64,000 bases of DNA from a bacterium. GTDB lineage: Bacteria > UBA8248. The position numbers and the translations under genes are program-made. Each line of letters begins with the position of its first letter. Position 1 is the first letter of the stretch. This document shows positions 1 to 64,000 of this stretch, piece after piece. The stretch covers positions 864,001 to 928,000 of the forward strand of contig OZ253442.1 in NCBI GenBank assembly GCA_965261085.1. Reading direction: 5' to 3'. A model generated the notes under the pieces. The model searched no databases. It was not told the DNA's origin and worked only from the letters and a program-made list of their open reading frames with translations.

Positions 1-15
1 GAAGGCAGGGTATGT

Positions 16-105
16 GTAGGGGAGGACCGGCGTGTCCTCCCCTGTTTTTGTTTTTCACCTCTGTTCGTTTTGCCGATCGCGGGTGGGCACATATGCTCTC
101 CCCCT
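16..105. repeat. REP-like imperfect palindrome (GTAGGGG... family)
   Basis: tgtaggggaggaccggcgtgtcctcccc followed by a degenerate partner gggtgggcacatatgctctcccc. Confidence 0.35.
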
Positions 106-259
106 TCTCGGGTAAGAGCGACACCTCAACGGCGTTTTTTTCTTGGTCGGAAACCTTCCCTTATATGCGACGCTCCTCCGAAAAAACACTTGACAATCCT
201 GACCCCGCTCGTACTACTGATCCATAATTTTATAGCCCGGACTATCCAGGAGGCTCCCC

Positions 260-2788
260 ATGAGCACGATCCGCAAACGCACAGGTCACGCCATCCTTAT
301 GGCGTTTTTTCTCGCGATTTTCCTGGCAGGGGCGATAGAAGTCGCCGCCGAAGAGAAGGCTGTAAGCGCAGGCTCGTCGGTGGCCGGCCACATTCCCCGG
401 CCTGCGTCTGAAATTCCGCGCCCCGTCTCGGTGATCACGAGGCGCGACATCGAGCTCTCGGGCGCCCAGAACGTGCGGGACCTGCTACTCAGTCGTTTGG
501 ACTTCAACAGCTTCGGTCTCTACCGCCCGTTCGTCGCGGGAGGCGGCCGCCGCGTGATTCTCGTCAACGGTCGCCGCGTATCCTATTCGGGCTTCGACGC
601 CGAAGCGTTCCCCCTCTCGGCCGTGGAGCGAATCGAGATATTGAGCGACAGCGCCGTGGCCTTACACGGCGGACACGCCATTGGCGGGGCGATCAACATC
701 GTGCTCAGGCGCGATTTCAAGGGCGTTGAAGTCCAGGCCGGCGCGGCCCGTCCGAGGCAGGCGGGCGCCGATTCCGAACAAGGCGGCTTCGTATGGGGAG
801 GCGCGCTCGGGCGCGGACGCGCGGTAATCGGTCTCGACATCGTCCGGCGGGAGGAGATACGCGACGCCGACAGAGACTATTCGCGCGGTTCGTGGACGCC
901 GGGCGGCCCCTTCGCCGACTCGCGGGAAATATCTGTGGGCGGCAACACCGCCTTCATCACTCCTCCGGGCGGGAGCACGCTCGCGCGGCCTCTCGGCGAT
1001 TGTGAGGGAAGTAGCTACGTGGCCGGGCTCACCAATCCCATAGGCCATCCCGGCGTGGGCTGCGGTTTCGACTACACCGCCGTCAAATGGCATGACAATT
1101 GGGAACGTCTCGCCCGCGAGGGCTTGTTCCTGAGCGCCGAGCATCCACTCGGCGAGAGCGCGAAGCTATATCTCGACGCCCGCGCTGCGCAAAGTGAAAG
1201 CAAGTCGCTCTACGCTCCTTCGGTCGGCACTTTCCGCTTCTCCCCGACGCAGTCGCTCAGGGACAAGCTGCTTCAGGATCCCGAGATCGACGCCCTTCCC
1301 GATGAGATATCCGTGGCCCACCGCTTCGTCGCCCACGGCAACCGCGAATGGGTGACGGACGTCGATGAGCGCGGCTTGACGCTCGGCGTCCGGGGCAGGT
1401 TGGGCGAGGTCGGCTACGACGCGCATTTTCGCTACTACATGTACGATCTGACCGTGAACGGGAATACGTTCGTGAGCGGGAGCGCGATTGCGAGAGCGAT
1501 CGGCGACGGACGCTATAACGTAGAAAACCCGTTTTCGACCGAGCCGAATCATCTAGCGGCGATTCGGGAGAGCAGCCTCGCGCTTAAGCGTGAACAGGTC
1601 GCCGAGTACACGGCGGCGCGGGCCGCGTTCAACGGCAAGGCGTTTCCGCTCCCGGCCGGCAGCGTCCTGTGGGCGGCGGGCGCGGAAATCGCGTCTCAGG
1701 ACTGGAAAAACATCCACGATTATCGGGACGCGGACCACCGCTCCTACCCGGCGAGCGACGTGCTCGGTTCCGGCGGGAGTTCCTCAGAAGGCGAGCGGCG
1801 GACCGTCTCGGCCTTCGCGGAAGTCTCTCTGCCCCTGGTCAGGGATTGGGACGTCACCCTCGCCGGGCGGCATGATGATCACGACGACGTCGGCGCGACG
1901 TTTTCGGGCCAGGTTGCGAGCCGCTACCGGCTGAACAAAAACCTCGCGCTCCGTGCCTCCTGGGGGACAGGCGGCAGGCCGCCTGCACTGAGTACCCTGC
2001 ATTTGCGCGAATCGGTCGGGTACCCGAACGTGTGCGACGTGAGCACGCACACCGGCGACATCGCCGATTGCGACAAGACGCAGGTGGAGCGCTTGTCCAG
2101 CGGGAACCCCGATCTCGAGCCGGACGAAGCGGAGAGCCTCAGCATCGGTGCGGCGGCGAGCGTGGGGCTTTTTTCGTTAAGTCTGGACTGGTTCCAAATC
2201 AACATTTCCAATCAGCCTGCGGAACTGGCTGCGCAGACCATCCTGGACCTCGAGGCGAAAGGGCAGTTGCCCCCCGGAGTACGGGTGATCCGCGATGGAA
2301 ACCTCATCCAACGGATCGAGGGATCGTGGGGCAACACCGGGGAAAGCGACATCGAAGGGGTCGACCTGCGGGCGCGCCTCGACTGGAAGAGCGATTTGGG
2401 AGATATGGCTTTCGACCTGCGCTGGTCACGCGTAACCGAAGACGAAATCCGGGTGGCCGGCGAGAAGTCTCCATATACCTACCCGCGCGACCGCGTTCAC
2501 GGGTCGTTTCGCGTGAGCCGGGGCCGCGTGACCGCGAACTGGAGCGTGTACGGGGTTTCGGAGTATTGGAATACGGACAGGACCGCCCGCTACGGAGAAT
2601 GGGTGGGCCACGACGTGACGCTGAGTTGGCGCGAGGCGTTCGGTATGCGCGGGCTGGATCTCATCGGCGGGGTGTTGAACATCGCCGATCGCGGGCCCTC
2701 CATTGCCGATGAAGAACCGGACCTCACGTTCGCCTCCGCACAGGGGCGCACGCTGTTCTTAAACGCCAAATACACCTTCGGGCCTTGA
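260..2788 (+). CDS. TonB-dependent outer membrane receptor
   Basis: 842 aa; signal peptide, plug motifs (VSVITRRDIE, ILVNGRR, AVERIEIL..AIGGAINIV), NPDLEPDEA motif, C-terminal GRTLFLNAKYTF; RBS ggagg. Confidence 0.9.
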   Translation: MSTIRKRTGHAILMAFFLAIFLAGAIEVAAEEKAVSAGSSVAGHIPRPASEIPRPVSVITRRDIELSGAQNVRDLLLSRLDFNSFGLYRPFVAGGGRRVILVNGRRVSYSGFDAEAFPLSAVERIEILSDSAVALHGGHAIGGAINIVLRRDFKGVEVQAGAARPRQAGADSEQGGFVWGGALGRGRAVIGLDIVRREEIRDADRDYSRGSWTPGGPFADSREISVGGNTAFITPPGGSTLARPLGDCEGSSYVAGLTNPIGHPGVGCGFDYTAVKWHDNWERLAREGLFLSAEHPLGESAKLYLDARAAQSESKSLYAPSVGTFRFSPTQSLRDKLLQDPEIDALPDEISVAHRFVAHGNREWVTDVDERGLTLGVRGRLGEVGYDAHFRYYMYDLTVNGNTFVSGSAIARAIGDGRYNVENPFSTEPNHLAAIRESSLALKREQVAEYTAARAAFNGKAFPLPAGSVLWAAGAEIASQDWKNIHDYRDADHRSYPASDVLGSGGSSSEGERRTVSAFAEVSLPLVRDWDVTLAGRHDDHDDVGATFSGQVASRYRLNKNLALRASWGTGGRPPALSTLHLRESVGYPNVCDVSTHTGDIADCDKTQVERLSSGNPDLEPDEAESLSIGAAASVGLFSLSLDWFQINISNQPAELAAQTILDLEAKGQLPPGVRVIRDGNLIQRIEGSWGNTGESDIEGVDLRARLDWKSDLGDMAFDLRWSRVTEDEIRVAGEKSPYTYPRDRVHGSFRVSRGRVTANWSVYGVSEYWNTDRTARYGEWVGHDVTLSWREAFGMRGLDLIGGVLNIADRGPSIADEEPDLTFASAQGRTLFLNAKYTFGP

Positions 2789-3087
2789 GGGATTTGCAGG
2801 TTCCGCTGGCTCGCTTTCCCAGAATGTGGTTTTGGGGCGCCTCGCCTCGTATTCGCCGCAATGCCCGGTATCGGCGAGGCGCGCACAATTCCTCCTTCAT
2901 CAGTCGAAATTGACCCCGCATTTGCGGTAGTCGTCGATTGAGGCGCTCTGCTGGATTGCGGAGTCCCAAGGGCGCGATCCACCCTCTTCACCGGCATGAG
3001 AATAAATGAAAAATTCGATAAATTGACGACGTTTTTCGATAAATAAATGAAAATAAAATGCAGGGTGAATTTAGGTAAGTGTATTAT

Positions 3088-4080
3088 TTACAATGAGTTC
3101 ACAGGATACCTGGGCTTCTTTCCGCTCAAGACGCGGGCGATGTCCGCCCCCGCCCATGTGGCGATGGCTTCGAGGCACTCGTGCGTGGAGCCCGCCATGT
3201 GCGGCGTGAGAATGAGGTTGGGCGCACCGAAGATGGCGCTTTCTGGGTCGGGCGGTTCGCCTTCGAGCACGTCGAGGGCCGCCCCGCCGATTCGTCCACT
3301 CTTGAGCGCGCGCGCAAGCGCCGCTTCGTCCACCAGCGGGCCTCTCGCGGCGTTCACGAGAAACGCGCCTTTTTTCATTTTCGAGATCGCTTGCCTGTCG
3401 ATCAGGTGATGGGTTTTCGGCGTGAGCGGCGCGTGAAGTGTGATGAAATCGGCCCGGCCCAGGAGGGTGTCGTATCGCGTGGGCCTCGCACCGCGCGCCT
3501 TGATCTCCTCGCTCTTGAGGCCCGGGTCGTGGGCGAGGACCTTCATGCCCATCGCGAGCGCCATTTTCGTGAGCCGGCTCCCCACCTGCCCGATGCCGAT
3601 TAAGCCCAGCGTTTTCCCTTTGAGTTCCACTCCCGTGTGGCGCGCCTCGCCCCATACCCGTTCCGCGCCCACGCGGGAGGCCGCCTGGGGGATGCGTCTG
3701 GCTAAGGAGAGAATCAAGCCGAGAGTCAGTTCGGCCACGGCGTTCGCGTTCGCACCCGGCGTGTTGGTGACGAGTACGCCGCGTTGCGTGCAGGCCGCCA
3801 CGTCGACCTGATCCACGCCCGCGCCGTGTACGGCAACGACGCGCAGGTCCGGCAGCAGGTCGAGCAAAGAGGCGGCTATGTAGCCCGGACGCAGTAGAAT
3901 CCCTTCCGCGCCATTTAGTTTCTCGGCGAAGAGGACCTCTTCTTCTTCGGTCAGGGGTCTAAAGGGCAGCGCTACGGCGCGAACCGGCGCGACGCCGGCC
4001 AACGCCCTTTTCACGGGCTCCATGGCGACTGGAAAATCGGATGTGGAGGTGACGGCGGCCCACCGTTTTCTGAAAGGCAT
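3088..4080 (-). CDS. D-isomer-specific 2-hydroxyacid dehydrogenase (SerA-like)
   Basis: GKTLGLIGIGQVG Rossmann motif, NAARGPLVDE, LDVLEGEP, TPHMAG. Confidence 0.9.
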   Translation of the reverse strand: MPFRKRWAAVTSTSDFPVAMEPVKRALAGVAPVRAVALPFRPLTEEEEVLFAEKLNGAEGILLRPGYIAASLLDLLPDLRVVAVHGAGVDQVDVAACTQRGVLVTNTPGANANAVAELTLGLILSLARRIPQAASRVGAERVWGEARHTGVELKGKTLGLIGIGQVGSRLTKMALAMGMKVLAHDPGLKSEEIKARGARPTRYDTLLGRADFITLHAPLTPKTHHLIDRQAISKMKKGAFLVNAARGPLVDEAALARALKSGRIGGAALDVLEGEPPDPESAIFGAPNLILTPHMAGSTHECLEAIATWAGADIARVLSGKKPRYPVNSL

Positions 4081-4088
4081 CAGGCGAG

Positions 4089-5750
4089 CTACATGTCGAC
4101 GACGGAGAATTCGCCATCATAGTTGTATTCGGCTCTGGCCTTTTGAACGGAAAGCAGTCCCTCTTGCAAGTCGTGTTCGATGGAGTAGAAGGAGCGGTCC
4201 TTCGGATCGCCGTAACCCCCCCCGCTCGGCACTTCGAGCACGAGCCTGTCGCTTTGGTTCATCACCCATTGACGCTTGGGGTTGATGGGGCGTCCGTTCA
4301 GGGTCACCTTGCCGACGCGCCCGTTTTTCCCGCCGAACAACCCATAGGCGGGGTGCCGGGTTCGCTCGCTCATGAACGTGAGGAGGATAGGTCCGTCGGA
4401 CAGCGATTTCACGATGACCTGCTGGCCGTTTCCACCGGCGTATTTGCCCGCGCCGCCGCTGTCTCTGATGGACGCTTTTCTCTCCACCAGCAAGGGTACA
4501 AGATGCTCGAGGATTTCGATGGGTGTATTCGACGTGTTCGAAGGGAAATCGAGACATACGCGCCCATCGTGCCTGTCCGTCGCGCCTTGTCCTCCGTGCA
4601 GGAAGAAGTTGCCGGCGAAGTGCCTGTTTTCCTTTGTGATGCCTGCCGCGTTGATGGCCCACGTGGGGCTGCCGCTGGCCGCCTGCACGAGGTTGGGAAC
4701 CGCTTTGCACAGCGCGCCGAAAATGGCCGAGGGAATGAAGTGTCCCACCATGGAGCGGCCGTTCACGGGGGCCGGATAACGGGGATTCAGTATGCTGCCC
4801 TCGGGGGCCGATACCGTCACGGGCCGGAAGTTGCCCTCGTTGTTGGGAATCTGCGGACAGAACAGGCATTTGAGCGAATAGGCGGAATAGGAATAGACAT
4901 AGTTCAGAACGGCGTTCAGGCCGCGGTCGACCTGTGGGGATGAGCCCGTGTAATCCACCAGAATGCTGCTGCCGCGTACCTTGACCTCCACGCGGATGAC
5001 GAGCGGCTCATCGTACCCGTCGGTGGATACCTGAAAGCGGTATTCCCCGTCTTCCACTTTCTTGATGGCCTCGCGCATCGCGTTTTCAGAACGCTGGAAG
5101 ATTGTGGTGGCCGGTGCCTCGATGTCGGCGAGTTTGTACTCTTCGAGCATCTCGCCGATGCGCTGGGCGGCGAGTCTTCCGGCGGACATATGGGAGATCA
5201 TGTCTCCCTCCACCTGGTTCGGCACGCGCACGTTTTTTCTGATAATGCGCAGAATATCCTCGTTGATCTGGCCCGCCGACATGTACTTGCAGGGCGGGAG
5301 CTGGAGGCCTTCTTCGTAAATCTCGCGCACCTCGGGGGATCGCAGTTTTCCCCCCATGTCCGTTACCTGGGTGGTGATGCCGATGATGGCGACCAGCTTC
5401 GATTTGTAGAACACCGGTGTGAGAGAAGTGAGGTCTTGAAGATGACCGGTTCCCATCCACGGGTCGTTCGTGAGGATGAGGTCATCCGGCTTGAGGGTTT
5501 CCTGCGGGAATATCTGCAGAAGTTTTTTGGCTGTAATCGGCAATGCGCCCACGAAGCTGGGCATGGTGGACCTGGCCTGGGCGATGGACTGTCCGTTGGG
5601 ATTCAGTATGATGACGGCGAAATTTCTCGATTCGCGTATGGTCGTGGAAAAAGCGGTGCGGACAATCTCGGTGGCCGCTTCCTCGGCGATGGCGATGAAG
5701 CGGTTCCAGAGGACTTCCAAGGTAATTGAATCGATACCCTTGCGGGCCAT
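4089..5750 (-). CDS. hydantoinase B/oxoprolinase family protein
   Basis: RTAFSTTIRES, NDPWMGTGHLQD, DSGGAGKYAGG, SGGGYGDP motifs. Confidence 0.9.
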   Translation of the reverse strand: MARKGIDSITLEVLWNRFIAIAEEAATEIVRTAFSTTIRESRNFAVIILNPNGQSIAQARSTMPSFVGALPITAKKLLQIFPQETLKPDDLILTNDPWMGTGHLQDLTSLTPVFYKSKLVAIIGITTQVTDMGGKLRSPEVREIYEEGLQLPPCKYMSAGQINEDILRIIRKNVRVPNQVEGDMISHMSAGRLAAQRIGEMLEEYKLADIEAPATTIFQRSENAMREAIKKVEDGEYRFQVSTDGYDEPLVIRVEVKVRGSSILVDYTGSSPQVDRGLNAVLNYVYSYSAYSLKCLFCPQIPNNEGNFRPVTVSAPEGSILNPRYPAPVNGRSMVGHFIPSAIFGALCKAVPNLVQAASGSPTWAINAAGITKENRHFAGNFFLHGGQGATDRHDGRVCLDFPSNTSNTPIEILEHLVPLLVERKASIRDSGGAGKYAGGNGQQVIVKSLSDGPILLTFMSERTRHPAYGLFGGKNGRVGKVTLNGRPINPKRQWVMNQSDRLVLEVPSGGGYGDPKDRSFYSIEHDLQEGLLSVQKARAEYNYDGEFSVVDM

Positions 5751-5763
5751 ATTTGAATCTCTC

Positions 5764-7863
5764 CTAGAGTTCGATGATCAGGTTCTGGAATTTATCGACC
5801 TGGAAATTCGAGCGCGGCCCGATGACGGTCGTCGTCATTTTCTCTTCCACCAACGCCGGCCCCTTGAACTTCTGTCCCGGCTTCAACAGATAGCGGTCGA
5901 AGATATTTACCTTTCGGAAACCCTTGTTTTCCGGCATGTAGATGCGCCGGTTGCCCTTCAAGGCGTTTTTCACGTTTTTTTCGGGCAGATTCGAAAAATC
6001 AAAGCTCACGTTGGGTTCCGGCCCCATACCGAAGATTCGCCAACTGAACACCTGAAGCGGCACTTCGTCGATGGCGCGTCCATGAGCCGAGGCGTAGTGC
6101 TCGCGATAGGTTTCGCTGATTTCTCCAAAATGGTTCTGCGTCAGTTTTCCGCTCGGAATGGGAATGGTGAGCGGGAAGCCCTGACCCTCGAAGCTGATGT
6201 CCGCCATACGCTGAATCCGGATTTCGCGTTCTCTCACCCCTGCATCGGTGAGGACTTCGCGCAGCCGCTTTTCCCGAATGATGAGCGTGTCGTTGAGCTT
6301 GGTGAGGTTCACGTCTTCGAGCAGCATGACCTGGCTGTCCACGGTGTCCACCTTGAAGGGGACGGTGTGGAGACCCAGGCTGGAAGCCAATCCGGCGCCC
6401 GGCGGACAGACAATGCGCTTGAGCCCCACCTTGCGCGCAAGCCGGAAGGCGTGAACGGGGCCCGCGCCGCCGGTGGCCATGAGGGTGAAGTTGCGAGGGT
6501 CTTTTCCGCGCTCTGAGAGCTTGATGCGCGCGGCGGCGGCCATGGTTTCATTCACCAGTTCATGAATGCCCCAGGCCGCCTGGATCTCTTCGATCTTCAT
6601 CGGCGCGGCGATTTTGGTGCGTATGGCTTCGGATGCCGCCTCGAGGAAAATAGGCATCTCACCACCCAGGAAATAATCGGGATTGATGTAGCTGAGAAGC
6701 AGATTGGCATCGGTCACCGTAGGTTCTTCTCCGCCCAGTCCGTAGCAGGCGGGTCCGGGGGACGCCCCCTGGCTCTCGGGGCCGACCTTGAGCAATCCGA
6801 GATCATCGATTCGCGCGATGCTGCCTCCTCCGGCGCCGACTTCGATGAGATCGATGCACGGCACCTGGATGGGCATTCCACTGCCCTTGGTGAAGCGCTT
6901 GACGCGCGCAATCTCGAATTGAACGGACAGGTGGGGTTCGCCGTTTTCGATGATGCAGGATTTGGCGGTGGTGCCGCCCATGTCGAAGGCGATGAGATTT
7001 TCGAATCCACCCAGTTTCCCGAAATAGGCCGAGGAGAGTGCTCCCGCAGCGGGTCCTGATTCGAACATGCGTATGGGACTGCGTCCGGCGGATTGCGCCG
7101 TGGCGATGCCGCCGTTCGACAGCATGATGTAGAGCGAGACGTTTTCGAGGTTGACTTCCAGGTCTTCGAGATATTTCGAGACTATCGGCTGAATGTAGGC
7201 GTTGGCCACCGTGGTGGACGTTCTCTCGTATTCCCTGATCTCCGGACAAACCTGAGAGGAGAGGCTGAAACTCACTTCAGGGAACGATTGCGCTATCGCT
7301 TCGCCGACTTCGGTTTCATGGGCCGGATTGGCGTAGGAGTGCAAGAGGCAAACCGCTATGGATTCCGCCCCTTTTTCCACGAGTTCCTGAATCGTTACTT
7401 TCACTTCCTGGGTGCTCAGAGGCTGGAGAATCTCTCCGGACGCGGAAATCCTCTCCGTCAATTCACGACGGAAAGGTCCGGAAACCAGGGGTTCTGGAAA
7501 TTCAGGCACGATGTCGTAGATGTCATATCTTGATTCACGGCCCATCAAAAGGATGTCGGCGAATCCCTTCGTGGCGAGAAGACCCGTGGCCGCTCCTTTC
7601 TTCTCGATGATCGCGTTGGTGGCGAGGGTGGTCGCGTGAATCGCTTGGCCGAGATCGCGGAACCGCAGGCTTTCCTCATCGAGCAACGTCCGCAGACCTG
7701 CAAGCGCGCCGATGGAAGGGTCATTCGGCGTCGTGAGATATTTGCCCACCGAGGTCTTTCCGTTCGATGGGTTATAAATCGCAATATCGGTGAACGTGCC
7801 ACCTATATCAATAGCAGCGATAATTCGTTTTCTCGATGTGTAAGAGGATGCGGATTTGGCCAT
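5764..7863 (-). CDS. hydantoinase A/oxoprolinase family protein
   Basis: DIGGTFTD, HATTLATNA, ESGPAAG, DMGGTT, GAGGGSIA, PGPACYG motifs. Confidence 0.92.
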   Translation of the reverse strand: MAKSASSYTSRKRIIAAIDIGGTFTDIAIYNPSNGKTSVGKYLTTPNDPSIGALAGLRTLLDEESLRFRDLGQAIHATTLATNAIIEKKGAATGLLATKGFADILLMGRESRYDIYDIVPEFPEPLVSGPFRRELTERISASGEILQPLSTQEVKVTIQELVEKGAESIAVCLLHSYANPAHETEVGEAIAQSFPEVSFSLSSQVCPEIREYERTSTTVANAYIQPIVSKYLEDLEVNLENVSLYIMLSNGGIATAQSAGRSPIRMFESGPAAGALSSAYFGKLGGFENLIAFDMGGTTAKSCIIENGEPHLSVQFEIARVKRFTKGSGMPIQVPCIDLIEVGAGGGSIARIDDLGLLKVGPESQGASPGPACYGLGGEEPTVTDANLLLSYINPDYFLGGEMPIFLEAASEAIRTKIAAPMKIEEIQAAWGIHELVNETMAAAARIKLSERGKDPRNFTLMATGGAGPVHAFRLARKVGLKRIVCPPGAGLASSLGLHTVPFKVDTVDSQVMLLEDVNLTKLNDTLIIREKRLREVLTDAGVREREIRIQRMADISFEGQGFPLTIPIPSGKLTQNHFGEISETYREHYASAHGRAIDEVPLQVFSWRIFGMGPEPNVSFDFSNLPEKNVKNALKGNRRIYMPENKGFRKVNIFDRYLLKPGQKFKGPALVEEKMTTTVIGPRSNFQVDKFQNLIIEL

Positions 7864-8282
7864 TTCTAAGTTGTGGAAAAGCCTCTTGTAGTGGGGATGA
7901 AAAGATTAATGCGGCACCGTGTAATTAAGGGTGATCGCATGCAACTCAAATTCTACAAGTAGACATAAGTATATGAAAACAGACGCTTTGTCAATTCTTG
8001 GCCGGACGAATCTGATTTAGGATATTGAAATATAACGACTTATTTGATTTTATGAAACAAGATACAATAATATAAATTATGAAACTTAATGAGGAAATGA
8101 TGTTAACTCATTGATCTGTTTACCGTTATGAAACCATGATCCCCCGTTTCGCTTCAAATGGTCGAATCTGCAGGAGCGAAACAAGTTGCAACCCTCGATA
8201 AAAAGTAATTGTTTGCATATAAAAGCCGAATGTCCATACGATAGGATACGTGTTTTCTCAAACCAGAGTGAGGCCCGATGTA

Positions 8283-9296
8283 ATGGCGGGAATTAAAAGC
8301 GAATCGCCTGTTCGTTATGCCCTGGTGGATTGCGATCCTGGCGTGGATGACGCGCTGGCCCTGGCGATGGGCTTCGCATCGCCCTTTTTCCGGTACGACG
8401 CCGTGACGACCGTGCACGGCAATGTTTCCGCACGTCTGGCCTACAGGAACGCGAGAAGACTCACTGCATTCCTGCGGGATCATCTCGAATCCCCCATTCC
8501 GGATGCTCCCGTCTACCGGGGCGCTTCACTGGCCCTGGACGGAAGCCGCCTGAACCGGAGCGAATCGCGCATGATTCACGGGCCGGAAGGCATGGGAGCG
8601 ATGTTCAAAAACAAAAAGCGGTTGCGCCGCCTGGGCGGAGGAAGTTCGAAACCGGCTTGGGAGGTGATCATCGAGCAAGCCGCGGAGCGAGGTTCGGCGT
8701 TGACGATCATCATGCTGGGGCCGCTGACGAATCTGGCCCTGGCGCTTCGGCGCGCGCCCGGGGCCTTGGCTCGCGTGAGGCGGATTGTGGTCATGGGGGG
8801 AGCCGCCCGGATGCCGGGGAACGTGACGCCTGCGGCCGAATTCAATATCTATTGCGATCCCCAGGCGGCGGCCCAAGTGTTCTCATCGGGCTTGCCCGTC
8901 ACGATGGTGGGTCTGGACGTGACGAGACGCGCGCTCCTTGGCGTCGATGAATTCGAGGGTGGCGGTTCCTTCCGCGCGGCCCTTGGAGATCTCATTAAAG
9001 TCTATGCGCGATTCTCCCAAAAGCGGAGGGGGGCCGACGACATCACCCTGCACGATCCCCTGGCTCTCGCCGTCGCTATGAAGCCGGATTTGGTGGAGAC
9101 CAAAAGCTGTCATGTGGATGTGGATACGAGCAAGGGCATCGCGCGCGGAATGACGGTGGTGGATTTGCGGGAAAACAGGGGGGCGCGGGTCAAAAACCCA
9201 GTCGATGTAGCGCTGGACGTGGATGTAAAGAGATTTCTGGCGTTTTTTATCTCACATCTGCGCAAATATCGTGGATGGGATGAGGATGAGGAATAA
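8283..9296 (+). CDS. inosine/uridine-preferring nucleoside hydrolase
   Basis: DCDPGVDDALA, GPLTNLA, GNVTPAAEFNIYCDP, LHDP motifs; start uncertain. Confidence 0.9.
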   Translation: MAGIKSESPVRYALVDCDPGVDDALALAMGFASPFFRYDAVTTVHGNVSARLAYRNARRLTAFLRDHLESPIPDAPVYRGASLALDGSRLNRSESRMIHGPEGMGAMFKNKKRLRRLGGGSSKPAWEVIIEQAAERGSALTIIMLGPLTNLALALRRAPGALARVRRIVVMGGAARMPGNVTPAAEFNIYCDPQAAAQVFSSGLPVTMVGLDVTRRALLGVDEFEGGGSFRAALGDLIKVYARFSQKRRGADDITLHDPLALAVAMKPDLVETKSCHVDVDTSKGIARGMTVVDLRENRGARVKNPVDVALDVDVKRFLAFFISHLRKYRGWDEDEE

Positions 9297-10260
9297 AAAG
9301 AACACCGTTTTGGTGTTGGGAAGTTCGAACATCGATATCGTCGTTCGCGTGGATAAACTTCCCTCCGCAGGGGAGACCGTCCTGGGAGAAGAGCGGCGTG
9401 AGTATTGGGGCGGGAAAGGGGCGAATCAGGCCCTGGCGGCCGTCCGCTCCGGGGCGGAGGTTCGTTTCGTCACCATGCTGGGAAACGACGCGGGCGGCGA
9501 CGCTTATGGCCGTTATCTGGTGGAAAGCGGGGTATCGCCCGACGGGATATTGCGCTCCAAGGCGAGCACGGGCGCTGCGCTGATAGTGGTGGACAAGAAA
9601 GGCGAGAACCAAATCGCCGTGGCCCCCGGCGCGAATGAGCTCCTCACGCCCGGGCGGATAAGAAGAAAAGCGGGACTTCTGGACTTTGGCGATGTCGTTC
9701 TGGCGCAGCTCGAGGTTCCGGTTCCATCAGTCGTGGCCGCGTTCGAAAGAGGAAGAAAGCGCGGCGCCTGCAACATCCTGAACCCGGCGCCGATCGCGGG
9801 AGAGTTGCCGCGTGAAGTGATTCGATTGGCCGACGTGCTGGCGCCGAACGAAACCGAGGCGGCGCATCTGGCCGAACTTGCGAAACCACCCGAAACCGAT
9901 GAGGAGTTCCTGCGCACGGCACGCGCCCTGCGGGCTCTGGGGCCTTCGCGGGTCGTTATCACCGCGGGCGCAAAAGGGGCTTTTCTCCTGGATGAAAAAC
10001 AAGCCTGCTGGCTCAGGCCTCCCGCCGGGATTGAGGTGGTGGATACCACGGGCGCGGGCGATGCTTTTTGCGGCGCGCTGGCGGCGAGATTCGCAGAAGG
10101 CGCAGGATTCGAGGATGCGGTTCGCTTCGCCGTCAGCGCCGGTTCGTGTTCGGTGAAAAGATATGGCGCGCAAACAGGTTTGCCTTCCCGTCGGCAAATT
10201 ATGAAAAACCAAAGGCAAGTGCGTCAAAAACAGATTCGGTTGGTTGACTTCAATCCATAA
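9280..10260 (+). CDS. rbsK: ribokinase
   Basis: GSSNID, GGKGANQA, PNETEA, DTTGAGDAF PfkB signatures; coupled to the nucleoside hydrolase. Confidence 0.88.
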   Translation: MRMRNKKNTVLVLGSSNIDIVVRVDKLPSAGETVLGEERREYWGGKGANQALAAVRSGAEVRFVTMLGNDAGGDAYGRYLVESGVSPDGILRSKASTGAALIVVDKKGENQIAVAPGANELLTPGRIRRKAGLLDFGDVVLAQLEVPVPSVVAAFERGRKRGACNILNPAPIAGELPREVIRLADVLAPNETEAAHLAELAKPPETDEEFLRTARALRALGPSRVVITAGAKGAFLLDEKQACWLRPPAGIEVVDTTGAGDAFCGALAARFAEGAGFEDAVRFAVSAGSCSVKRYGAQTGLPSRRQIMKNQRQVRQKQIRLVDFNP

Positions 10261-10357
10261 CCCGCTTAGGGTAAACGCGATAGTTGTTGGGTGGTCGAAA
10301 TTTCTTTCCCATGTCGCCTCTTAAAGTCATGATGCGTCGCCAAAAGGAGAAACACTC

Positions 10358-11398
10358 ATGCCGATGGATTGGGATGAGTTCAAATCGAGAAGACAAGGTG
10401 GAGGAGGTGGCGGTGGAGGCGGCGGCATGCCGCAGTTCAAGCTGCCGCAGTTTCGTTTGCCGAATTTCAAGCTCCCGTCCGTGGCCATATTCGTGGTGGT
10501 GGTTCTGATTTGGCTGGCTTCGGGTATTTTCAGCGTGGGGCCGGACGAGCAGGGAATCGTTCTTCGGTTCGGCCGCATCGACCGGGTGGTGTCCTCGGGC
10601 TTGAACTATCATATGCCCTTCCCGATGGAGACCGCCTACACGCCGAAGGTAACGGAAGTGAAGCGCGTGGAAATCGGCTTCCGCACGATCGACCCTGGGC
10701 CCCCCGCCAGATATACGGACAAGCCCCACGAGTCGAGGATGTTGACCGGGGATGAGAACATGGTCGACGTCGACATGATCGTGCAGTACCGCATCGTGGA
10801 GGCGGACAAGTACCTCTTCAAGGTTCGCAATCCTAGGGAGACGGTGGTGCACGCCGCCGAAGCCGCCATCCGGCAAGTCGTGGGCAGCAAGCCCATCGAT
10901 GAGGCGCTTACCACCGGAAAGGGTGCGATTCAGCAAGAGACGATGGTGGAGATGCAAAAGATATTGGATCTGTACGAAACCGGTTTGCGCGTGGCGGCGG
11001 TGCAGCTTCAGGACGTGACGCCGCCCAAGGATGTCATTCACGCCTTCAAGGACGTGGCCAGCGCCCGTGAGGACAGAAACCGCCTCGTGAATGAGGCGCA
11101 AGGCTATCAAAACCAGGTGATACCGGAGACGCGCGGCAAGGTGGCCGCCGTTCTCAGACAAGCGGAAGCCTACCGCGAGACCAAGATTCGCCATGCGCGC
11201 GGAGATGCGAACCGCTTCCTCGCCACGCTCAAGGAATACAAAAAAGCGCCGGCCATTACGCGCGAGCGCCTGTATCTCGAAATGATGCAGGAGGTGATGC
11301 CGACGGTGGACAAAATAATTCTGGATCAGGGTAAATCCGGCGTGTTGCCGATACTCCCGCTGCGGGGAGGTGGAATAGAAGGGATAACGAAACGATGA
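10358..11398 (+). CDS. hflK: FtsH protease modulator HflK
   Basis: Gly-rich N-terminus, TM helix, SPFH domain (MLTGDENMVDV, AFKDVASARED, TRERLYLE). Confidence 0.93.
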   Translation: MPMDWDEFKSRRQGGGGGGGGGGMPQFKLPQFRLPNFKLPSVAIFVVVVLIWLASGIFSVGPDEQGIVLRFGRIDRVVSSGLNYHMPFPMETAYTPKVTEVKRVEIGFRTIDPGPPARYTDKPHESRMLTGDENMVDVDMIVQYRIVEADKYLFKVRNPRETVVHAAEAAIRQVVGSKPIDEALTTGKGAIQQETMVEMQKILDLYETGLRVAAVQLQDVTPPKDVIHAFKDVASAREDRNRLVNEAQGYQNQVIPETRGKVAAVLRQAEAYRETKIRHARGDANRFLATLKEYKKAPAITRERLYLEMMQEVMPTVDKIILDQGKSGVLPILPLRGGGIEGITKR

Positions 11399-12300
11399 GC
11401 GCCGAGGGAGCCATAAAATTGCCCAAAAAGACAATCGCGTTGTTGGTTTTGGTCCTGATTCTCATCTTCGCGCTCAATTCGTTTTTCTTTAAGGTTCGTG
11501 AAGACAGGCAAGTGGTCGTCACCCGGTTCGGCAAGCCAGTCCGCGTTTTGCGTGACGCGGGGCTTAACTACCGGATTCCATTCGTGGAGCAGCTCACGTA
11601 TTTCGACCGCCGCCTGCTGGAGTATGACTCCAACCCCACGGAGATCATCACCCAAGACAAGAAATCCCTCGTGGTGGATAACTTCTCGCGCTGGCGCATC
11701 ATCGACCCGCTGCAATTTCTGCGCACCGTCCGCAACGAACCCGGGGCGCAAGCGCGGCTCGACGACATTATCTACAGTGAATTGCGCCAAGAGCTTGGCC
11801 GCAAGGACTTGAGTGATATCGTGTCGAAAGACCGCGCGCAATTGATGGCCAAGGTCACCAAGGCGAGCGACAAGAAAGCGCGCGAATACGGCATCGAGAT
11901 AGTGGACGTTCGCTTGAAGCGAGCAGACTTGCCCACGGAGAACTTAAAGGCCATTTACGGGCGCATGCAGGCCGAGCGGCAAAGAATCGCCCGCCAGTAC
12001 CGCTCGGAAGGAAAAGAGCAGGCCCAGAAGATACGGGCGGAAACCAATCGTGAGCGTGACGTGCTCCTGGCGGTGGCTTATGAGAAAGAGCAAACCACCA
12101 AGGGCGAGGGCGACGCCAAGAGCATCGACATCAACGCCCAGGCGTTCGGGCAGGATCAGGAATTTTATGCGTTCCTGAAGAGCCTGGAGGTGTACCGGAG
12201 TTCTTTGAAAGAGAAGACGACGCTCCTGCTGCCCGCGGGCAGCGATTTCCTCAGATTCCTGCAAGGATCGAGGAACAGAAACCTGAAAAAATCCGAATAA
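11395..12300 (+). CDS. hflC: FtsH protease modulator HflC
   Basis: SPFH domain, DVRLKRADLP, RMQAER..A..YRSEG; ATGA overlap with hflK. Confidence 0.93.
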   Translation: MSAEGAIKLPKKTIALLVLVLILIFALNSFFFKVREDRQVVVTRFGKPVRVLRDAGLNYRIPFVEQLTYFDRRLLEYDSNPTEIITQDKKSLVVDNFSRWRIIDPLQFLRTVRNEPGAQARLDDIIYSELRQELGRKDLSDIVSKDRAQLMAKVTKASDKKAREYGIEIVDVRLKRADLPTENLKAIYGRMQAERQRIARQYRSEGKEQAQKIRAETNRERDVLLAVAYEKEQTTKGEGDAKSIDINAQAFGQDQEFYAFLKSLEVYRSSLKEKTTLLLPAGSDFLRFLQGSRNRNLKKSE

Positions 12301-12317
12301 ATCCGGTTCCGGAAAAG

Positions 12318-12352
12318 GAAAGCCCCCTCTCTCTTGGAGAGGGGGCTTTTTT
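12318..12352. terminator. bidirectional intrinsic terminator
   Basis: aaagccccctctc-tcttg-gagagggggctttttt hairpin with U tracts on both strands. Confidence 0.8.
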
Positions 12353-12612
12353 CGTGGTGCGTGGTTTCTGAAAAGCGCCTGATGCGAATTTTCCGGGCTT
12401 TTCAGAATTTTGGAGCCCCGTGGGGCCCCCTTGGTGGGATAGGGGCATCCTCTGGAGGGAAAGGGCAGGCGATGCCCGGAAGGATGATTCTGCCGCCCGT
12501 CATCATGAACAACGTCAACGACTTGCCTATGAAAATTGCTTTTCCAGCGGAGATGAAGGGCGGATGCGCCTACCTGAACTGATGGTGATATGAATGTTTG
12601 ATGCTACCCTTA
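12318..12612 (-). ncRNA. candidate ~300-nt structured ncRNA (unknown family)
   Basis: Between a TTGACA-N17-TACATT promoter and a terminator; several stems seen by eye; no convincing ORF. Confidence 0.4.
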
Positions 12613-12618
12613 CTCTTC

Positions 12619-12647
12619 AATGTAGGTCGGATTTTTCCTTATGTCAA
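12619..12647 (-). promoter_or_regulatory. sigma70-type promoter
   Basis: minus strand TTGACA (12647-12642), 17-bp spacer, TACATT (12624-12619). Confidence 0.7.
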
Positions 12648-12655
12648 GAAATTTC

Positions 12656-12701
12656 ACACAAAATGTAGTGTATTATTTTCTAGTTACACAATATATTGGG
12701 T
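12656..12701. promoter_or_regulatory. tandem NrdR-like boxes (pair 1)
   Basis: acacaaaatgtagtgt (12656) and acacaatatattgggt (12686) match acaCwAtATaTwGtgt; starts 30 bp apart. Confidence 0.7.
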
Positions 12702-12778
12702 TTGAAAGATGATCTTACCCACAGGTTATCCAGATGGGGAAAACCGAATTACTACATAAAAAGCAATCAGTTACGGGG

Positions 12779-12825
12779 ATTCTATATATAGTGTGGCGAT
12801 GAGTTGTGGATACAATATCTTGGGA
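12779..12825. promoter_or_regulatory. tandem NrdR-like boxes (pair 2)
   Basis: attctatatatagtgt (12779) and atacaatatcttggga (12810); starts 31 bp apart. Confidence 0.65.
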
Positions 12826-12976
12826 TAAGAAGAAATATTCTTTGCGGGCTTTCCCTGGATTCGTTTTCGGTCGATGAAGTCATTGAATCGGCTGCCGGAC
12901 GCATCCGAAGGCGCGCAAAACGAGCCGCCCTCCGGATGTTTTTACCGCACCACCGATCCAGGTGAGGAATCCCCCG

Positions 12977-13339
12977 TTATTCGTCTCTCAGGTAATTATC
13001 GCTCCCGTCGAGCCAGTCTTCACGGATGGGGCTGAAGATGTCGTAGTCTATCGCCGTTTCATCGCCCACGACTTCCACGGAGTGGGGGACGTGCGGTGGG
13101 ATGAGGAGCGTCTCTCCAGGCCCGATTTCCACGGATTCATCGTCGATGAAGAACCGGAGCCTTCCCTTGATGACGTGGGATATCTGCTCGTGCTCGTGGC
13201 TGTGCAGGGGCACCACGCAGCCGGGTTTGAGTTTGAGCCGGCAAAGCATCTCTTTTTCGCCCACCACCATCTTTCTCGATAAAGTGTCTGTCACGGTCTC
13301 CTCGGGCATCTCATCCCAACTGTATTTTTGGGCGCGCAT
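12977..13339 (-). CDS. cupin domain protein
   Basis: PLHSHEHEQ...IPPHVPHSV..DIFSPIREDW; RBS aggag. Confidence 0.9.
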   Translation of the reverse strand: MRAQKYSWDEMPEETVTDTLSRKMVVGEKEMLCRLKLKPGCVVPLHSHEHEQISHVIKGRLRFFIDDESVEIGPGETLLIPPHVPHSVEVVGDETAIDYDIFSPIREDWLDGSDNYLRDE

Positions 13340-13403
13340 GGTTCATCTCCTTGGGGTCGAGTGTTGGTTCGCTTTCGGAAGGCGGCGAAACCCGCCTGGG
13401 GAT

Positions 13404-13682
13404 TTACTGCTTGTACTCGGGAAGCGTCCTGCTGAAGCCCTCCCGCATGACCCGGCCTTTTTTGAGAACGTAATAACCCTCACCATACCGGATGACGCTG
13501 GTGAGAGGGGGAATCTGGCATTCTTTCGAGATGATCAGGTTTTCCTGGGATTCATCGCGTGGGAGATAGCGCTCCGCATCCCCTTCGGATAGATGAATCT
13601 CGCGGTTACAGGCGCTGGACGCCTTTTCGTATTCGCCTTGCAGCTTTATGGTCTTGCATTCACAAACAATCGCGTTGCTCAT
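13404..13682 (-). CDS. hypothetical protein (92 aa, Cys-containing)
   Basis: RBS acaggag before ATG at 13682; MSNAIVCECK... Confidence 0.6.
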   Translation of the reverse strand: MSNAIVCECKTIKLQGEYEKASSACNREIHLSEGDAERYLPRDESQENLIISKECQIPPLTSVIRYGEGYYVLKKGRVMREGFSRTLPEYKQ

Positions 13683-13912
13683 CAAGGGTCTCCTGTGCTC
13701 ATTGAGAGCCTTCAGAAAAAGTAGGCCTATGCTAGAAACCAAGCCTCTCGGTGTCAAGACCGTGCGAGACGAAAACGCAGGAATCATCGGCGCGATGGTT
13801 CGGGAGAGGCCCGGTTCGGTTTGAAATGTCCCCATCGCACGAGTATAAGTAATCGCGTTCGGGCCTTATTATTTCAGGCTTGTTTTCGCTTCATCTATTT
13901 CAGGAGGGCGTA

Positions 13913-14416
13913 TTGATTCCACGTATGACGGACAAGATGATCGACTCGGGCGATCCCTTCCCGAGCCTCGAGGTGGACCAGGTGGGAGGCGGCAAAATCT
14001 CCCTACCCGGCGATCTCGCGGACGATTGGGGAGTGGTTCTGTTCTACCGCGGACACTGGTGACCTTATTGCAAGCAGCAACTGACGGCTTTCGACAGGGC
14101 GGCGAAGCTCAAGGAAGAAGGCGTCAAGGTTGTTGCAGCCTCCGTGGACACGGAGGAGAACGCCAAGGGAACGATTGAGGAATGCGGAATCAACTTCCCT
14201 GTGGGCTATGGCTTGGACAACAAGCAGATTTCTGAACTCACCGGTTGTTTCTATGAAGAAAAACGCCAGATCATTCACAGCACGGGCTATGTCTTAAAGC
14301 CCGATGGAACGGTCGCCGTGGCCGTCTACAGCAGCGGGCCCATCGGCCGGCTCGTGTGGCAGGACGTATTGGGCTTGGTCCAGTTCCAAAAGAAGATGAT
14401 GGCGGCCCAAAGCTAG
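13913..14416 (+). CDS. AhpC/TSA peroxiredoxin-like selenoprotein (UxxC)
   Basis: One frame FYRGHW-TGA(14060-62)-PYC-KQQL... joins two ORF-track pieces; RBS aggaggg before TTG 13913 (alternative ATG 13925). Confidence 0.85.
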
Positions 14417-14429
14417 CGCGCATCTTTTT

Positions 14430-14470
14430 GAGCACCCCCTCGGGTTTTGACTTCGAGGGGGTGTTTTTTT
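14430..14470 (+). terminator. intrinsic terminator
   Basis: gagcaccccctcg...cgagggggtgttttttt. Confidence 0.8.
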
Positions 14471-14573
14471 GCGCGAAATCCGGGGGGCCGGTTTTCATCG
14501 TTACGCCGGAGCGATAACATCCCGAGTACATGAAACGGACTCGATTATTTCTTGAACAAGAGTGGAGCGTATC

Positions 14574-15098
14574 ATGCCGAAAGCGAACCGGTTCTTCCTG
14601 GACACCGGGGATGATTTCCCGAGCCTCGAGATCGCCAAAGTGGGAGGCGGAAAAATCAGCTTGCCCGATGACTTGCGGGGCTCGTGGGGCGTCGTCCTGT
14701 TCTACCGCAGCCATTGGTGACCCTACTGACTCGCCCAGATGGCGGGATTCTCCCGGGCGGGAGAAAGACTGGAAGCAGAGGGCATCAAGGTCGTGGCGGC
14801 GTCCACCGACCCGGAAGATGAGGCGGTGCAGTCCAACGAGGCGAGCAAGGTGAATTTTCCGGTGGGCCACAGCGTGGACCCCGCCTATATATCCGAGATG
14901 ACGGGCGCTTTCTACGCCCCTGAAGCGGGCGAGAAGCCGAGGCCGTTTCTTCACGCCACCAACTTTCTGCTCTCACCCGACGGCAAGGTGAACATCTCGC
15001 TTTATAGTTCGGGTCCTCTGGGTCGTCTCGTCTGGCAGGACGTCATCCAGGCCGTGCAGTTCAGGAAAAAGCGCATGGCGGCCCAGGCGCAGCAGTAG
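14574..15098 (+). CDS. AhpC/TSA peroxiredoxin-like selenoprotein (UxxU)
   Basis: MPKANRFFLDTGDDFPSL...FYRSHW-TGA(14718)-PY-TGA(14727)-LAQMAGF...; colinear with the upstream paralog on both sides of the TGAs. Confidence 0.82.
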
Positions 15099-15105
15099 AA
15101 AAACA

Positions 15106-15138
15106 AAAAGCCGGCGGGAGACTCCCCACCGGCTTTTC
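15106..15138. terminator. bidirectional intrinsic terminator
   Basis: aaaagccgg...ccggctttt between convergent genes. Confidence 0.75.
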
Positions 15139-15150
15139 TGGTTCAGTTTG

Positions 15151-15537
15151 CTAGTTCTTGAGACGCTCCGCCACCTCGTCCGCATCGGAGGCTTTGTTGT
15201 AGTCCTGATCCAGCGTGCCGTCGCCCGCCGGGCTCTTGACGGCGAAGAATTTCGCCGGCCCTTCGGTGATGTGGATGCCGTGGCGCGTGTTTCTGGGGAT
15301 GTGGACCAACTCGCCGGGGCCGATCTCGCGCACCTCCTCGCCGCAGATCATGTTCATCTTGCCCTCGAGCATCAGGATGTACTGCTCCTCGTTGGGATGA
15401 AAATGAGGCGGCGGGCCGTCTCCCTGCGGATATATCACCCAGCCGACCTTCATCAACTCGCCCGCGGTCGCGTGGCTGGTGGCGGGACCCACTGCCGATG
15501 AGCCCCGGGGCAAGTCTTCCATTTTGTAAAAGGGCAT
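15151..15537 (-). CDS. cupin domain protein
   Basis: PPHFHPNEEQ...HIPRNTRHG; RBS aggag. Confidence 0.88.
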   Translation of the reverse strand: MPFYKMEDLPRGSSAVGPATSHATAGELMKVGWVIYPQGDGPPPHFHPNEEQYILMLEGKMNMICGEEVREIGPGELVHIPRNTRHGIHITEGPAKFFAVKSPAGDGTLDQDYNKASDADEVAERLKN

Positions 15538-15567
15538 GCAAAATCTCCTTGTTTCAGGTTGATATCT

Positions 15568-15960
15568 TTATAAGGTGGATTCCAGTTTTTCTCGCGCCTC
15601 ATCGGCGTCTTCGGCCTTGTTGTAGTCCTGATACAAGTCGCCGTCGCCTGAGGGGCTTTTCACGGTAAAAAAGGTAAACGGCCCCTTGATGATGCGAAGG
15701 CCGTGGCGCTCGTTGCGGCGGATGTGGACCAGATCGCCTGCGCCGACGACGCGGGTTTCCTCCCCCAGAATCACGTTCGCCTCCCCCGCCATCACCAGAA
15801 AAAACTGCTCTTCGTTGGGGTGAAAATGAGGCGGCGGGCCGCCGCCTTCGGGGTAGGTGATCATCCCGGCCTTCATGAGTTCCCCGGCGACGCTTTGCGT
15901 CTGGGCTTGCCCCATGTCGACGTATTTCGTTTCCATCTCGGATATTCTGTAAAATGGCAA
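15568..15960 (-). CDS. cupin domain protein (tandem paralog)
   Basis: PPHFHPNEEQ...HIRRNERHG; TTG start after aaggag. Confidence 0.88.
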   Translation of the reverse strand: MPFYRISEMETKYVDMGQAQTQSVAGELMKAGMITYPEGGGPPPHFHPNEEQFFLVMAGEANVILGEETRVVGAGDLVHIRRNERHGLRIIKGPFTFFTVKSPSGDGDLYQDYNKAEDADEAREKLESTL

Positions 15961-15978
15961 GTCTGTGCTCCTTTCTGT

Positions 15979-16659
15979 TCAGTCGAGCCGCGCCACCACG
16001 CGCGCAGGCGCGCCCTCGATTCTGTAGAGTTTCATGGGAAATGCGAACATTTCGAATTCGGTCTCCTCGAACGTATCGAGGTTGATGACGTGCTCGATGA
16101 GTGGAACGCCCCGGCCCAGCACCGCGCGGTGGCCGGGGGAATCCTCATGGTGAACCACGGAGTCGGGCTGCATGCCCGGGTCGATGGCGTGGTCCATGCA
16201 AAGGGCCTTCATGCCGCAATCGCACAGAAAGAGGCACGCCTCCTTGTCGAGGTAGGGGTTGGGGCCGAAGTAATCGGGCGTGAAAAACTTTTCCTTTGAC
16301 CAGCCCGTCCAGGTGACGGCGATGGCCCCCTCGAGGCGCTCGGGCTTGAAGCCGGGGCTTGATTCGATCATCTCCCGGGTGATGGGGCTCGCCTCGCGCG
16401 CCGTTCCCCTCAAGTCGATCTTCACGGCGCGGCCGCAGAATGTTTCTAGCGGCATTTCGTCTATCGTGACGCCGTCGGGATAGAAATGGTTGGGCGCGTC
16501 GAGGTGAGTTCCCTGGTGTATCGCCATCCTGACCGCGCTGTTCTGACGACCGTGCGTGGGATGTTCGTGGAACTGCCAGTATTCCACCGGGGGAAACGTC
16601 GGCACTTCGCAAAGGTCGGGGTGTCCGAGAGGGGCTGTGAGGTCAATCAATCGGCTCAT
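15979..16659 (-). CDS. cyclase family (kynurenine formamidase-like) metal hydrolase
   Basis: HQGTHLDAPNH motif, GAPARVVA C-terminus; start MSRLIDLT. Confidence 0.88.
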   Translation of the reverse strand: MSRLIDLTAPLGHPDLCEVPTFPPVEYWQFHEHPTHGRQNSAVRMAIHQGTHLDAPNHFYPDGVTIDEMPLETFCGRAVKIDLRGTAREASPITREMIESSPGFKPERLEGAIAVTWTGWSKEKFFTPDYFGPNPYLDKEACLFLCDCGMKALCMDHAIDPGMQPDSVVHHEDSPGHRAVLGRGVPLIEHVINLDTFEETEFEMFAFPMKLYRIEGAPARVVARLD

Positions 16660-17524
16660 GGAATTCCTCCGTCGATTTGGCGACTGAAAGATGGTGTTTC
16701 CTGAAAAAATCGTGGATGAGGGCGAGCACCGCCTCGGGCCTGTCCATTTGCGCGTAGCGTCCCGCTCCTTCAATCGAGACGGACTCGCACCGGGGAATCT
16801 TCATGGATAGGGTTTGAGCGTCCTCGTGGTATTCGGGGTCGTTCTCGCCCGTGAGCGTGAGCACGGGGCAGGATATTTCGCCCAGGCGCTCCGTAAGGTC
16901 GGGTGCGAGAAGCTCGGCGTACCCCGCCGATGCGTATCCCGAAGCGTCGTTTCGTAAAAACAGGCGGTGACGCTCCGCGCGCTCTTTGGGATTCATGCCT
17001 CTGGGTTCTCTGCTCTCGCTTTTCTTGTTTCTGTAGGCCTCTTGCATGTCTCCCGCCTCGGCCAGATGGATGCGCTCGGCGACGCCTCTGCGCACGCTCT
17101 TAGCGGCGGGCGCAGCGCCCGTCGCGATGAGGATGAGCGCGCCCAGCAGACGAGGCTGCTCGATGGCTAGCAAAAGCGCCGCCCGCGCACCCAGGCCGTG
17201 CCCGATCAGAACGGGACGGTTCAGGTTCAATCTGGCGGCGAGAATCCCGATGTCGTCCGCCATCTCGTCGAGCGTGTATTTCCCCCGGGGGCTCGAGGAG
17301 CGCCCATGCCCTCTCGGTTCCAGTGCGATGACGCGGTGCATGGTGCTCAGCGTGGGAACGATCTTGCGCCACACCCAGGCCGTATCGCCCAGGCCCGGAA
17401 CGCAGAGTACCGGCGTACCGTCTCCTGATGCCTCATAGCACAGGACGATCGCCTCATGCGCCCAGGGAGGGCTGATTCTCAGGTATCTGGCCGTGCGGGA
17501 GGATTCGCCTGCGATGCGGACCAT
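16643..17524 (-). CDS. alpha/beta fold hydrolase (enol-lactone hydrolase-like)
   Basis: RGHGRSS, GHGLG in place of GxSxG, GAGRY in place of GAGH; may be catalytically altered. Confidence 0.75.
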   Translation of the reverse strand: MVRIAGESSRTARYLRISPPWAHEAIVLCYEASGDGTPVLCVPGLGDTAWVWRKIVPTLSTMHRVIALEPRGHGRSSSPRGKYTLDEMADDIGILAARLNLNRPVLIGHGLGARAALLLAIEQPRLLGALILIATGAAPAAKSVRRGVAERIHLAEAGDMQEAYRNKKSESREPRGMNPKERAERHRLFLRNDASGYASAGYAELLAPDLTERLGEISCPVLTLTGENDPEYHEDAQTLSMKIPRCESVSIEGAGRYAQMDRPEAVLALIHDFFRKHHLSVAKSTEEFHEPID

Positions 17525-17526
17525 GC

Positions 17527-18354
17527 CTAGAGCGCAGCCAGTTCTTCAATCAGCCCGCGCAGGCGGGTGGATACGGCCTCGAAGTATTGCGCTCCGTTTT
17601 CCGCCGTCGCAGCACTCGGCGTGCCCGATACGCCCGAGGGCGCGCGGTGTCTGTTGAAATCCACGGGGCGGAAGAGCGTTCCCCGGTGGTGCATGTCCTT
17701 CGTCGCCAGGGGGTGCGTGTTCGTGTTGGGCTGATCCACCACCTCGTCCATGTTCACCAGGTCGGGGCGTAAGTGGAGCATCATGGCGGTTTCGAACTCC
17801 CCGCTGTGCGCCATGCCGCCGACGGGCGATTTTCTGATCTTCGCGGAGATTTCGTTTCCCAGATGAAAATAGGTGATCATCCAGATGGTGAGGTCGATGT
17901 CGTAGCCGATGTCGTTCAGCGTGGCTTGCAGCGGCTGCACGTTGCCGCCGTGGCCGTTCACGACGAATATCTTCTTGTACCCGTGATGGGCTACGGAGCG
18001 GATGATGTCCTTGATGAGGGCGACGTAGGTTTCTAGCCTGAGCGAGATGGTTCCCGGGTATTCAAAGTGGTGGTGCGACGTGCCCGTCCACATGGTGCGG
18101 GTCAGCAGCACGTTGTCCAAGCCGTCCACCGCCTTTCCGCAGACGCTCTCACAAAGCAGGGTGTCCACCACGACGGGATTGTGCGGCCCGTGCTGTTCCA
18201 TCGAGGCGAAGGGAATGACGACCACAGTCCCGTTTTGGGCCATTTCCTTGTGCTGCGGCCAACTCAACTCTTCCCAAAGCATAGGGGCATCCTTCAAAAT
18301 AGTGTGAGTGATGGGTAAGGGCTTAAGACTCTCAGGTTTTCCCGCATCGGGCAA
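17527..18354 (-). CDS. creatininase family amidohydrolase
   Basis: EQHGPH...D, SHHH..PGT, NGHGGN, HSGEFET motifs. Confidence 0.9.
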   Translation of the reverse strand: MPDAGKPESLKPLPITHTILKDAPMLWEELSWPQHKEMAQNGTVVVIPFASMEQHGPHNPVVVDTLLCESVCGKAVDGLDNVLLTRTMWTGTSHHHFEYPGTISLRLETYVALIKDIIRSVAHHGYKKIFVVNGHGGNVQPLQATLNDIGYDIDLTIWMITYFHLGNEISAKIRKSPVGGMAHSGEFETAMMLHLRPDLVNMDEVVDQPNTNTHPLATKDMHHRGTLFRPVDFNRHRAPSGVSGTPSAATAENGAQYFEAVSTRLRGLIEELAAL

Positions 18355-18521
18355 GAGCCGCGCCTCCTCGCCAGTGGGTGATGCTACGGTCGAGAAGTGT
18401 TGTATTCCCCGACAACATGCGCGCGAGGCGCTTCCCCGCTTGCCAGCGGTTTCGATTCGTGGTCTTTTAGGGGCCGCGATAAAAACCGGATGGAGAAAAG
18501 AAAGTGTATTCGACCGAGCAG

Positions 18522-19004
18522 ATGAGTGAAGACCAGCGCTGGATGATGGAAGCGCTGGAGTTGGCCAACATGGCCGAAGAAGCGGGCGACGTGCCCGTGG
18601 GCGCGCTGGTGGTGCGAGAAGGCCGGGTGCTGGGGCGCGGCTTCAACAGAAGAGAGGCCGCCTGCGACCCCACCGCGCACGCAGAAGTCCTGGCGCTGAG
18701 AGAAGCGGCCGAGACCGACGGTATCTGGCGGCTCGACGGCGCGACCTTGTACGTCACGCTCGAGCCGTGCCCCATGTGCGCGGGGGCCATCGTCAACTCG
18801 AGGATCGCAAGGCTCGTATTCGGCGCCACGGACCCCAAGGGCGGGGCCTGTGGCTCCTTGTTCGATATTCCCTCGGACCCGCGCGTGAACCACCGCGTGC
18901 CCATCACCTCAGGGATAATGGCCGAGGAGAGCGGCAAGCTCTTGCGCGCCTTTTTCGAGGAGCGCCGCCGCATCGCCCGCGAGGCGAGGCAGGCCGCGCG
19001 CTGA
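18522..19004 (+). CDS. tadA: tRNA adenosine(34) deaminase
   Basis: DPTAHAE...TLEPCPMCAGA, DPKGGA, FF C-terminus. Confidence 0.92.
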   Translation: MSEDQRWMMEALELANMAEEAGDVPVGALVVREGRVLGRGFNRREAACDPTAHAEVLALREAAETDGIWRLDGATLYVTLEPCPMCAGAIVNSRIARLVFGATDPKGGACGSLFDIPSDPRVNHRVPITSGIMAEESGKLLRAFFEERRRIAREARQAAR

Positions 19005-19019
19005 AGAGATAACCTATCC

Positions 19020-19111
19020 GGAGAGGTGGCCGAGTCCGGTTTAAGGCGGCAGACTCGAAATCTGTTGTGCAGGTAACTGCACCGGGGGTTCGAATCCCTC
19101 CCTCTCCGCCA
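19020..19111 (+). tRNA. tRNA-Ser(CGA)
   Basis: GGAGAGG/CCTCTCC acceptor stem, anticodon CGA at 19056-58, long variable arm, GGTTCGAATCC, encoded CCA. Confidence 0.96.
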
Positions 19112-19378
19112 ATTTCATGCCGGCAGGCCGAGTGGAGACCCGGGTTTGTCGCAGCCTTATATATATCCGCAACCCCGGTTCCAGATTCCGCAGAGCAGTC
19201 CCTCCCTTCCCGGTTGGAACTGACCTCATCGGTCGGCAAACACTCCCTCTCCTCGGTCGTGTTTGACCCTCCATCTCCGCCAATTTCATGCCGGCAGGGG
19301 TCGGTGAACGCCCAAGCCTCTCGTAGCCTCTTTCGTATGGGCGAGCCCGGTGGAAACCTGAGTTTCTCGTAGCCTTCT
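19103..19378 (+). repeat. duplicated tRNA 3' end (25 bp) plus ~45-bp repeat units
   Basis: tctccgccaatttcatgccggcagg at 19103 and 19274; units of the form tttcat..ggc.g.cc.gtgg..acc.g.gtttctcgtagcc. Confidence 0.75.
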
Positions 19379-19576
19379 TGCAGCCAATAGTGAGGGTGCG
19401 CCAGGCATCGCCATCTCCAAGAAAGATAGGCCCGAAGGCGGGGGCGATGGCGCCGGGATTGATCTTGGCGGTGAAGTTTGACCCCTCTTTTCGTATCGAG
19501 CGGCAATTTTAGGAGGTTCTCGAGTAACGGAAGTCCCGACTTGTCCATATGACAACCAAATCGAGGAAGGTTACCT

Positions 19577-20572
19577 ATGATACCGGCGGATGAGACATTC
19601 GGCGGCACATGGCCGTATGAGCCGCATTTTTTCGAAGGGAACGGCTTTCGCCAGCACTATATTGACGAGCGTGGGGGTGACGAGGGAGCAGACGACGTCA
19701 TTGTTTGTCTCCACGGGGAACCGACGTGGGGTTATCTCTACCGGAACTTCATTCCCAGGTTGCGCAAGCTGGGGCGCGTCATCGCGCCGGACCACATGGG
19801 CTTTGGCAAAAGCGAAACCCCTCAAGACAAGGATTACTCCATTCGTGAACATAGCGATAATCTCGAAGCTCTGCTCCTGGAGCTCGACGTGTGGAACATC
19901 ACCTTCGTCATGCAGGACTGGGGTGGCTCCATCGGCGCCAGTTTCGCCGTGCGGCATCCGGACCGCATCAAGTGTCTATGTATCTGCAACACCTATGCGC
20001 CCTGGGCGAGAATACCCACAGACGGAAAATTTCCTACCCCCGAGCATAAATGGTTTAACTGGGTGCAGACGGATCAATACGAACCCACTCTTTTGAATCT
20101 CGGCGCGACGGTGCTGTCGGTGATGAAGAGAATCGGCTTCGAGCGTACCGCACAGGTGGACGAGACCTGGGTCCGCGCTTACGCCAGCCCGTTTCCCACT
20201 CCGGAGTCCTGTCGTGGCGCGCTGCAATTCCCTCGCAACATTACGGATCCAAAAACTTTTGAATTCTTCCAGGAGCTTGCGGACAAGCACGACGTGGAAG
20301 TCTTGAAGACCATTCCCGCCATGTGCATCCATGGGGAAGAGGACCGGGCGATGCCTGCCAGGTATACGGTCTTTCGGTTCAAGAGTATCTGGCCCAATGG
20401 ACCCGTCGTCACCCTGCCGGGCGTCGGTCACTTTGTCCAGGAAGACGCGCCGGAGACGGTGACGGCTCTCATCGAGCAGTTCGTCCAGATGAACAATCCG
20501 CCTGTCGATGCTTTTTCCGAGCCGAGCCGGGCGTGGAACGAAGGCGACCGGTGGGCGAAAGGCAAGGAGTGA
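19577..20572 (+). CDS. haloalkane dehalogenase-like alpha/beta hydrolase
   Basis: HGEPTWGYLYR, QDWGG nucleophile Asp, AYASPFP, GHFVQED. Confidence 0.8.
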   Translation: MIPADETFGGTWPYEPHFFEGNGFRQHYIDERGGDEGADDVIVCLHGEPTWGYLYRNFIPRLRKLGRVIAPDHMGFGKSETPQDKDYSIREHSDNLEALLLELDVWNITFVMQDWGGSIGASFAVRHPDRIKCLCICNTYAPWARIPTDGKFPTPEHKWFNWVQTDQYEPTLLNLGATVLSVMKRIGFERTAQVDETWVRAYASPFPTPESCRGALQFPRNITDPKTFEFFQELADKHDVEVLKTIPAMCIHGEEDRAMPARYTVFRFKSIWPNGPVVTLPGVGHFVQEDAPETVTALIEQFVQMNNPPVDAFSEPSRAWNEGDRWAKGKE

Positions 20573-20635
20573 ACGTTGCTTTTCCTGGCGAGGGCTCTGC
20601 CCCACCGAATTTGAATTGGACAGACGTGTTGAATC

Positions 20636-20860
20636 GGGGTGGAGTCGGCAAGACAAGGGCGAAGCCCGAAGCCGCGCCGGTGGGGGGAGCTTTTGTTTTG
20701 TGGAACCATACCCCCCACGCATCAGCCTTCGCACAAACCGCTCGGCTTCTGCTACAATCCCTCCCTCTTCGGTCAGAATTAACCCTCAAGGGGGGAGTGT
20801 TTCTTGCTCTTTCATTGATCGCGTCAAATCCTCGTTCATCGGGGCTTTTTCAACAGCCCC
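20636..20860. mobile_element. REP/MITE-like element (family A) plus orphan MITE right end
   Basis: homologous to 58848-58993 and 62045-62214; tttttcaacagcccc end at ~20846-20860. Confidence 0.7.
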
Positions 20861-20971
20861 CGAGGGGAGTGATTTTTGCCTTTGCGCGTCATTCCGGGTA
20901 TGCCGGAATCCAGAATCAAAGTCACTACATTCCGTTTGATAAGCGTCGGCTAAGCCGCTATCTTAAAGCAC

Positions 20972-21976
20972 ATGAAGATCACCACCGCGATCACCCGCCT
21001 GCTGAACATCGACCATCCGATTCTGCTCGCCCCGATGGGCGGCGTTGCGGGCGGCGCGCTGGCCGGCGCGGTTTCGGCCGCCGGCGGGTTGGGCCTGATC
21101 GGCGCCGGCTACGCCGACCCTGCGTTCGGCTACGGCTCCGACGACTGGATTCGGAGCGAGTTCGACAAAGCGGGCGACCATCCAGTCGGTATCGGCTTCA
21201 TTACCTGGGCGCTGGACAAACGGTCCGGCGCGCTCGACGCAGCGCTGGAATGCCGGCCGCGGGCCGTCATGCTTTCTTTCGGTGATATCGCACCCTACGC
21301 TATGAAGATCCGGGCGGCCGGCGCGACGCTGATCTGCCAGGTCCAAACCCTGAAAGATGCCCGGGAGGCGGCGGCGAAGGGCGCCCAGATTATCGTCGCC
21401 CAGGGCACGGAGGCCGGGGGCCACGGGGCTGACCGATCCACGCTGCCACTTGTTCCGGCGGTCGCCGATGCGGTGGCGCCGATCCCTGTTGCCGCAGCCG
21501 GCGGCATTGCCGACGGGCGCGGACTGGCAGCCGCTCTCATACTGGGCGCCGAGGCCGTGCTGATTGGCACCCGTTTCTGGGCCACGCAGGAAGCGCTGGG
21601 TCATCCGAACCAGAAAGCGCTGATCGAGCGAACCGGCGGGGACCACACGCTGCGCACCAAGGCCTTCGACACGGCCCGGGACATCGCCTGGCCGGAACCT
21701 TACACCGGGCGCGCCATCCGCAACGCTTTTGCCGAAACCTGGCATGGCCGCGACGACGAATTGCGAGAGCGGGGCTCCTCGATGCGCGAACGCTTCTTCG
21801 CGGCCCAGCGCGGCGGGGATACGGAGGTGGCGGTAACATTCGCCGGTGAAGGCCTGGACCTGATAGCCGATCGCCCGTCCGCGGGCGCGCTGGTTGCGCG
21901 GATCGTCGACGAGGCTATCGAAGCGCTTACCAAGGCGCCGAGCCGTTATCTCACCCGCGGCCCGGCGGAAGGCTGA
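20972..21976 (+). CDS. nitronate monooxygenase family protein
   Basis: PILLAPMG, QGTEAGGH, AAGGIADGRG, GTRF..TQE. Confidence 0.9.
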   Translation: MKITTAITRLLNIDHPILLAPMGGVAGGALAGAVSAAGGLGLIGAGYADPAFGYGSDDWIRSEFDKAGDHPVGIGFITWALDKRSGALDAALECRPRAVMLSFGDIAPYAMKIRAAGATLICQVQTLKDAREAAAKGAQIIVAQGTEAGGHGADRSTLPLVPAVADAVAPIPVAAAGGIADGRGLAAALILGAEAVLIGTRFWATQEALGHPNQKALIERTGGDHTLRTKAFDTARDIAWPEPYTGRAIRNAFAETWHGRDDELRERGSSMRERFFAAQRGGDTEVAVTFAGEGLDLIADRPSAGALVARIVDEAIEALTKAPSRYLTRGPAEG

Positions 21977-22123
21977 TGGACGGACTGAATCTGTACTCGG
22001 TAAGCACTCGCTAGAAAGCGTAATGAGACACGCTGGCTAAGCCATCGGGCGATATCGACCCCAGACGGCTCGCCTTCCAGTCCAGTAATGGTGCGACGGC
22101 CGCAAGGTGGAAAGAGGGTCACC

Positions 22124-23557
22124 CTATCTAAGAAGCTCGCTGAGTCGGCGTTCAAGATACTGGTCCACATCTAATCTGCATCCCTCCTCAATCATTTTAA
22201 GCATCCGCTCAATGTCTTCATCAACCAATGCAATAATGAAGCCTCGGTCGTCTCTTGCGGTGTCCCGGCAGCGCGCGATGAACCGCTCGCGATTGTCAAA
22301 GTTCCTGCCAATCAGAAGTCCAAGGCGGCCTCGTACTGGCGAAAACCGACCAGCAAGCTGGTCAAGTTCGGGATTCGCCATTTCCTGCAAATAGTTCTTG
22401 CATTCGACGTAAACCTTTGTAGCGGCGATTCTCACGTCTTGGCGACGGCGAAAGAAGAAGCCTGTATTACTGTTGTTCGTGTAGGCTATGTCGATCCTCT
22501 TCCGGCCCTCATGTATCTCAAGCTCTTTCTCGGGATAAATCAGGTTCGGATAGAAGATGAACTCCAAAGCTCCGATCATGAAGCTGTGAAAACGACTGGC
22601 GTCAAGATTGCCGCGTGTAATCTCGCTAAGCCGAGCAGTTAATGTACTTGCAAATATTTCCTCTACGAAACCTTCCTCCAGCTCAAAGTCTTTTAGCTCG
22701 GGCGGTACGCCTAGCAGGTTTTTGTAGCGTTCAAGGACTTCGGGATGGTCTTTGGAAAAATCGGCAAGAAAATGTTTTGAGGGCGGATACATCTTTTCAA
22801 GTGAAGTTTTTGTTACCCGCTGTTGTCCGTTCTTTAGTGTTTCCACCAAGGCAGTGCCTTGGGACAGATGTTCTGACTGAAGGAATTCCAAAACAAACTT
22901 CTTGTAATATTGCCGGTGTGAAAAGGCCAAGCTCCACCGCACGCTGGCCTTCGGAACCATGATTATCTTTCTGCCCTCGATGATCGGTAGTCGCACATAA
23001 CGATTTCCCCAATTTCGGTTGTACTCATTCCACAAATTTCCCGAAGCAACTTGCCCGCGTAGCTCGATGCCATGAAGATCACACTGGTACTGTGTGTATT
23101 CGATCAAATGTTCCCGAATGATGTTCGTAGTTATATCCGAAATCTTGTCTGCTCCGATTCGCGGTATGAAAAGCTCGCAGTCGGAAAGCTCTTCCAATTG
23201 CCCGGTTTCTGCGGCTCGACTTTCCCTCAGTTTATTAAAGAGGTCTTTTGCTTGAAGGCTCCCTATCCCGCGCCCTGAAGGGGTTTGACGGGAAAGGCCC
23301 AGAGAGGTCTCGTTCGGCTCATGAAGCTGGCTCAGAAGCATCTGGCCTCTAGGTTCATTCCCTACCTTGATGGCCTCAAGCACAGCTTCAAAGAAAGACA
23401 GTATCGCGTTGTGACAATTAACAGACCAATCATCAGATCGCTTGCTGAACACATAAGGATCAATGAAAAGTTGCGTGTCTGTATCCGTATCAACATCAAC
23501 GAAGTCCAGCTCAGGCTGGCTTTTGTCTATCTTGAAATGCTGTGACAGCTTAGGCAT
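22124..23557 (-). CDS. hypothetical protein with C-terminal PD-(D/E)xK restriction-endonuclease-like motif
   Basis: 477 aa, lower GC than flanks; E-x-x-EGRKRIDI...VECKNY...DQL motif. Confidence 0.7.
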   Translation of the reverse strand: MPKLSQHFKIDKSQPELDFVDVDTDTDTQLFIDPYVFSKRSDDWSVNCHNAILSFFEAVLEAIKVGNEPRGQMLLSQLHEPNETSLGLSRQTPSGRGIGSLQAKDLFNKLRESRAAETGQLEELSDCELFIPRIGADKISDITTNIIREHLIEYTQYQCDLHGIELRGQVASGNLWNEYNRNWGNRYVRLPIIEGRKIIMVPKASVRWSLAFSHRQYYKKFVLEFLQSEHLSQGTALVETLKNGQQRVTKTSLEKMYPPSKHFLADFSKDHPEVLERYKNLLGVPPELKDFELEEGFVEEIFASTLTARLSEITRGNLDASRFHSFMIGALEFIFYPNLIYPEKELEIHEGRKRIDIAYTNNSNTGFFFRRRQDVRIAATKVYVECKNYLQEMANPELDQLAGRFSPVRGRLGLLIGRNFDNRERFIARCRDTARDDRGFIIALVDEDIERMLKMIEEGCRLDVDQYLERRLSELLR

Positions 23558-23790
23558 GGGTATAACCTAAAGTTTGAGTGTGCTTTGAATGCAGTACGGC
23601 CGTGTCATCACGGATTCTAGATGAAGTCATTGGGCACCAGCCTTAATTTGTCTCGTTCGGTTGGTTCAGAACAATCAATGATCAGCTTCTCGAATGAAGT
23701 TGAGCCTCTCTGCGCCCATATCCACTTGCGACGTTTTCCAGCCTACCATTTTACAGGCCAAGGTGTGTGAATGTCCATCACGCTCTACTT

Positions 23791-24008
23791 GGTTGGGCCT
23801 GATTGGCGCAGGCTACGCCGACCCTGCGTTCGGCTACGGCTCCGACGACTGGATTCGGGGGAGTTCGACAAGGCGGGCGGCCAAGCTATCGGCATCGGCT
23901 TCATTGCCGGCGCGCTGGTCGAGCGGATCGTCGACGAGGCGATCGACGCGCTTAACGCGGCTCCGAGCCGTTATCTCACCCGCGGCCCGGCGGAAGGCTG
24001 ATGGACGG
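23791..24008 (+). pseudogene. internally deleted copy of the nitronate monooxygenase gene
   Basis: matches ~21087-21205 fused to ~21884-21983, including the stop codon; frameshifted, no start. Confidence 0.85.
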
Positions 24009-24577
24009 GCGCCATTGGCCGCGCGCCATGATTTGCTTTGCCGCGCGCCCGTATCGACGCCGGGCTTCGCTTCGCTCTAAGGCCCCTGGTTTCGCCCGGA
24101 CGCTCTGTAAGGTTTCGCTCAGGGCGTTGAACAGTCCCAGGAAAAGCCCCCTGCCGCCATCGTCTTCCTGGAACAAGCTCTGGGTGAACCCCACCACCAA
24201 CCGGGGATTGCCGTCGCCATCGGGGCGATTGGAAAACTGCCCGCCCCAATGTCCGCCCGATTTCGTGACGCTCCACTCCGGATGCGTCACCCTCACGTCG
24301 GCCTGCTCGAAATTGCCGTTTCGCGTGAAGGGCGTGGGCCCGAAATGCAGTTCGTAATCGGTAGGCGGGGTATGGAATAAGCGGAATCTCTGGCCGTGTT
24401 GAGCCTGATAGTACGTCCGTTTTCCCGCGTCACTTCCACGTCGAGAACCCGGCCGTCGAACTTCGTGACCCTTTTGAAGTCGAAGCGACCCTCGTCATCA
24501 GACAAGCCCCCGCCCCCGCCCGAGGCGCAGCCGCCGAGAATAATCGTTGCGAATAAAATGGAGATGAGGCGTTTCAT
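23976..24577 (-). pseudogene. frameshifted lipoprotein remnant
   Basis: lipobox LGGC after signal peptide (24577); coding-like sequence continues in another frame (VTHPEW...GHWGGQFSNRPD...NPRLVVG). Confidence 0.6.
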
Positions 24578-25269
24578 GGCTTTCTCCCTGCTAGGTGTGT
24601 TTATCTTCTGATTTCATGTCTTGTATTTTAGGATTTCCCCGTGAGGGCTGGGAGTTCGGGCGTTATTTTCCAAACTGGATGTGTCTGGCCGTGGTTGTCG
24701 TCACGCCCAATGACCAGGGTGGCGCCTCGTGTTTAATGGCTTGTGAAAGTTCTATGTCGCGTTTGTGTCGCTCAAGAGCAAGTATTGCTTTTAGCGTCTT
24801 TGATTTCTTCGGTCAATGCGGAGACTCTCGAGTTGATGAGCGGTTTTTCTGAGGCTCCAGATGAAAGGCGCGGATGATTCCGCAAGTCTATTTCTCCCTT
24901 ATCGGTCGGAATTGACCTACATTTTTCCATTCTTTTTCCGAAATCGCTTGCGCGATGGTTCGGATGTTCCATAGGCGAAGGCGAGCAGGAATCCCGTAGT
25001 GGCGGCCCCTCCCCGGGTCCGCCCCATGGGCCGCCCGCATTCAGGGAATCACGAACCCCTCAACGAAAACCGGCGGTGAGCGCTTGCGGTTTGCTACCTG
25101 TGGGCGAACACGCACGATCTTCCCCTTCGCGGCGAAGATCGACACCCCTACACAAAAGCGCGATCTTCCCATTTCCGGGGAAGTTCGTTTCCTCTCTCAA
25201 CACGCAGTTCCCCGCATTTGCCGTTGCCGCGAATTTTCGGGTCTCGGTATCGTAGTTCGGTCGTGGCGG

Positions 25270-25670
25270 CATCCCTCCCTCCTTGGTCGGGATTGACCCC
25301 GCAATTGCCGCAGGCGTTCGAATCGGGTGCTCGCGTAGCCTTTCATCAGGACGGGCCCGGTGGGGGACCTGGGTTTCTCCTAACCTTTGATGCGGGCGGG
25401 CCTGGTGGATGCCCATATCTCTCGCAGCCCATTCGGCGCGTTTGGAGTTGATGAAACAATGAAACCTCTCGCAGTTTTTCATATGGGCAGGCCCGGTGGC
25501 GGGTTCACATATTTCGAAGCCTTTGATACGGGCAGTCCCGGTGGCGGACCTGGGTTTCTCCTAACCTTTGATACGGGCAGGCCCGGTGGCGGGTTTACAT
25601 ATTTCGAAGCCTTCGATAAGGACGAACCGGGCAGGGAGCGCGAGTTTCCCGAGGCCTCTCATGCGGGCGA
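25270..25670 (+). repeat. tandem array of ~45-bp imperfect repeats
   Basis: about 6-7 units, e.g. tttgatacgggcaggcccggtggcgggtttacatatttcgaagcc and tttgatacgggcagtcccggtggcggacctgggtttctcctaacc. Confidence 0.85.
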
Positions 25671-25932
25671 ACTCCCCTCGCGGCTCAACGGCTCTCGCTG
25701 CTCAGGCTCGGAAGGGGAGCGCCTCAGCGGCGGGACAGGTTTCGCCTTCGGGGAATATGGGATCGATTTAATGGGAATATGTGAAAATATCGATAAATTC
25801 CTGAAAAATAATTCACCTGTAAGTGATTGAAATAATAAGAGTTATTTTTATAATCCGAGAGTATCACACTCAAATATGGAGTGAAAAGAAATTTTCCGGG
25901 TCCCCCGCATTTGCCCGCATTTGCGCGAGGCG

Positions 25933-26901
25933 CTACTTGCGGATGGTGCCGAAGCTGAAGCCCGTGACGAGGTGCTTCTGGATAAGGACGCCGAGAATAA
26001 CCACGGGGATGGTGATGACGGTCCCTATCGCCGCCTGGGGGCCGTAGAGTCTTCCCTCCATCGCGCTCTGGAACTTGTTGAGCAATACGGGAAGGGTGGC
26101 TACGTTCGGCTGGGTCAGCGTCAGCGCGAGCAGGAACTCGCTCCAGTTCAGGATGAAGATGAAGAGAAAGGTCACGACCATGCCCGGAGCGACCAGGGGG
26201 ACGACCACGCGGCGCAGCGTGTAGATACGCCCCGCGCCCATGATTTGGGCGGCGTGTTCGATGGTCATGGGTACTTCGTCGATGAAGTTCAGCATCATCC
26301 AGATGACGAACGGCAGCGTGGTCGCCATATAGAGGAGGCCCAGGCCGAGGTAGGTGTCGATCATGCTGATTCTAATCCCGAGGACCGTCTGGGTGGCGAA
26401 CGGAATCAGGATGGCGTAGTACATCACGACGGGAATCGCGATGATGATGGGCGGGACCATCCGGATGGTGAGAATCATATAGCGGAAATACTTTCCGCCG
26501 ACGCCGAACCTCGATATCGAATAGGCCAGAAACGTGCCCAGCAGGAGCGCGGCCAGGGAACTGAGGGAAGCGATGAGCATCGAATCCCGCACCGCTCCCC
26601 AGATGGTGTAGGCCTGATCGGTGGCTTCGCGGCTGAGGCCTTCGCCGTGCCCGGCGAAGGTGAAAATCTGCCGGTAGTTCAGCAGAGTGGGTTCATACCC
26701 CCCGCCTAAGAAGGTCGGAAACCAGTTCGGCGGCCAGGCGACCCAGTCGCCCGAATCCTTGAAGGAGGTCGATATCATCCAGAAGATCGGGAACATGATC
26801 ATGATGGCCCAGCCCAGCAGCGCGGCGTGGCGGAACCAGAAGAAGAGGTTGTAGCGCTTGGCGAAAGACATTTCGGCGCGCCTGCTTGCGTCGTTCGTCA
26901 T
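25933..26901 (-). CDS. carbohydrate ABC transporter permease (MalG-like)
   Basis: PIFWMISTSFK, EHAAQIMGA (EAA motif), FILNWSEF. Confidence 0.9.
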   Translation of the reverse strand: MTNDASRRAEMSFAKRYNLFFWFRHAALLGWAIMIMFPIFWMISTSFKDSGDWVAWPPNWFPTFLGGGYEPTLLNYRQIFTFAGHGEGLSREATDQAYTIWGAVRDSMLIASLSSLAALLLGTFLAYSISRFGVGGKYFRYMILTIRMVPPIIIAIPVVMYYAILIPFATQTVLGIRISMIDTYLGLGLLYMATTLPFVIWMMLNFIDEVPMTIEHAAQIMGAGRIYTLRRVVVPLVAPGMVVTFLFIFILNWSEFLLALTLTQPNVATLPVLLNKFQSAMEGRLYGPQAAIGTVITIPVVILGVLIQKHLVTGFSFGTIRK

Positions 26902-27848
26902 TTCATTCGCTCCTCTTCGACGATGGAGCGCTCCCGGACGAGCAGATAAATGCCGTAGAAGATGAGTCCCCCGAACATGAAGAGCAACAACACCGAGGCG
27001 GCCGCGCCGAAGCTGTACTTGTTGAACTGCCACACTTGGCGCCAGAGGAAGAACGCGATGGTTTCAGTCGAGGTGCCCGGGCCGCCGAAGGTGAGCAGCA
27101 CGGATAGATCGAAAAGTTTGAGCGCCTCCATCGATCGAATGATGACGGCGATCATGATCGCGGGCTTTAACAGCGGGAGGTGGACTTTCCAGAATATCTG
27201 CCACCTGCTCGCTCCCAGAACGCGCGCGGCGTTGGTGAGTTGCTGTGGAAGCGCGGCGAAGCCAGAGAGAAAAATCAGGAACGTCAATGATGTCCACTGC
27301 CATACGTCGGCGAGGATGATCGCCCACTGCGCGGCGATGGGGTGAGAGAGCCAGCGGATGCGCGGGTTCACGCCCAAAGCTTCGGTGATCGGAGCCAAAA
27401 GCTGGTTGAGGGGTCCTGAGTCGATGTAGATCATCGAAAAGTTGTAGCCCCCCACGACCGGAACCACCATCATGGGAATCAGGAAAATGGTGATGTAAAG
27501 CCGCCTGCCCCCGAACTGCCTGTAGGCCAGCATGGCGAGGAGAAAACCGAAGAGCAACTCGAGGGTGACCGCCGTTCCCGCGAAATAAAAGGTTCGCCCG
27601 AGGGCCCACCAGAAATCTTCGGTGGTGAGGACGCGGACATAATTCAGGAAGCCGTGAAAATAGGCCCGCTCGAAGGGCCGGTTGGCGCGCCATTTGAGGA
27701 GGCTGATGTAGATGGTGAGTATAAAAGGAACAGCGAGAAGCAGGAGGAAGGTCGCCTCCACCATGACGAACGGAATCAGGCGGAACACCTTCTCCTGTGA
27801 GAGCCAGGCGGAGAGACTTTTTCGCTGCTTTATCGACGCTTGGGCCAT
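26898..27848 (-). CDS. carbohydrate ABC transporter permease (MalF-like)
   Basis: ADVWQWT, NAARVLGASRWQ, LTFGGPG. Confidence 0.9.
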   Translation of the reverse strand: MAQASIKQRKSLSAWLSQEKVFRLIPFVMVEATFLLLLAVPFILTIYISLLKWRANRPFERAYFHGFLNYVRVLTTEDFWWALGRTFYFAGTAVTLELLFGFLLAMLAYRQFGGRRLYITIFLIPMMVVPVVGGYNFSMIYIDSGPLNQLLAPITEALGVNPRIRWLSHPIAAQWAIILADVWQWTSLTFLIFLSGFAALPQQLTNAARVLGASRWQIFWKVHLPLLKPAIMIAVIIRSMEALKLFDLSVLLTFGGPGTSTETIAFFLWRQVWQFNKYSFGAAASVLLLFMFGGLIFYGIYLLVRERSIVEEERMK

Positions 27849-27932
27849 TTTTCCGTCTTTATCTCAACGTGTATCGCGCAAGGCGCCTGCCCCGGCTTGG
27901 TGCGCCGGAGCAGGCGCTCTTGAGCGCAGTGC

Positions 27933-29411
27933 TTAATTCGTCGGTGCGAACTTGTCGATATAGGCGCCGCTGGCGACGCTCGCTCTCCAGGCCGCGATCT
28001 GCTCTTTCCTGCCGATGTCTTCGGTTATGCGGTTCCAGCCTTTCTCGATGTTTTTCGCCGCCTGTTCAGCGGAGATGTTGCCCTGCATGACCTGGGCCAA
28101 GTTCTTGTCGAGCACGTTGAAGTACTCGTAGTTACCCTCGATCATGAGAAGGGAAATGGCGTTTTTCGCGTTCTTCAGCGTCATCTTGACGAAAGGTTCG
28201 GTGTGCTTGGCGAGCACGGCCTTGTTCGTCAGGTTCGAGGCGCGCATCGGATCCCAGAAGCCCGCGGGATCGGCGATGGCTATGTCGCCTTGGGTCGGGC
28301 CCGTGAACCACTGGATGAAGTAATAGGCGAGCTCGGGGTGCTTGCTGTGCGCGTTCACCATGTAGCCGGTGCCTGCCGCCTGGGGAGCGCGACGAACCAT
28401 TTTGCCGCTCGCTCCTTTCACGGCGGGAGCCGGGCAGGCGAGCTGATGGCCGCTGATCTTGCTCTTCGGGCTGCGGTTGGCGTAGCCCATCGCCGAGGGG
28501 AAGGACATGAAGGAGAAGGCTTGTCCACTTCCCCAGTGAGGATAGAGTTGCGGCGTTCCCCAACCCTGCACGTCGGGAGGCATGTACTTGACGAGGGAGG
28601 AGAATTCCTTGATGGCCCGGATGCCGTTCGGGCTGTTGACGGTGGGGTTCATGTTCTTGTCGAAGAGCAGTCCGCCCAGATATGCCGGGAAATGCCGGTA
28701 GGAGAAGTTGATGCTCCGGTAGGCCTGGGCGCCGTAGAGCGGCTGGTCGAACTTTTTGCCCCAGCGAGTCTGGCCCTTTTTCGTGTGGAAGAATTTGGCC
28801 ATCTGTTCCCACTCGGCCATCGTGTCGGGACACCCGGGCGCCTTGCCGAACTTGGCCTTGTATTCGGCCGCGCCCAGCTTCATGATGTCCGAGCGCAGGA
28901 ACAAGGCGAGGTGGTCGCCGTCGAGGATGAACCAGTAGGTTTTTTCCTTGTAGCTCTGTTGCGCCAGCAGGCCGGAGTCGATGCCCGTAAAATCGGGTTT
29001 TCCCTTGGCCATGTAGGCATCGAGCGGCTGAAGAGTGCCCGCGCCTACGGCGTCCGGTATGACGTAGGGGAAGTGGTTGATGACGTCGTAGTTCCCCGTC
29101 TTCGCCACGGCTTCCGCCATGATTTTGGCCGGGATGTCGGTGTAGCCGTACTGGATGGTCTTGATCTTGACGCCGGTGAGCTTCTCCCATTGCCTCAGGT
29201 ATTTCGGCTGGGAGTTTTTGAAGAGCGAAATCAGAAGCATGGTCTGGGTCGGATTCTTCAGATTATGCTTTTTGACGTACGCTTTCGCTCCGTTGATGGC
29301 GCGCTCCTCGACCGTCTTTCCGGGGTGCACCATCATGGCGGCGATAGCCGTTGAGGCCACGAATGCCGTGAAGCCGATCAGAATCAGTGTTGCGAGAATG
29401 ATTCTCTTCAT
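27933..29411 (-). CDS. extracellular solute-binding protein (sugar ABC)
   Basis: signal peptide MKRIILATL after RBS ggagga; family-1 SBP features. Confidence 0.85.
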   Translation of the reverse strand: MKRIILATLILIGFTAFVASTAIAAMMVHPGKTVEERAINGAKAYVKKHNLKNPTQTMLLISLFKNSQPKYLRQWEKLTGVKIKTIQYGYTDIPAKIMAEAVAKTGNYDVINHFPYVIPDAVGAGTLQPLDAYMAKGKPDFTGIDSGLLAQQSYKEKTYWFILDGDHLALFLRSDIMKLGAAEYKAKFGKAPGCPDTMAEWEQMAKFFHTKKGQTRWGKKFDQPLYGAQAYRSINFSYRHFPAYLGGLLFDKNMNPTVNSPNGIRAIKEFSSLVKYMPPDVQGWGTPQLYPHWGSGQAFSFMSFPSAMGYANRSPKSKISGHQLACPAPAVKGASGKMVRRAPQAAGTGYMVNAHSKHPELAYYFIQWFTGPTQGDIAIADPAGFWDPMRASNLTNKAVLAKHTEPFVKMTLKNAKNAISLLMIEGNYEYFNVLDKNLAQVMQGNISAEQAAKNIEKGWNRITEDIGRKEQIAAWRASVASGAYIDKFAPTN

Positions 29412-29586
29412 CTTGATTCCTCCTCCCTTCGTGTTTGGAAAGGCGATGACTTGCTTCTGAATCGCCGAGATCGAACACAAAATCCATGAGACCGAGTTGT
29501 TTCCACCTTGTCGCCATTGCGACTTCCATGCGACATTGCATTTTCCAGAACCTTCGTTTTCGCGCTTCCTGGCGCGCTGCGGGCTT

Positions 29587-30660
29587 TTACTCCAGCCGTA
29601 AGCCGCTGTCGGCGTCGAAAAAGTGTATAGCGCTCGACTGAAAACCAAAGCGGATTTTATCGCCGGAGCTGAACTCGCGCTCGGCGTCGACCTTGGCCAC
29701 GAGGAATTCCTCATCTCCGCAGGAGAAGAAAATGAGCGTTTCGTCTCCCATCGGTTCGATGAGCCGCACCTCGCCGGGCGCTCCCTCATCCCCGATGGTT
29801 ACGTTCTCGGAGCGTACCCCGATGTTAAGCGTTTTGTTTCCGGCGGATGCGGGCACGACATCCGGCGCGATGTCCATCTCGAAATGCTCGGACAGGAATT
29901 TCGGAGAACCGCCGTTCTCGATGCGCCCCGAGACGACGTTCATCGTCGGTTGACCGAAGAACGTGGCGACGAACTGGTTCTTGGGTTTCCTGTATATTCC
30001 GAGAGGCGTGTCGATCTGCTGCACATATCCGCTTTCCATGACCATGATGCGGTCCGCCATGGTCATGGCTTCGGCCTGATCGTGGGTGACGTAGAGGAAG
30101 GTGGATTTCAAATCCTCGTGGAGGCGCTTGAGTTCCGTGCGCATTTCGATGCGCAGCTTGGCGTCCAGGCTGGAGAGCGGCTCGTCCATGAGCAATACTT
30201 GCGGCTGGGTTATTATCGTTCGCGCCAGGGCGACCCGCTGTGCCTCGCCTCCGGAACACTGGGCGGGTTTTTTGGAAAGAAGGTAGGATATCTTCATGGT
30301 CTGGGCGACTTTCGAAACCCGCTCTTTCACTTCCGCATCCGGAGCCTTGTCCACCCGCAAACCGAAGGCGATGTTTTCAAAGACGCTCATGTGAGGAAAC
30401 AGGGCGAGGTCCTGGAACACCATTCCCAGTCCACGGTCTCCAGGTTCGAGGTGATTCACCACGCGATCGCCTATCAGCATCGTGCCGCTCGTGGGTTCCT
30501 CGAATCCGGAAATCATGTTGAGTGTGGTGGTTTTTCCGCAGCCCGATGGCCCGACCACCACCATGAACTCGCCATCAATCACCTCGAGGTCGACACCCGC
30601 GACCGCGGTGACGGTTTCACCGAATTTTTTGACCAGGTTTTGGAGCGTGATGGATGCCAC
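29587..30660 (-). CDS. sugar ABC transporter ATP-binding protein
   Basis: GPSGCGKT, CSGGEAQRV, MDEPLS, YVTHDQ, C-terminal TOBE. Confidence 0.92.
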   Translation of the reverse strand: MASITLQNLVKKFGETVTAVAGVDLEVIDGEFMVVVGPSGCGKTTTLNMISGFEEPTSGTMLIGDRVVNHLEPGDRGLGMVFQDLALFPHMSVFENIAFGLRVDKAPDAEVKERVSKVAQTMKISYLLSKKPAQCSGGEAQRVALARTIITQPQVLLMDEPLSSLDAKLRIEMRTELKRLHEDLKSTFLYVTHDQAEAMTMADRIMVMESGYVQQIDTPLGIYRKPKNQFVATFFGQPTMNVVSGRIENGGSPKFLSEHFEMDIAPDVVPASAGNKTLNIGVRSENVTIGDEGAPGEVRLIEPMGDETLIFFSCGDEEFLVAKVDAEREFSSGDKIRFGFQSSAIHFFDADSGLRLE

Positions 30661-31066
30661 CGCAATTTTCCCCTTCAAATTCGATGGTCAGCGAACATCG
30701 TTCCGGAACCGATGAGCCTGAATTTTTTGCTCTGAAGGTTATATTATGCACTTGTTTGTTCTGATTTTCAAATCCTTTGAATTTTATATGTGTTTGTACT
30801 GTCCACATCATGCAAGTGAACTTTGGGCTTCAAATTTCTCTGATTTGTTTGTCTAGGAGATATGTGGGCATTCGGCCCCGAGGCGGCTCTGCTTTCGTTC
30901 CTCGTTCGAGCGCTCGAAGAAATTGCCCGGGCGCAGAAAGGCGTCGATTTGAGGGAGCGCGGCGATTCGTCATTTTCCTCGTGTTGAATTTATTTGCATA
31001 ATTGATTAGTAGAACAAAGTTCCATGCAAACCGGGTTGATGCCTTGATTGGTGGTGGGGGATAAAG

Positions 31067-31759
31067 TTGGCTCAAAAAATTCTCATCATAGAAGACGAAT
31101 CCGATATTCGCGAACTTCTCACCTACAACCTTGAGTTGGAAGGATTCGATGTGGTGGGCGCGGCCAACGGCGAGGAGGCTTTCAAGGCGCTCCGGAGCGA
31201 GCCGATCCAGTTGGTCGTTCTCGATCTGATGCTTCCCGATATTTCGGGTCTTGAGATTTGCCGCTACATCCGGCGCGATTCCGCCCTGAGCCGGCTTCCC
31301 GTCATCATGCTGACCGCCAAGGGCGAGGAGGTGGACCGGATCGTCGGCTTCGAGTTGGGCGCGGACGATTACGTGACCAAGCCCTTCAACATCCGGGAAA
31401 TGATCCTGCGCGTGAAAGCGGTGCTCGCGCGATCCAAGATGACGCCGGTTGCGGGCAAGGCGCTCAAGCGCGGGCCGCTCACGATCGACCCCGAGCAATA
31501 CGAAGCGACTGTGGATGGGCGCCAGCTCTCCCTGACGGCGACGGAATTCCGCCTGTTGCATCACCTGGCGGCTCACCCCGGACACGCCCAGAATCGCGAT
31601 GAGTTGCTCGACGTCATCTGGGGAGAAGACAAGTTCGTCACCCCCCGCACCGTGGACACGTATATCCGCCGCCTCCGGGAGAAACTCGGCCCGGCGGGGG
31701 AGATGATCCAGACGCTTCGGGGCGTAGGCTACCGATTCCAGAAAATCTCCGAAGAGTAA
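31067..31759 (+). CDS. phoB: phosphate regulon response regulator (PhoB/PhoP-like)
   Basis: REC plus winged helix (DLMLP, GADDYVTKPF, RTVDTYIRRLREKL); next to the pst operon. Confidence 0.85.
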   Translation: MAQKILIIEDESDIRELLTYNLELEGFDVVGAANGEEAFKALRSEPIQLVVLDLMLPDISGLEICRYIRRDSALSRLPVIMLTAKGEEVDRIVGFELGADDYVTKPFNIREMILRVKAVLARSKMTPVAGKALKRGPLTIDPEQYEATVDGRQLSLTATEFRLLHHLAAHPGHAQNRDELLDVIWGEDKFVTPRTVDTYIRRLREKLGPAGEMIQTLRGVGYRFQKISEE

Positions 31760-31789
31760 ACCTCGCTGGCGCTTGGGGGAAACCCGTAT

Positions 31790-33565
31790 ATGCGCAAGTC
31801 GTTCTACAAGAAGCTGACGGCGAGCTATCTGGTGGTCATCACCGTGGTGTTCGCAGCGGGGTTGATCTATCTCCACTTCGGCCTCTCCGCCCAGTTGATG
31901 GAGCAGGCCGGGGAGAACCTCGCGCGCAATGCGCGCCTCGCACGCCGCCAGTTGGTTTCATCGACTTCCCGGAACGCGCAAGGTTACCGGATGGATGAAC
32001 TCGCCGATGAAATCGGCCGCGCGCTCGGCGTACAGGTGACGGTCATATCCGCCTCGGGGCGGCTGCTTGCGGATTCGGGCCTCGCGCCCGGCGCATCCGA
32101 GAGAGAAGAAAGCCGCGCCGACCGGCCCGAAGTCATCGCGGCGAGAAAAAAGGGAATGGGCTCGAGCGTCCGGCGCAGCCCGAGGGGCGGCGGAGATTTG
32201 CTCTACCTGGCTCTTCCGATAGACGCGGGTCCGGTTTCCGGCGGGGTGATCCGGCTGGCCATGAGCCTTCGGGAAATAGAGGAGACGATAGGCAAGATGC
32301 GGGGCCTTCTCCTCCTGGCCGGCGCTTTTGCGTTTTTGCTCGCCGTGGCGGTCAGCTTCGGGGCGGGGGTGATCGTACGCCGGGGGTTTGACGAGGTCTA
32401 CAATGCCGTGGAGAAGATTTCCCGAGGCGACTTCAGTTACCGCATCGCTTCCAGGCGAAGGGACGAGTTGGGCGAACTCGCCCGGACGATGGACAGGCTC
32501 GCCTCGGAGGTGGAGGCCCATCTCGATGAGCTGCGTAACGAGCGCGACCGTCTGGAGGCGATTCTTGAAGGAATGAACGAGGGCGTCATGGTCACGAACG
32601 CCTCGGGAGATATCCTTCTCGTGAATTCCGCGTTCAGGGATTTCTTCCCTTCGCTTCCTGAGTTCGAGGACGGTACGCCGATTCCCCTGGAGGCCGTGCG
32701 TTCCACCGAGGTGCAAGAAGCGGTGCGGGGTATGCTCTCTCGCTCCGCTTCCCGGATGGAGCGTGAGGTCGAAGTTCTGCCCGCCCGCACGCTGACCCTG
32801 CACGCCAAGCGGGAGAGGGCGGAAAAGGAATCGAACCTCGTTCTGGTGTTTCACGACATCACCGAGGTCAAACGGCTCGCGGGAATTCGGCGGGAGTTCA
32901 CCGCCAACGTCTCCCACGAGTTGCGCACGCCCCTGACGGCGATACAGTGGGCGTCCCAGACGCTGGAAGTGACGGCGCACTCAGACCCCGAGGCGACGCG
33001 ACGGTTCGCCTCGACCATCAATCGGCACGCCCGGCGTCTCTCGGCCTTGGTCGAGGACCTGCTGGAGTTGGGCAGGATAGAATCGAAGGAAGAACACGTC
33101 CGGCCCGAGGAGGTTTCCATACGGAGCGCGATGGACTCGGTTGCGCATACCCTGGCGCCCGTCGTCGAGAAAAAGGGCGTTCACCTGGATATGGAAGTTC
33201 CCGAGGAGGCCGACCACGTCTGGGCGGACCCGGCGGCCCTGGAGAGGATTCTGATCAATCTGGCCGAAAACGGGGTCAACTACAGTTCCGAGGGGAGCCG
33301 AATCAGCGTTTCGGGAGCGTTGCGCGAAGATGGTTTCATCGAGGTTTCCGTGGCCGATCAGGGAGAGGGGATCCCCCCCGAGCATCTTTCCCGGATATTC
33401 GAGCGGTTCTACCGGGTGGATTCGGCCCGCTCCCGGGAGAACGGGGGCACGGGCTTGGGGCTCTCCATCGTGAAGCATCTCGTCCAGGAAATGGGCGGAG
33501 ACGTATGGGTCGAAAGCGCGCCCGGCCGGGGCTCCACCTTCCGCTTCACCATTCCCACCCCCTGA
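31790..33565 (+). CDS. phoR: phosphate regulon sensor histidine kinase
   Basis: 2 TM, HAMP, PAS, ANVSHELRTPL, FERFYRVD..RSR..GGTGLGL. Confidence 0.85.
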   Translation: MRKSFYKKLTASYLVVITVVFAAGLIYLHFGLSAQLMEQAGENLARNARLARRQLVSSTSRNAQGYRMDELADEIGRALGVQVTVISASGRLLADSGLAPGASEREESRADRPEVIAARKKGMGSSVRRSPRGGGDLLYLALPIDAGPVSGGVIRLAMSLREIEETIGKMRGLLLLAGAFAFLLAVAVSFGAGVIVRRGFDEVYNAVEKISRGDFSYRIASRRRDELGELARTMDRLASEVEAHLDELRNERDRLEAILEGMNEGVMVTNASGDILLVNSAFRDFFPSLPEFEDGTPIPLEAVRSTEVQEAVRGMLSRSASRMEREVEVLPARTLTLHAKRERAEKESNLVLVFHDITEVKRLAGIRREFTANVSHELRTPLTAIQWASQTLEVTAHSDPEATRRFASTINRHARRLSALVEDLLELGRIESKEEHVRPEEVSIRSAMDSVAHTLAPVVEKKGVHLDMEVPEEADHVWADPAALERILINLAENGVNYSSEGSRISVSGALREDGFIEVSVADQGEGIPPEHLSRIFERFYRVDSARSRENGGTGLGLSIVKHLVQEMGGDVWVESAPGRGSTFRFTIPTP

Positions 33566-33588
33566 GAGGGGAAATTCCCTCTTTTTTC
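33565..33588 (+). terminator. intrinsic terminator after phoR
   Basis: agagggga-aat-tccctct-ttttt. Confidence 0.55.
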
Positions 33589-33682
33589 TGTATTTTGTTC
33601 GAGCGCGCCTTGCACCTTGTTTTTGGATTTCGGGGGTGAGTCTGAGCATTGTCCCCTTGGGTTCGGAGCCGGTGTCTCGATA

Positions 33683-33754
33683 AATTCATTTGTCCAAAAA
33701 GTCATCCGATTTTCATCCTTTCGTAACATTTCCAACTCCTTTTTTCTCTATAGT
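33683..33754 (+). promoter_or_regulatory. Pho-box array 1 with -10 element
   Basis: 11-bp periodic aagtcatccga/ttttcatcctt/tcgtaacattt, then TATAGT at 33749. Confidence 0.55.
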
Positions 33755-33908
33755 TCACCTCGTTCGGAGAGCAAACGCAGGAAGGAGCGCTTCCGCTCAG
33801 TGTTGCCGACACGCAGCCGCCTAAAAAAGCGATGTTGTTCTCCGGGCGAAGAGGCACGCAGTCCATGGGGAATGGGGGCGCCAGTCTGCCTGAAGGTGGA
33901 AAGCGCCC

Positions 33909-33952
33909 GTGTCACGGTATGTTCACTGTTTTGTCGCACAAATGTAACAAAG
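33909..33952 (+). promoter_or_regulatory. Pho-box array 2 upstream of pstS
   Basis: four 11-bp units gtgtcacggta/tgttcactgtt/ttgtcgcacaa/atgtaacaaag. Confidence 0.7.
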
Positions 33953-34001
33953 TCTTTTGTTTTTTCCTGTAGTTTCAATCCATCAAAAGGAGGAAGTTAG
34001 A

Positions 34002-35003
34002 ATGAGTAAGTTTTCTAAGATTTGGGGCTTGGCCGTTGCGGCTGCGATTTGCCTCGTTCTCGTAGCGCAGCCCGCCGGTGCGGCCCTGATGGTGGACAAG
34101 AAGTTGCCCACCTACAAGGCCACCAGCGGCGTTTCCGGGAACGTAAAGTCTGTCGGATCGGATACGCTGAACAATCTCATGACGCTTTGGGCCGAGGGCT
34201 TCAGGCGTTCCTACCCGAACGTGAAAATCGAGATCGAGGGCAAAGGCTCCTCCACGGCTCCTCCCGCGCTCATCGCCGGGACTTCGAACTTCGGCCCGAT
34301 GTCGCGCGCCATGAAGTCCAAGGAAATGGATGCTTTCGAGAAGAAATTCGGCTACAAGCCGGGCCGCATCCGCGTCGCCGTGGACGCCCTGGCCCTTTTC
34401 ACGAACAAAGACAACCCCCTCAAGTGCCTGAGCCTCCCGCAGGTGGACGCCATTTTCTCAAAAACCCGCAAGGGCGGCATGAGGTCGGACATCGGCGCGT
34501 GGGGCGAGGTCGGCCTCCAGGGCATGTGGGCGAGCAAGCCGGTTTCCGTGTATGGCCGTAACTCGGCTTCGGGCACGTATGGCTACTTCAAGATAGTGGC
34601 CCTCTACAAGGGCGACTACAAAGACTCCGTGAAAGAGCAGCCCGGCTCCTCGGCGGTCGTGCAGGGCGTGGCTTCCGATAAGTTCGCCATCGGCTACTCG
34701 GGCATCGGATACAAGACGGCGGATGTCATCGCGCTCCTGATTTCCAAAAAGACCGGCGACAAATGCTATGGGCCCGAAGCCGCGAACGCCTATTCGGGCA
34801 ACTACCCGATCGCGCGTTTCTTCTACATCTACGTCAACAAGAACCCGAACCAGCCGCTCGATCCCCTGAGAGCGCAGTTCATCAAGTACATTTTCTCGCA
34901 AGCCGGTCAGCAGGCCGTCATCAAAGCCGGGTTTTTCCCGGTGAACGCGGCCATCGCCAAGCTGGACCTGGGCGCTCTCGGCCTCGGGATGGGAAGCAAC
35001 TAG
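34002..35003 (+). CDS. pstS: phosphate ABC transporter substrate-binding protein
   Basis: SVGSDTL, GKGSSTA, GRNSASGTY, YPIARFFYIY; RBS aggagg. Confidence 0.93.
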   Translation: MSKFSKIWGLAVAAAICLVLVAQPAGAALMVDKKLPTYKATSGVSGNVKSVGSDTLNNLMTLWAEGFRRSYPNVKIEIEGKGSSTAPPALIAGTSNFGPMSRAMKSKEMDAFEKKFGYKPGRIRVAVDALALFTNKDNPLKCLSLPQVDAIFSKTRKGGMRSDIGAWGEVGLQGMWASKPVSVYGRNSASGTYGYFKIVALYKGDYKDSVKEQPGSSAVVQGVASDKFAIGYSGIGYKTADVIALLISKKTGDKCYGPEAANAYSGNYPIARFFYIYVNKNPNQPLDPLRAQFIKYIFSQAGQQAVIKAGFFPVNAAIAKLDLGALGLGMGSN

Positions 35004-35082
35004 TTTTTCCAACGCAGCGCAGCGGCGAGGACGACGGAGCGGATTCGTCGTCCCCCCGCTTTCATTTTTGAAAAAGAGAGAT

Positions 35083-37716
35083 ATGGGCAACGAACGAGTT
35101 CCAGACGCAGGCGGTAATGGGCGGAGGAAGCCGGGGCAAACGCGCGACCTGAGCGCGAGGCAATCCGTCCGGATAATCGACAAGATCGTCACAAAGGTGA
35201 TTACCATCGGCGGGCTGTTCGTGATTCTGGCCGTTCTCGGAATCATGGCGTTTCTCGTTGCGGTGGCCCTGCCGCTGTTTGCCGGAGAAACGATAACAGG
35301 CTCGGGCGTCTTCCGGGTCGCCGCGCCCCAAAGCCCTCTCCTCAGCGTCGAGGTGGATGATTACAACACCATAGCCGTTCTGGTGTCGGATGACGGCGTT
35401 TTGACTCCCATCCACGCATTGACCGGAAAACCGCTCAAGCAGCGGAAACTCGATTTCGGGGGTACGCGGGCGACCGCTTTTGCGCGAACGCTCAAGGGCG
35501 GAAACATCGCATTCGGCTTCCCCGATGGAACGGTGCGGTTCGGCAAAATCAGTTTCCGCACACAGGTGTTGCCCGCTGAAAAGACTCCGGGGGGACTCAC
35601 GAAGATCAACGAGCGTGATGTCACCGACGGGAAGGTCGTTTTTTCGAAAATTCCAGGTGAGCAGGTTCGGAAAATCTGGCTGGAAGCGGAGGTCAAGGAA
35701 CCGCAACAGGTCGCGCCGAAAGGGACGGCAATCGTCAAGCTCGATTACAAGGTGGGGGGAACGCCCGAACGCCCGAGCATCTCCTTCGCCTCGGTGGACG
35801 CCGAGGGCGTGGCGCGCCTGAGCCTGACGGAGACGAGGGTCAATCTTCTGACGGGACAGACCACTTCGTCCGTGGAGAGCGTGGTGCTGCCTGATTTGCC
35901 TCGGGGAACGCGCGTCGTGGGCATACTCCTCACGGAAAAAGCCGACAAGGTGTATATCGGCGTCGAAAAAGGGTTCCTTCTGCGCTACGACGCAAGAGAC
36001 TTCAACGCCGTATCCCTCGTGGAAAAGCGCGACCTGCTTTCCATGGATGAAAAGTTAACAATCTTCAAGGCCCTTATCGGCGAGGAATCCATCGTCGTGG
36101 GAGGTTCCAATGGGTCTTTGAGCATCTTTTTCCATGCGCGCACTCCGGGCGCCGCCACGAAGGACGGATTGGTGATGGTGCGCGGGCACGAACTGGAGAG
36201 ACACGCCGCGAGAGTTACGGGTTTTTCCACCTCCCAGCGGAGCCGGATGTTCGCCACGATGGATTCAGGCGGAGACATTTGGCTTCGTCATGCTACGAGT
36301 GAATCGACGCTGTTGCGCTTCAAGGTGAAGGGAATGACGGGTCCCAGGCGCTTCGTCCGCCTTTCTCCCCGCGATGACGCGATCGTCGCCGTGGATGAGA
36401 AGGGCGTGGTGAATTTCTGGAAATTCTCGGCCGAACACCCCGAGACGACCTTTCAGACCCTGTTCGGGAAGGTTTGGTACGAAGGTTATCCCAAGCCCGG
36501 GTATACGTGGCAATCCTCCTCTGGAGACGACGCATTCGAGGAGAAGATATCCCTCATCCCGCTGATATTCGGAACCATCAAGGGAACGGTCTACTCCCTG
36601 ATTTTCGCGATACCCATCGCGGTGCTGGGCGCTATTTTCACCTCCGAGTTCATTGGCCCGGAAGTCCGCTCCGTCGTGAAGCCCGCAATGGAGATGATGG
36701 CCTCGCTACCCTCGGTGGTTCTAGGCTTCGTGGCCGCTCTGATTCTGGCGCCCATCGTGGAAACATGGATCGCCGCGATCCTTCTCTCGTTCATGCTGAT
36801 ACCGCTTCTCCTGTTGTTATCGGCCTACTTATGGCAAGTGATGCCGCCGCGCATCTCCCTCCCCTTGTCGGGATTTCCGAAAATCAGTCTGATTTTCTTC
36901 GTGATCATCCTGGGTTCGTTGCTTGGTTATCTTATCGGGCCGGGGTTCGAGAGGTTTTTCTTCGGCGGCGACTTCAAGGCCTGGGCGAACGGAAACATCG
37001 GAATAGCGACGCCGATGCTGTTCATCATTTTCTTTCCCGTGTCTTTTCTGGTCGTTGCTTTCGGGGCCGAGCGGCTTTTCGGGTATGAATGGAAACAAAG
37101 GCTCAGGCGGATGCCCCATTCGCGGGGCGCGCTCTTCGAGCTTCTTCGCTGGGCCGGAATGCTGGTCGTCGCCGGACTGCTGAGTTGGGTGACGGCCGTG
37201 GTGCTCACGGCGCTCGGCCTGGATGCGCGTGGCGGGGTCATCGACACCTACGTGCAGCGAAACTCTCTTGTGGTGGGCTTTGCGATGGGCTTCGCCGTCA
37301 TTCCGCTCATCTACACCATCGCCGAGGACGCGCTCAACTCCGTACCGAGCCACCTCAGGGCGGCGAGCCTCGCTTGCGGCGCAACGCCTTGGCAGACGGC
37401 CCTTTGGGTCATCCTGCCCACAGCGGCCAGCGGAATTTTCGCCGCCGTGATGATCGGAATGGGCCGCGCGGTGGGTGAAACGATGATCGTCGTCATGGCG
37501 GCGGGGAATACCCCGGTTCTGGATTGGAACATTTTCTCAGGCCTCAGAGCGCTTTCGGCGAACATCGCGGTGGAGCTTCCAGAAGCCGTGAAGGACGGGA
37601 CGCTCTACCGGGTGCTGTTCCTGGCGGCCCTCGTCCTCTTCGGGATGACGTTCATCGTCAATACGGTGGCGGAGGTGGTTCGCCTGCGTTTCCGCAAGCG
37701 CGCCTCGCAGTTGTGA
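35083..37716 (+). CDS. pstC: phosphate ABC permease, long form with periplasmic beta-propeller-like region
   Basis: LPSVVLGF, GRAVGETMIVVMA.GN, ANIAVELPEA. Confidence 0.88.
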   Translation: MGNERVPDAGGNGRRKPGQTRDLSARQSVRIIDKIVTKVITIGGLFVILAVLGIMAFLVAVALPLFAGETITGSGVFRVAAPQSPLLSVEVDDYNTIAVLVSDDGVLTPIHALTGKPLKQRKLDFGGTRATAFARTLKGGNIAFGFPDGTVRFGKISFRTQVLPAEKTPGGLTKINERDVTDGKVVFSKIPGEQVRKIWLEAEVKEPQQVAPKGTAIVKLDYKVGGTPERPSISFASVDAEGVARLSLTETRVNLLTGQTTSSVESVVLPDLPRGTRVVGILLTEKADKVYIGVEKGFLLRYDARDFNAVSLVEKRDLLSMDEKLTIFKALIGEESIVVGGSNGSLSIFFHARTPGAATKDGLVMVRGHELERHAARVTGFSTSQRSRMFATMDSGGDIWLRHATSESTLLRFKVKGMTGPRRFVRLSPRDDAIVAVDEKGVVNFWKFSAEHPETTFQTLFGKVWYEGYPKPGYTWQSSSGDDAFEEKISLIPLIFGTIKGTVYSLIFAIPIAVLGAIFTSEFIGPEVRSVVKPAMEMMASLPSVVLGFVAALILAPIVETWIAAILLSFMLIPLLLLLSAYLWQVMPPRISLPLSGFPKISLIFFVIILGSLLGYLIGPGFERFFFGGDFKAWANGNIGIATPMLFIIFFPVSFLVVAFGAERLFGYEWKQRLRRMPHSRGALFELLRWAGMLVVAGLLSWVTAVVLTALGLDARGGVIDTYVQRNSLVVGFAMGFAVIPLIYTIAEDALNSVPSHLRAASLACGATPWQTALWVILPTAASGIFAAVMIGMGRAVGETMIVVMAAGNTPVLDWNIFSGLRALSANIAVELPEAVKDGTLYRVLFLAALVLFGMTFIVNTVAEVVRLRFRKRASQL

Positions 37717-37723
37717 GGATAGG

Positions 37724-39550
37724 ATGAAGGCGAAGGATCCGAAAGAACGTAAAGAAAAGCAAAAGACGCAGATACCGGTTCCGGGAGATGACTCGGGCAA
37801 CGACAAAGACCCAACTCCCGAAGTGGCGCAGACCGCCGAAGCGGGGGGAAGCCCGCCTGGCAGGACGGGTATTCGCGCATCGCTCGACTTCAAGGCCAGA
37901 GGCGAGCCTTTCGTCTGGATCATGGGCGGTGCGCTCGCTCTCGGCGTATTGATGATCGTCGGCTTTCTCGCACTCGTTTTATGGAACGGCATCGTGACGT
38001 TCTACCCCGGTCCGGTGGAAGTGGTAACGCTCAAGAATGGTCAGCGCATGGCCGGCGAGCCGTTTCGCTCGGAGAGCTTCCGCCCCTCCGCCGAGCAGTT
38101 GAAAGGGGTCGATGCGGAATCCCGGCGCGCCATCCGGGAGGCGGACGGGCTTGCGAGCCGCACGCTCTACCGGATCGGAAATTTCGACATCTACAACGAG
38201 GATTTCAAGTGGGCGGTGGCGCATCAGGTCGCCAAGACCGAGACTCCGCCCGGCATATTCTTCATCGAACGCAGGGAGTGGGGCCCGTTCATCGGCTTCA
38301 TCAAGACCTTGATTCTCGATGGCCGCCGGATTCCGAGCGAAAAGGTGTCCCTGGATGAGTTGTATGCGGCCCACGACGGGGCGGTCGACCGCAGGAACGA
38401 AATTCGCTCCACCGAGGTGGACGAGATAGGCGCCATCAATTACTACATCGAAGAGGATCGGCTCGCCTTGCGGCGCACCTCGCTGGACTACGGGAAGAAG
38501 AGCGAGGAGTATCGCGCCGAAAAAGAGAAGTACGAGCGCCGGACGAAGGAGAGGCGGGCCGGATTCGCGGTGCTCAAGAAAAGAATCGCCGCGATTAACA
38601 AAGAGGATGAGAAATACAAGATCGTCCTCAGGGAGATCGGCGGCCGCGAGAAAAACCTGCGGCTCTCGGAAATTGTCCGCATCTACCCGGCGAATAATCT
38701 CTCGATCTTCGGGAAGATGGGCGTCTATTTCTCCAGGTGGGGAGAGTTTTTGACCGACGATCCGCGCGAGGCGAATACCGAGGGCGGCGTCTTGCCGGCG
38801 ATATTCGGCACCGTCATGATGACGCTGCTCATGGTCGTCTTCGTCGCTCCGTTCGGCGTGGTCACGGCCCTTTACCTGCGTGAATACGCCAAACAGGGCG
38901 CCCTGGTCTCCATCGTGCGCATCTGCGTGAACAACCTCGCGGGCGTTCCCTCCATCGTCTACGGCGTGTTCGGCCTCGGGTTTTTCGCCTACACCGTCGG
39001 GGTGAGAATCGACCAGTTATTTTATCCCGAAAGGCTCCCCAACCCGACGTTCGGGACGGGCGGTCTTCTGTGGGCGTCCCTGACGCTGGCGCTCCTCACC
39101 GTTCCGGTGGTGATCGTGGCGACAGAGGAGGCGCTCTCCGCCGTTCCCCGCTCCATGCGGGAGGGCTCTCTCGCCTGCGGCGCCTCGAAATGGCAGACCA
39201 TCCGGAACATCGTTATGCCCCAGGCCATGCCGGGCATCATGACCGGCCTCATACTGGCGATGGCGCGCGGCGCGGGCGAAGTGGCGCCCCTCATGCTCGT
39301 AGGGGTGGTGAAGCTCGCGCCCGAGCTTCCCTTCGACACCTTCTTCCCGTTCCTGCACCCCGAGAGGAGCTTCATGCACCTGGGCTTCCATATCTACGAC
39401 GTAGGGTTCCAGTCGCGAAACTCCGAAGCCGGAAAACCGATGGTTTTCGTCACGACGCTTCTTTTAATCGGGATCATCGCCTTCATGAACGCTTTCGCCA
39501 TCATGGTTCGCAACCGCCTTCGGCGGAAGTTCGTGGAAGGTCATTTTTAA
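37724..39550 (+). CDS. pstA: phosphate ABC permease, long form
   Basis: PREANTEGGV.PAIFGT, LAGVPSIVYG, ARGAGEVAPL. Confidence 0.9.
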   Translation: MKAKDPKERKEKQKTQIPVPGDDSGNDKDPTPEVAQTAEAGGSPPGRTGIRASLDFKARGEPFVWIMGGALALGVLMIVGFLALVLWNGIVTFYPGPVEVVTLKNGQRMAGEPFRSESFRPSAEQLKGVDAESRRAIREADGLASRTLYRIGNFDIYNEDFKWAVAHQVAKTETPPGIFFIERREWGPFIGFIKTLILDGRRIPSEKVSLDELYAAHDGAVDRRNEIRSTEVDEIGAINYYIEEDRLALRRTSLDYGKKSEEYRAEKEKYERRTKERRAGFAVLKKRIAAINKEDEKYKIVLREIGGREKNLRLSEIVRIYPANNLSIFGKMGVYFSRWGEFLTDDPREANTEGGVLPAIFGTVMMTLLMVVFVAPFGVVTALYLREYAKQGALVSIVRICVNNLAGVPSIVYGVFGLGFFAYTVGVRIDQLFYPERLPNPTFGTGGLLWASLTLALLTVPVVIVATEEALSAVPRSMREGSLACGASKWQTIRNIVMPQAMPGIMTGLILAMARGAGEVAPLMLVGVVKLAPELPFDTFFPFLHPERSFMHLGFHIYDVGFQSRNSEAGKPMVFVTTLLLIGIIAFMNAFAIMVRNRLRRKFVEGHF

Positions 39551-39565
39551 TGGAGACGTATTGAA

Positions 39566-40396
39566 ATGGTGTCCAACGCGGTAGTGACCGACCTGCAAGG
39601 CGAGTTCGAAGCGACGGCGTACCATCCCGTCGAGAGCGAACTCGGCACCGTGATCGAAATCGAAAGCTTCAGCCTCTGGTACGGGCAGAAACAGGCTCTG
39701 TTCAATAACACCCTGAAGATACAAAAAGAGCTCGTCACCGCCTTGATTGGCCCTTCTGGTTGCGGAAAATCCACGCTCCTTCGCTCGTTCAACCGCATGA
39801 ATGACCTGATCGACGGCATCCACCGCGACGGGACCATTGCGATTGACGGAAGCGAAATTCACGATCCGCGCGTCGAGGTCATCGAGCTTAGAAAGCGCCT
39901 CGGCATGGTTTTCCAAAAGCCCAACCCGTTTCCGATGTCGATATTCGAAAACGTGGTCTATCCCCTGCGGGTGGACGGGATACGCGACAAGCGCGTGCTG
40001 GAGGAAACCTGCGAGCGCACCCTTCGCGACGCCGCGCTCTGGGACGAGGTGTCCGACCGGCTCCAGGACAACGCGCTCGGCCTCTCCGGGGGGCAGCAGC
40101 AGCGCCTGTGCATCGCCCGGGCGATTGCCTCGGAGCCCGAGATCATTCTGATGGACGAACCCTGTTCGGCGCTCGACCCGATTGCCACGGCCCGGATTGA
40201 GGATCTGATCGCGCAACTCAAGGAACATTTCTCCATCGTCATCGTGACGCACAACATGCAGCAGGCCGCGCGCGTCTCGGACAACACCGCTTTCATGTTC
40301 CTGGGCCGATTGATCGAGTATGGGGAGACGAAGAAGATTTTCATGAATCCCATGCACGTTCGGACATCCGATTACATCACTGGCCGGTTCGGCTAG
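39566..40396 (+). CDS. pstB: phosphate ABC ATP-binding protein
   Basis: [31 protein letters not shown]. Confidence 0.95.
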
Positions 40397-40416
40397 GTCG
40401 CTTTAGGAGATTTGGC

Positions 40417-41100
40417 ATGGCACTGACGAGCGGAAGGGCGCACACGAGTTCGGAATTCGAAAGTGAACTCCAGGAACTCCGCCGCCTTATTCTGGAATTG
40501 GGCGCCAAGGTGGAGGCGATGATGGCGAAAAGCATCGAAAGCCTCACCCGGCGGGATTCGGACATCGCCCAGGCTGTCATCGAAAGTGATTCGGAAATCA
40601 ACCAACTCGAAGTCGACGTGAACGAGCTTTGCCTGCAGATGGTGGCGCTCAGGCAGCCGACGTCGGTGGACCTTCGCTTCATCACGACGGGTCTCAAAAT
40701 CGCCTCCGACCTCGAACGGGTGGGCGACTTGGCCGTCAACGTGTGCGAGCGGGCGCTGGAGTTGAACGAGGAGCCTCCGCTCAAGCCCTACATCGAACTG
40801 CCGCGGATGGCGAGCGCTTCGAGCCAGATGCTGCGCGAGAGCCTGGACAGCTTCATCAAGGAAGACGTGGTGCTGGCGCGCAAGGTGATGGCGAGTGACG
40901 ACGAAGTAGACGACATGAACGAGGAACTGTTCCGCGAACTGCTGACCTATATGCTGGACAACCCGCGCAACATCAGCCGGGCGACCCGCCTGACGTTCAT
41001 CTCGAAATACTTCGAGAGAATCGCCGACCATGCGACGAACATCGCAGAGGCCGTCCTCTTCATGGTGGAAGGCCGGAACCCGAGACGCGAACTCGCCTAG
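40417..41100 (+). CDS. phoU: phosphate signalling protein PhoU
   Basis: QP...DLR, DLERVGD, ERIADHATNIAE. Confidence 0.95.
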   Translation: MALTSGRAHTSSEFESELQELRRLILELGAKVEAMMAKSIESLTRRDSDIAQAVIESDSEINQLEVDVNELCLQMVALRQPTSVDLRFITTGLKIASDLERVGDLAVNVCERALELNEEPPLKPYIELPRMASASSQMLRESLDSFIKEDVVLARKVMASDDEVDDMNEELFRELLTYMLDNPRNISRATRLTFISKYFERIADHATNIAEAVLFMVEGRNPRRELA

Positions 41101-41210
41101 TCCCTTTCATCGCCTTGTAGCCGCCTTCCCTGTATCCACGCGATTTTGAGGGTCGGTCTCAGACCTGTGTTTCCGTGCTTTTTCCGGAAAACCGGCTCAG
41201 AAAGCTCTTC

Positions 41211-42248
41211 TCAATCTGCGATTCCCAGCATGGATTTCAAGCGGTCGTAGTTCGTGGGGCCCATCTCCAGCTCGTTTCGGTTGATCGCGCGCGCGAGTTC
41301 GCTTACGGCGTCGTTGTATGGAGTGGGAATCCCGAGTTCCCTGCCCTTTCGCGAGACGAGGCCGTTGATGAATTCAATTTCGTTTTTGCGGCCCTTGATG
41401 TGATCGTGAATGGGCGCCGTGCGGGCGCGCGGGCCGGTGTGGCCCGTCATGGTCGTGAGGGCGTTCAGCAGCACCTTGTCTTCATTGCCCGCGAAATCAT
41501 CCGCGCTCAACCCGAATACGGGTTCGATGTTGATTCCCGCCGCCGTGCCCACCGCCACGGTCTCCTTGCCGAGTTTTACCGCGATATCGAAGATTCCGGG
41601 AAGTTTCGCGACTTCCCTGTTCAACAGGCCGATGAGCCCCCAGGGGCCCATGCTCATCGAATTGACGACGAGCTTCGTCCATTTCGTGCCCCGGATGTTG
41701 GTGGAGATTTCCACCTTGGCGACGTGGCTCAGGATTTTCTGTATTTCCTTGAGGCGCGGGGTGATGGAGCCGTCCAACTCACCCACGGCGAACCAGGTGC
41801 CTGTGCGCGGCGTATTGCGCTGAACGAAACCGGGGTTGAAGATTTCCCCCGAAAGCTCGATGCAGCAGCCCACCACGCGCTCCCGGCCGAGAATGGAAGT
41901 CGTTATCTCCTCCTCGTTCATGCTGTTCTGGAGTCCTACCAGCACGCCGTCGGTTTTTAGGTGCGGCACCATGAGTTCGGCCATCCAGCGCGTGTCGAAA
42001 GATTTCACCGCCAGCAGGATGAGATCGAATTCAGGCTTGGCCGAAGCCAGCTCGCACAGGTGAAGCGCCTTGACGCGAACCTTCAAGTCGAGGTCCGGCA
42101 TCTGGACGTGGAGGCCGTCTTTTTTCATCGCCTCCACGTGCGCCGGCCACTGATCCACGATGGTGACGTCATAGCCTGCGTCGGTGAGGTCTGCGGCGGC
42201 GCTGCTGCCGATGGCTCCGGTTCCGAATACGGCGATCTTCTCGAACAC
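41211..42248 (-). CDS. ketopantoate reductase family protein
   Basis: GTGAIG, LAVKSFD, LQNS, KWTKLVVN, EIEFING. Confidence 0.85.
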   Translation of the reverse strand: MFEKIAVFGTGAIGSSAAADLTDAGYDVTIVDQWPAHVEAMKKDGLHVQMPDLDLKVRVKALHLCELASAKPEFDLILLAVKSFDTRWMAELMVPHLKTDGVLVGLQNSMNEEEITTSILGRERVVGCCIELSGEIFNPGFVQRNTPRTGTWFAVGELDGSITPRLKEIQKILSHVAKVEISTNIRGTKWTKLVVNSMSMGPWGLIGLLNREVAKLPGIFDIAVKLGKETVAVGTAAGINIEPVFGLSADDFAGNEDKVLLNALTTMTGHTGPRARTAPIHDHIKGRKNEIEFINGLVSRKGRELGIPTPYNDAVSELARAINRNELEMGPTNYDRLKSMLGIAD

Positions 42249-42758
42249 TTCTCACTCTCCTTCCGGGTTCTTGTTCAGGCGCGATTCTCGCATATAAACC
42301 ATATGTAGCACGTCTGTCGCCGGTTTCACGACCTCCATGCGGCGGGTTCCCTTCTTTCCACAAAGGCCGCGTGCGGGTGGTTTCGGATAGATTTCCCCGG
42401 CAATTGGTTGACATGTAAGTGGTAATCACCAATTATAAAAATACTCGCAAAAAGAAAATAACCGTGTGGAGGGGGTGGATTTCATCAGCGAAGCACGAGT
42501 GATTTTTGGGTTTTGCAGAGGATGGGGGAGCCTCTCATTTTTTGAACAGGAAATCGGTAAGGGTTTGGTGTATTTACAGGCATCGCGGGTCGCCACATCA
42601 TAAAGTCGCCATCTTCCCATCCCCCCCTCTGAATCGTTTTTCTAAACATCTACGGGCGTATGCCGCCGCATCGCGTGTAGCATAAGGTACACCTGAGAGC
42701 ATGTGGAATCCCAAGTGAGGTACACGTTTAGAGGATACCGTATAGAGGAGGAAAGAAG

Positions 42759-44288
42759 ATGAAGAGAAGGTTCGTAATTTTTGGAATGGCTGTTTTCATG
42801 TCGCTGACTGTGATGTCCGGAAGCGCGTTTTCGGCCAAGAAAACGCAGCTCATTATTGGAATGCCCGGAGATCCCACGACCTTCGACCCCCATATCCGGC
42901 TCGGGCTGCCCATGCTTCAGTCCTGGCCGCTCGTGTTCGACAACATTCTGGCGCGCGACATCAAGGGAAAAATCGTTCCCGCCCTGGCGACGTCATGGAG
43001 TTTCGTTACTCCTACGGTTCTGGAGCTCAAGCTCCGCAAGGGCGTCAAGTTTCATAACGGGGAGCCTCTCGACGCGAATGCCGTGAAATACAGTCTCGAC
43101 AGGCTGTTCGATAAGAAGGTTAAAAGCCGAATCCGCAATTTCTACAGGAGTCTCAAAAAAGTCGAAGTGGTCGATTCGCATACCGTGCGCATCCACACCA
43201 AGCATCCGGACCGCTACCTGCTCTCGCCGCTGGCGGATTTCAGCGCGGTGGTCCCGCCGAAGCATTACGCGGGCAATAAACTCAAGGATCTCGCGCGCAA
43301 GCCGGTCGGCAGCGGTCCCTACCGCCTCACGAAATGGCGCAAAGGTTCCGAGATGGTGTTCGAGGCCGTCCCCGGATACTGGGATAAATCGCGCCAGCGC
43401 GTGAAGAAAGTGATCGTGAAAGTCATTCCCGAGCCGACGACGCGCGTCTCGGCGCTCGTGGCCGGCGCGGTCGACATGATCAAGGACATTCCGCCCCAGA
43501 CGGTTCCGATGGCGAAATCAAACCCCAACGTCGACGTGGTCTCAGGCCCCGGGCCCAAGGCTTGTTCGCTCATCATGGTTCTCAAGGACGGAGCCCCTTG
43601 GTCCGATGCGCGCGTGCGCCAGGCGGTGAACTACGCCATCGACAAGGAAAGCATCATCAAACACGTGCTTCAAGGCCACGCGACCGCGGCCATGGGCACC
43701 GTCGTCGGACCGAACAGTTTCGGCCACAACCCGGCCTTGAAAGCCTATCCCTACGATCTGGCCAAGGCGAAGAGCCTCATGAAGCAGGCCGGATACGAAA
43801 AGGGCTTCACCGTTCCGCTGGTCGTTCCCCTGGGGCGCTATCTCAAGGGCGTGCAGGGGGCCGAGGCCATCGCGGGGCAGCTCAAGAAGATCAACGTCAA
43901 CGTCAAGGTGAAGCCGCTGGAATACGGCGCCTGGCGGCGGAACAGCCGCTCGAAATGGAAGAAGGGCTATAAACCCTATTGGAATTACGCTTGCCGCAAT
44001 GATCTCGCGCTTCATGCGGCCTGGATGTACTCGGGCCTCCTGTACAGCAAATCGACGCACGGCGGCGTTCGGAGCGAGAAGCTGGACAACATGATCGTAG
44101 GCGCCCGCTCCGAGCCGGACGAAGCCAAACAGGCCGCGAAATACCGGAAGCTCGCCGAATACATCAGAGAGCAGGCCTTCCTGGGCTTTCTGTATCACCT
44201 CGATGAGATTTCGGGAAAGAAAAAATCCGTCGACTGGAAGATGCGCTCCACCGGCCTCGTGATCGCAACCGACGCGGGGTGGAAGTAA
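42759..44288 (+). CDS. peptide/nickel ABC substrate-binding protein (DppA-like)
   Basis: signal peptide, PALATSW, LRKGVKFHNG, PVGSGPY, RVRQAVNYAID. Confidence 0.9.
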   Translation: MKRRFVIFGMAVFMSLTVMSGSAFSAKKTQLIIGMPGDPTTFDPHIRLGLPMLQSWPLVFDNILARDIKGKIVPALATSWSFVTPTVLELKLRKGVKFHNGEPLDANAVKYSLDRLFDKKVKSRIRNFYRSLKKVEVVDSHTVRIHTKHPDRYLLSPLADFSAVVPPKHYAGNKLKDLARKPVGSGPYRLTKWRKGSEMVFEAVPGYWDKSRQRVKKVIVKVIPEPTTRVSALVAGAVDMIKDIPPQTVPMAKSNPNVDVVSGPGPKACSLIMVLKDGAPWSDARVRQAVNYAIDKESIIKHVLQGHATAAMGTVVGPNSFGHNPALKAYPYDLAKAKSLMKQAGYEKGFTVPLVVPLGRYLKGVQGAEAIAGQLKKINVNVKVKPLEYGAWRRNSRSKWKKGYKPYWNYACRNDLALHAAWMYSGLLYSKSTHGGVRSEKLDNMIVGARSEPDEAKQAAKYRKLAEYIREQAFLGFLYHLDEISGKKKSVDWKMRSTGLVIATDAGWK

Positions 44289-44439
44289 AAACGGCGCCTC
44301 GCTTCTCTCCCGGTTGTCTCTGCCGCAACCGGGAGAGGGCGACGCCGGACGCCCGGGCAGGGCGGGAGAGATTGGTTCGTGGCCCCGGGCGAAAATGCGG
44401 AAGCACCGGGCAAGAGGATAGTTCGTAACGGGGGGCGCA

Positions 44440-45357
44440 ATGACGGGATTTATTGTTCGCCGGATGTTTCAGGCCGTCGTGCTCATGAAGTTCGTCCTGA
44501 TTTTCGTGTTCCTGCTTTTGCATCTCTCCGGCGATCCGGCCCGGATCATGCTTCCCGACGACGCCACCGAAGAAGACATCGCGGAACTCAGGAACGAGAT
44601 GGGGCTCGATAGGCCGCTGCTGACGCAGTACCTCATCTTCTTCCGCAACGTCTTGCGCGGGAATTTCGGCGAATCCTTCGAGCATGGCGAGTCCGCCCTT
44701 AAAGTCGTGCTCGAACACCTGCCCGCCACGATCGAACTCGCTGCGGCCGCCTTCATCATGTCCGTCCTCATCGGCCTGCCGTTCGGGTGCATCGCCGCCC
44801 TGAAGGAGAACACGGTCTACGACAAGGGGTTGATGGTGGGGGCCGTACTCGGCCAGGCGGTCCCCGATTTCTGGCTGGGCCTGATGATGATCCTCCTCTT
44901 CTCCGTGAAGCTGGGATGGCTTCCGCCGTTCGGGTACGGGGAGCCGATTCATTTCATCATGCCGACCATCGCCGCGGGCGTTTTTCACACGGCCCGCCTC
45001 GCGCGCCTGATGCGCTCTGAAATGGTGGAAGTGCTCCGCCAGGATTATATTCTCACGGCGTATTCCAAGGGATTGGCCGAGAAGGTCGTGCTGTTCAAGC
45101 ACGCCCTCAAGAATTCGGCCATCCCCATCGTCACCATACTCGGCCTGGACCTCGCCCTCACGCTGGGGGGAACCGTCATCACCGAAACCGTGTTCGCCTG
45201 GCCCGGCGTGGGGAGGCTCACCGTCGCCGCCATTCACCACCGGGACTACCCGATAGTCCAGGCGGCGGTTTTTCTTCTGGCCTTGGGCTTCGTCGGCATC
45301 AATTTGCTGGTGGACATCATATACACCTACCTCGATCCCAGGATTCAGTACCGATGA
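44440..45357 (+). CDS. peptide ABC permease (DppB-like)
   Basis: QDYILTAYSKGL, ETVFAWPGVG, RDYP, DPRI. Confidence 0.92.
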   Translation: MTGFIVRRMFQAVVLMKFVLIFVFLLLHLSGDPARIMLPDDATEEDIAELRNEMGLDRPLLTQYLIFFRNVLRGNFGESFEHGESALKVVLEHLPATIELAAAAFIMSVLIGLPFGCIAALKENTVYDKGLMVGAVLGQAVPDFWLGLMMILLFSVKLGWLPPFGYGEPIHFIMPTIAAGVFHTARLARLMRSEMVEVLRQDYILTAYSKGLAEKVVLFKHALKNSAIPIVTILGLDLALTLGGTVITETVFAWPGVGRLTVAAIHHRDYPIVQAAVFLLALGFVGINLLVDIIYTYLDPRIQYR

Positions 45358-46271
45358 GGCATGAAGAACACGAAAGCATCGTAGAGGCCCAGGAGTTTCA
45401 GCATTTCGACGAAACTCCCTGGTGGCAACGGCTCGGGCGCTCGCTCATCGCCACGAAATCCGCGATGGCGGGAGCCGTTATATTGCTCATCGTGCTGATT
45501 GCCGCGGTGTTCGCGCCCCTGCTCGTGCCGCTGGACCCTACGGCGCAATCCCTCACGCGGGTGATGAAACCGCCCATGTGGCAAGGGGAGGGGCACATCT
45601 TCTATCTGGGCACCGACCACCTCGGCCGCGACCTCTTGAGCCGGTTGATATACGGCGCGCGCATATCCCTCATCGTCGGATTATCCGCGACGGTACTGGC
45701 GGGGAGCATCGGCCTCATCCTCGGTATGGTAGCGGGCTATTTCGGCGGAAAGGTGGACTTTCTTCTGATGCGCCTGGTGGATTTCGTCCTCTCGTTTCCG
45801 TTCATTCTGCTGGCCCTGGCGACAATCGCCATTCTGGGGCCGAGCCTTTGGCTCATCGTCTCCTTGATCTCTTTTCGCCAGTGGACGGTGTATGCGCGCG
45901 TGGTGCGCGGTTCTGTTCTCTCGATTCGCGAGCAGGAGTTCGTCATCGCCTCGCGCGCCGTCGGGGGGAGCGACCTGCGCCTCATCTTCCGCCATGTTCT
46001 GCCCAACGTGCTGGCGCCCGTCATCGTCATCGGTTCCTTGTATCTGGGCCGGCTAATCGTCATCGAGGCGGGCCTCAGCTTTCTGGGATTGGGCGTTCCT
46101 CCGCCCACGCCCACCTGGGGCGGACTTCTGGCCGAGGGCCGCTCCTATCTGTACGTTTCATGGTGGATCGTCACGTTTCCGGGGCTCGCCATCACCTTCA
46201 CGGTGCTGGGAGCCAACCTCTTGGGCGACTGGCTCAGGGATGTCTTGGACCCGCGTCTCAGGTCGCGCTAG
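45354..46271 (+). CDS. peptide ABC permease (DppC-like)
   Basis: LGTDHLGRD..SRLIYGARISL, HVLPN, LSFLGLG, GD.LRD.LDPR. Confidence 0.92.
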   Translation: MRHEEHESIVEAQEFQHFDETPWWQRLGRSLIATKSAMAGAVILLIVLIAAVFAPLLVPLDPTAQSLTRVMKPPMWQGEGHIFYLGTDHLGRDLLSRLIYGARISLIVGLSATVLAGSIGLILGMVAGYFGGKVDFLLMRLVDFVLSFPFILLALATIAILGPSLWLIVSLISFRQWTVYARVVRGSVLSIREQEFVIASRAVGGSDLRLIFRHVLPNVLAPVIVIGSLYLGRLIVIEAGLSFLGLGVPPPTPTWGGLLAEGRSYLYVSWWIVTFPGLAITFTVLGANLLGDWLRDVLDPRLRSR

Positions 46272-46302
46272 CGAATACCCGTTCTAATTCAGGAGAAAGA
46301 CA

Positions 46303-46749
46303 ATGGCTGAAGATATGATGGAAAATTACGTGGACAAAAATCCCGACGTGCAGGAGCGCTTCAGGAAAGCGGGCGAAATCCGCCGCGCGATGGGAATCTA
46401 CGGAGAAGGCGGTCAGACTTCGGATGATTTCCTGAAGATATCTCCGGCGCACACGCAGGCCATCATGGAGTATTGCTTCGGCATGGTGTGGGCGCAGTCG
46501 GAAAAGCTGGATCTCAAAACCCGCGAAATCATCGTGCTCGCCACCATGGTGGCGCAGGACCTGCCCGGAGAACTGGAGTGGCACGTGCGCTCCGCACTCA
46601 ATCTGGGTCTCACGCAAGAGGAAATCATCGAGGCGATCGTGCAGTGCTCACCCTACGTCGGTCTCCCGAAAACGAACCATGCGCTCAGGGCGGCCAAGCG
46701 GGCTTTCGACAAGGCCGAGGGAAAAGAACCGAGCGATTTGGGGCATTAG
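46303..46749 (+). CDS. carboxymuconolactone decarboxylase family protein
   Basis: FG.VW...LDLKTREII, HVRSALNLGLT.EEI.E, PYVGLP. Confidence 0.85.
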   Translation: MAEDMMENYVDKNPDVQERFRKAGEIRRAMGIYGEGGQTSDDFLKISPAHTQAIMEYCFGMVWAQSEKLDLKTREIIVLATMVAQDLPGELEWHVRSALNLGLTQEEIIEAIVQCSPYVGLPKTNHALRAAKRAFDKAEGKEPSDLGH

Positions 46750-46804
46750 GGGTAATAAACCCTTTGCGGGGGAATCAAGATCGATTTCCCCCTCGATGGG
46801 GGTG

Positions 46805-47290
46805 TTACTTCTCCTTGAGAAGTCGCGGCCAGTTCTTCTCGGCCGATTTGATATGTCCGGGGATGTCCTGCTCCCAGGTTCGCTGAACGCCCTTGCTGTA
46901 GTTCAGATAAAGTTTTCCGTCCACGATTCTCCATGCTTCGGGGACGATGCTCGCGGTGTAGCCCTGGCTCACGGCGTATGCGCAGTAACCGCCGTATTTT
47001 GGGGCGTATTTTTCAGGATTATCGCGGAACAAGTCACGGTTTCGCGCGCTCGAAAAATACCAGGTGGCGCCTTTCCATTTGTGGGAGAAATCCTTTTTCC
47101 CCTTTACGGGTTTTTTCTCCGTGAAATAGGCCACCGGGTCGTATCCTCTGATGGCGCCTCCGAGATAGGTGGAATAAACGGGAGCGATGGCCTCCGCCGG
47201 GCTTACAAGAGCGAAGAAAAAGACGGCGAGACAGGTGGCCGTCCATACCCGCCGACGGGGGGTCCGGGGCGTTTTATTCGTTTTTCGCAT
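46805..47290 (-). CDS. YHS domain-containing secreted protein
   Basis: GYDPVAYF, F..NPEKYAPKYGGYCAYA, IVDGKLYLN. Confidence 0.85.
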   Translation of the reverse strand: MRKTNKTPRTPRRRVWTATCLAVFFFALVSPAEAIAPVYSTYLGGAIRGYDPVAYFTEKKPVKGKKDFSHKWKGATWYFSSARNRDLFRDNPEKYAPKYGGYCAYAVSQGYTASIVPEAWRIVDGKLYLNYSKGVQRTWEQDIPGHIKSAEKNWPRLLKEK

Positions 47291-47408
47291 CTCTTAAATC
47301 ATCCTCTCAGAAAACAAGTGGCGACATCTCGAGGCGGTGCGATTCCCCGAATACGCATTATACCCCAAACGCGCAGAAATGCGTTTCGTAAGCGTGACGA
47401 AAAACCCC

Positions 47409-48095
47409 TCAACACGCATAAAATTCCGGGAGGGTAAGGTAGCCCTCGCGCGGCAGTTCATTTATTAGGGGTAGGCCTTGTCTTAGTTTTTGTCTTTGGG
47501 CGGTCCGCAAGTGAGCGAGCACGTTCCAGTAGACGTGGCGCAGGACCGCGCCGATTTCCAGGTGGAAAAGACCTGGGCGCTCCGCGTCTTCATGAAACCC
47601 GAAAGGATGAAGGCGGGTGGACATCCTGTGGTAGTCGACGGGTTTGTGGGGGTCTCCCGGGCGGGAGGCTTCGGGGTCCGTGTAATAGGTGAACGACATG
47701 GAGCACAATCTTTCCGCGCTTTCGCGCTCGATGATTTCACCACAAAGCGCGGCCCAGGGCCGCATGAAGTCGACCACGGCCCTTTTGTCGCCGGCCGCTT
47801 CGGGCGGGACGTGCCGGATGCCCGCGCCGATGAGGTCGGCGATGAGCCCGGCGGTATCGGGAAAAGTGTAGCCTTCTCTCAGAAGCATCTCCCCTGCCCG
47901 CATGGACAGCCACACAGGGGTCACGAGGGCGATGTGGCGCAGTTGTAAATCCATCGACCAGCGCGCCCAGGGCGGCTCCTCGTTGGCGTAGGACATCTGC
48001 TCGTGGGTCAGTCCCTTGACCTCCCCGTACACGAGGTCGGGATAGTTTTGGAGACGGGTCTTTAGTTCGGGCCATTCCGCATTCATCTTTTTCAC
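47409..48095 (-). CDS. hypothetical protein (DinB-like)
   Basis: WS..LQLRHIA and H...H (RHVYWNVLAH) patterns. Confidence 0.55.
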   Translation of the reverse strand: MKKMNAEWPELKTRLQNYPDLVYGEVKGLTHEQMSYANEEPPWARWSMDLQLRHIALVTPVWLSMRAGEMLLREGYTFPDTAGLIADLIGAGIRHVPPEAAGDKRAVVDFMRPWAALCGEIIERESAERLCSMSFTYYTDPEASRPGDPHKPVDYHRMSTRLHPFGFHEDAERPGLFHLEIGAVLRHVYWNVLAHLRTAQRQKLRQGLPLINELPREGYLTLPEFYAC

Positions 48096-48283
48096 CTCTG
48101 GGGTCAGGTTTTCATGGGGATCAGGTGAAAGAATTATACCTTGTATGCGGGAGAAAAGAAGGGTAGAATTTTCTCATCCATTTGAATTTTTTCATATTTG
48201 TCTTTGTACGCTTGCAAGTGTTGCGCTCTTCAATGTCCCCGCAAGGGGGATAATTCCATTCCTGTTCAGGGAGGGTACCGCCA

Positions 48284-49273
48284 ATGTCAAGAAGAATCAT
48301 TCCCGTCGTTTTCGCCGCTGTAGCGTTTCTCCTCGCTCATGGGGCCGCGCCCGCTCTGGGGGCCAAGAAAGTCATCATCAAGGTCGGCCACATGTACAGC
48401 AACAAGAACCCCACCCATTACGGAGCCATCGAATTCGGAAAAATACTCGACAAGCTCAGCAATGGAACCATGGAGGTGCAGGTGTTCCTGAAGGGCCAGG
48501 TCGGCGACGGCAAGACCCAGCTACAATCGGTTCAGTTGGGCGCCATTCAGGCGTCGTTCCAGGGTCTCACGCAGTTTCCCGCGTATGACAGCCTGAACCT
48601 CCCCTATTTCTGGAAGAGCACCAAGCACGTCCGCACCGTCGCCAACGGGCCTCTGTTCGAACGCTGGCGCAAGGAGTTCCTGAAAAAGCGCGGCACGATC
48701 ATGGTGAGCGTCATCAACCGGGGCGCGCGGCACGTGCTCTCGCGCAAGAAGCCTCTTAAAACGCTCGCCGATTTCAAGGGTCTCAAAATCCGCGTTCCGC
48801 AGGCGCCTCCCTGGGTGCTGGCCTTCCGGGGACTCGGCTCCAAGCCCACGCCGATGTCCTGGGCGGACGTGTATAACGCCATGCTGCTGGGCACGGTCGA
48901 CGCCATGGAGAACACCCTGGAGACGCTTTACACGAACAAATTCTACGAAGTGGGCAAACACCTGACGCTCACCTCGCACCTCTCCTCGACGTCGTACTTC
49001 ATGGTGAACGACAAGTGGCGAAAGGACTTGAGCAAGCAGCAGCGCAAGTGGTTCGACGACGCGCTGACCAAGGGAATCGCCCACGCGCAGAAGATCTACA
49101 CCGATCTCGAGAACGCCTACCTGGATAAGTTCAAGAAAAAAGGCGTGAAGATCTACAACATCAACGTGAACGAATTCGCCAAGAAAACCGCATCGGCTGC
49201 GGAGACCATCGGCACGAAGGGATGGGGCAAGGACTTCTTCGAGAAGGTCAAGGCGACGCGCTCGAAGTTCTAA
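48284..49273 (+). CDS. dctP: TRAP transporter substrate-binding protein
   Basis: DFKGLKIRVP, PTPMSWADVY.A...GTVDAMEN. Confidence 0.9.
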   Translation: MSRRIIPVVFAAVAFLLAHGAAPALGAKKVIIKVGHMYSNKNPTHYGAIEFGKILDKLSNGTMEVQVFLKGQVGDGKTQLQSVQLGAIQASFQGLTQFPAYDSLNLPYFWKSTKHVRTVANGPLFERWRKEFLKKRGTIMVSVINRGARHVLSRKKPLKTLADFKGLKIRVPQAPPWVLAFRGLGSKPTPMSWADVYNAMLLGTVDAMENTLETLYTNKFYEVGKHLTLTSHLSSTSYFMVNDKWRKDLSKQQRKWFDDALTKGIAHAQKIYTDLENAYLDKFKKKGVKIYNINVNEFAKKTASAAETIGTKGWGKDFFEKVKATRSKF

Positions 49274-49323
49274 AGCAAAAGTTTCTCAATGCGCGCAGGC
49301 TGGTCTGCACGCGCGCAGTCACG

Positions 49324-49364
49324 AAAAAAACACCGCCGGATATGGTGAGCCGGCGGTGTTTTTT
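49324..49364. terminator. bidirectional intrinsic terminator
   Basis: aaaaaaacaccgccgg...ccggcggtgttttttt between convergent dctP and dctM. Confidence 0.85.
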
Positions 49365-49373
49365 TGCTTCGTT

Positions 49374-50660
49374 CTAATCGACGGGCAGCAGCAGGTTCGG
49401 CAGCCACATGACGAGCGGCGAGTAGTAGACGATGGAGAACAGGGTGATGATGAGCGGAATATAAAACGGCGTAGTCGCCCGGACAATGGTCCAGAAGGGG
49501 ACTTTCGTGATGTCCGAGACGACGTAGAGCGCAAGGGCGAAGGGCGGCGTGAGGTTTCCGATAACGAGATTCAGCACCATGAACACGCCCAGGTGCACGA
49601 GGTCGATGTCCAGCGCCTGTGCGATGGGCAGCATGACCGGCGTGACGATGAGCAGCAGGGGGGTGGGTTCCATCACCATGCCGGCGATGAGCAGGAATAT
49701 GTTCAGCACGAAGAGGATGAGCCACTTCTCCTCTAAGGCGGTCATGAGGAAGTGGGCGAAAATGAAGGGAACCCGCTCGATGGTGATGAGGCGGGTGAAG
49801 ACCGAAGCGGCGGAGAATATGAACAAGACCACCGCCGTATAGATGATCACCGTCGAGAGGATGCGGGGGATGTCCGTGAGGCGGACCTCCTTGTAGACCA
49901 CCATTCCGAGGAACAGGGACCACGCCACGGCGAGCACGGCCGCCTCGGTGGGCGTGGTGGCGCCAGAGCCGATTCCGCCCAGGATGATCGCCGGGGTCAG
50001 CAGGGCCAGAAAAGCGGAGCGGAAGCTCTTCCATATCTGGGCGAGAGAGGCGCGTGGGTACTTCTTGTATCCCCGCTTGCGGGAGATGAAATAGACGATC
50101 ACCATCATCGCGCCGCCCATGAAGAAGCCCGGAATCACGCCGCCTAAAAAGACGCGCCCCGCCGATTCCTCGGCGATGCTCGCGTATATCACCATGATGA
50201 TGCTGGGCGGGATGATGGGCCCGATGCACGAACTCGCGGCCGTAACGGCCGCCGAGAAAGGCTTGTCGTAGCCCTCCTTGGTCATGCCCTCGATTTCCAC
50301 GCGGCCCAGCCCCGCCGCATCGGCCAGCGCGGAGCCGGACATGCCGGCGAAGATGATGCTGGCGACGATGTTCGCGTGTCCCAGGCTCCCGGTGAAATGG
50401 CCGACCAGCGTTTTGGCGAAGTCGAAAATCCGGTCCGTGACCTTCGCGATGTTCATGATCTGGGCGGCGAAGATGAACAGCGGAATGGCGATGAGCGAAT
50501 AGTGCTCCAAAGAGCCGATCATGATGCTCGCCAGGAAGGTGATCGGCATCTCGGAGAGGAACGTCAGATAAAACAGACAGGTGAATACCAGGGCCATGGC
50601 TATCGGGGTGTTGAGGGAGAGGAAGACGAAAAACAGGATAACGAGTATCAGGGCGTTCAT
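49374..50660 (-). CDS. dctM: TRAP transporter large permease
   Basis: AIPLFI, SGSALADAA, GPIIPPSI, TPTEAA, LTPP. Confidence 0.92.
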   Translation of the reverse strand: MNALILVILFFVFLSLNTPIAMALVFTCLFYLTFLSEMPITFLASIMIGSLEHYSLIAIPLFIFAAQIMNIAKVTDRIFDFAKTLVGHFTGSLGHANIVASIIFAGMSGSALADAAGLGRVEIEGMTKEGYDKPFSAAVTAASSCIGPIIPPSIIMVIYASIAEESAGRVFLGGVIPGFFMGGAMMVIVYFISRKRGYKKYPRASLAQIWKSFRSAFLALLTPAIILGGIGSGATTPTEAAVLAVAWSLFLGMVVYKEVRLTDIPRILSTVIIYTAVVLFIFSAASVFTRLITIERVPFIFAHFLMTALEEKWLILFVLNIFLLIAGMVMEPTPLLLIVTPVMLPIAQALDIDLVHLGVFMVLNLVIGNLTPPFALALYVVSDITKVPFWTIVRATTPFYIPLIITLFSIVYYSPLVMWLPNLLLPVD

Positions 50661-50676
50661 GCAGACTCCTTCGCGA

Positions 50677-51345
50677 TCACACCGCCGGGGAACTCCGGTG
50701 GCCCAGTTCCGCTTTGCCTATCGTCAGGGCCCATATCTGGCGTCCCGAGTGGATGACCATCAGGGTCATTCCTATGGGAAACGATGCGCTTTGGTAGGTT
50801 TGCGGGAACTCGAGCGCCGGGGAAGGATAGGTCCATTCCAGAATGGCCACCAGGGTTCCCTGATAAATGAGCAGCAAGAGAGTGAAGAAGATGAGAATCT
50901 CGATGGTGACGTGAATTTTTCGCTGCAAACGCAACGGAAGCTGGCCGACGAAAGTCTCCATGGTCAGTTTTTCACCGTGCTTGTATCCGAGTGCTGCGCC
51001 GATGAAAACGCCCCAATGAAAGCAGAGCAGCGTAATTTCCTCGGCCCATACGATGGGGTCGTCCAGAATGTATCTGAAATACACTTGCATGAACACGAGA
51101 TATCCGATGGCCGCCAGGAAGGGATACGCCAGAAGTTCCTCCAGATTACGCAGCAGGTAACCCCCGCCTTCCATCTTCACCTGGCGGACGGCGTATATGA
51201 CGACGCCCGCGAGCAGGATGACGGGGAGGATGTAATGAAAAACGGGGATGCTGATCAGGATGAGCGTCGGCTGGATGAGGGTGTAGAACACCCACGAGGA
51301 TATCCAGAATATCACCTGGAAAGGTAAAGCCATCCACTCCGACAC
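50677..51345 (-). CDS. dctQ: TRAP transporter small permease
   Basis: QVYFRYIL...WAEE; extra N-terminal hydrophobic segment. Confidence 0.8.
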   Translation of the reverse strand: MSEWMALPFQVIFWISSWVFYTLIQPTLILISIPVFHYILPVILLAGVVIYAVRQVKMEGGGYLLRNLEELLAYPFLAAIGYLVFMQVYFRYILDDPIVWAEEITLLCFHWGVFIGAALGYKHGEKLTMETFVGQLPLRLQRKIHVTIEILIFFTLLLLIYQGTLVAILEWTYPSPALEFPQTYQSASFPIGMTLMVIHSGRQIWALTIGKAELGHRSSPAV

Positions 51346-51462
51346 GGAATAACCCCCTTATGGGGAAACGAGTGTCCAATGCCCAGTATTTCGCTTTTAC
51401 AGCATGTATCCCTTGTACAGAAGCGTAGAACCAGGGTCAACCGGGCGTTGACACGGAGTCGA

Positions 51463-52563
51463 CTAGAGGTCTCGCCACGGTTCGATGACGGTTTTGACCT
51501 GTTCTTCTTCGGGAAACTCTCCGCCCGTGATGCGCACGGCGCGCTCCGCCTCGGCGAGAGGGAAGCGGTGGGTCACCATCTCCGAGAAGGGATAGGGCGA
51601 GTTCGCCGCGAAATCGAGCGCGCCCCGCACGGCGTCGCTCGTGTGGCTGTATGCGCCCTGGATGCGTATTTCGCCCCACACCAGGGGGTCCAGATCCAGA
51701 GCGCCCTCCTTGCCGCCGGTGAGTCCGGCCAGCACCACCGTACCCAGCCTGCGGACGAGCCTGGGCGAGAGGCCCGCAGCGGCGGGGCTTCCCGTCACGT
51801 CGAGGACTACGTCCGCCATCCGGCCGCCCGTGAGCTTGCGGACTTCCTCTACGGGGTCTGCGGCCTCGACCTCGATGGTGTGGTCCGCGCCGAAGCGTTT
51901 CGCCGTTTCCAGGCGCTTCGCGTCACGCGCGAGGCCGGTGAGGATCACCTGTCCCGCGCCTGTGTGTTTCGCCACCGCGCACGCGCAAAGACCCTGGGGA
52001 CCCGGGCCTTGCACCACCACGGTGTCTCCGACTGAAATTCCGCCCAGATCGTGCGCCCACCGCACCCCGTTCGCCAGCACGGCGGTGATGAGCACGGCGG
52101 ATTCATCGGTGAGTCCCTCGGGCGCCTTGTGGATTCCCACCCCCGGCGGCAGGTAGACGTATTGCCCGTAAGCGCCCCACAGGTGCGGCGGCGCTTCGCA
52201 GGAGCGCCCGCTGCCGTAGATCATGGCGTCCTTACACAGGCGGCGGTTTCCGGTGTGGCAGTACCAGCACTGGTTGCAGCCCACCTGCGCTTCCACCACG
52301 AGGCGGTCGCCCTCTTTCACGCCCAAGCGTTTTTGGACGTTTTTGCCGACCTTGGCGAGGCGGCCCACCATCTCGTGGCCCATGATGATGGGGTAGCTCC
52401 ACCGGTGGGCGACCTTGCCGCCGAAGTATTTATAATCAGACGAGCAAACGCCCACCATGTCGACCCGGAGCAGGCCGTCCTCATCCCCAATCTCGGGCAG
52501 AGGAAATTCCTGCAAGCTGATTTTGCCGGGCGTCTCTACGACGGCAGAAACCTCATGCGTCAT
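51463..52563 (-). CDS. zinc-binding alcohol dehydrogenase (MDR family)
   Basis: GVCSSD, GHE, C..C..C.......C, GPGPQG. Confidence 0.9.
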   Translation of the reverse strand: MTHEVSAVVETPGKISLQEFPLPEIGDEDGLLRVDMVGVCSSDYKYFGGKVAHRWSYPIIMGHEMVGRLAKVGKNVQKRLGVKEGDRLVVEAQVGCNQCWYCHTGNRRLCKDAMIYGSGRSCEAPPHLWGAYGQYVYLPPGVGIHKAPEGLTDESAVLITAVLANGVRWAHDLGGISVGDTVVVQGPGPQGLCACAVAKHTGAGQVILTGLARDAKRLETAKRFGADHTIEVEAADPVEEVRKLTGGRMADVVLDVTGSPAAAGLSPRLVRRLGTVVLAGLTGGKEGALDLDPLVWGEIRIQGAYSHTSDAVRGALDFAANSPYPFSEMVTHRFPLAEAERAVRITGGEFPEEEQVKTVIEPWRDL

Positions 52564-52593
52564 GGCGGCCTCCTGTAAATCTATTGCGCCGCG

Positions 52594-53250
52594 TCAATCG
52601 GTGTCGAACTTCTGCGCGAGGCGGGGGAAGAGGTCGCGCATCGATTCGCCCTCGGCGATGCGCCCTTTGACCTCTTGTTCTATGTCGCGAATCCGGATGA
52701 CCTGCCGCTTCACCTGTTCCAGCGAGCTTTGCGGAACGACGGCCACGCCGTCGATATCCGCGACGATGATGTCCCCGGGTTCCACGCGCACACCGCAGCA
52801 GGTGACGGGGGCGTTTTTCTCCACGACTTCCAGGCGTTTCGGGAAGGCGAGGCTCCACACCGATTTGCTGAACACGGGAAAATCGAGTTCGCGCAGCGCT
52901 TCCAGATCGCGCGTCGCCCCGTCGATCACGCAGCCGACGGCGCCGCGCCGTTTGCAGACGCTGCTCGCGCCCCCGCCCCAGACGGCCAGAGGAGAACTTG
53001 CTGCGTCGACGACGACCACCGAGCCTGCGGGCACTTCTTCCACCGCGTCATAGAGGCTGAACAGAGCCTTGGCTCCCGGGTCTCGCACCGGAGCGAACAC
53101 CATCGTGGCGGCCGGTCCTGCGAATCGAGGGTAGTTCTCGGGGGCGTTGGGCCGGGGGCCTTCCATGATGAGGTTGAGCCCCAACGCCGTTGAGGCGTCG
53201 CCGAGCGTCGCCGTGTCGACATCTGAGAAAAAAGCCGCGTCCGAGTTCAT
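52594..53250 (-). CDS. RraA/HMG-CHA aldolase family protein
   Basis: TATLGDA, VWGG, IDGATRD, V.PGDIIVADIDGV; RBS aaggag. Confidence 0.85.
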   Translation of the reverse strand: MNSDAAFFSDVDTATLGDASTALGLNLIMEGPRPNAPENYPRFAGPAATMVFAPVRDPGAKALFSLYDAVEEVPAGSVVVVDAASSPLAVWGGGASSVCKRRGAVGCVIDGATRDLEALRELDFPVFSKSVWSLAFPKRLEVVEKNAPVTCCGVRVEPGDIIVADIDGVAVVPQSSLEQVKRQVIRIRDIEQEVKGRIAEGESMRDLFPRLAQKFDTD

Positions 53251-53544
53251 CCGCATCTCCTTTATATACCGGCGCCGTTGCTTCCAGGCGCGCATCGCTT
53301 CATGTCCAGGGTAGGGCCAGTATAATCGTTTCAGGAGAAAAATACATGGGAAGCCTATCCCTCGACCGACTTCCCACATCAACCGCGGTGGCGTTCACCG
53401 CGACCCGGGTTGTGTAGATTTCCGTCGTCTTCAAATCGGACCTTTCATCCACCATGCGCCGCAAACGCCTAAGGCTGAGGTGAACAAACCCCCCCGTTCG
53501 GGCTAAGATGCAGCCATCGTCCAGATTTTTTGAACGGGAAACTC

Positions 53545-55569
53545 ATGAGCCAGGAATCATTTATGGGGGAAATCGACCCCATATCCTTAGAAGTCATCAA
53601 CGAATCCTTCGTCGCCGTCGTCCGGGAAATGCGGGCGAACATGGTGCGGACGGCGTATTCCTCCATCATCTACGAGGGGCACGATTTCTCCTGCGTGCTC
53701 GTGGACGGTGCGGGGCAACTCGTCGCCATGGCGGAGGACAACCCCGTCCACATCTTCCCCGTTCCCATGGAAGTCGCCCAGATGATTGAGCGCTTCGGGG
53801 GTGACATCCACCCGGGCGACGTATTCATCCACAACGACCCCTATACGGGCGGAACGCACTTGAACGACGTGGCGATCATCTCGCCTCTGTTCGATGGCGA
53901 GCAAATGGCTATCTACCCCGTCGTCCGCGCGCACTGGGGCGACGTGGGCGGCACGACGCCGGGGAGCATTTCAGGGAAAAACACCGAAATTCTCCACGAC
54001 GGGGTGCGCATCCCCATATTGCGGATCATCGAGAAGGGAAAGATCAACCAGGGCGTTCTCGACCTCCTGCTTCACAACATGCGGGTTCCGGACGAGAGGC
54101 GGGGGGATTTCTTCGCTATGCTGGCCACCTGCCACACGGCCCACAAACGGCTGGAGGAGTTGGCGGCGAAATACGGCTGGGGCGTCATACTCGCCGCGAA
54201 GGATCGCCTGCTCGATCGCGCCGAAGCCTCCATGCGGCGCAGAATCGCCGCCCTGCCCGAGGGAGAATCCATCTATGAGCATTTCATGGATCACGACGGG
54301 CATTCCCTCGAGCCGATACGCATCCGGGTGCGGGTCGAGAAAACGGGCGATGAGTTGATAGTCGATTTTCACGGAACCGACCCGCAGACGAAAGGAGCCT
54401 ATAACGTAGGTCCCGCCATGGCTCCATCGGCCGCCTTCAGCGTCATCAAGGCGTTCTTCGATCCCAAGGGCGCGATCAACCACGGGGCCTTTCGTCCGCT
54501 CGCCATCCGGGTAGAGCCCGGCTCCCTGCTTTCGGCGCGATACCCTGCGAGTTGCGCGGGCTCGATGGAGGTGAGCCACGCCGTGGTCTCGGCTCTTATC
54601 GGCGCCACCGCGCGCTTTGCGTCGGATGTTGTGACGGGCGATTTGAAGGGCACTTCGAACCACGTCTACATCGGCGGGAGGGACGCGCAAAGCGGCAAAC
54701 CCTTCCTGTTCTACGAGTTTCCGGCGGGAGGCACGGGTGGATTTGCGGAGAGCGACGGCAACAACGCGACGCGGAACTTCACGGAAGGGGATTTCGCCTC
54801 GATCCAATCGGTGGAGGTCATCGAGCAGGGCCAGCCCTTGAAGATTCGGGAACTCTCCCTGCGCGCGGATTCGGGCGGGGCCGGCGCTCATAGAGGCGGG
54901 CTGGGCCTTCACCGCGAGGTGGAGGTGCTGGCGGAGAGCGCGCTCCTCTCGATCTCCTCGGATAAGAACGTGATCCCGCCCTTCGGGGTGCTCGGAGGCG
55001 GACCGGGAAAGCCCAATCGCTTCGTCGTCGAAAGGGGTGATGAGACTCTGGCGCCTTCTGAAACCCCTGGCAAGGCGGCGGGTTTTCCGCTTGGGAGAGG
55101 AGACGTGCTCGTTGTGGAGACATCCGGCGGAGGCGGCTATGGCGATCCGTTCAAGCGGGAGCCCGAGTCGGTTCTCGCCGACGTGCGTGCGGGTTACGTG
55201 ACTGAAGAGGGGGCGAGACGCGATTACGCCGTCATCGTGCAAGACGGCGTCCTGAATGATGAGGCGACGCGCGCGCACAGGCAGGCCGCCCGCGCGACAA
55301 GACGCGCGCTGAGGCTCGTTCTCACCGATGAAAAAAACCGGGCGGATTCTCGCCGCAGGTGTTATATGAATCCGGCGACGCTTGCGGGGCGGAATCTTAA
55401 GCAAGGGGATTTGGTCGAATTGCGCGGAAAATGGGGGGTGCCGCTCCGCGCGTGGACCGAAGAGGATGCGGACGTGCCCGAGAACGCGGTGGGTCTGGAT
55501 AAGGACGGGGTGGCCATACTCGCCGCCGAGGAGGGAGATGCAGTCTTTCTGTCTCCCGTGAGCGTGTGA
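53545..55569 (+). CDS. hydantoinase B/oxoprolinase family protein with C-terminal extension
   Basis: RTAYSSIIYE..DFS, NDPYTGGTHLND, DSGGAG..RGG, GGGGYGDP. Confidence 0.9.
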   Translation: MSQESFMGEIDPISLEVINESFVAVVREMRANMVRTAYSSIIYEGHDFSCVLVDGAGQLVAMAEDNPVHIFPVPMEVAQMIERFGGDIHPGDVFIHNDPYTGGTHLNDVAIISPLFDGEQMAIYPVVRAHWGDVGGTTPGSISGKNTEILHDGVRIPILRIIEKGKINQGVLDLLLHNMRVPDERRGDFFAMLATCHTAHKRLEELAAKYGWGVILAAKDRLLDRAEASMRRRIAALPEGESIYEHFMDHDGHSLEPIRIRVRVEKTGDELIVDFHGTDPQTKGAYNVGPAMAPSAAFSVIKAFFDPKGAINHGAFRPLAIRVEPGSLLSARYPASCAGSMEVSHAVVSALIGATARFASDVVTGDLKGTSNHVYIGGRDAQSGKPFLFYEFPAGGTGGFAESDGNNATRNFTEGDFASIQSVEVIEQGQPLKIRELSLRADSGGAGAHRGGLGLHREVEVLAESALLSISSDKNVIPPFGVLGGGPGKPNRFVVERGDETLAPSETPGKAAGFPLGRGDVLVVETSGGGGYGDPFKREPESVLADVRAGYVTEEGARRDYAVIVQDGVLNDEATRAHRQAARATRRALRLVLTDEKNRADSRRRCYMNPATLAGRNLKQGDLVELRGKWGVPLRAWTEEDADVPENAVGLDKDGVAILAAEEGDAVFLSPVSV

Positions 55570-55620
55570 GCGGGTTCTTTGATTTTGGAAATTTTACGCC
55601 GAACCGGCGAAGATGACTTG

Positions 55621-56190
55621 TTATCTTGCGAGCAGGACTCGCAAGGCTTCCGTCGATTCCCTGCTTTGCGCCACGGTTTCCCGTAGCGCTTCTCTAGACT
55701 CTCGGTCTTGTTCTCTGCCTGCCGCGATAAACTCTTTGAAAGCCGCCCGAGATTCCTTATTTTCTTCGATGAACTCTCTGAAAGCCGCCCTTGATTCCCC
55801 GTTCTCTTCGATGAGTTCTCTCAGGGCTTCCCTGGATTCACTGCGTTCTTTTCTGCCTTCCTCGATGAGTTCTCTCAGGGCTTCGCTGGATTCACTGCGT
55901 TCTTTTCTGCCTTCCTCGATGAGTTCCCTGAAACCATCCCTGAAAGCCGCCCTGGACTCCTTGCCTTCCTCGATTGACTCTCTAAGATTTGCCCTGGATT
56001 CCCTGCCTTCCTCAATGAGTTCTCTTAGCGCCACGGAATTCTCGTCCTGCTGTTTCGAGCGGACTCTGTTCCCCCAGAGCATCGCGGCGATTCCGCTGCC
56101 TATCAGGAGACATTGCAGCCCTCCGACACTGGCGACAACCCAGATATTCAATTCCATTAACGCTAATGTCGCTGCTTGAAATTCCGTCAT
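55621..56190 (-). CDS. membrane-anchored coiled-coil repeat protein
   Basis: N-terminal TM, then about 9 units of ES(R/S)xA(L/F)RE.IEE (14/18 aa); 54-bp near-identical DNA repeats. Confidence 0.7.
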   Translation of the reverse strand: MTEFQAATLALMELNIWVVASVGGLQCLLIGSGIAAMLWGNRVRSKQQDENSVALRELIEEGRESRANLRESIEEGKESRAAFRDGFRELIEEGRKERSESSEALRELIEEGRKERSESREALRELIEENGESRAAFREFIEENKESRAAFKEFIAAGREQDRESREALRETVAQSRESTEALRVLLAR

Positions 56191-56472
56191 TTCCCCACGC
56201 ACTCCTTAAGGACTAGGACATGAACTCGGGTCCTCTGGAACGCTAGTACATTAAAATCATATCGTTTTGCAGCGATTTCCTCAACTTGGTCCAAGCGCAT
56301 TCGAGCATCATATTCCACCGGAAAATCCAGCTTGAGCGCGAGCAATTCCCCAAAGAACCTTTGGGTAACCGACGAACCAATGTATCATCGCCCTTTGCGT
56401 TTTCTAAAATGGGTTCGCGAGTCGCCATGAGTGCGTTTTTCTTTATATGACGATGAAAGGAAGGCCGTTTCG

Positions 56473-58497
56473 TTGAGTCTCGTCGGCATAGACACCGGAG
56501 GAACCTTCACCGACCTCGTTTTCTACGATGAAGACGAGAAGCGGATAGAAGTCTCCAAGACTCCCACGCTTCGGGGGAAAGAAGACACGGTCTTTCTCGA
56601 GGGAATCGAGAGTCTCGACCTCTCCGCCATCGAGCGGATCACGCACGGCACCACCGTCGGCACCAACGCGATACTGGAAGGCGCGGGCGCGCGCGCGGCG
56701 ATTCTGACGACGCGCGGTTTTCGCGACGTTCTGGAAATCGGCCGGACGCAGCGCCTCGTGCCCCAGAGCCTCTTCGACCCAAAATTCGTTCGACCCCGGC
56801 CTATCGTCCCCAGAGAGTTGCGGCTCGAAATCGAAGAGCGCGCCCTGGCCGATGGGCGGATAGAAGTCCGCGTGGAAGAAGCGGAGGTCGAGGAGCAGGC
56901 TGAACACTTGAAGCGCCTGGGTGCGCAAGCCGTCGCCATCTGCTATCTGCACGCCTACGCCAACGGGGAGAACGAAAGGCGCACGGCGGAGTATCTGGAG
57001 AAAATGCTGCCGGGGGTGTATCTCTCCCTATCCCATGAGGTCGTGCCCGAATACCGCGAATTCGAGCGTTTCTCCACGGCGGCCTTGAACGCCTATCTCG
57101 GCCCCAAGATAAGAAACTATGTGAGTCTTCTGGAAGGAGCGCTTCGCGAGAAAGGGTGCCGCGCGCCCCTTTTCATCATGGCTTCGAACGGCGGGATGCT
57201 CGACGCCGGGCGGGCGACGCAGTTCCCCGTACGCACGATTCTCTCAGGCCCTGCGGGCGGCGTCGTGGGCGGAGTGTCGGTTGCCGAATCGCTGGGTCTT
57301 GCTCACCTCATCACTTACGACATGGGCGGCACCAGTACGGACGTATGCCTCATTCGCGATCGCAGGCCCATCGTCAGCACGAGCAACCTCATCGGCGCCT
57401 ATCCGCTCAAGACTTCGCAACTCCAGATCAACACCGTGGGCGCGGGCGGGGGGAGCATCGCCTGGCGTGATGAAGACGGCGCGCTGCACGTGGGTCCAAA
57501 GAGCGCGGGCGCGCGCCCGGGGCCTGCGTGCTACGGATTCGGCGGCGAGGAGCCGACGGTGACGGACGCGAACGTCGTGCTCTCGCGCATCGGCCCCCGC
57601 ACCCTCCTGGCCGGGGGGATGAAGCTCCATCCCGAAAAGGCGCGGAGCGCTCTCGGGGCCTTGGCCGGTGAACTGGGGGTCGGCGACGCGGTTTCGATGG
57701 CGCGCGGGGTGATCGACCTCGCCGTAATGAGGATGGTGAGCTCGATTCGTGAGATTTCCATCGAGCGCGGCTTCGACCCGAGAGAACACACCCTGCTCGC
57801 CTACGGGGGCGCGGGGCCGTTGCACGCGGCCTTGATTGCAAGAGAACTCTCCATGTCGAGCGTCGTGGTGCCGCGCTTTCCGGGGAATTTTTCCGCCGTC
57901 GGCCTTCTGATGGCGGACGTGGTGCAGGAGAGCGTCGGGACGTGTTTCGTCGCTTTGGAAAACGCGGAACAAAGCGCCCTCGAACGCATTCTTAAAGATT
58001 TGACGGCGCCTTGCGCGAGCCGTCTGCGCGCCGCCGGGTTGGATGGGATTCAAACGCTGCGCTCTGCCGACGTCCGCTACGTCGGACAGGCGTTCGAGCT
58101 CACGATTCCGGTTTCTGAAACCCCCGGCTGGCTGAAAGCCTTGGGCGGTGAGTTCCACGCGCGCTACGAGGCGCGCTACGGGCATTGCCATCCCGGCGAT
58201 CCGCTCGAGATCGTGAACCTGCGGGTGCGTGTCTCGGGGCTGGTGGATAAGCTCAAGTGGGTGAAATTAGAGAAGCGCGCAGGCGGGCTGGATGACGCGC
58301 TGGTGGAGAGAAGAAGCGTCGTTTTTGAGAATAATGTTCCCGATTGTCCCGTCTACAGGCGCGATTCCCTACCGGTTGACCTGGAAATTCACGGGCCTGC
58401 GGTCATCGAGGAATACGGCTCGAACACCCTGGTTCCTCCCGGCTGGCTCGTGCGCCTGGACGCACAAGGTCATCTTCACTTAAGCGCATCGAGTTGA
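56473..58497 (+). CDS. hydantoinase A/oxoprolinase family protein
   Basis: DTGGTFTD, HGTTVGTNA, SGPAGG, DMGGTSTD, PGPACYG; TTG start after aaggaagg. Confidence 0.92.
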   Translation: MSLVGIDTGGTFTDLVFYDEDEKRIEVSKTPTLRGKEDTVFLEGIESLDLSAIERITHGTTVGTNAILEGAGARAAILTTRGFRDVLEIGRTQRLVPQSLFDPKFVRPRPIVPRELRLEIEERALADGRIEVRVEEAEVEEQAEHLKRLGAQAVAICYLHAYANGENERRTAEYLEKMLPGVYLSLSHEVVPEYREFERFSTAALNAYLGPKIRNYVSLLEGALREKGCRAPLFIMASNGGMLDAGRATQFPVRTILSGPAGGVVGGVSVAESLGLAHLITYDMGGTSTDVCLIRDRRPIVSTSNLIGAYPLKTSQLQINTVGAGGGSIAWRDEDGALHVGPKSAGARPGPACYGFGGEEPTVTDANVVLSRIGPRTLLAGGMKLHPEKARSALGALAGELGVGDAVSMARGVIDLAVMRMVSSIREISIERGFDPREHTLLAYGGAGPLHAALIARELSMSSVVVPRFPGNFSAVGLLMADVVQESVGTCFVALENAEQSALERILKDLTAPCASRLRAAGLDGIQTLRSADVRYVGQAFELTIPVSETPGWLKALGGEFHARYEARYGHCHPGDPLEIVNLRVRVSGLVDKLKWVKLEKRAGGLDDALVERRSVVFENNVPDCPVYRRDSLPVDLEIHGPAVIEEYGSNTLVPPGWLVRLDAQGHLHLSASS

Positions 58498-58571
58498 TTT
58501 ATCTTAGGGGATTATAAACATCACTCGACAGCGGGATTCCGAGCTTTGGATTCGAAAGGGAACGATGTATT

Positions 58572-58993
58572 CACTCCCCCTTGGAGGGGGTTGTTGAAAA
58601 AGCCCCCAAAGGAAAAATGCCTGCGGCGCATAATATCTCCCTCCCCCTGAGCAACTCGCCGCTCCGCCTCACCCTGAGTAGCGGCGAAGCCGCGTATCGA
58701 AGGGCGAAGTTCGCACCTGTGGGGGGAGACGCGCCCTCCCATCCTTCGATACGGCGCATGCGCGCCTACTCAGGATGAGGTCGATACGGTGGCCATGCAA
58801 GACGAGGGAAACGCGCTTGCTCCCTGGACCAGGTTTTTCAAAAACCCTTGGAGGGGGAGTCGGCAAGGTAAGGGCGAAGCCCGCAACCGCGCCGGTGGGG
58901 AGCAGGTTCTCCTCACTTGAAATCCATCCCCCCACCGCATCAGCCTTCGCCCACAGGGCTTGGCTTCTGCGACTCCCCCTCAAGGGGGGAGTG
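58572..58993. mobile_element. family-A REP/MITE interrupted by a TIR MITE (58588-58847) that holds a third palindrome (58667-58780)
   Basis: TIR gggttgttgaaaaa/tttttcaaaaaccc, flanking ttggag duplication; inner cctcaccctgagtag...ctactcaggatgagg. Confidence 0.75.
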
Positions 58994-59011
58994 AGAAAAA
59001 CCCAAGCATAG

Positions 59012-59202
59012 GGGAGTTGTTGAAAAAGTCTCGATTTCAGGGGGTAGAGGGGACACCCCTCTCGATTGGAAAAGCAACCCCCCTGTCCCCCCTTGTCAGG
59101 GGGGTAAAAGCGATGCCCCCCGACGAGGGGGTGGAAGAAAAGCCCCCCTGACAAGGGGGGTTGGGGGGTTACTACTTCGACGAGGACTTTTTCAACAGCC
59201 CC
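59012..59202. mobile_element. TIR MITE with internal REP-like palindrome
   Basis: gttgttgaaaaagtc ... gactttttcaacagc; inner ccccttgtcaggggg/ccccctgacaagggg. Confidence 0.75.
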
Positions 59203-59318
59203 ATAAGGGAGTGGTATTGGAGAGGGGTTTATGGATTAAATTGCTAGATTACTTATGAATTGACTAGCTAGAAGAAGTCGTCAACTCAAGTATATAATTC
59301 CATACCTTAAGGGTTCCC

Positions 59319-60284
59319 ATGAACGAGACGGTGAAATACGGATACGGCTACGGGATGCAGCCCGGCGAAGTCCCTTGCCACTCCGATTTTCTGGGCTTCA
59401 TCGAAAAGGTGGAACGTGCGGGTTTCGATTCTTTCTGGCTGGATGATCACATCGCGTTTCGCGGTAATTTCCTCGAAAGCCTCGCCGCTCTCGCCGCCGC
59501 TGCGGCCAGAACCGAGCGCATCGTTCTCGGCAGCCTCGTCTATTTGCTGCCGCTCAGGCGGCCCGCCATCGCCGCGCAGGCGGCGGCCACGGTGGATTAC
59601 CTGAGCGGAGGCGGGCGCTTCATCTTCGGCGTAGGCGTAGGAGGCGAGGAGGCCCGGGAGTTCGAGGTTTGCGGCGTGCCCAAGACCGAGCGCGGCGCGC
59701 GCACGGATGAGGCCATCGAGGTCTTGCGCAAGCTATGGTCGGGCGAGGCGGTGAGTCACGAGGGAGAATTCTTTCGTTTTTCAAATGCGCGGCAAAGCCC
59801 TCCGCCACCGAGCGCGGGCGGCCCGCCGATCTGGGTGGGCGGCAGGAGCGAGGCCGCCCAAAGGCGCGCCGCTTTGCTCGCGGACGGCTACGCGCCTTAT
59901 CTTTTTTCCCCGTCGCGCTACGAGATGGGGGTGGAGTTCATTCGCCGCTGCGCCTCAGAACATGGGAGGGACCTGGACGATCCGCAAAAGCCGTGGACGC
60001 CCGCGCTTCACCTGTTCGTGAACCTGCGCGAAAACGAGGACGAAGCCCTCGATGATGGTGCAGAAAATCTCTCGATGCGGTATGGGATGGATATGCGCGA
60101 AGCGGCGAAAAGGTATTTGCTCCACGGCTCCGTGGAGCGTTGCGCCGAGAGAATCCAAGGGTTCTGGAAGGCGGGGGTTCGGCATTTCATCTTCAAGGTG
60201 GCCGCACCCGCTGGTGAGGAAGTGGAGCACATGTTGAGACTAGCTCAAGAACTCTTGCCCGAGGTCAGGCGCCATGTCGGCTGA
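59319..60284 (+). CDS. LLM class flavin-dependent oxidoreductase
   Basis: GFDSFWLDDHI, GRFIFGVGVG, RGARTDEAI, PPIWVGG. Confidence 0.9.
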   Translation: MNETVKYGYGYGMQPGEVPCHSDFLGFIEKVERAGFDSFWLDDHIAFRGNFLESLAALAAAAARTERIVLGSLVYLLPLRRPAIAAQAAATVDYLSGGGRFIFGVGVGGEEAREFEVCGVPKTERGARTDEAIEVLRKLWSGEAVSHEGEFFRFSNARQSPPPPSAGGPPIWVGGRSEAAQRRAALLADGYAPYLFSPSRYEMGVEFIRRCASEHGRDLDDPQKPWTPALHLFVNLRENEDEALDDGAENLSMRYGMDMREAAKRYLLHGSVERCAERIQGFWKAGVRHFIFKVAAPAGEEVEHMLRLAQELLPEVRRHVG

Positions 60285-61944
60285 GGCGAGTGGACACGTC
60301 GATACCTTCGCGCGGGATAATCTTCCCCCGAAGTCCCTGTGGCCGGAAATGGACTACGGCGTCCTGCCGGAGCTTGCGGCCTATCCCTCCCGCATCAACG
60401 CGGGCGCCGTGCTCATTGACGAGATGGCCCAAGGCGCGCAGGCCGAACGGCCCGCGATTTATTACGGCGAGGCTCTTTGGAGTTATCGCACGCTTTTGGA
60501 AAACGCCAACCGCATCGCCTCGGTGATGACGGATCGCTTCGGCCTCGTGCCCGGAGGGCGCGTGCTCGTCCGCTCATCGAACCACCCGACCCTCGTGGCC
60601 GCTTGTCTGGGCGTTTTGAAGGCGGGCGGCGTGGTGATTCCCACGATGCCGGTGATGCGCGAGCGCGAACTGGCCTACGTGCTCGATAAAGCCAGGGTCG
60701 GTTTCGCGATTTGCGACGCCCGTTTGAGCGCCGATTTGCTCGTCGCCGCAAAGGCCTCCAAATCCCTTGAAAACGTCGTTCTCTTCGGCTCGGACGAACC
60801 GGACGGCCTCGAAGCCTTGATGGCCGAAGCCTCACCAGAATTCCGAAACGCCGATACGGCGGCGGACGACGTTGCGCTCATAGGTTTCACCTCGGGTTCT
60901 ACCGGAACGCCCAAGGGCACGGTGCATTTTCACCGGGATCTGCTCGCCGTCGCGGATACGTTTCCCAAATACCTCTTCGGCCTGACTCCTGATGACGTCG
61001 TTTGCGGCAGCCCGCAGATAGCTTTTTTGTACGGGTTTTGCGCCTTCGTCACCGACGCCTTGCGGTTCGGCGCCTCCTCGGTTCTGCTCGAGCGGGGAAC
61101 CCCGCGCGATCTTCTGGAGGCCATCGAGGGGTACGAGGCGACGGTGTGCTTCAGCACGCCCTCCGGCTACAAGCAGATGCTCGACATCGCGGAAGGATAC
61201 GACCTCGGCAGCCTGCGCGCCTGCATCGCGGGAGGAGAGCTTCTTGAGCCTTCGGTGTTCAGGGGGTGGCGCGAGAGGACGGGGGTGGCGATCATCAACG
61301 GGCTGGGTATTTCGGAGCTTCTTCATATATTCATATCGGCGAGCGGCGAGGATATCCGCCCCGGAAAGATCGGCCGCGCGGCGCCCGGTTATCAGGTGCG
61401 CGTCGTGGACGATAACATGCGCGACACGGCCCCTGGCGAGGTGGGGCAGATGATCGTCAAGGGACCCACGGGGTGCCGGTATCTCGACGACCTGGAGCGC
61501 CAGCGGAAATACGTGCGAGACGGCTGGAACATGACGGGAGACCTTTGCCGCATGGATTCGGAGGGTTACATTTCCTTCGAGGCGCGAACCGACGACATGA
61601 TCAACACCGGGGGATACAACGTGTCGGGCCTGGAGGTGGAGGCCGTGTTGCTCGAACACCCCAGGGTGCGCGAGTGCGCGGTGGTCGGCTCGCCGAACTT
61701 AGAACGCGGAGAAATCGTCAAGGCGTTCGTCGTTCTCTCAGGAGACGCCGGCGCAGACTCCCCGCAGGCGCAGGGTGCGCTTGTCCGGGAGCTACAGGAT
61801 TTCGTGAAATCACAACTCGCACCCTATAAATACCCCAGAGCCGTGGAGTTTCTCGAAAGCCTGCCACTCACGGCCACGGGCAAGATACAAAGGGGCGCTT
61901 TGCGGAAACTCGAAAAAGAACGCGCGCAAGACGGGGGCTATTGA
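60274..61944 (+). CDS. aryl-CoA ligase (2-aminobenzoate-CoA ligase-like)
   Basis: HVDTFARDNLPP N-terminus, FTSGSTGTPKG, KGPTGCRYL.D.RQ..YV..GWN, PYKYPR, TGKIQR. Confidence 0.85.
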   Translation: MSAEASGHVDTFARDNLPPKSLWPEMDYGVLPELAAYPSRINAGAVLIDEMAQGAQAERPAIYYGEALWSYRTLLENANRIASVMTDRFGLVPGGRVLVRSSNHPTLVAACLGVLKAGGVVIPTMPVMRERELAYVLDKARVGFAICDARLSADLLVAAKASKSLENVVLFGSDEPDGLEALMAEASPEFRNADTAADDVALIGFTSGSTGTPKGTVHFHRDLLAVADTFPKYLFGLTPDDVVCGSPQIAFLYGFCAFVTDALRFGASSVLLERGTPRDLLEAIEGYEATVCFSTPSGYKQMLDIAEGYDLGSLRACIAGGELLEPSVFRGWRERTGVAIINGLGISELLHIFISASGEDIRPGKIGRAAPGYQVRVVDDNMRDTAPGEVGQMIVKGPTGCRYLDDLERQRKYVRDGWNMTGDLCRMDSEGYISFEARTDDMINTGGYNVSGLEVEAVLLEHPRVRECAVVGSPNLERGEIVKAFVVLSGDAGADSPQAQGALVRELQDFVKSQLAPYKYPRAVEFLESLPLTATGKIQRGALRKLEKERAQDGGY

Positions 61945-62330
61945 AAAAGCCCCATAAAACAGGAAATGGGTTTCTAAATCGACATACATTCATGAAATGA
62001 CTCCTCCCTTGAGGGTCATTGGCAACTGATGAAAGAGGAAGAACCACTCCCCCCTTGAGGGGGAGTCAGCAAGGCAAGGACGGAGTCCGCAGCCGCGCTG
62101 GTGGGGGGTGAATTTATTTTGTGGGGAAACCCATATTTTAGAACCATACCCCCCACCGACTCAGCCTTCGCACAAACCGCTCGGCTTCGTCGACTCCCCC
62201 TCAAGGGGGGAGTGGTTGTTGATCTCTCTCGTCGGTTGGCGAACAGCAATCGCTTCTTCATCAGTCGTGATTGACCTCCCCGGTCGGCTACATACGCCGA
62301 ATCACGAAATCAGGACTTTTTAACAGCTCC
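61933..62330. mobile_element. TIR MITE enclosing a family-A REP element (62045-62214)
   Basis: ggggctattgaaaaag ... ctttttaacagctcc; inner cactcccccttgaggggg...ccccctcaagggggg. Confidence 0.65.
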
Positions 62331-62635
62331 ATCCGGGGCGGATTGAGGTTCTGTGCTCTTTCGGCAGCCGCGCCGTCTGCTTCGTAAGTCTTCACGGTCA
62401 TACGGGGAATGCCGCACCGGCTCCCTGACTATTGCGGCGGCTTTGATAAACATGGTATTCTTTGCTCTCTTCATCATAAATTCATACAGTTTCTCTCGGT
62501 ATTGTCTTGTTCCGAGCAGGAGGAATCGAAGGAAAGCCATATCTTCCCGATACACTGAGTGCGCCCCGCCCTTGGGGCGTTGATGAGTCCATGAAGCAAG
62601 CCGCGAATCCTGCGGCCAGAGTGGAGGCTGAAATC

Positions 62636-63682
62636 GTGGGTAAAAGAACGAATGTCAGGGATCTTCTCTTCAAATCGGCTTTGGCGGTTCTGCTGGGAGT
62701 GGCGCTCGTCTTCACGTCCGCCACGCCTTCCGAGTCGGCCGTCAAGCGAGTCATCATCACCCAGGCGGTCGAGAGTCTCGCCTTCGTCGGCAACTACGTG
62801 GCGCGCGCGAACGGCTATTTCGCCGACGAGGATCTGGCCGTCGAGGTCATCTCCACGCGGGGCGGCGGGCCGGACATCAAGGCCAACCTCGCGGGCAAGG
62901 CGGAATTCTCCGTAGCGGCGGGCACCTACCAGATCAACGCCGTCAAGGCGGGCGGACGCCTCATCGCGGTGATGAGCTGCCTGAACCGCAGCATCGTCAA
63001 CTCCGCCATCCGCAAGGACGTCGCCAAGAGACTCGGCATCACCGCCAAAACGCCCTACATGGAAAAAATTAAGAAGATGAAAGGTTTGACCGTCGGGGCC
63101 ACGCGGCCGGGCGCGCTCACCTACAACCAGGGCGAATACTGGATCCGCCAGGCCGGCTACACGCCCCAGAAAGAAGTGAAGCTCATCGGCGCAGGCGCGG
63201 GCCCCGTGCTCATCGCGGCGCTCGAGCGCAACAAGATTCAGATAGCGATCCAGACCATCCCCGTGCCGGAGACGGCGATATTCCGGGGCCACGCCATTCC
63301 CTTCGTCACGAACTCTGCGGGCGAAGACCCGAAGATGGATCAGTTCATGATGGAGGTCCTGCTCGTGCGGCCCGATTACGCCAAGAAGAACCCCGAGACC
63401 GTCCGCAAGGTGGTGCGGGCGCTTCTCAAGGCCAACAACTGGATTTCCAAGCACACCGCCGAGGAGATTCGCGAGAAAATCCAGATTTACTTCGCCAAGA
63501 CCGACAAGCGACTGCTGCGCACCAGCATCGCGGCGGTGAAGAATGCCGTCTCGCTGGACGGAAAAGTCACCCAGCGCGCGGTGGACATCACCCAGAACCT
63601 GCTCATCGCGGCGGGCAAGCTCAAAAAAGCGTTCCCCAGGAGCGTCCTGGTATCGGACGAGTATTTGCCCGGCAAGATGTGA
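62636..63682 (+). CDS. NitT/TauT-type ABC substrate-binding protein
   Basis: signal-like segment, YVARANGYFADEDL, NPETVRKVVRALLKA; start uncertain (GTG after ggagg). Confidence 0.82.
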   Translation: MGKRTNVRDLLFKSALAVLLGVALVFTSATPSESAVKRVIITQAVESLAFVGNYVARANGYFADEDLAVEVISTRGGGPDIKANLAGKAEFSVAAGTYQINAVKAGGRLIAVMSCLNRSIVNSAIRKDVAKRLGITAKTPYMEKIKKMKGLTVGATRPGALTYNQGEYWIRQAGYTPQKEVKLIGAGAGPVLIAALERNKIQIAIQTIPVPETAIFRGHAIPFVTNSAGEDPKMDQFMMEVLLVRPDYAKKNPETVRKVVRALLKANNWISKHTAEEIREKIQIYFAKTDKRLLRTSIAAVKNAVSLDGKVTQRAVDITQNLLIAAGKLKKAFPRSVLVSDEYLPGKM

Positions 63683-63759
63683 GCGGCTTTTTTCTGCTCT
63701 GAAAACCGCCGGGGAAGGGCCGTTGAGTGCTCCTCCCCGGCGGTGGAGATTCATGCCTC

Positions 63760-64000
63760 GTGCCACCTATTCTCTCGATACGGAATCTGCATAAGGAATT
63801 TTTCTCGCGGGGAAACCGCGTCGTCGCCATCGAGGATTTCAGCCTCGACATCGTAGAAGGCGAATTCCTCACCATCGTGGGGCCGAGCGGCTGCGGGAAG
63901 TCCACGCTGCTCAACTGCATCATCGGGCTGGTGCACCCCACCTCGGGAACCATCAACTACCGAGACAAGAAGCTGCGCGGCATCAACACCGAGATCGGCT
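63760..64000 (+). CDS. NitT/TauT-type ABC ATP-binding protein (truncated by window end)
   Basis: VPPILSIRNLHKEF...[19 protein letters not shown]. Confidence 0.85.
   Translation, partial: MPPILSIRNLHKEFFSRGNRVVAIEDFSLDIVEGEFLTIVGPSGCGKSTLLNCIIGLVHPTSGTINYRDKKLRGINTEIG

Follow-up and report, generated by a model that had tools for sequence, protein, structure and literature searches.

Putative NrdR operators joined to predicted DnaA sites in a lineage-restricted regulatory element without a ribonucleotide reductase gene

Judged from its sequence and conservation, the region between hflC and a cupin gene in a bacterium of UBA8248, a lineage placed near Tectomicrobia (PMC10839748), is a real, lineage-restricted regulatory element that joins putative NrdR operators to predicted DnaA sites without a ribonucleotide reductase (RNR) gene. 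We are highly confident that the locus is real and functional. As to what it does, the reading that we favour, which is put forward tentatively, is that it is an NrdR-gated DnaA/IHF regulatory locus that would resemble datA and DARS without being a member of either class, and to which an NrdR-repressed non-coding RNA (ncRNA) is attached. The element lies in a stretch of 64 kb, the whole of which was analysed and is called the window below.

The region is the gap between two convergent genes, hflC (11395 to 12300, plus strand), which codes for an SPFH/Band 7 protein, and a cupin gene (12977 to 13339, minus strand). The initial annotation was right in saying that both flanking genes point inward and that there is no nrd gene in the window. 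Among the 55 ORFs of the window Pfam found transporters, hydrolases, and housekeeping genes but no RNR, reverse transcriptase, integrase, or Cas family, and tblastn with E. coli NrdA, NrdB, and NrdR, with a positive control that worked, gave no match in the 64-kb window or in 80 loci from relatives taken with 10-kb flanks. Several other features of the window were seen in passing. The 3' end of a tRNA-Ser(CGA) gene (19096 to 19126) is repeated 170 bp downstream (about 19266 to 19296) and resembles the scar of an integrated element. An intergenic element of 170 to 200 bp with terminal inverted repeats, which is MITE- or REP-like, is present in three copies (about 20630 to 20815, 58834 to 58998, and 62031 to 62228). 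There are intergenic 45-bp tandem repeats at 25477 to 25656, and 42/54-bp repeats at 55715 to 56031 inside an ORF of 193 aa that has no Pfam family. An ORF of 477 aa on the minus strand (22124 to 23557), with low GC3 and no Pfam family, lies between partly duplicated pieces of a nitronate monooxygenase gene (21087 to 21230 repeated at 23791 to 23933), which suggests an insertion. Two short ORFs, 14144 to 14416 and 14739 to 15098, are related to each other, as is the DNA upstream of them (13943 to 14070 and 14601 to 14728), and in both the similarity extends 5' of the called start; possibly these are redoxin-like genes that are read through an in-frame stop.

Relatives were collected with hflC as the anchor. 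A scan of genome contigs with HflC matched at least 599 stretches, of which at least 304 were confirmed, and the best 80 of these were examined. A homologous intergenic region was present in 16 of the 80 loci, which together with the window gave 17 aligned sequences; one of these, L004, ends within the intergenic region, and the whole conserved block is covered by 16 sequences including the window. The 16 loci that bear the region and the window form one clade in a tree of HflK and HflC (L031, which is without hflK, was left out), and within this clade identity to the window at fourfold-degenerate sites goes from 0.91 down to 0.57. Since the same arrangement is found in 16 separate genome records, misassembly is ruled out. 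Profile searches did not find a second copy of the region in 1.26 Mb. When the region and the RNA of the distant locus L021, which is described below, were compared by blastn with phage and plasmid collections, and the block with E. coli genomes, there were either no matches or short matches to AT-rich parts with E values of 0.01 or worse. A REP/REPIN-like repeat was considered and rejected, the GTAG-GCATCC motif count being at chance (8 against 6.4 expected).

Four NrdR-like 16-mers in two pairs, with spacings of 30 and 31 bp, had been recognized in the initial annotation. They start at 12656, 12686, 12779, and 12810, and the two pairs are 123 bp apart, start to start. The proximal pair (12656 to 12701, boxes 12656-12671 and 12686-12701) has an A-rich linker of 14 bp and is adjacent to the -35 sequence of a predicted promoter, as had been stated, although at a measured distance of 8 bp upstream and not 9 bp. 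The distal pair (12779 to 12825, boxes 12779-12794 and 12810-12825) has a linker of 15 bp. With a matrix made from the ten natural boxes printed in PMC13584703, these four boxes are the best four single sites in the 64-kb window, and each has all six of the positions described there as critical, namely, C4, A6, A8, T9, T11, and G13 of the 16 bp. The two pairs scored 33.7 and 29.5, whereas the highest score in 40 Markov-simulated windows was 15.5, and when the AT-rich stretch was shuffled two pairs were found in 0 of 5000 shuffles and one pair in 14 of 5000. Among 16 sequences the critical positions were kept in 382 of 384 cases, compared to 536 of 640 for the other box positions. The window and 14 clade loci share linkers of 14 and 15 bp, and in L015 only the distal pair is above the score threshold. 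NrdR is described as binding to pairs with linkers of 14-17 bp or 24-27 bp (PMC12051234), and the linkers in the window fall inside the shorter range. These results support the view that the putative NrdR operators are paired and genuine-looking. NrdR boxes are reportedly the subject of an original survey by Rodionov and Gelfand. Weak NrdR-like pairs were also found in the distant loci L036 and L064. In L064, a Nitrospirota record, a perfect NrdR-like box with a weak partner was seen by eye at 19452 to 19498, upstream of the start of an SMC-like ORF.

The initial annotation overlooked DnaA boxes and an IHF-like site that are bracketed by its NrdR boxes, in a block that sits in an island of 35% GC. 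A double DnaA box with a spacing of 2 bp (12715 to 12734, plus strand) lies between the two NrdR pairs. It is the best in the 64 kb and is close to TTATCCACA, which is the E. coli consensus and may differ from that of this lineage. A double box with three or fewer mismatches was found in 15 of the 15 fully covered clade loci and in 4 of the 65 other loci. E. coli DnaA is described as preferring box pairs that are spaced by 2-3 bp, including those at nrdA, DARS, and oriC (PMC11317965). A weak and variable DnaA-like 9-mer that abuts the double box (12735 to 12743, minus strand) is doubtful. The distal DnaA box (12805 to 12813, minus strand) is in the linker of the distal NrdR pair and overlaps NrdR box 4 by 4 bp; it varies at the N position only (14 of 16 alike), and it has a weak tandem partner at 12794 to 12802. 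Altogether the block has only three good DnaA boxes, and most of their variation falls on position 5 (N) and on the positions that are mismatched. Between the double box and the distal box is an IHF-like 13-mer with an upstream A-tract (12761 to 12773, plus strand). It has one mismatch to WATCAANNNNTTR and, because this mismatch is invariant in 16 of 16 sequences, the identity of the binding protein is uncertain; moreover, the window has 19 matches to WATCAANNNNTTR with one mismatch or fewer, and 2 of these have an A/T-rich flank.

The predicted promoter, TTGACA-17-TACATT of the sigma-70 type, is at 12619 to 12647 on the minus strand, where the initial annotation had proposed it. A lone match of this quality is at chance level (0.9 expected), but the promoter is kept in 14 of the 17 aligned sequences, and in these same 14 the -35 sequence is exact and T1, A2, and T6 of the -10 sequence are retained. 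It has been lost in L011, L013, and L015. At the other end, the terminator that had been placed at about 12318 is an intrinsic hairpin at 12319 to 12352 which is probably bidirectional, with a U-tract that is strong on the hflC strand and weaker on the minus strand; all 17 aligned sequences have a hairpin here. The predicted transcript, with its start deduced from the promoter, runs on the minus strand over 12313 to 12612 and is about 290-300 nt long. No conserved plus-strand or sigma-54 promoter was seen by eye in the block, nor did a sigma-70 scan of seven loci find anything conserved.

The block of 170 bp that holds the NrdR and DnaA sites (12656 to 12826) is more conserved than the RNA. 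In L011, L013, and L015 the -35 and -10 sequences and most of the RNA are lost, and a conserved replacement promoter was not found in them. These three loci, whose identity to the window at fourfold-degenerate sites is 0.57-0.67, keep 70 of 72 NrdR key positions and 79 of 81 DnaA positions (p 2e-7 to 8e-4 per locus and motif set). Between L011 and L013/L015 identity is 0.67-0.71 in the block but 0.07-0.19 in the promoter and RNA, compared to 0.57-0.58 at fourfold-degenerate sites. Between L013 and L015, on the other hand, identity in the block (0.70) is no higher than that at fourfold-degenerate sites (0.72). The spacer on the cupin side serves as an internal control and decays to 0.35-0.61 identity in 12 of the 15 loci in which it is covered. 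Because these three of the 17 sequences have retained the block after losing the promoter and most of the RNA, its function is probably exerted as DNA and not solely as the operator of the RNA. The three loci form one subclade (support 0.84) and T11 of box 1 is lost in two of them, and thus the loss of the promoter may have been a single event that was followed by slow decay.

The initial annotation had proposed that the locus specifies an undescribed, nucleotide-pool-responsive ncRNA. Paired operators, a conserved promoter, and a transcript region that appears to be under selection and is outside Rfam are in keeping with this proposal. NrdR control of the RNA is not the whole function, however, since the RNA is less conserved than the block, which persists where both promoter and RNA have been lost. 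The core of the RNA, about 175 nt (12437 to 12609, minus strand), is nearly indel-free, and 13 sequences have it in full, at 174-177 nt and with few indels; the RNA is eroded in the other 4 of the 17. The 3' part of the RNA is 84-94% identical in 10 loci compared to 73-77% at fourfold-degenerate sites (p 7e-6 to 0.04 each, the loci being non-independent), while the middle part drops to 53-59% identity in four loci. From this pattern of conservation we infer that the RNA core is under selection in 13 genomes. Rfam at the gathering threshold gave only a tRNA in the window, and with E values of up to 10 it gave for the region only terminator-like scraps, the best with an E value of 0.04 or worse. 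The Rfam scan that the initial annotation had suggested thus matched no known RNA family. A cobalamin riboswitch, tmRNA, SRP RNA, and an HDV-like ribozyme were considered and had no support from Rfam or ARAGORN.

Four helices were placed in the core, all on the minus strand. P1 pairs 12609-12604 with 12442-12437. P2, a stem already named in the initial annotation, pairs 12574-12568 with 12470-12464, has 98.9% of cells paired, and shows one two-sided change. P3, of 7 bp, pairs 12477-12471 with 12449-12443, has 100% of cells paired, and crosses P2. P4 pairs 12563-12552 with 12504-12493 and has 84.5% of cells paired, being partly broken in 4 of 13 sequences. Since P3 is fully paired and crosses P2, the core would be either a pseudoknot or a switch between two folds, and a pseudoknot in the core is possible. 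The core also has a nearly invariant pyrimidine tract (12463-12450). Downstream of the core on the same strand are a conserved 8-bp G/C hairpin (12412 to 12430) with 97% of cells paired and zero two-sided changes, and an 11-bp hairpin (12366 to 12407) whose loop and sequence change freely, which has one pair with a two-sided change in 5 of 12 sequences, and which is largely deleted in L004. Three conserved helices of 7 bp or more were found against a mean of 0.04, exceeding all of 400 column shuffles, but column shuffling breaks runs of G and C and so overstates this significance. Overall 94.5% of cells are paired, but only 3 of 39 pairs have a two-sided change. A comparison of the sequences downstream of hflC in relatives, which had also been suggested, thus brought out conservation but not significant covariation, the score being reached by 112 of 500 shuffles. 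The word 'structured' in the initial annotation is apt for the window as far as its four named stems go, all of which are present, and the fold of the 302-nt transcript, terminator and 3' hairpins included, has a z of -4.3; the 175-nt core alone, however, folds weakly, with a z of -0.5 to -2.6 in the 13 sequences compared to -6.3 for E. coli 6S RNA. A covariance model found the deleted form in L012 at 39.7 bits and nothing further in 1.26 Mb; its matches to the 13 core sequences are circular because it was built from them.

Outside the clade, four syntenic loci, L014, L017, L018, and L019, are without the block at this place. Of the other outgroup loci, L016 has undergone rearrangement and L020 breaks off 181 bp beyond hflC. 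L021 is an AT-rich distant relative in which orphan ORFs are followed by an NrdR pair. An orphan ORF of about 220 aa, which is lipoprotein-like by eye, was observed on the opposite strand just 3' of hflC in L014, L017, L018, L019, and L021, the last having two. It has ten homologs and no Pfam family, and it is absent at this place from the clade that bears the block. In L021 an NrdR pair, a promoter, and an RNA take up 3946-4207 on the minus strand. The pair has a spacing of 32 bp, lies 6 bp from TTGACA-17-TAAATT, and has a score that was reached in 0 of 500 simulations. The RNA is 165 nt long with a predicted four-way junction (z -6.2) and is 46% GC in a locus of 32% GC; it has no Rfam match, and nhmmer, a covariance model, and pairwise alignment found no similarity between it and the RNA of the clade. 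We regard it as a candidate for a second new RNA. DnaA sites are absent from L021, and a locus with an NrdR pair and an RNA but without them points to the RNA as the earlier of the two modules. Either an NrdR-controlled RNA may have been present here before the DnaA block was, or such an RNA may have arisen twice.

Known loci outside oriC that combine DnaA boxes with IHF are datA and DARS2 (PMC10380432), and they provide the precedent for the reading that we favour. Like datA, the element is intergenic, about 200 bp long, and off-origin, and it has predicted DnaA boxes on both sides of one IHF-like site. The boxes that flank the IHF site are co-directional in datA of E. coli but convergent here. 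Other differences are that only the present element has NrdR operators and that its lineage is far from Gammaproteobacteria. With DARS1 and DARS2 it shares tandem DnaA boxes 2-3 bp apart, and its IHF-like site would correspond to the IHF site of DARS2. The head-to-head core of DARS, as described in PMC6868365, has boxes I and II in opposite orientation 5 bp apart together with box III, whereas no opposite box at 5 bp was found here and NrdR operators are present. Since it has neither this core nor the orientation of datA, the element belongs to neither class, although it may work in a similar way.

In the reading that we favour there would be two modules, a DNA element of 170 bp that binds DnaA and an IHF-type bending protein and is flanked by two NrdR operators, and an attached RNA. 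Most likely the element would set the amount of free or active DnaA, which in E. coli is also the role of datA, by IHF-dependent hydrolysis of DnaA-ATP, and of DARS, and would be gated by the nucleotide sensor. NrdR is described as binding DNA in its dATP-loaded state, which corresponds to high dNTP levels (PMC13584703). At high dNTPs, dATP-NrdR would then occupy both pairs, so that the distal DnaA box would be covered and the promoter repressed. At low dNTPs NrdR would leave, a DnaA-IHF complex would form and hold or inactivate DnaA, and the attached RNA would be made by transcription directed away from the block. Negative supercoiling has been reported to favour IHF binding at datA (PMC10380432). 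Protein binding at this locus, mutual exclusion of NrdR and DnaA, the direction of the effect on DnaA, and a role for the RNA are all proposals of ours. In favour of the proposal are the near-complete retention of the critical NrdR positions, DnaA boxes that vary mainly at N, the rank of the double box in the window, the survival of the motifs in the three promoter-less loci, and the overlap of the distal DnaA box with NrdR box 4. The points against it are the orientation of the boxes and the missing DARS core, the small number of good DnaA boxes, the invariant mismatch in an IHF-like site whose consensus is matched as well at many other places in the window, the decay of box 1 within the promoter-less subclade together with a block identity between L013 and L015 that is not above that of fourfold-degenerate sites, the four syntenic outgroups without the element, and L021 with its NrdR pair and RNA but no DnaA sites.

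The main rival explanation, which we consider rather unlikely, is that the block is a promoter of the nrdA type, repressed by NrdR and modulated by DnaA and IHF, whose product would be an ncRNA responsive to dNTPs and the cell cycle and acting, for example, by pairing of the pyrimidine tract with ribosome-binding sites. At E. coli nrdA a double DnaA box does lie 69 bp from an NrdR pair, and here too a double box is near an NrdR pair. In Listeria monocytogenes nrdAB there are two NrdR pairs which are stated to be 113 bp apart (PMC13584703), and here there are also two, at 123 bp. The retention of the promoter in most of the clade, the identity of the 3' part of the RNA above that of fourfold-degenerate sites, the three conserved helices, and the order of NrdR pair, promoter, and structured RNA that is repeated in L021 all fit such a promoter. 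However, RNR promoters have an RNR operon downstream, whereas here there are a terminator, convergent hflC, and a predicted non-coding output. Unlike at E. coli nrdA, the double DnaA box faces away from the promoter and is on the far side of the NrdR pair. The block also persists where the promoter and RNA are gone. The weak fold of the core, its non-significant covariation, and the dissimilarity of the RNA in L021 also speak against this explanation.

It is improbable that the element is a chromosomal or second origin that has acquired NrdR operators and in which the outward-facing promoter assists unwinding. DnaA boxes, an IHF-like site, and AT-rich DNA in a GC-poor island would suit an origin, as would a function at the DNA level, which the promoter-less lineages imply; a DnaA box pair, an IHF-like site, and AT-rich surroundings are what the element has in common with an oriC that has a basal unwinding system (BUS). 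What it is without are conserved DnaA-trios, a skew switch, and dnaA, dnaN, or gyrB as neighbours. The BUS rule is given as three or more DnaA-trios no farther than 16 bp from a DnaA box, and DnaA-trios are stated to be missing in 15% of genomes (PMC8287927). Such an arrangement was missing from 11 of the 16 sequences, and in the other 5 the matches were scattered and had no shared place. The strand effect at fourfold-degenerate sites had the same sign on both sides, for GC +0.10 +/- 0.03 on the left, where the flank is 12 kb, and +0.04 +/- 0.01 on the right, and for TA +0.13 on both sides of the element. Searches for dnaA, dnaN, recF, and gyrB, with a positive control that worked, found none in the window or in the 80 loci. 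As far as can be seen, strand skew and the unwinding rule argue against oriC.

That the locus is what is left of the promoter and 5' leader of an nrd operon, orphaned and decaying after the operon moved or was lost, is very improbable. In E. coli and P. aeruginosa, according to the parts of bioRxiv 10.1101/2025.03.28.645925 that bear on this, paired NrdR boxes are found only at RNR operons and the targets other than RNR have single, doubtful boxes; long nrdA leaders also exist (PMC12528414), and erosion of the RNA in some sequences would be expected of a relic. The pattern of conservation makes a relic unlikely, because selection is specific to the motifs across lineages as far apart as those in this clade while the adjacent spacer decays, and the same arrangement recurs in separate genome records. 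A protein remnant was not found in either of the open frames, which is weak evidence.

The transcript could also be a divergent 6S or Ms1-like RNA that binds RNA polymerase and is under replication control, but this is exceedingly improbable. The length of the core, 174-177 nt, is close to that of 6S RNA and some sequences fold into a rod with a bulge, as in the description of 6S RNA in PMC8414754; in the window the minimum-energy fold of the core is rod-shaped, with a 5' bulge of 25 nt and, opposite it, a small hairpin. Against this, RF00013 was unlisted even at an E value of 10 although E. coli 6S RNA scores 139.8 bits, alignment to E. coli 6S RNA was no better than that of shuffles (170 of 200 were as good), the closing stem is only 6-9 bp with weak folding, and zapA/fau synteny is absent at the locus. 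The least probable explanation of all is that the transcript is an mRNA for a peptide of 30-50 residues, an option that the initial annotation had left standing beside its view, which agrees with our results, that the transcript has no credible ORF: a minus-strand frame, PGIACPF...GPHGAP, runs without a stop for 23 codons in all 12 sequences, with variation of 3/5/10 by codon position, but it has 7 synonymous versus 11 non-synonymous codon types with an equally good antisense frame, is broken by upstream stops and 1-nt indels, and has no shared start codon and no evident ribosome-binding site. No reading frame on either strand keeps a start, a length, and a synonymous bias, and searches for families, structures, and longer homologs of the small ORFs were blank, which is weak evidence.

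No paper that describes regulation of an ncRNA by NrdR, or NrdR operators at a locus of DnaA and IHF sites, was found in a literature search that took in few of the subscription journals and no supplementary box tables. In a genetic study of B. subtilis the effect of NrdR was placed at elongation (PMC9825946). The bolder claim, that NrdR acts directly on initiation, with a dATP-switched DnaA/IHF site outside Gammaproteobacteria serving as a dNTP checkpoint on DnaA and also driving an undescribed, possibly pseudoknotted ncRNA, is in our opinion possible but doubtful; a link between nucleotide pools and the initiation of replication, as the arrangement of the sites suggests, is plausible. Since the element is only 170 bp and NrdR proteins are described as able to bind boxes from other species (PMC13584703), these proposals are testable in vitro and in E. 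coli without culturing the host. Two conserved NrdR pairs at a locus without an RNR gene would widen the NrdR regulon, and if NrdR gates the DnaA/IHF site then nucleotide supply would feed straight into the control of initiation.
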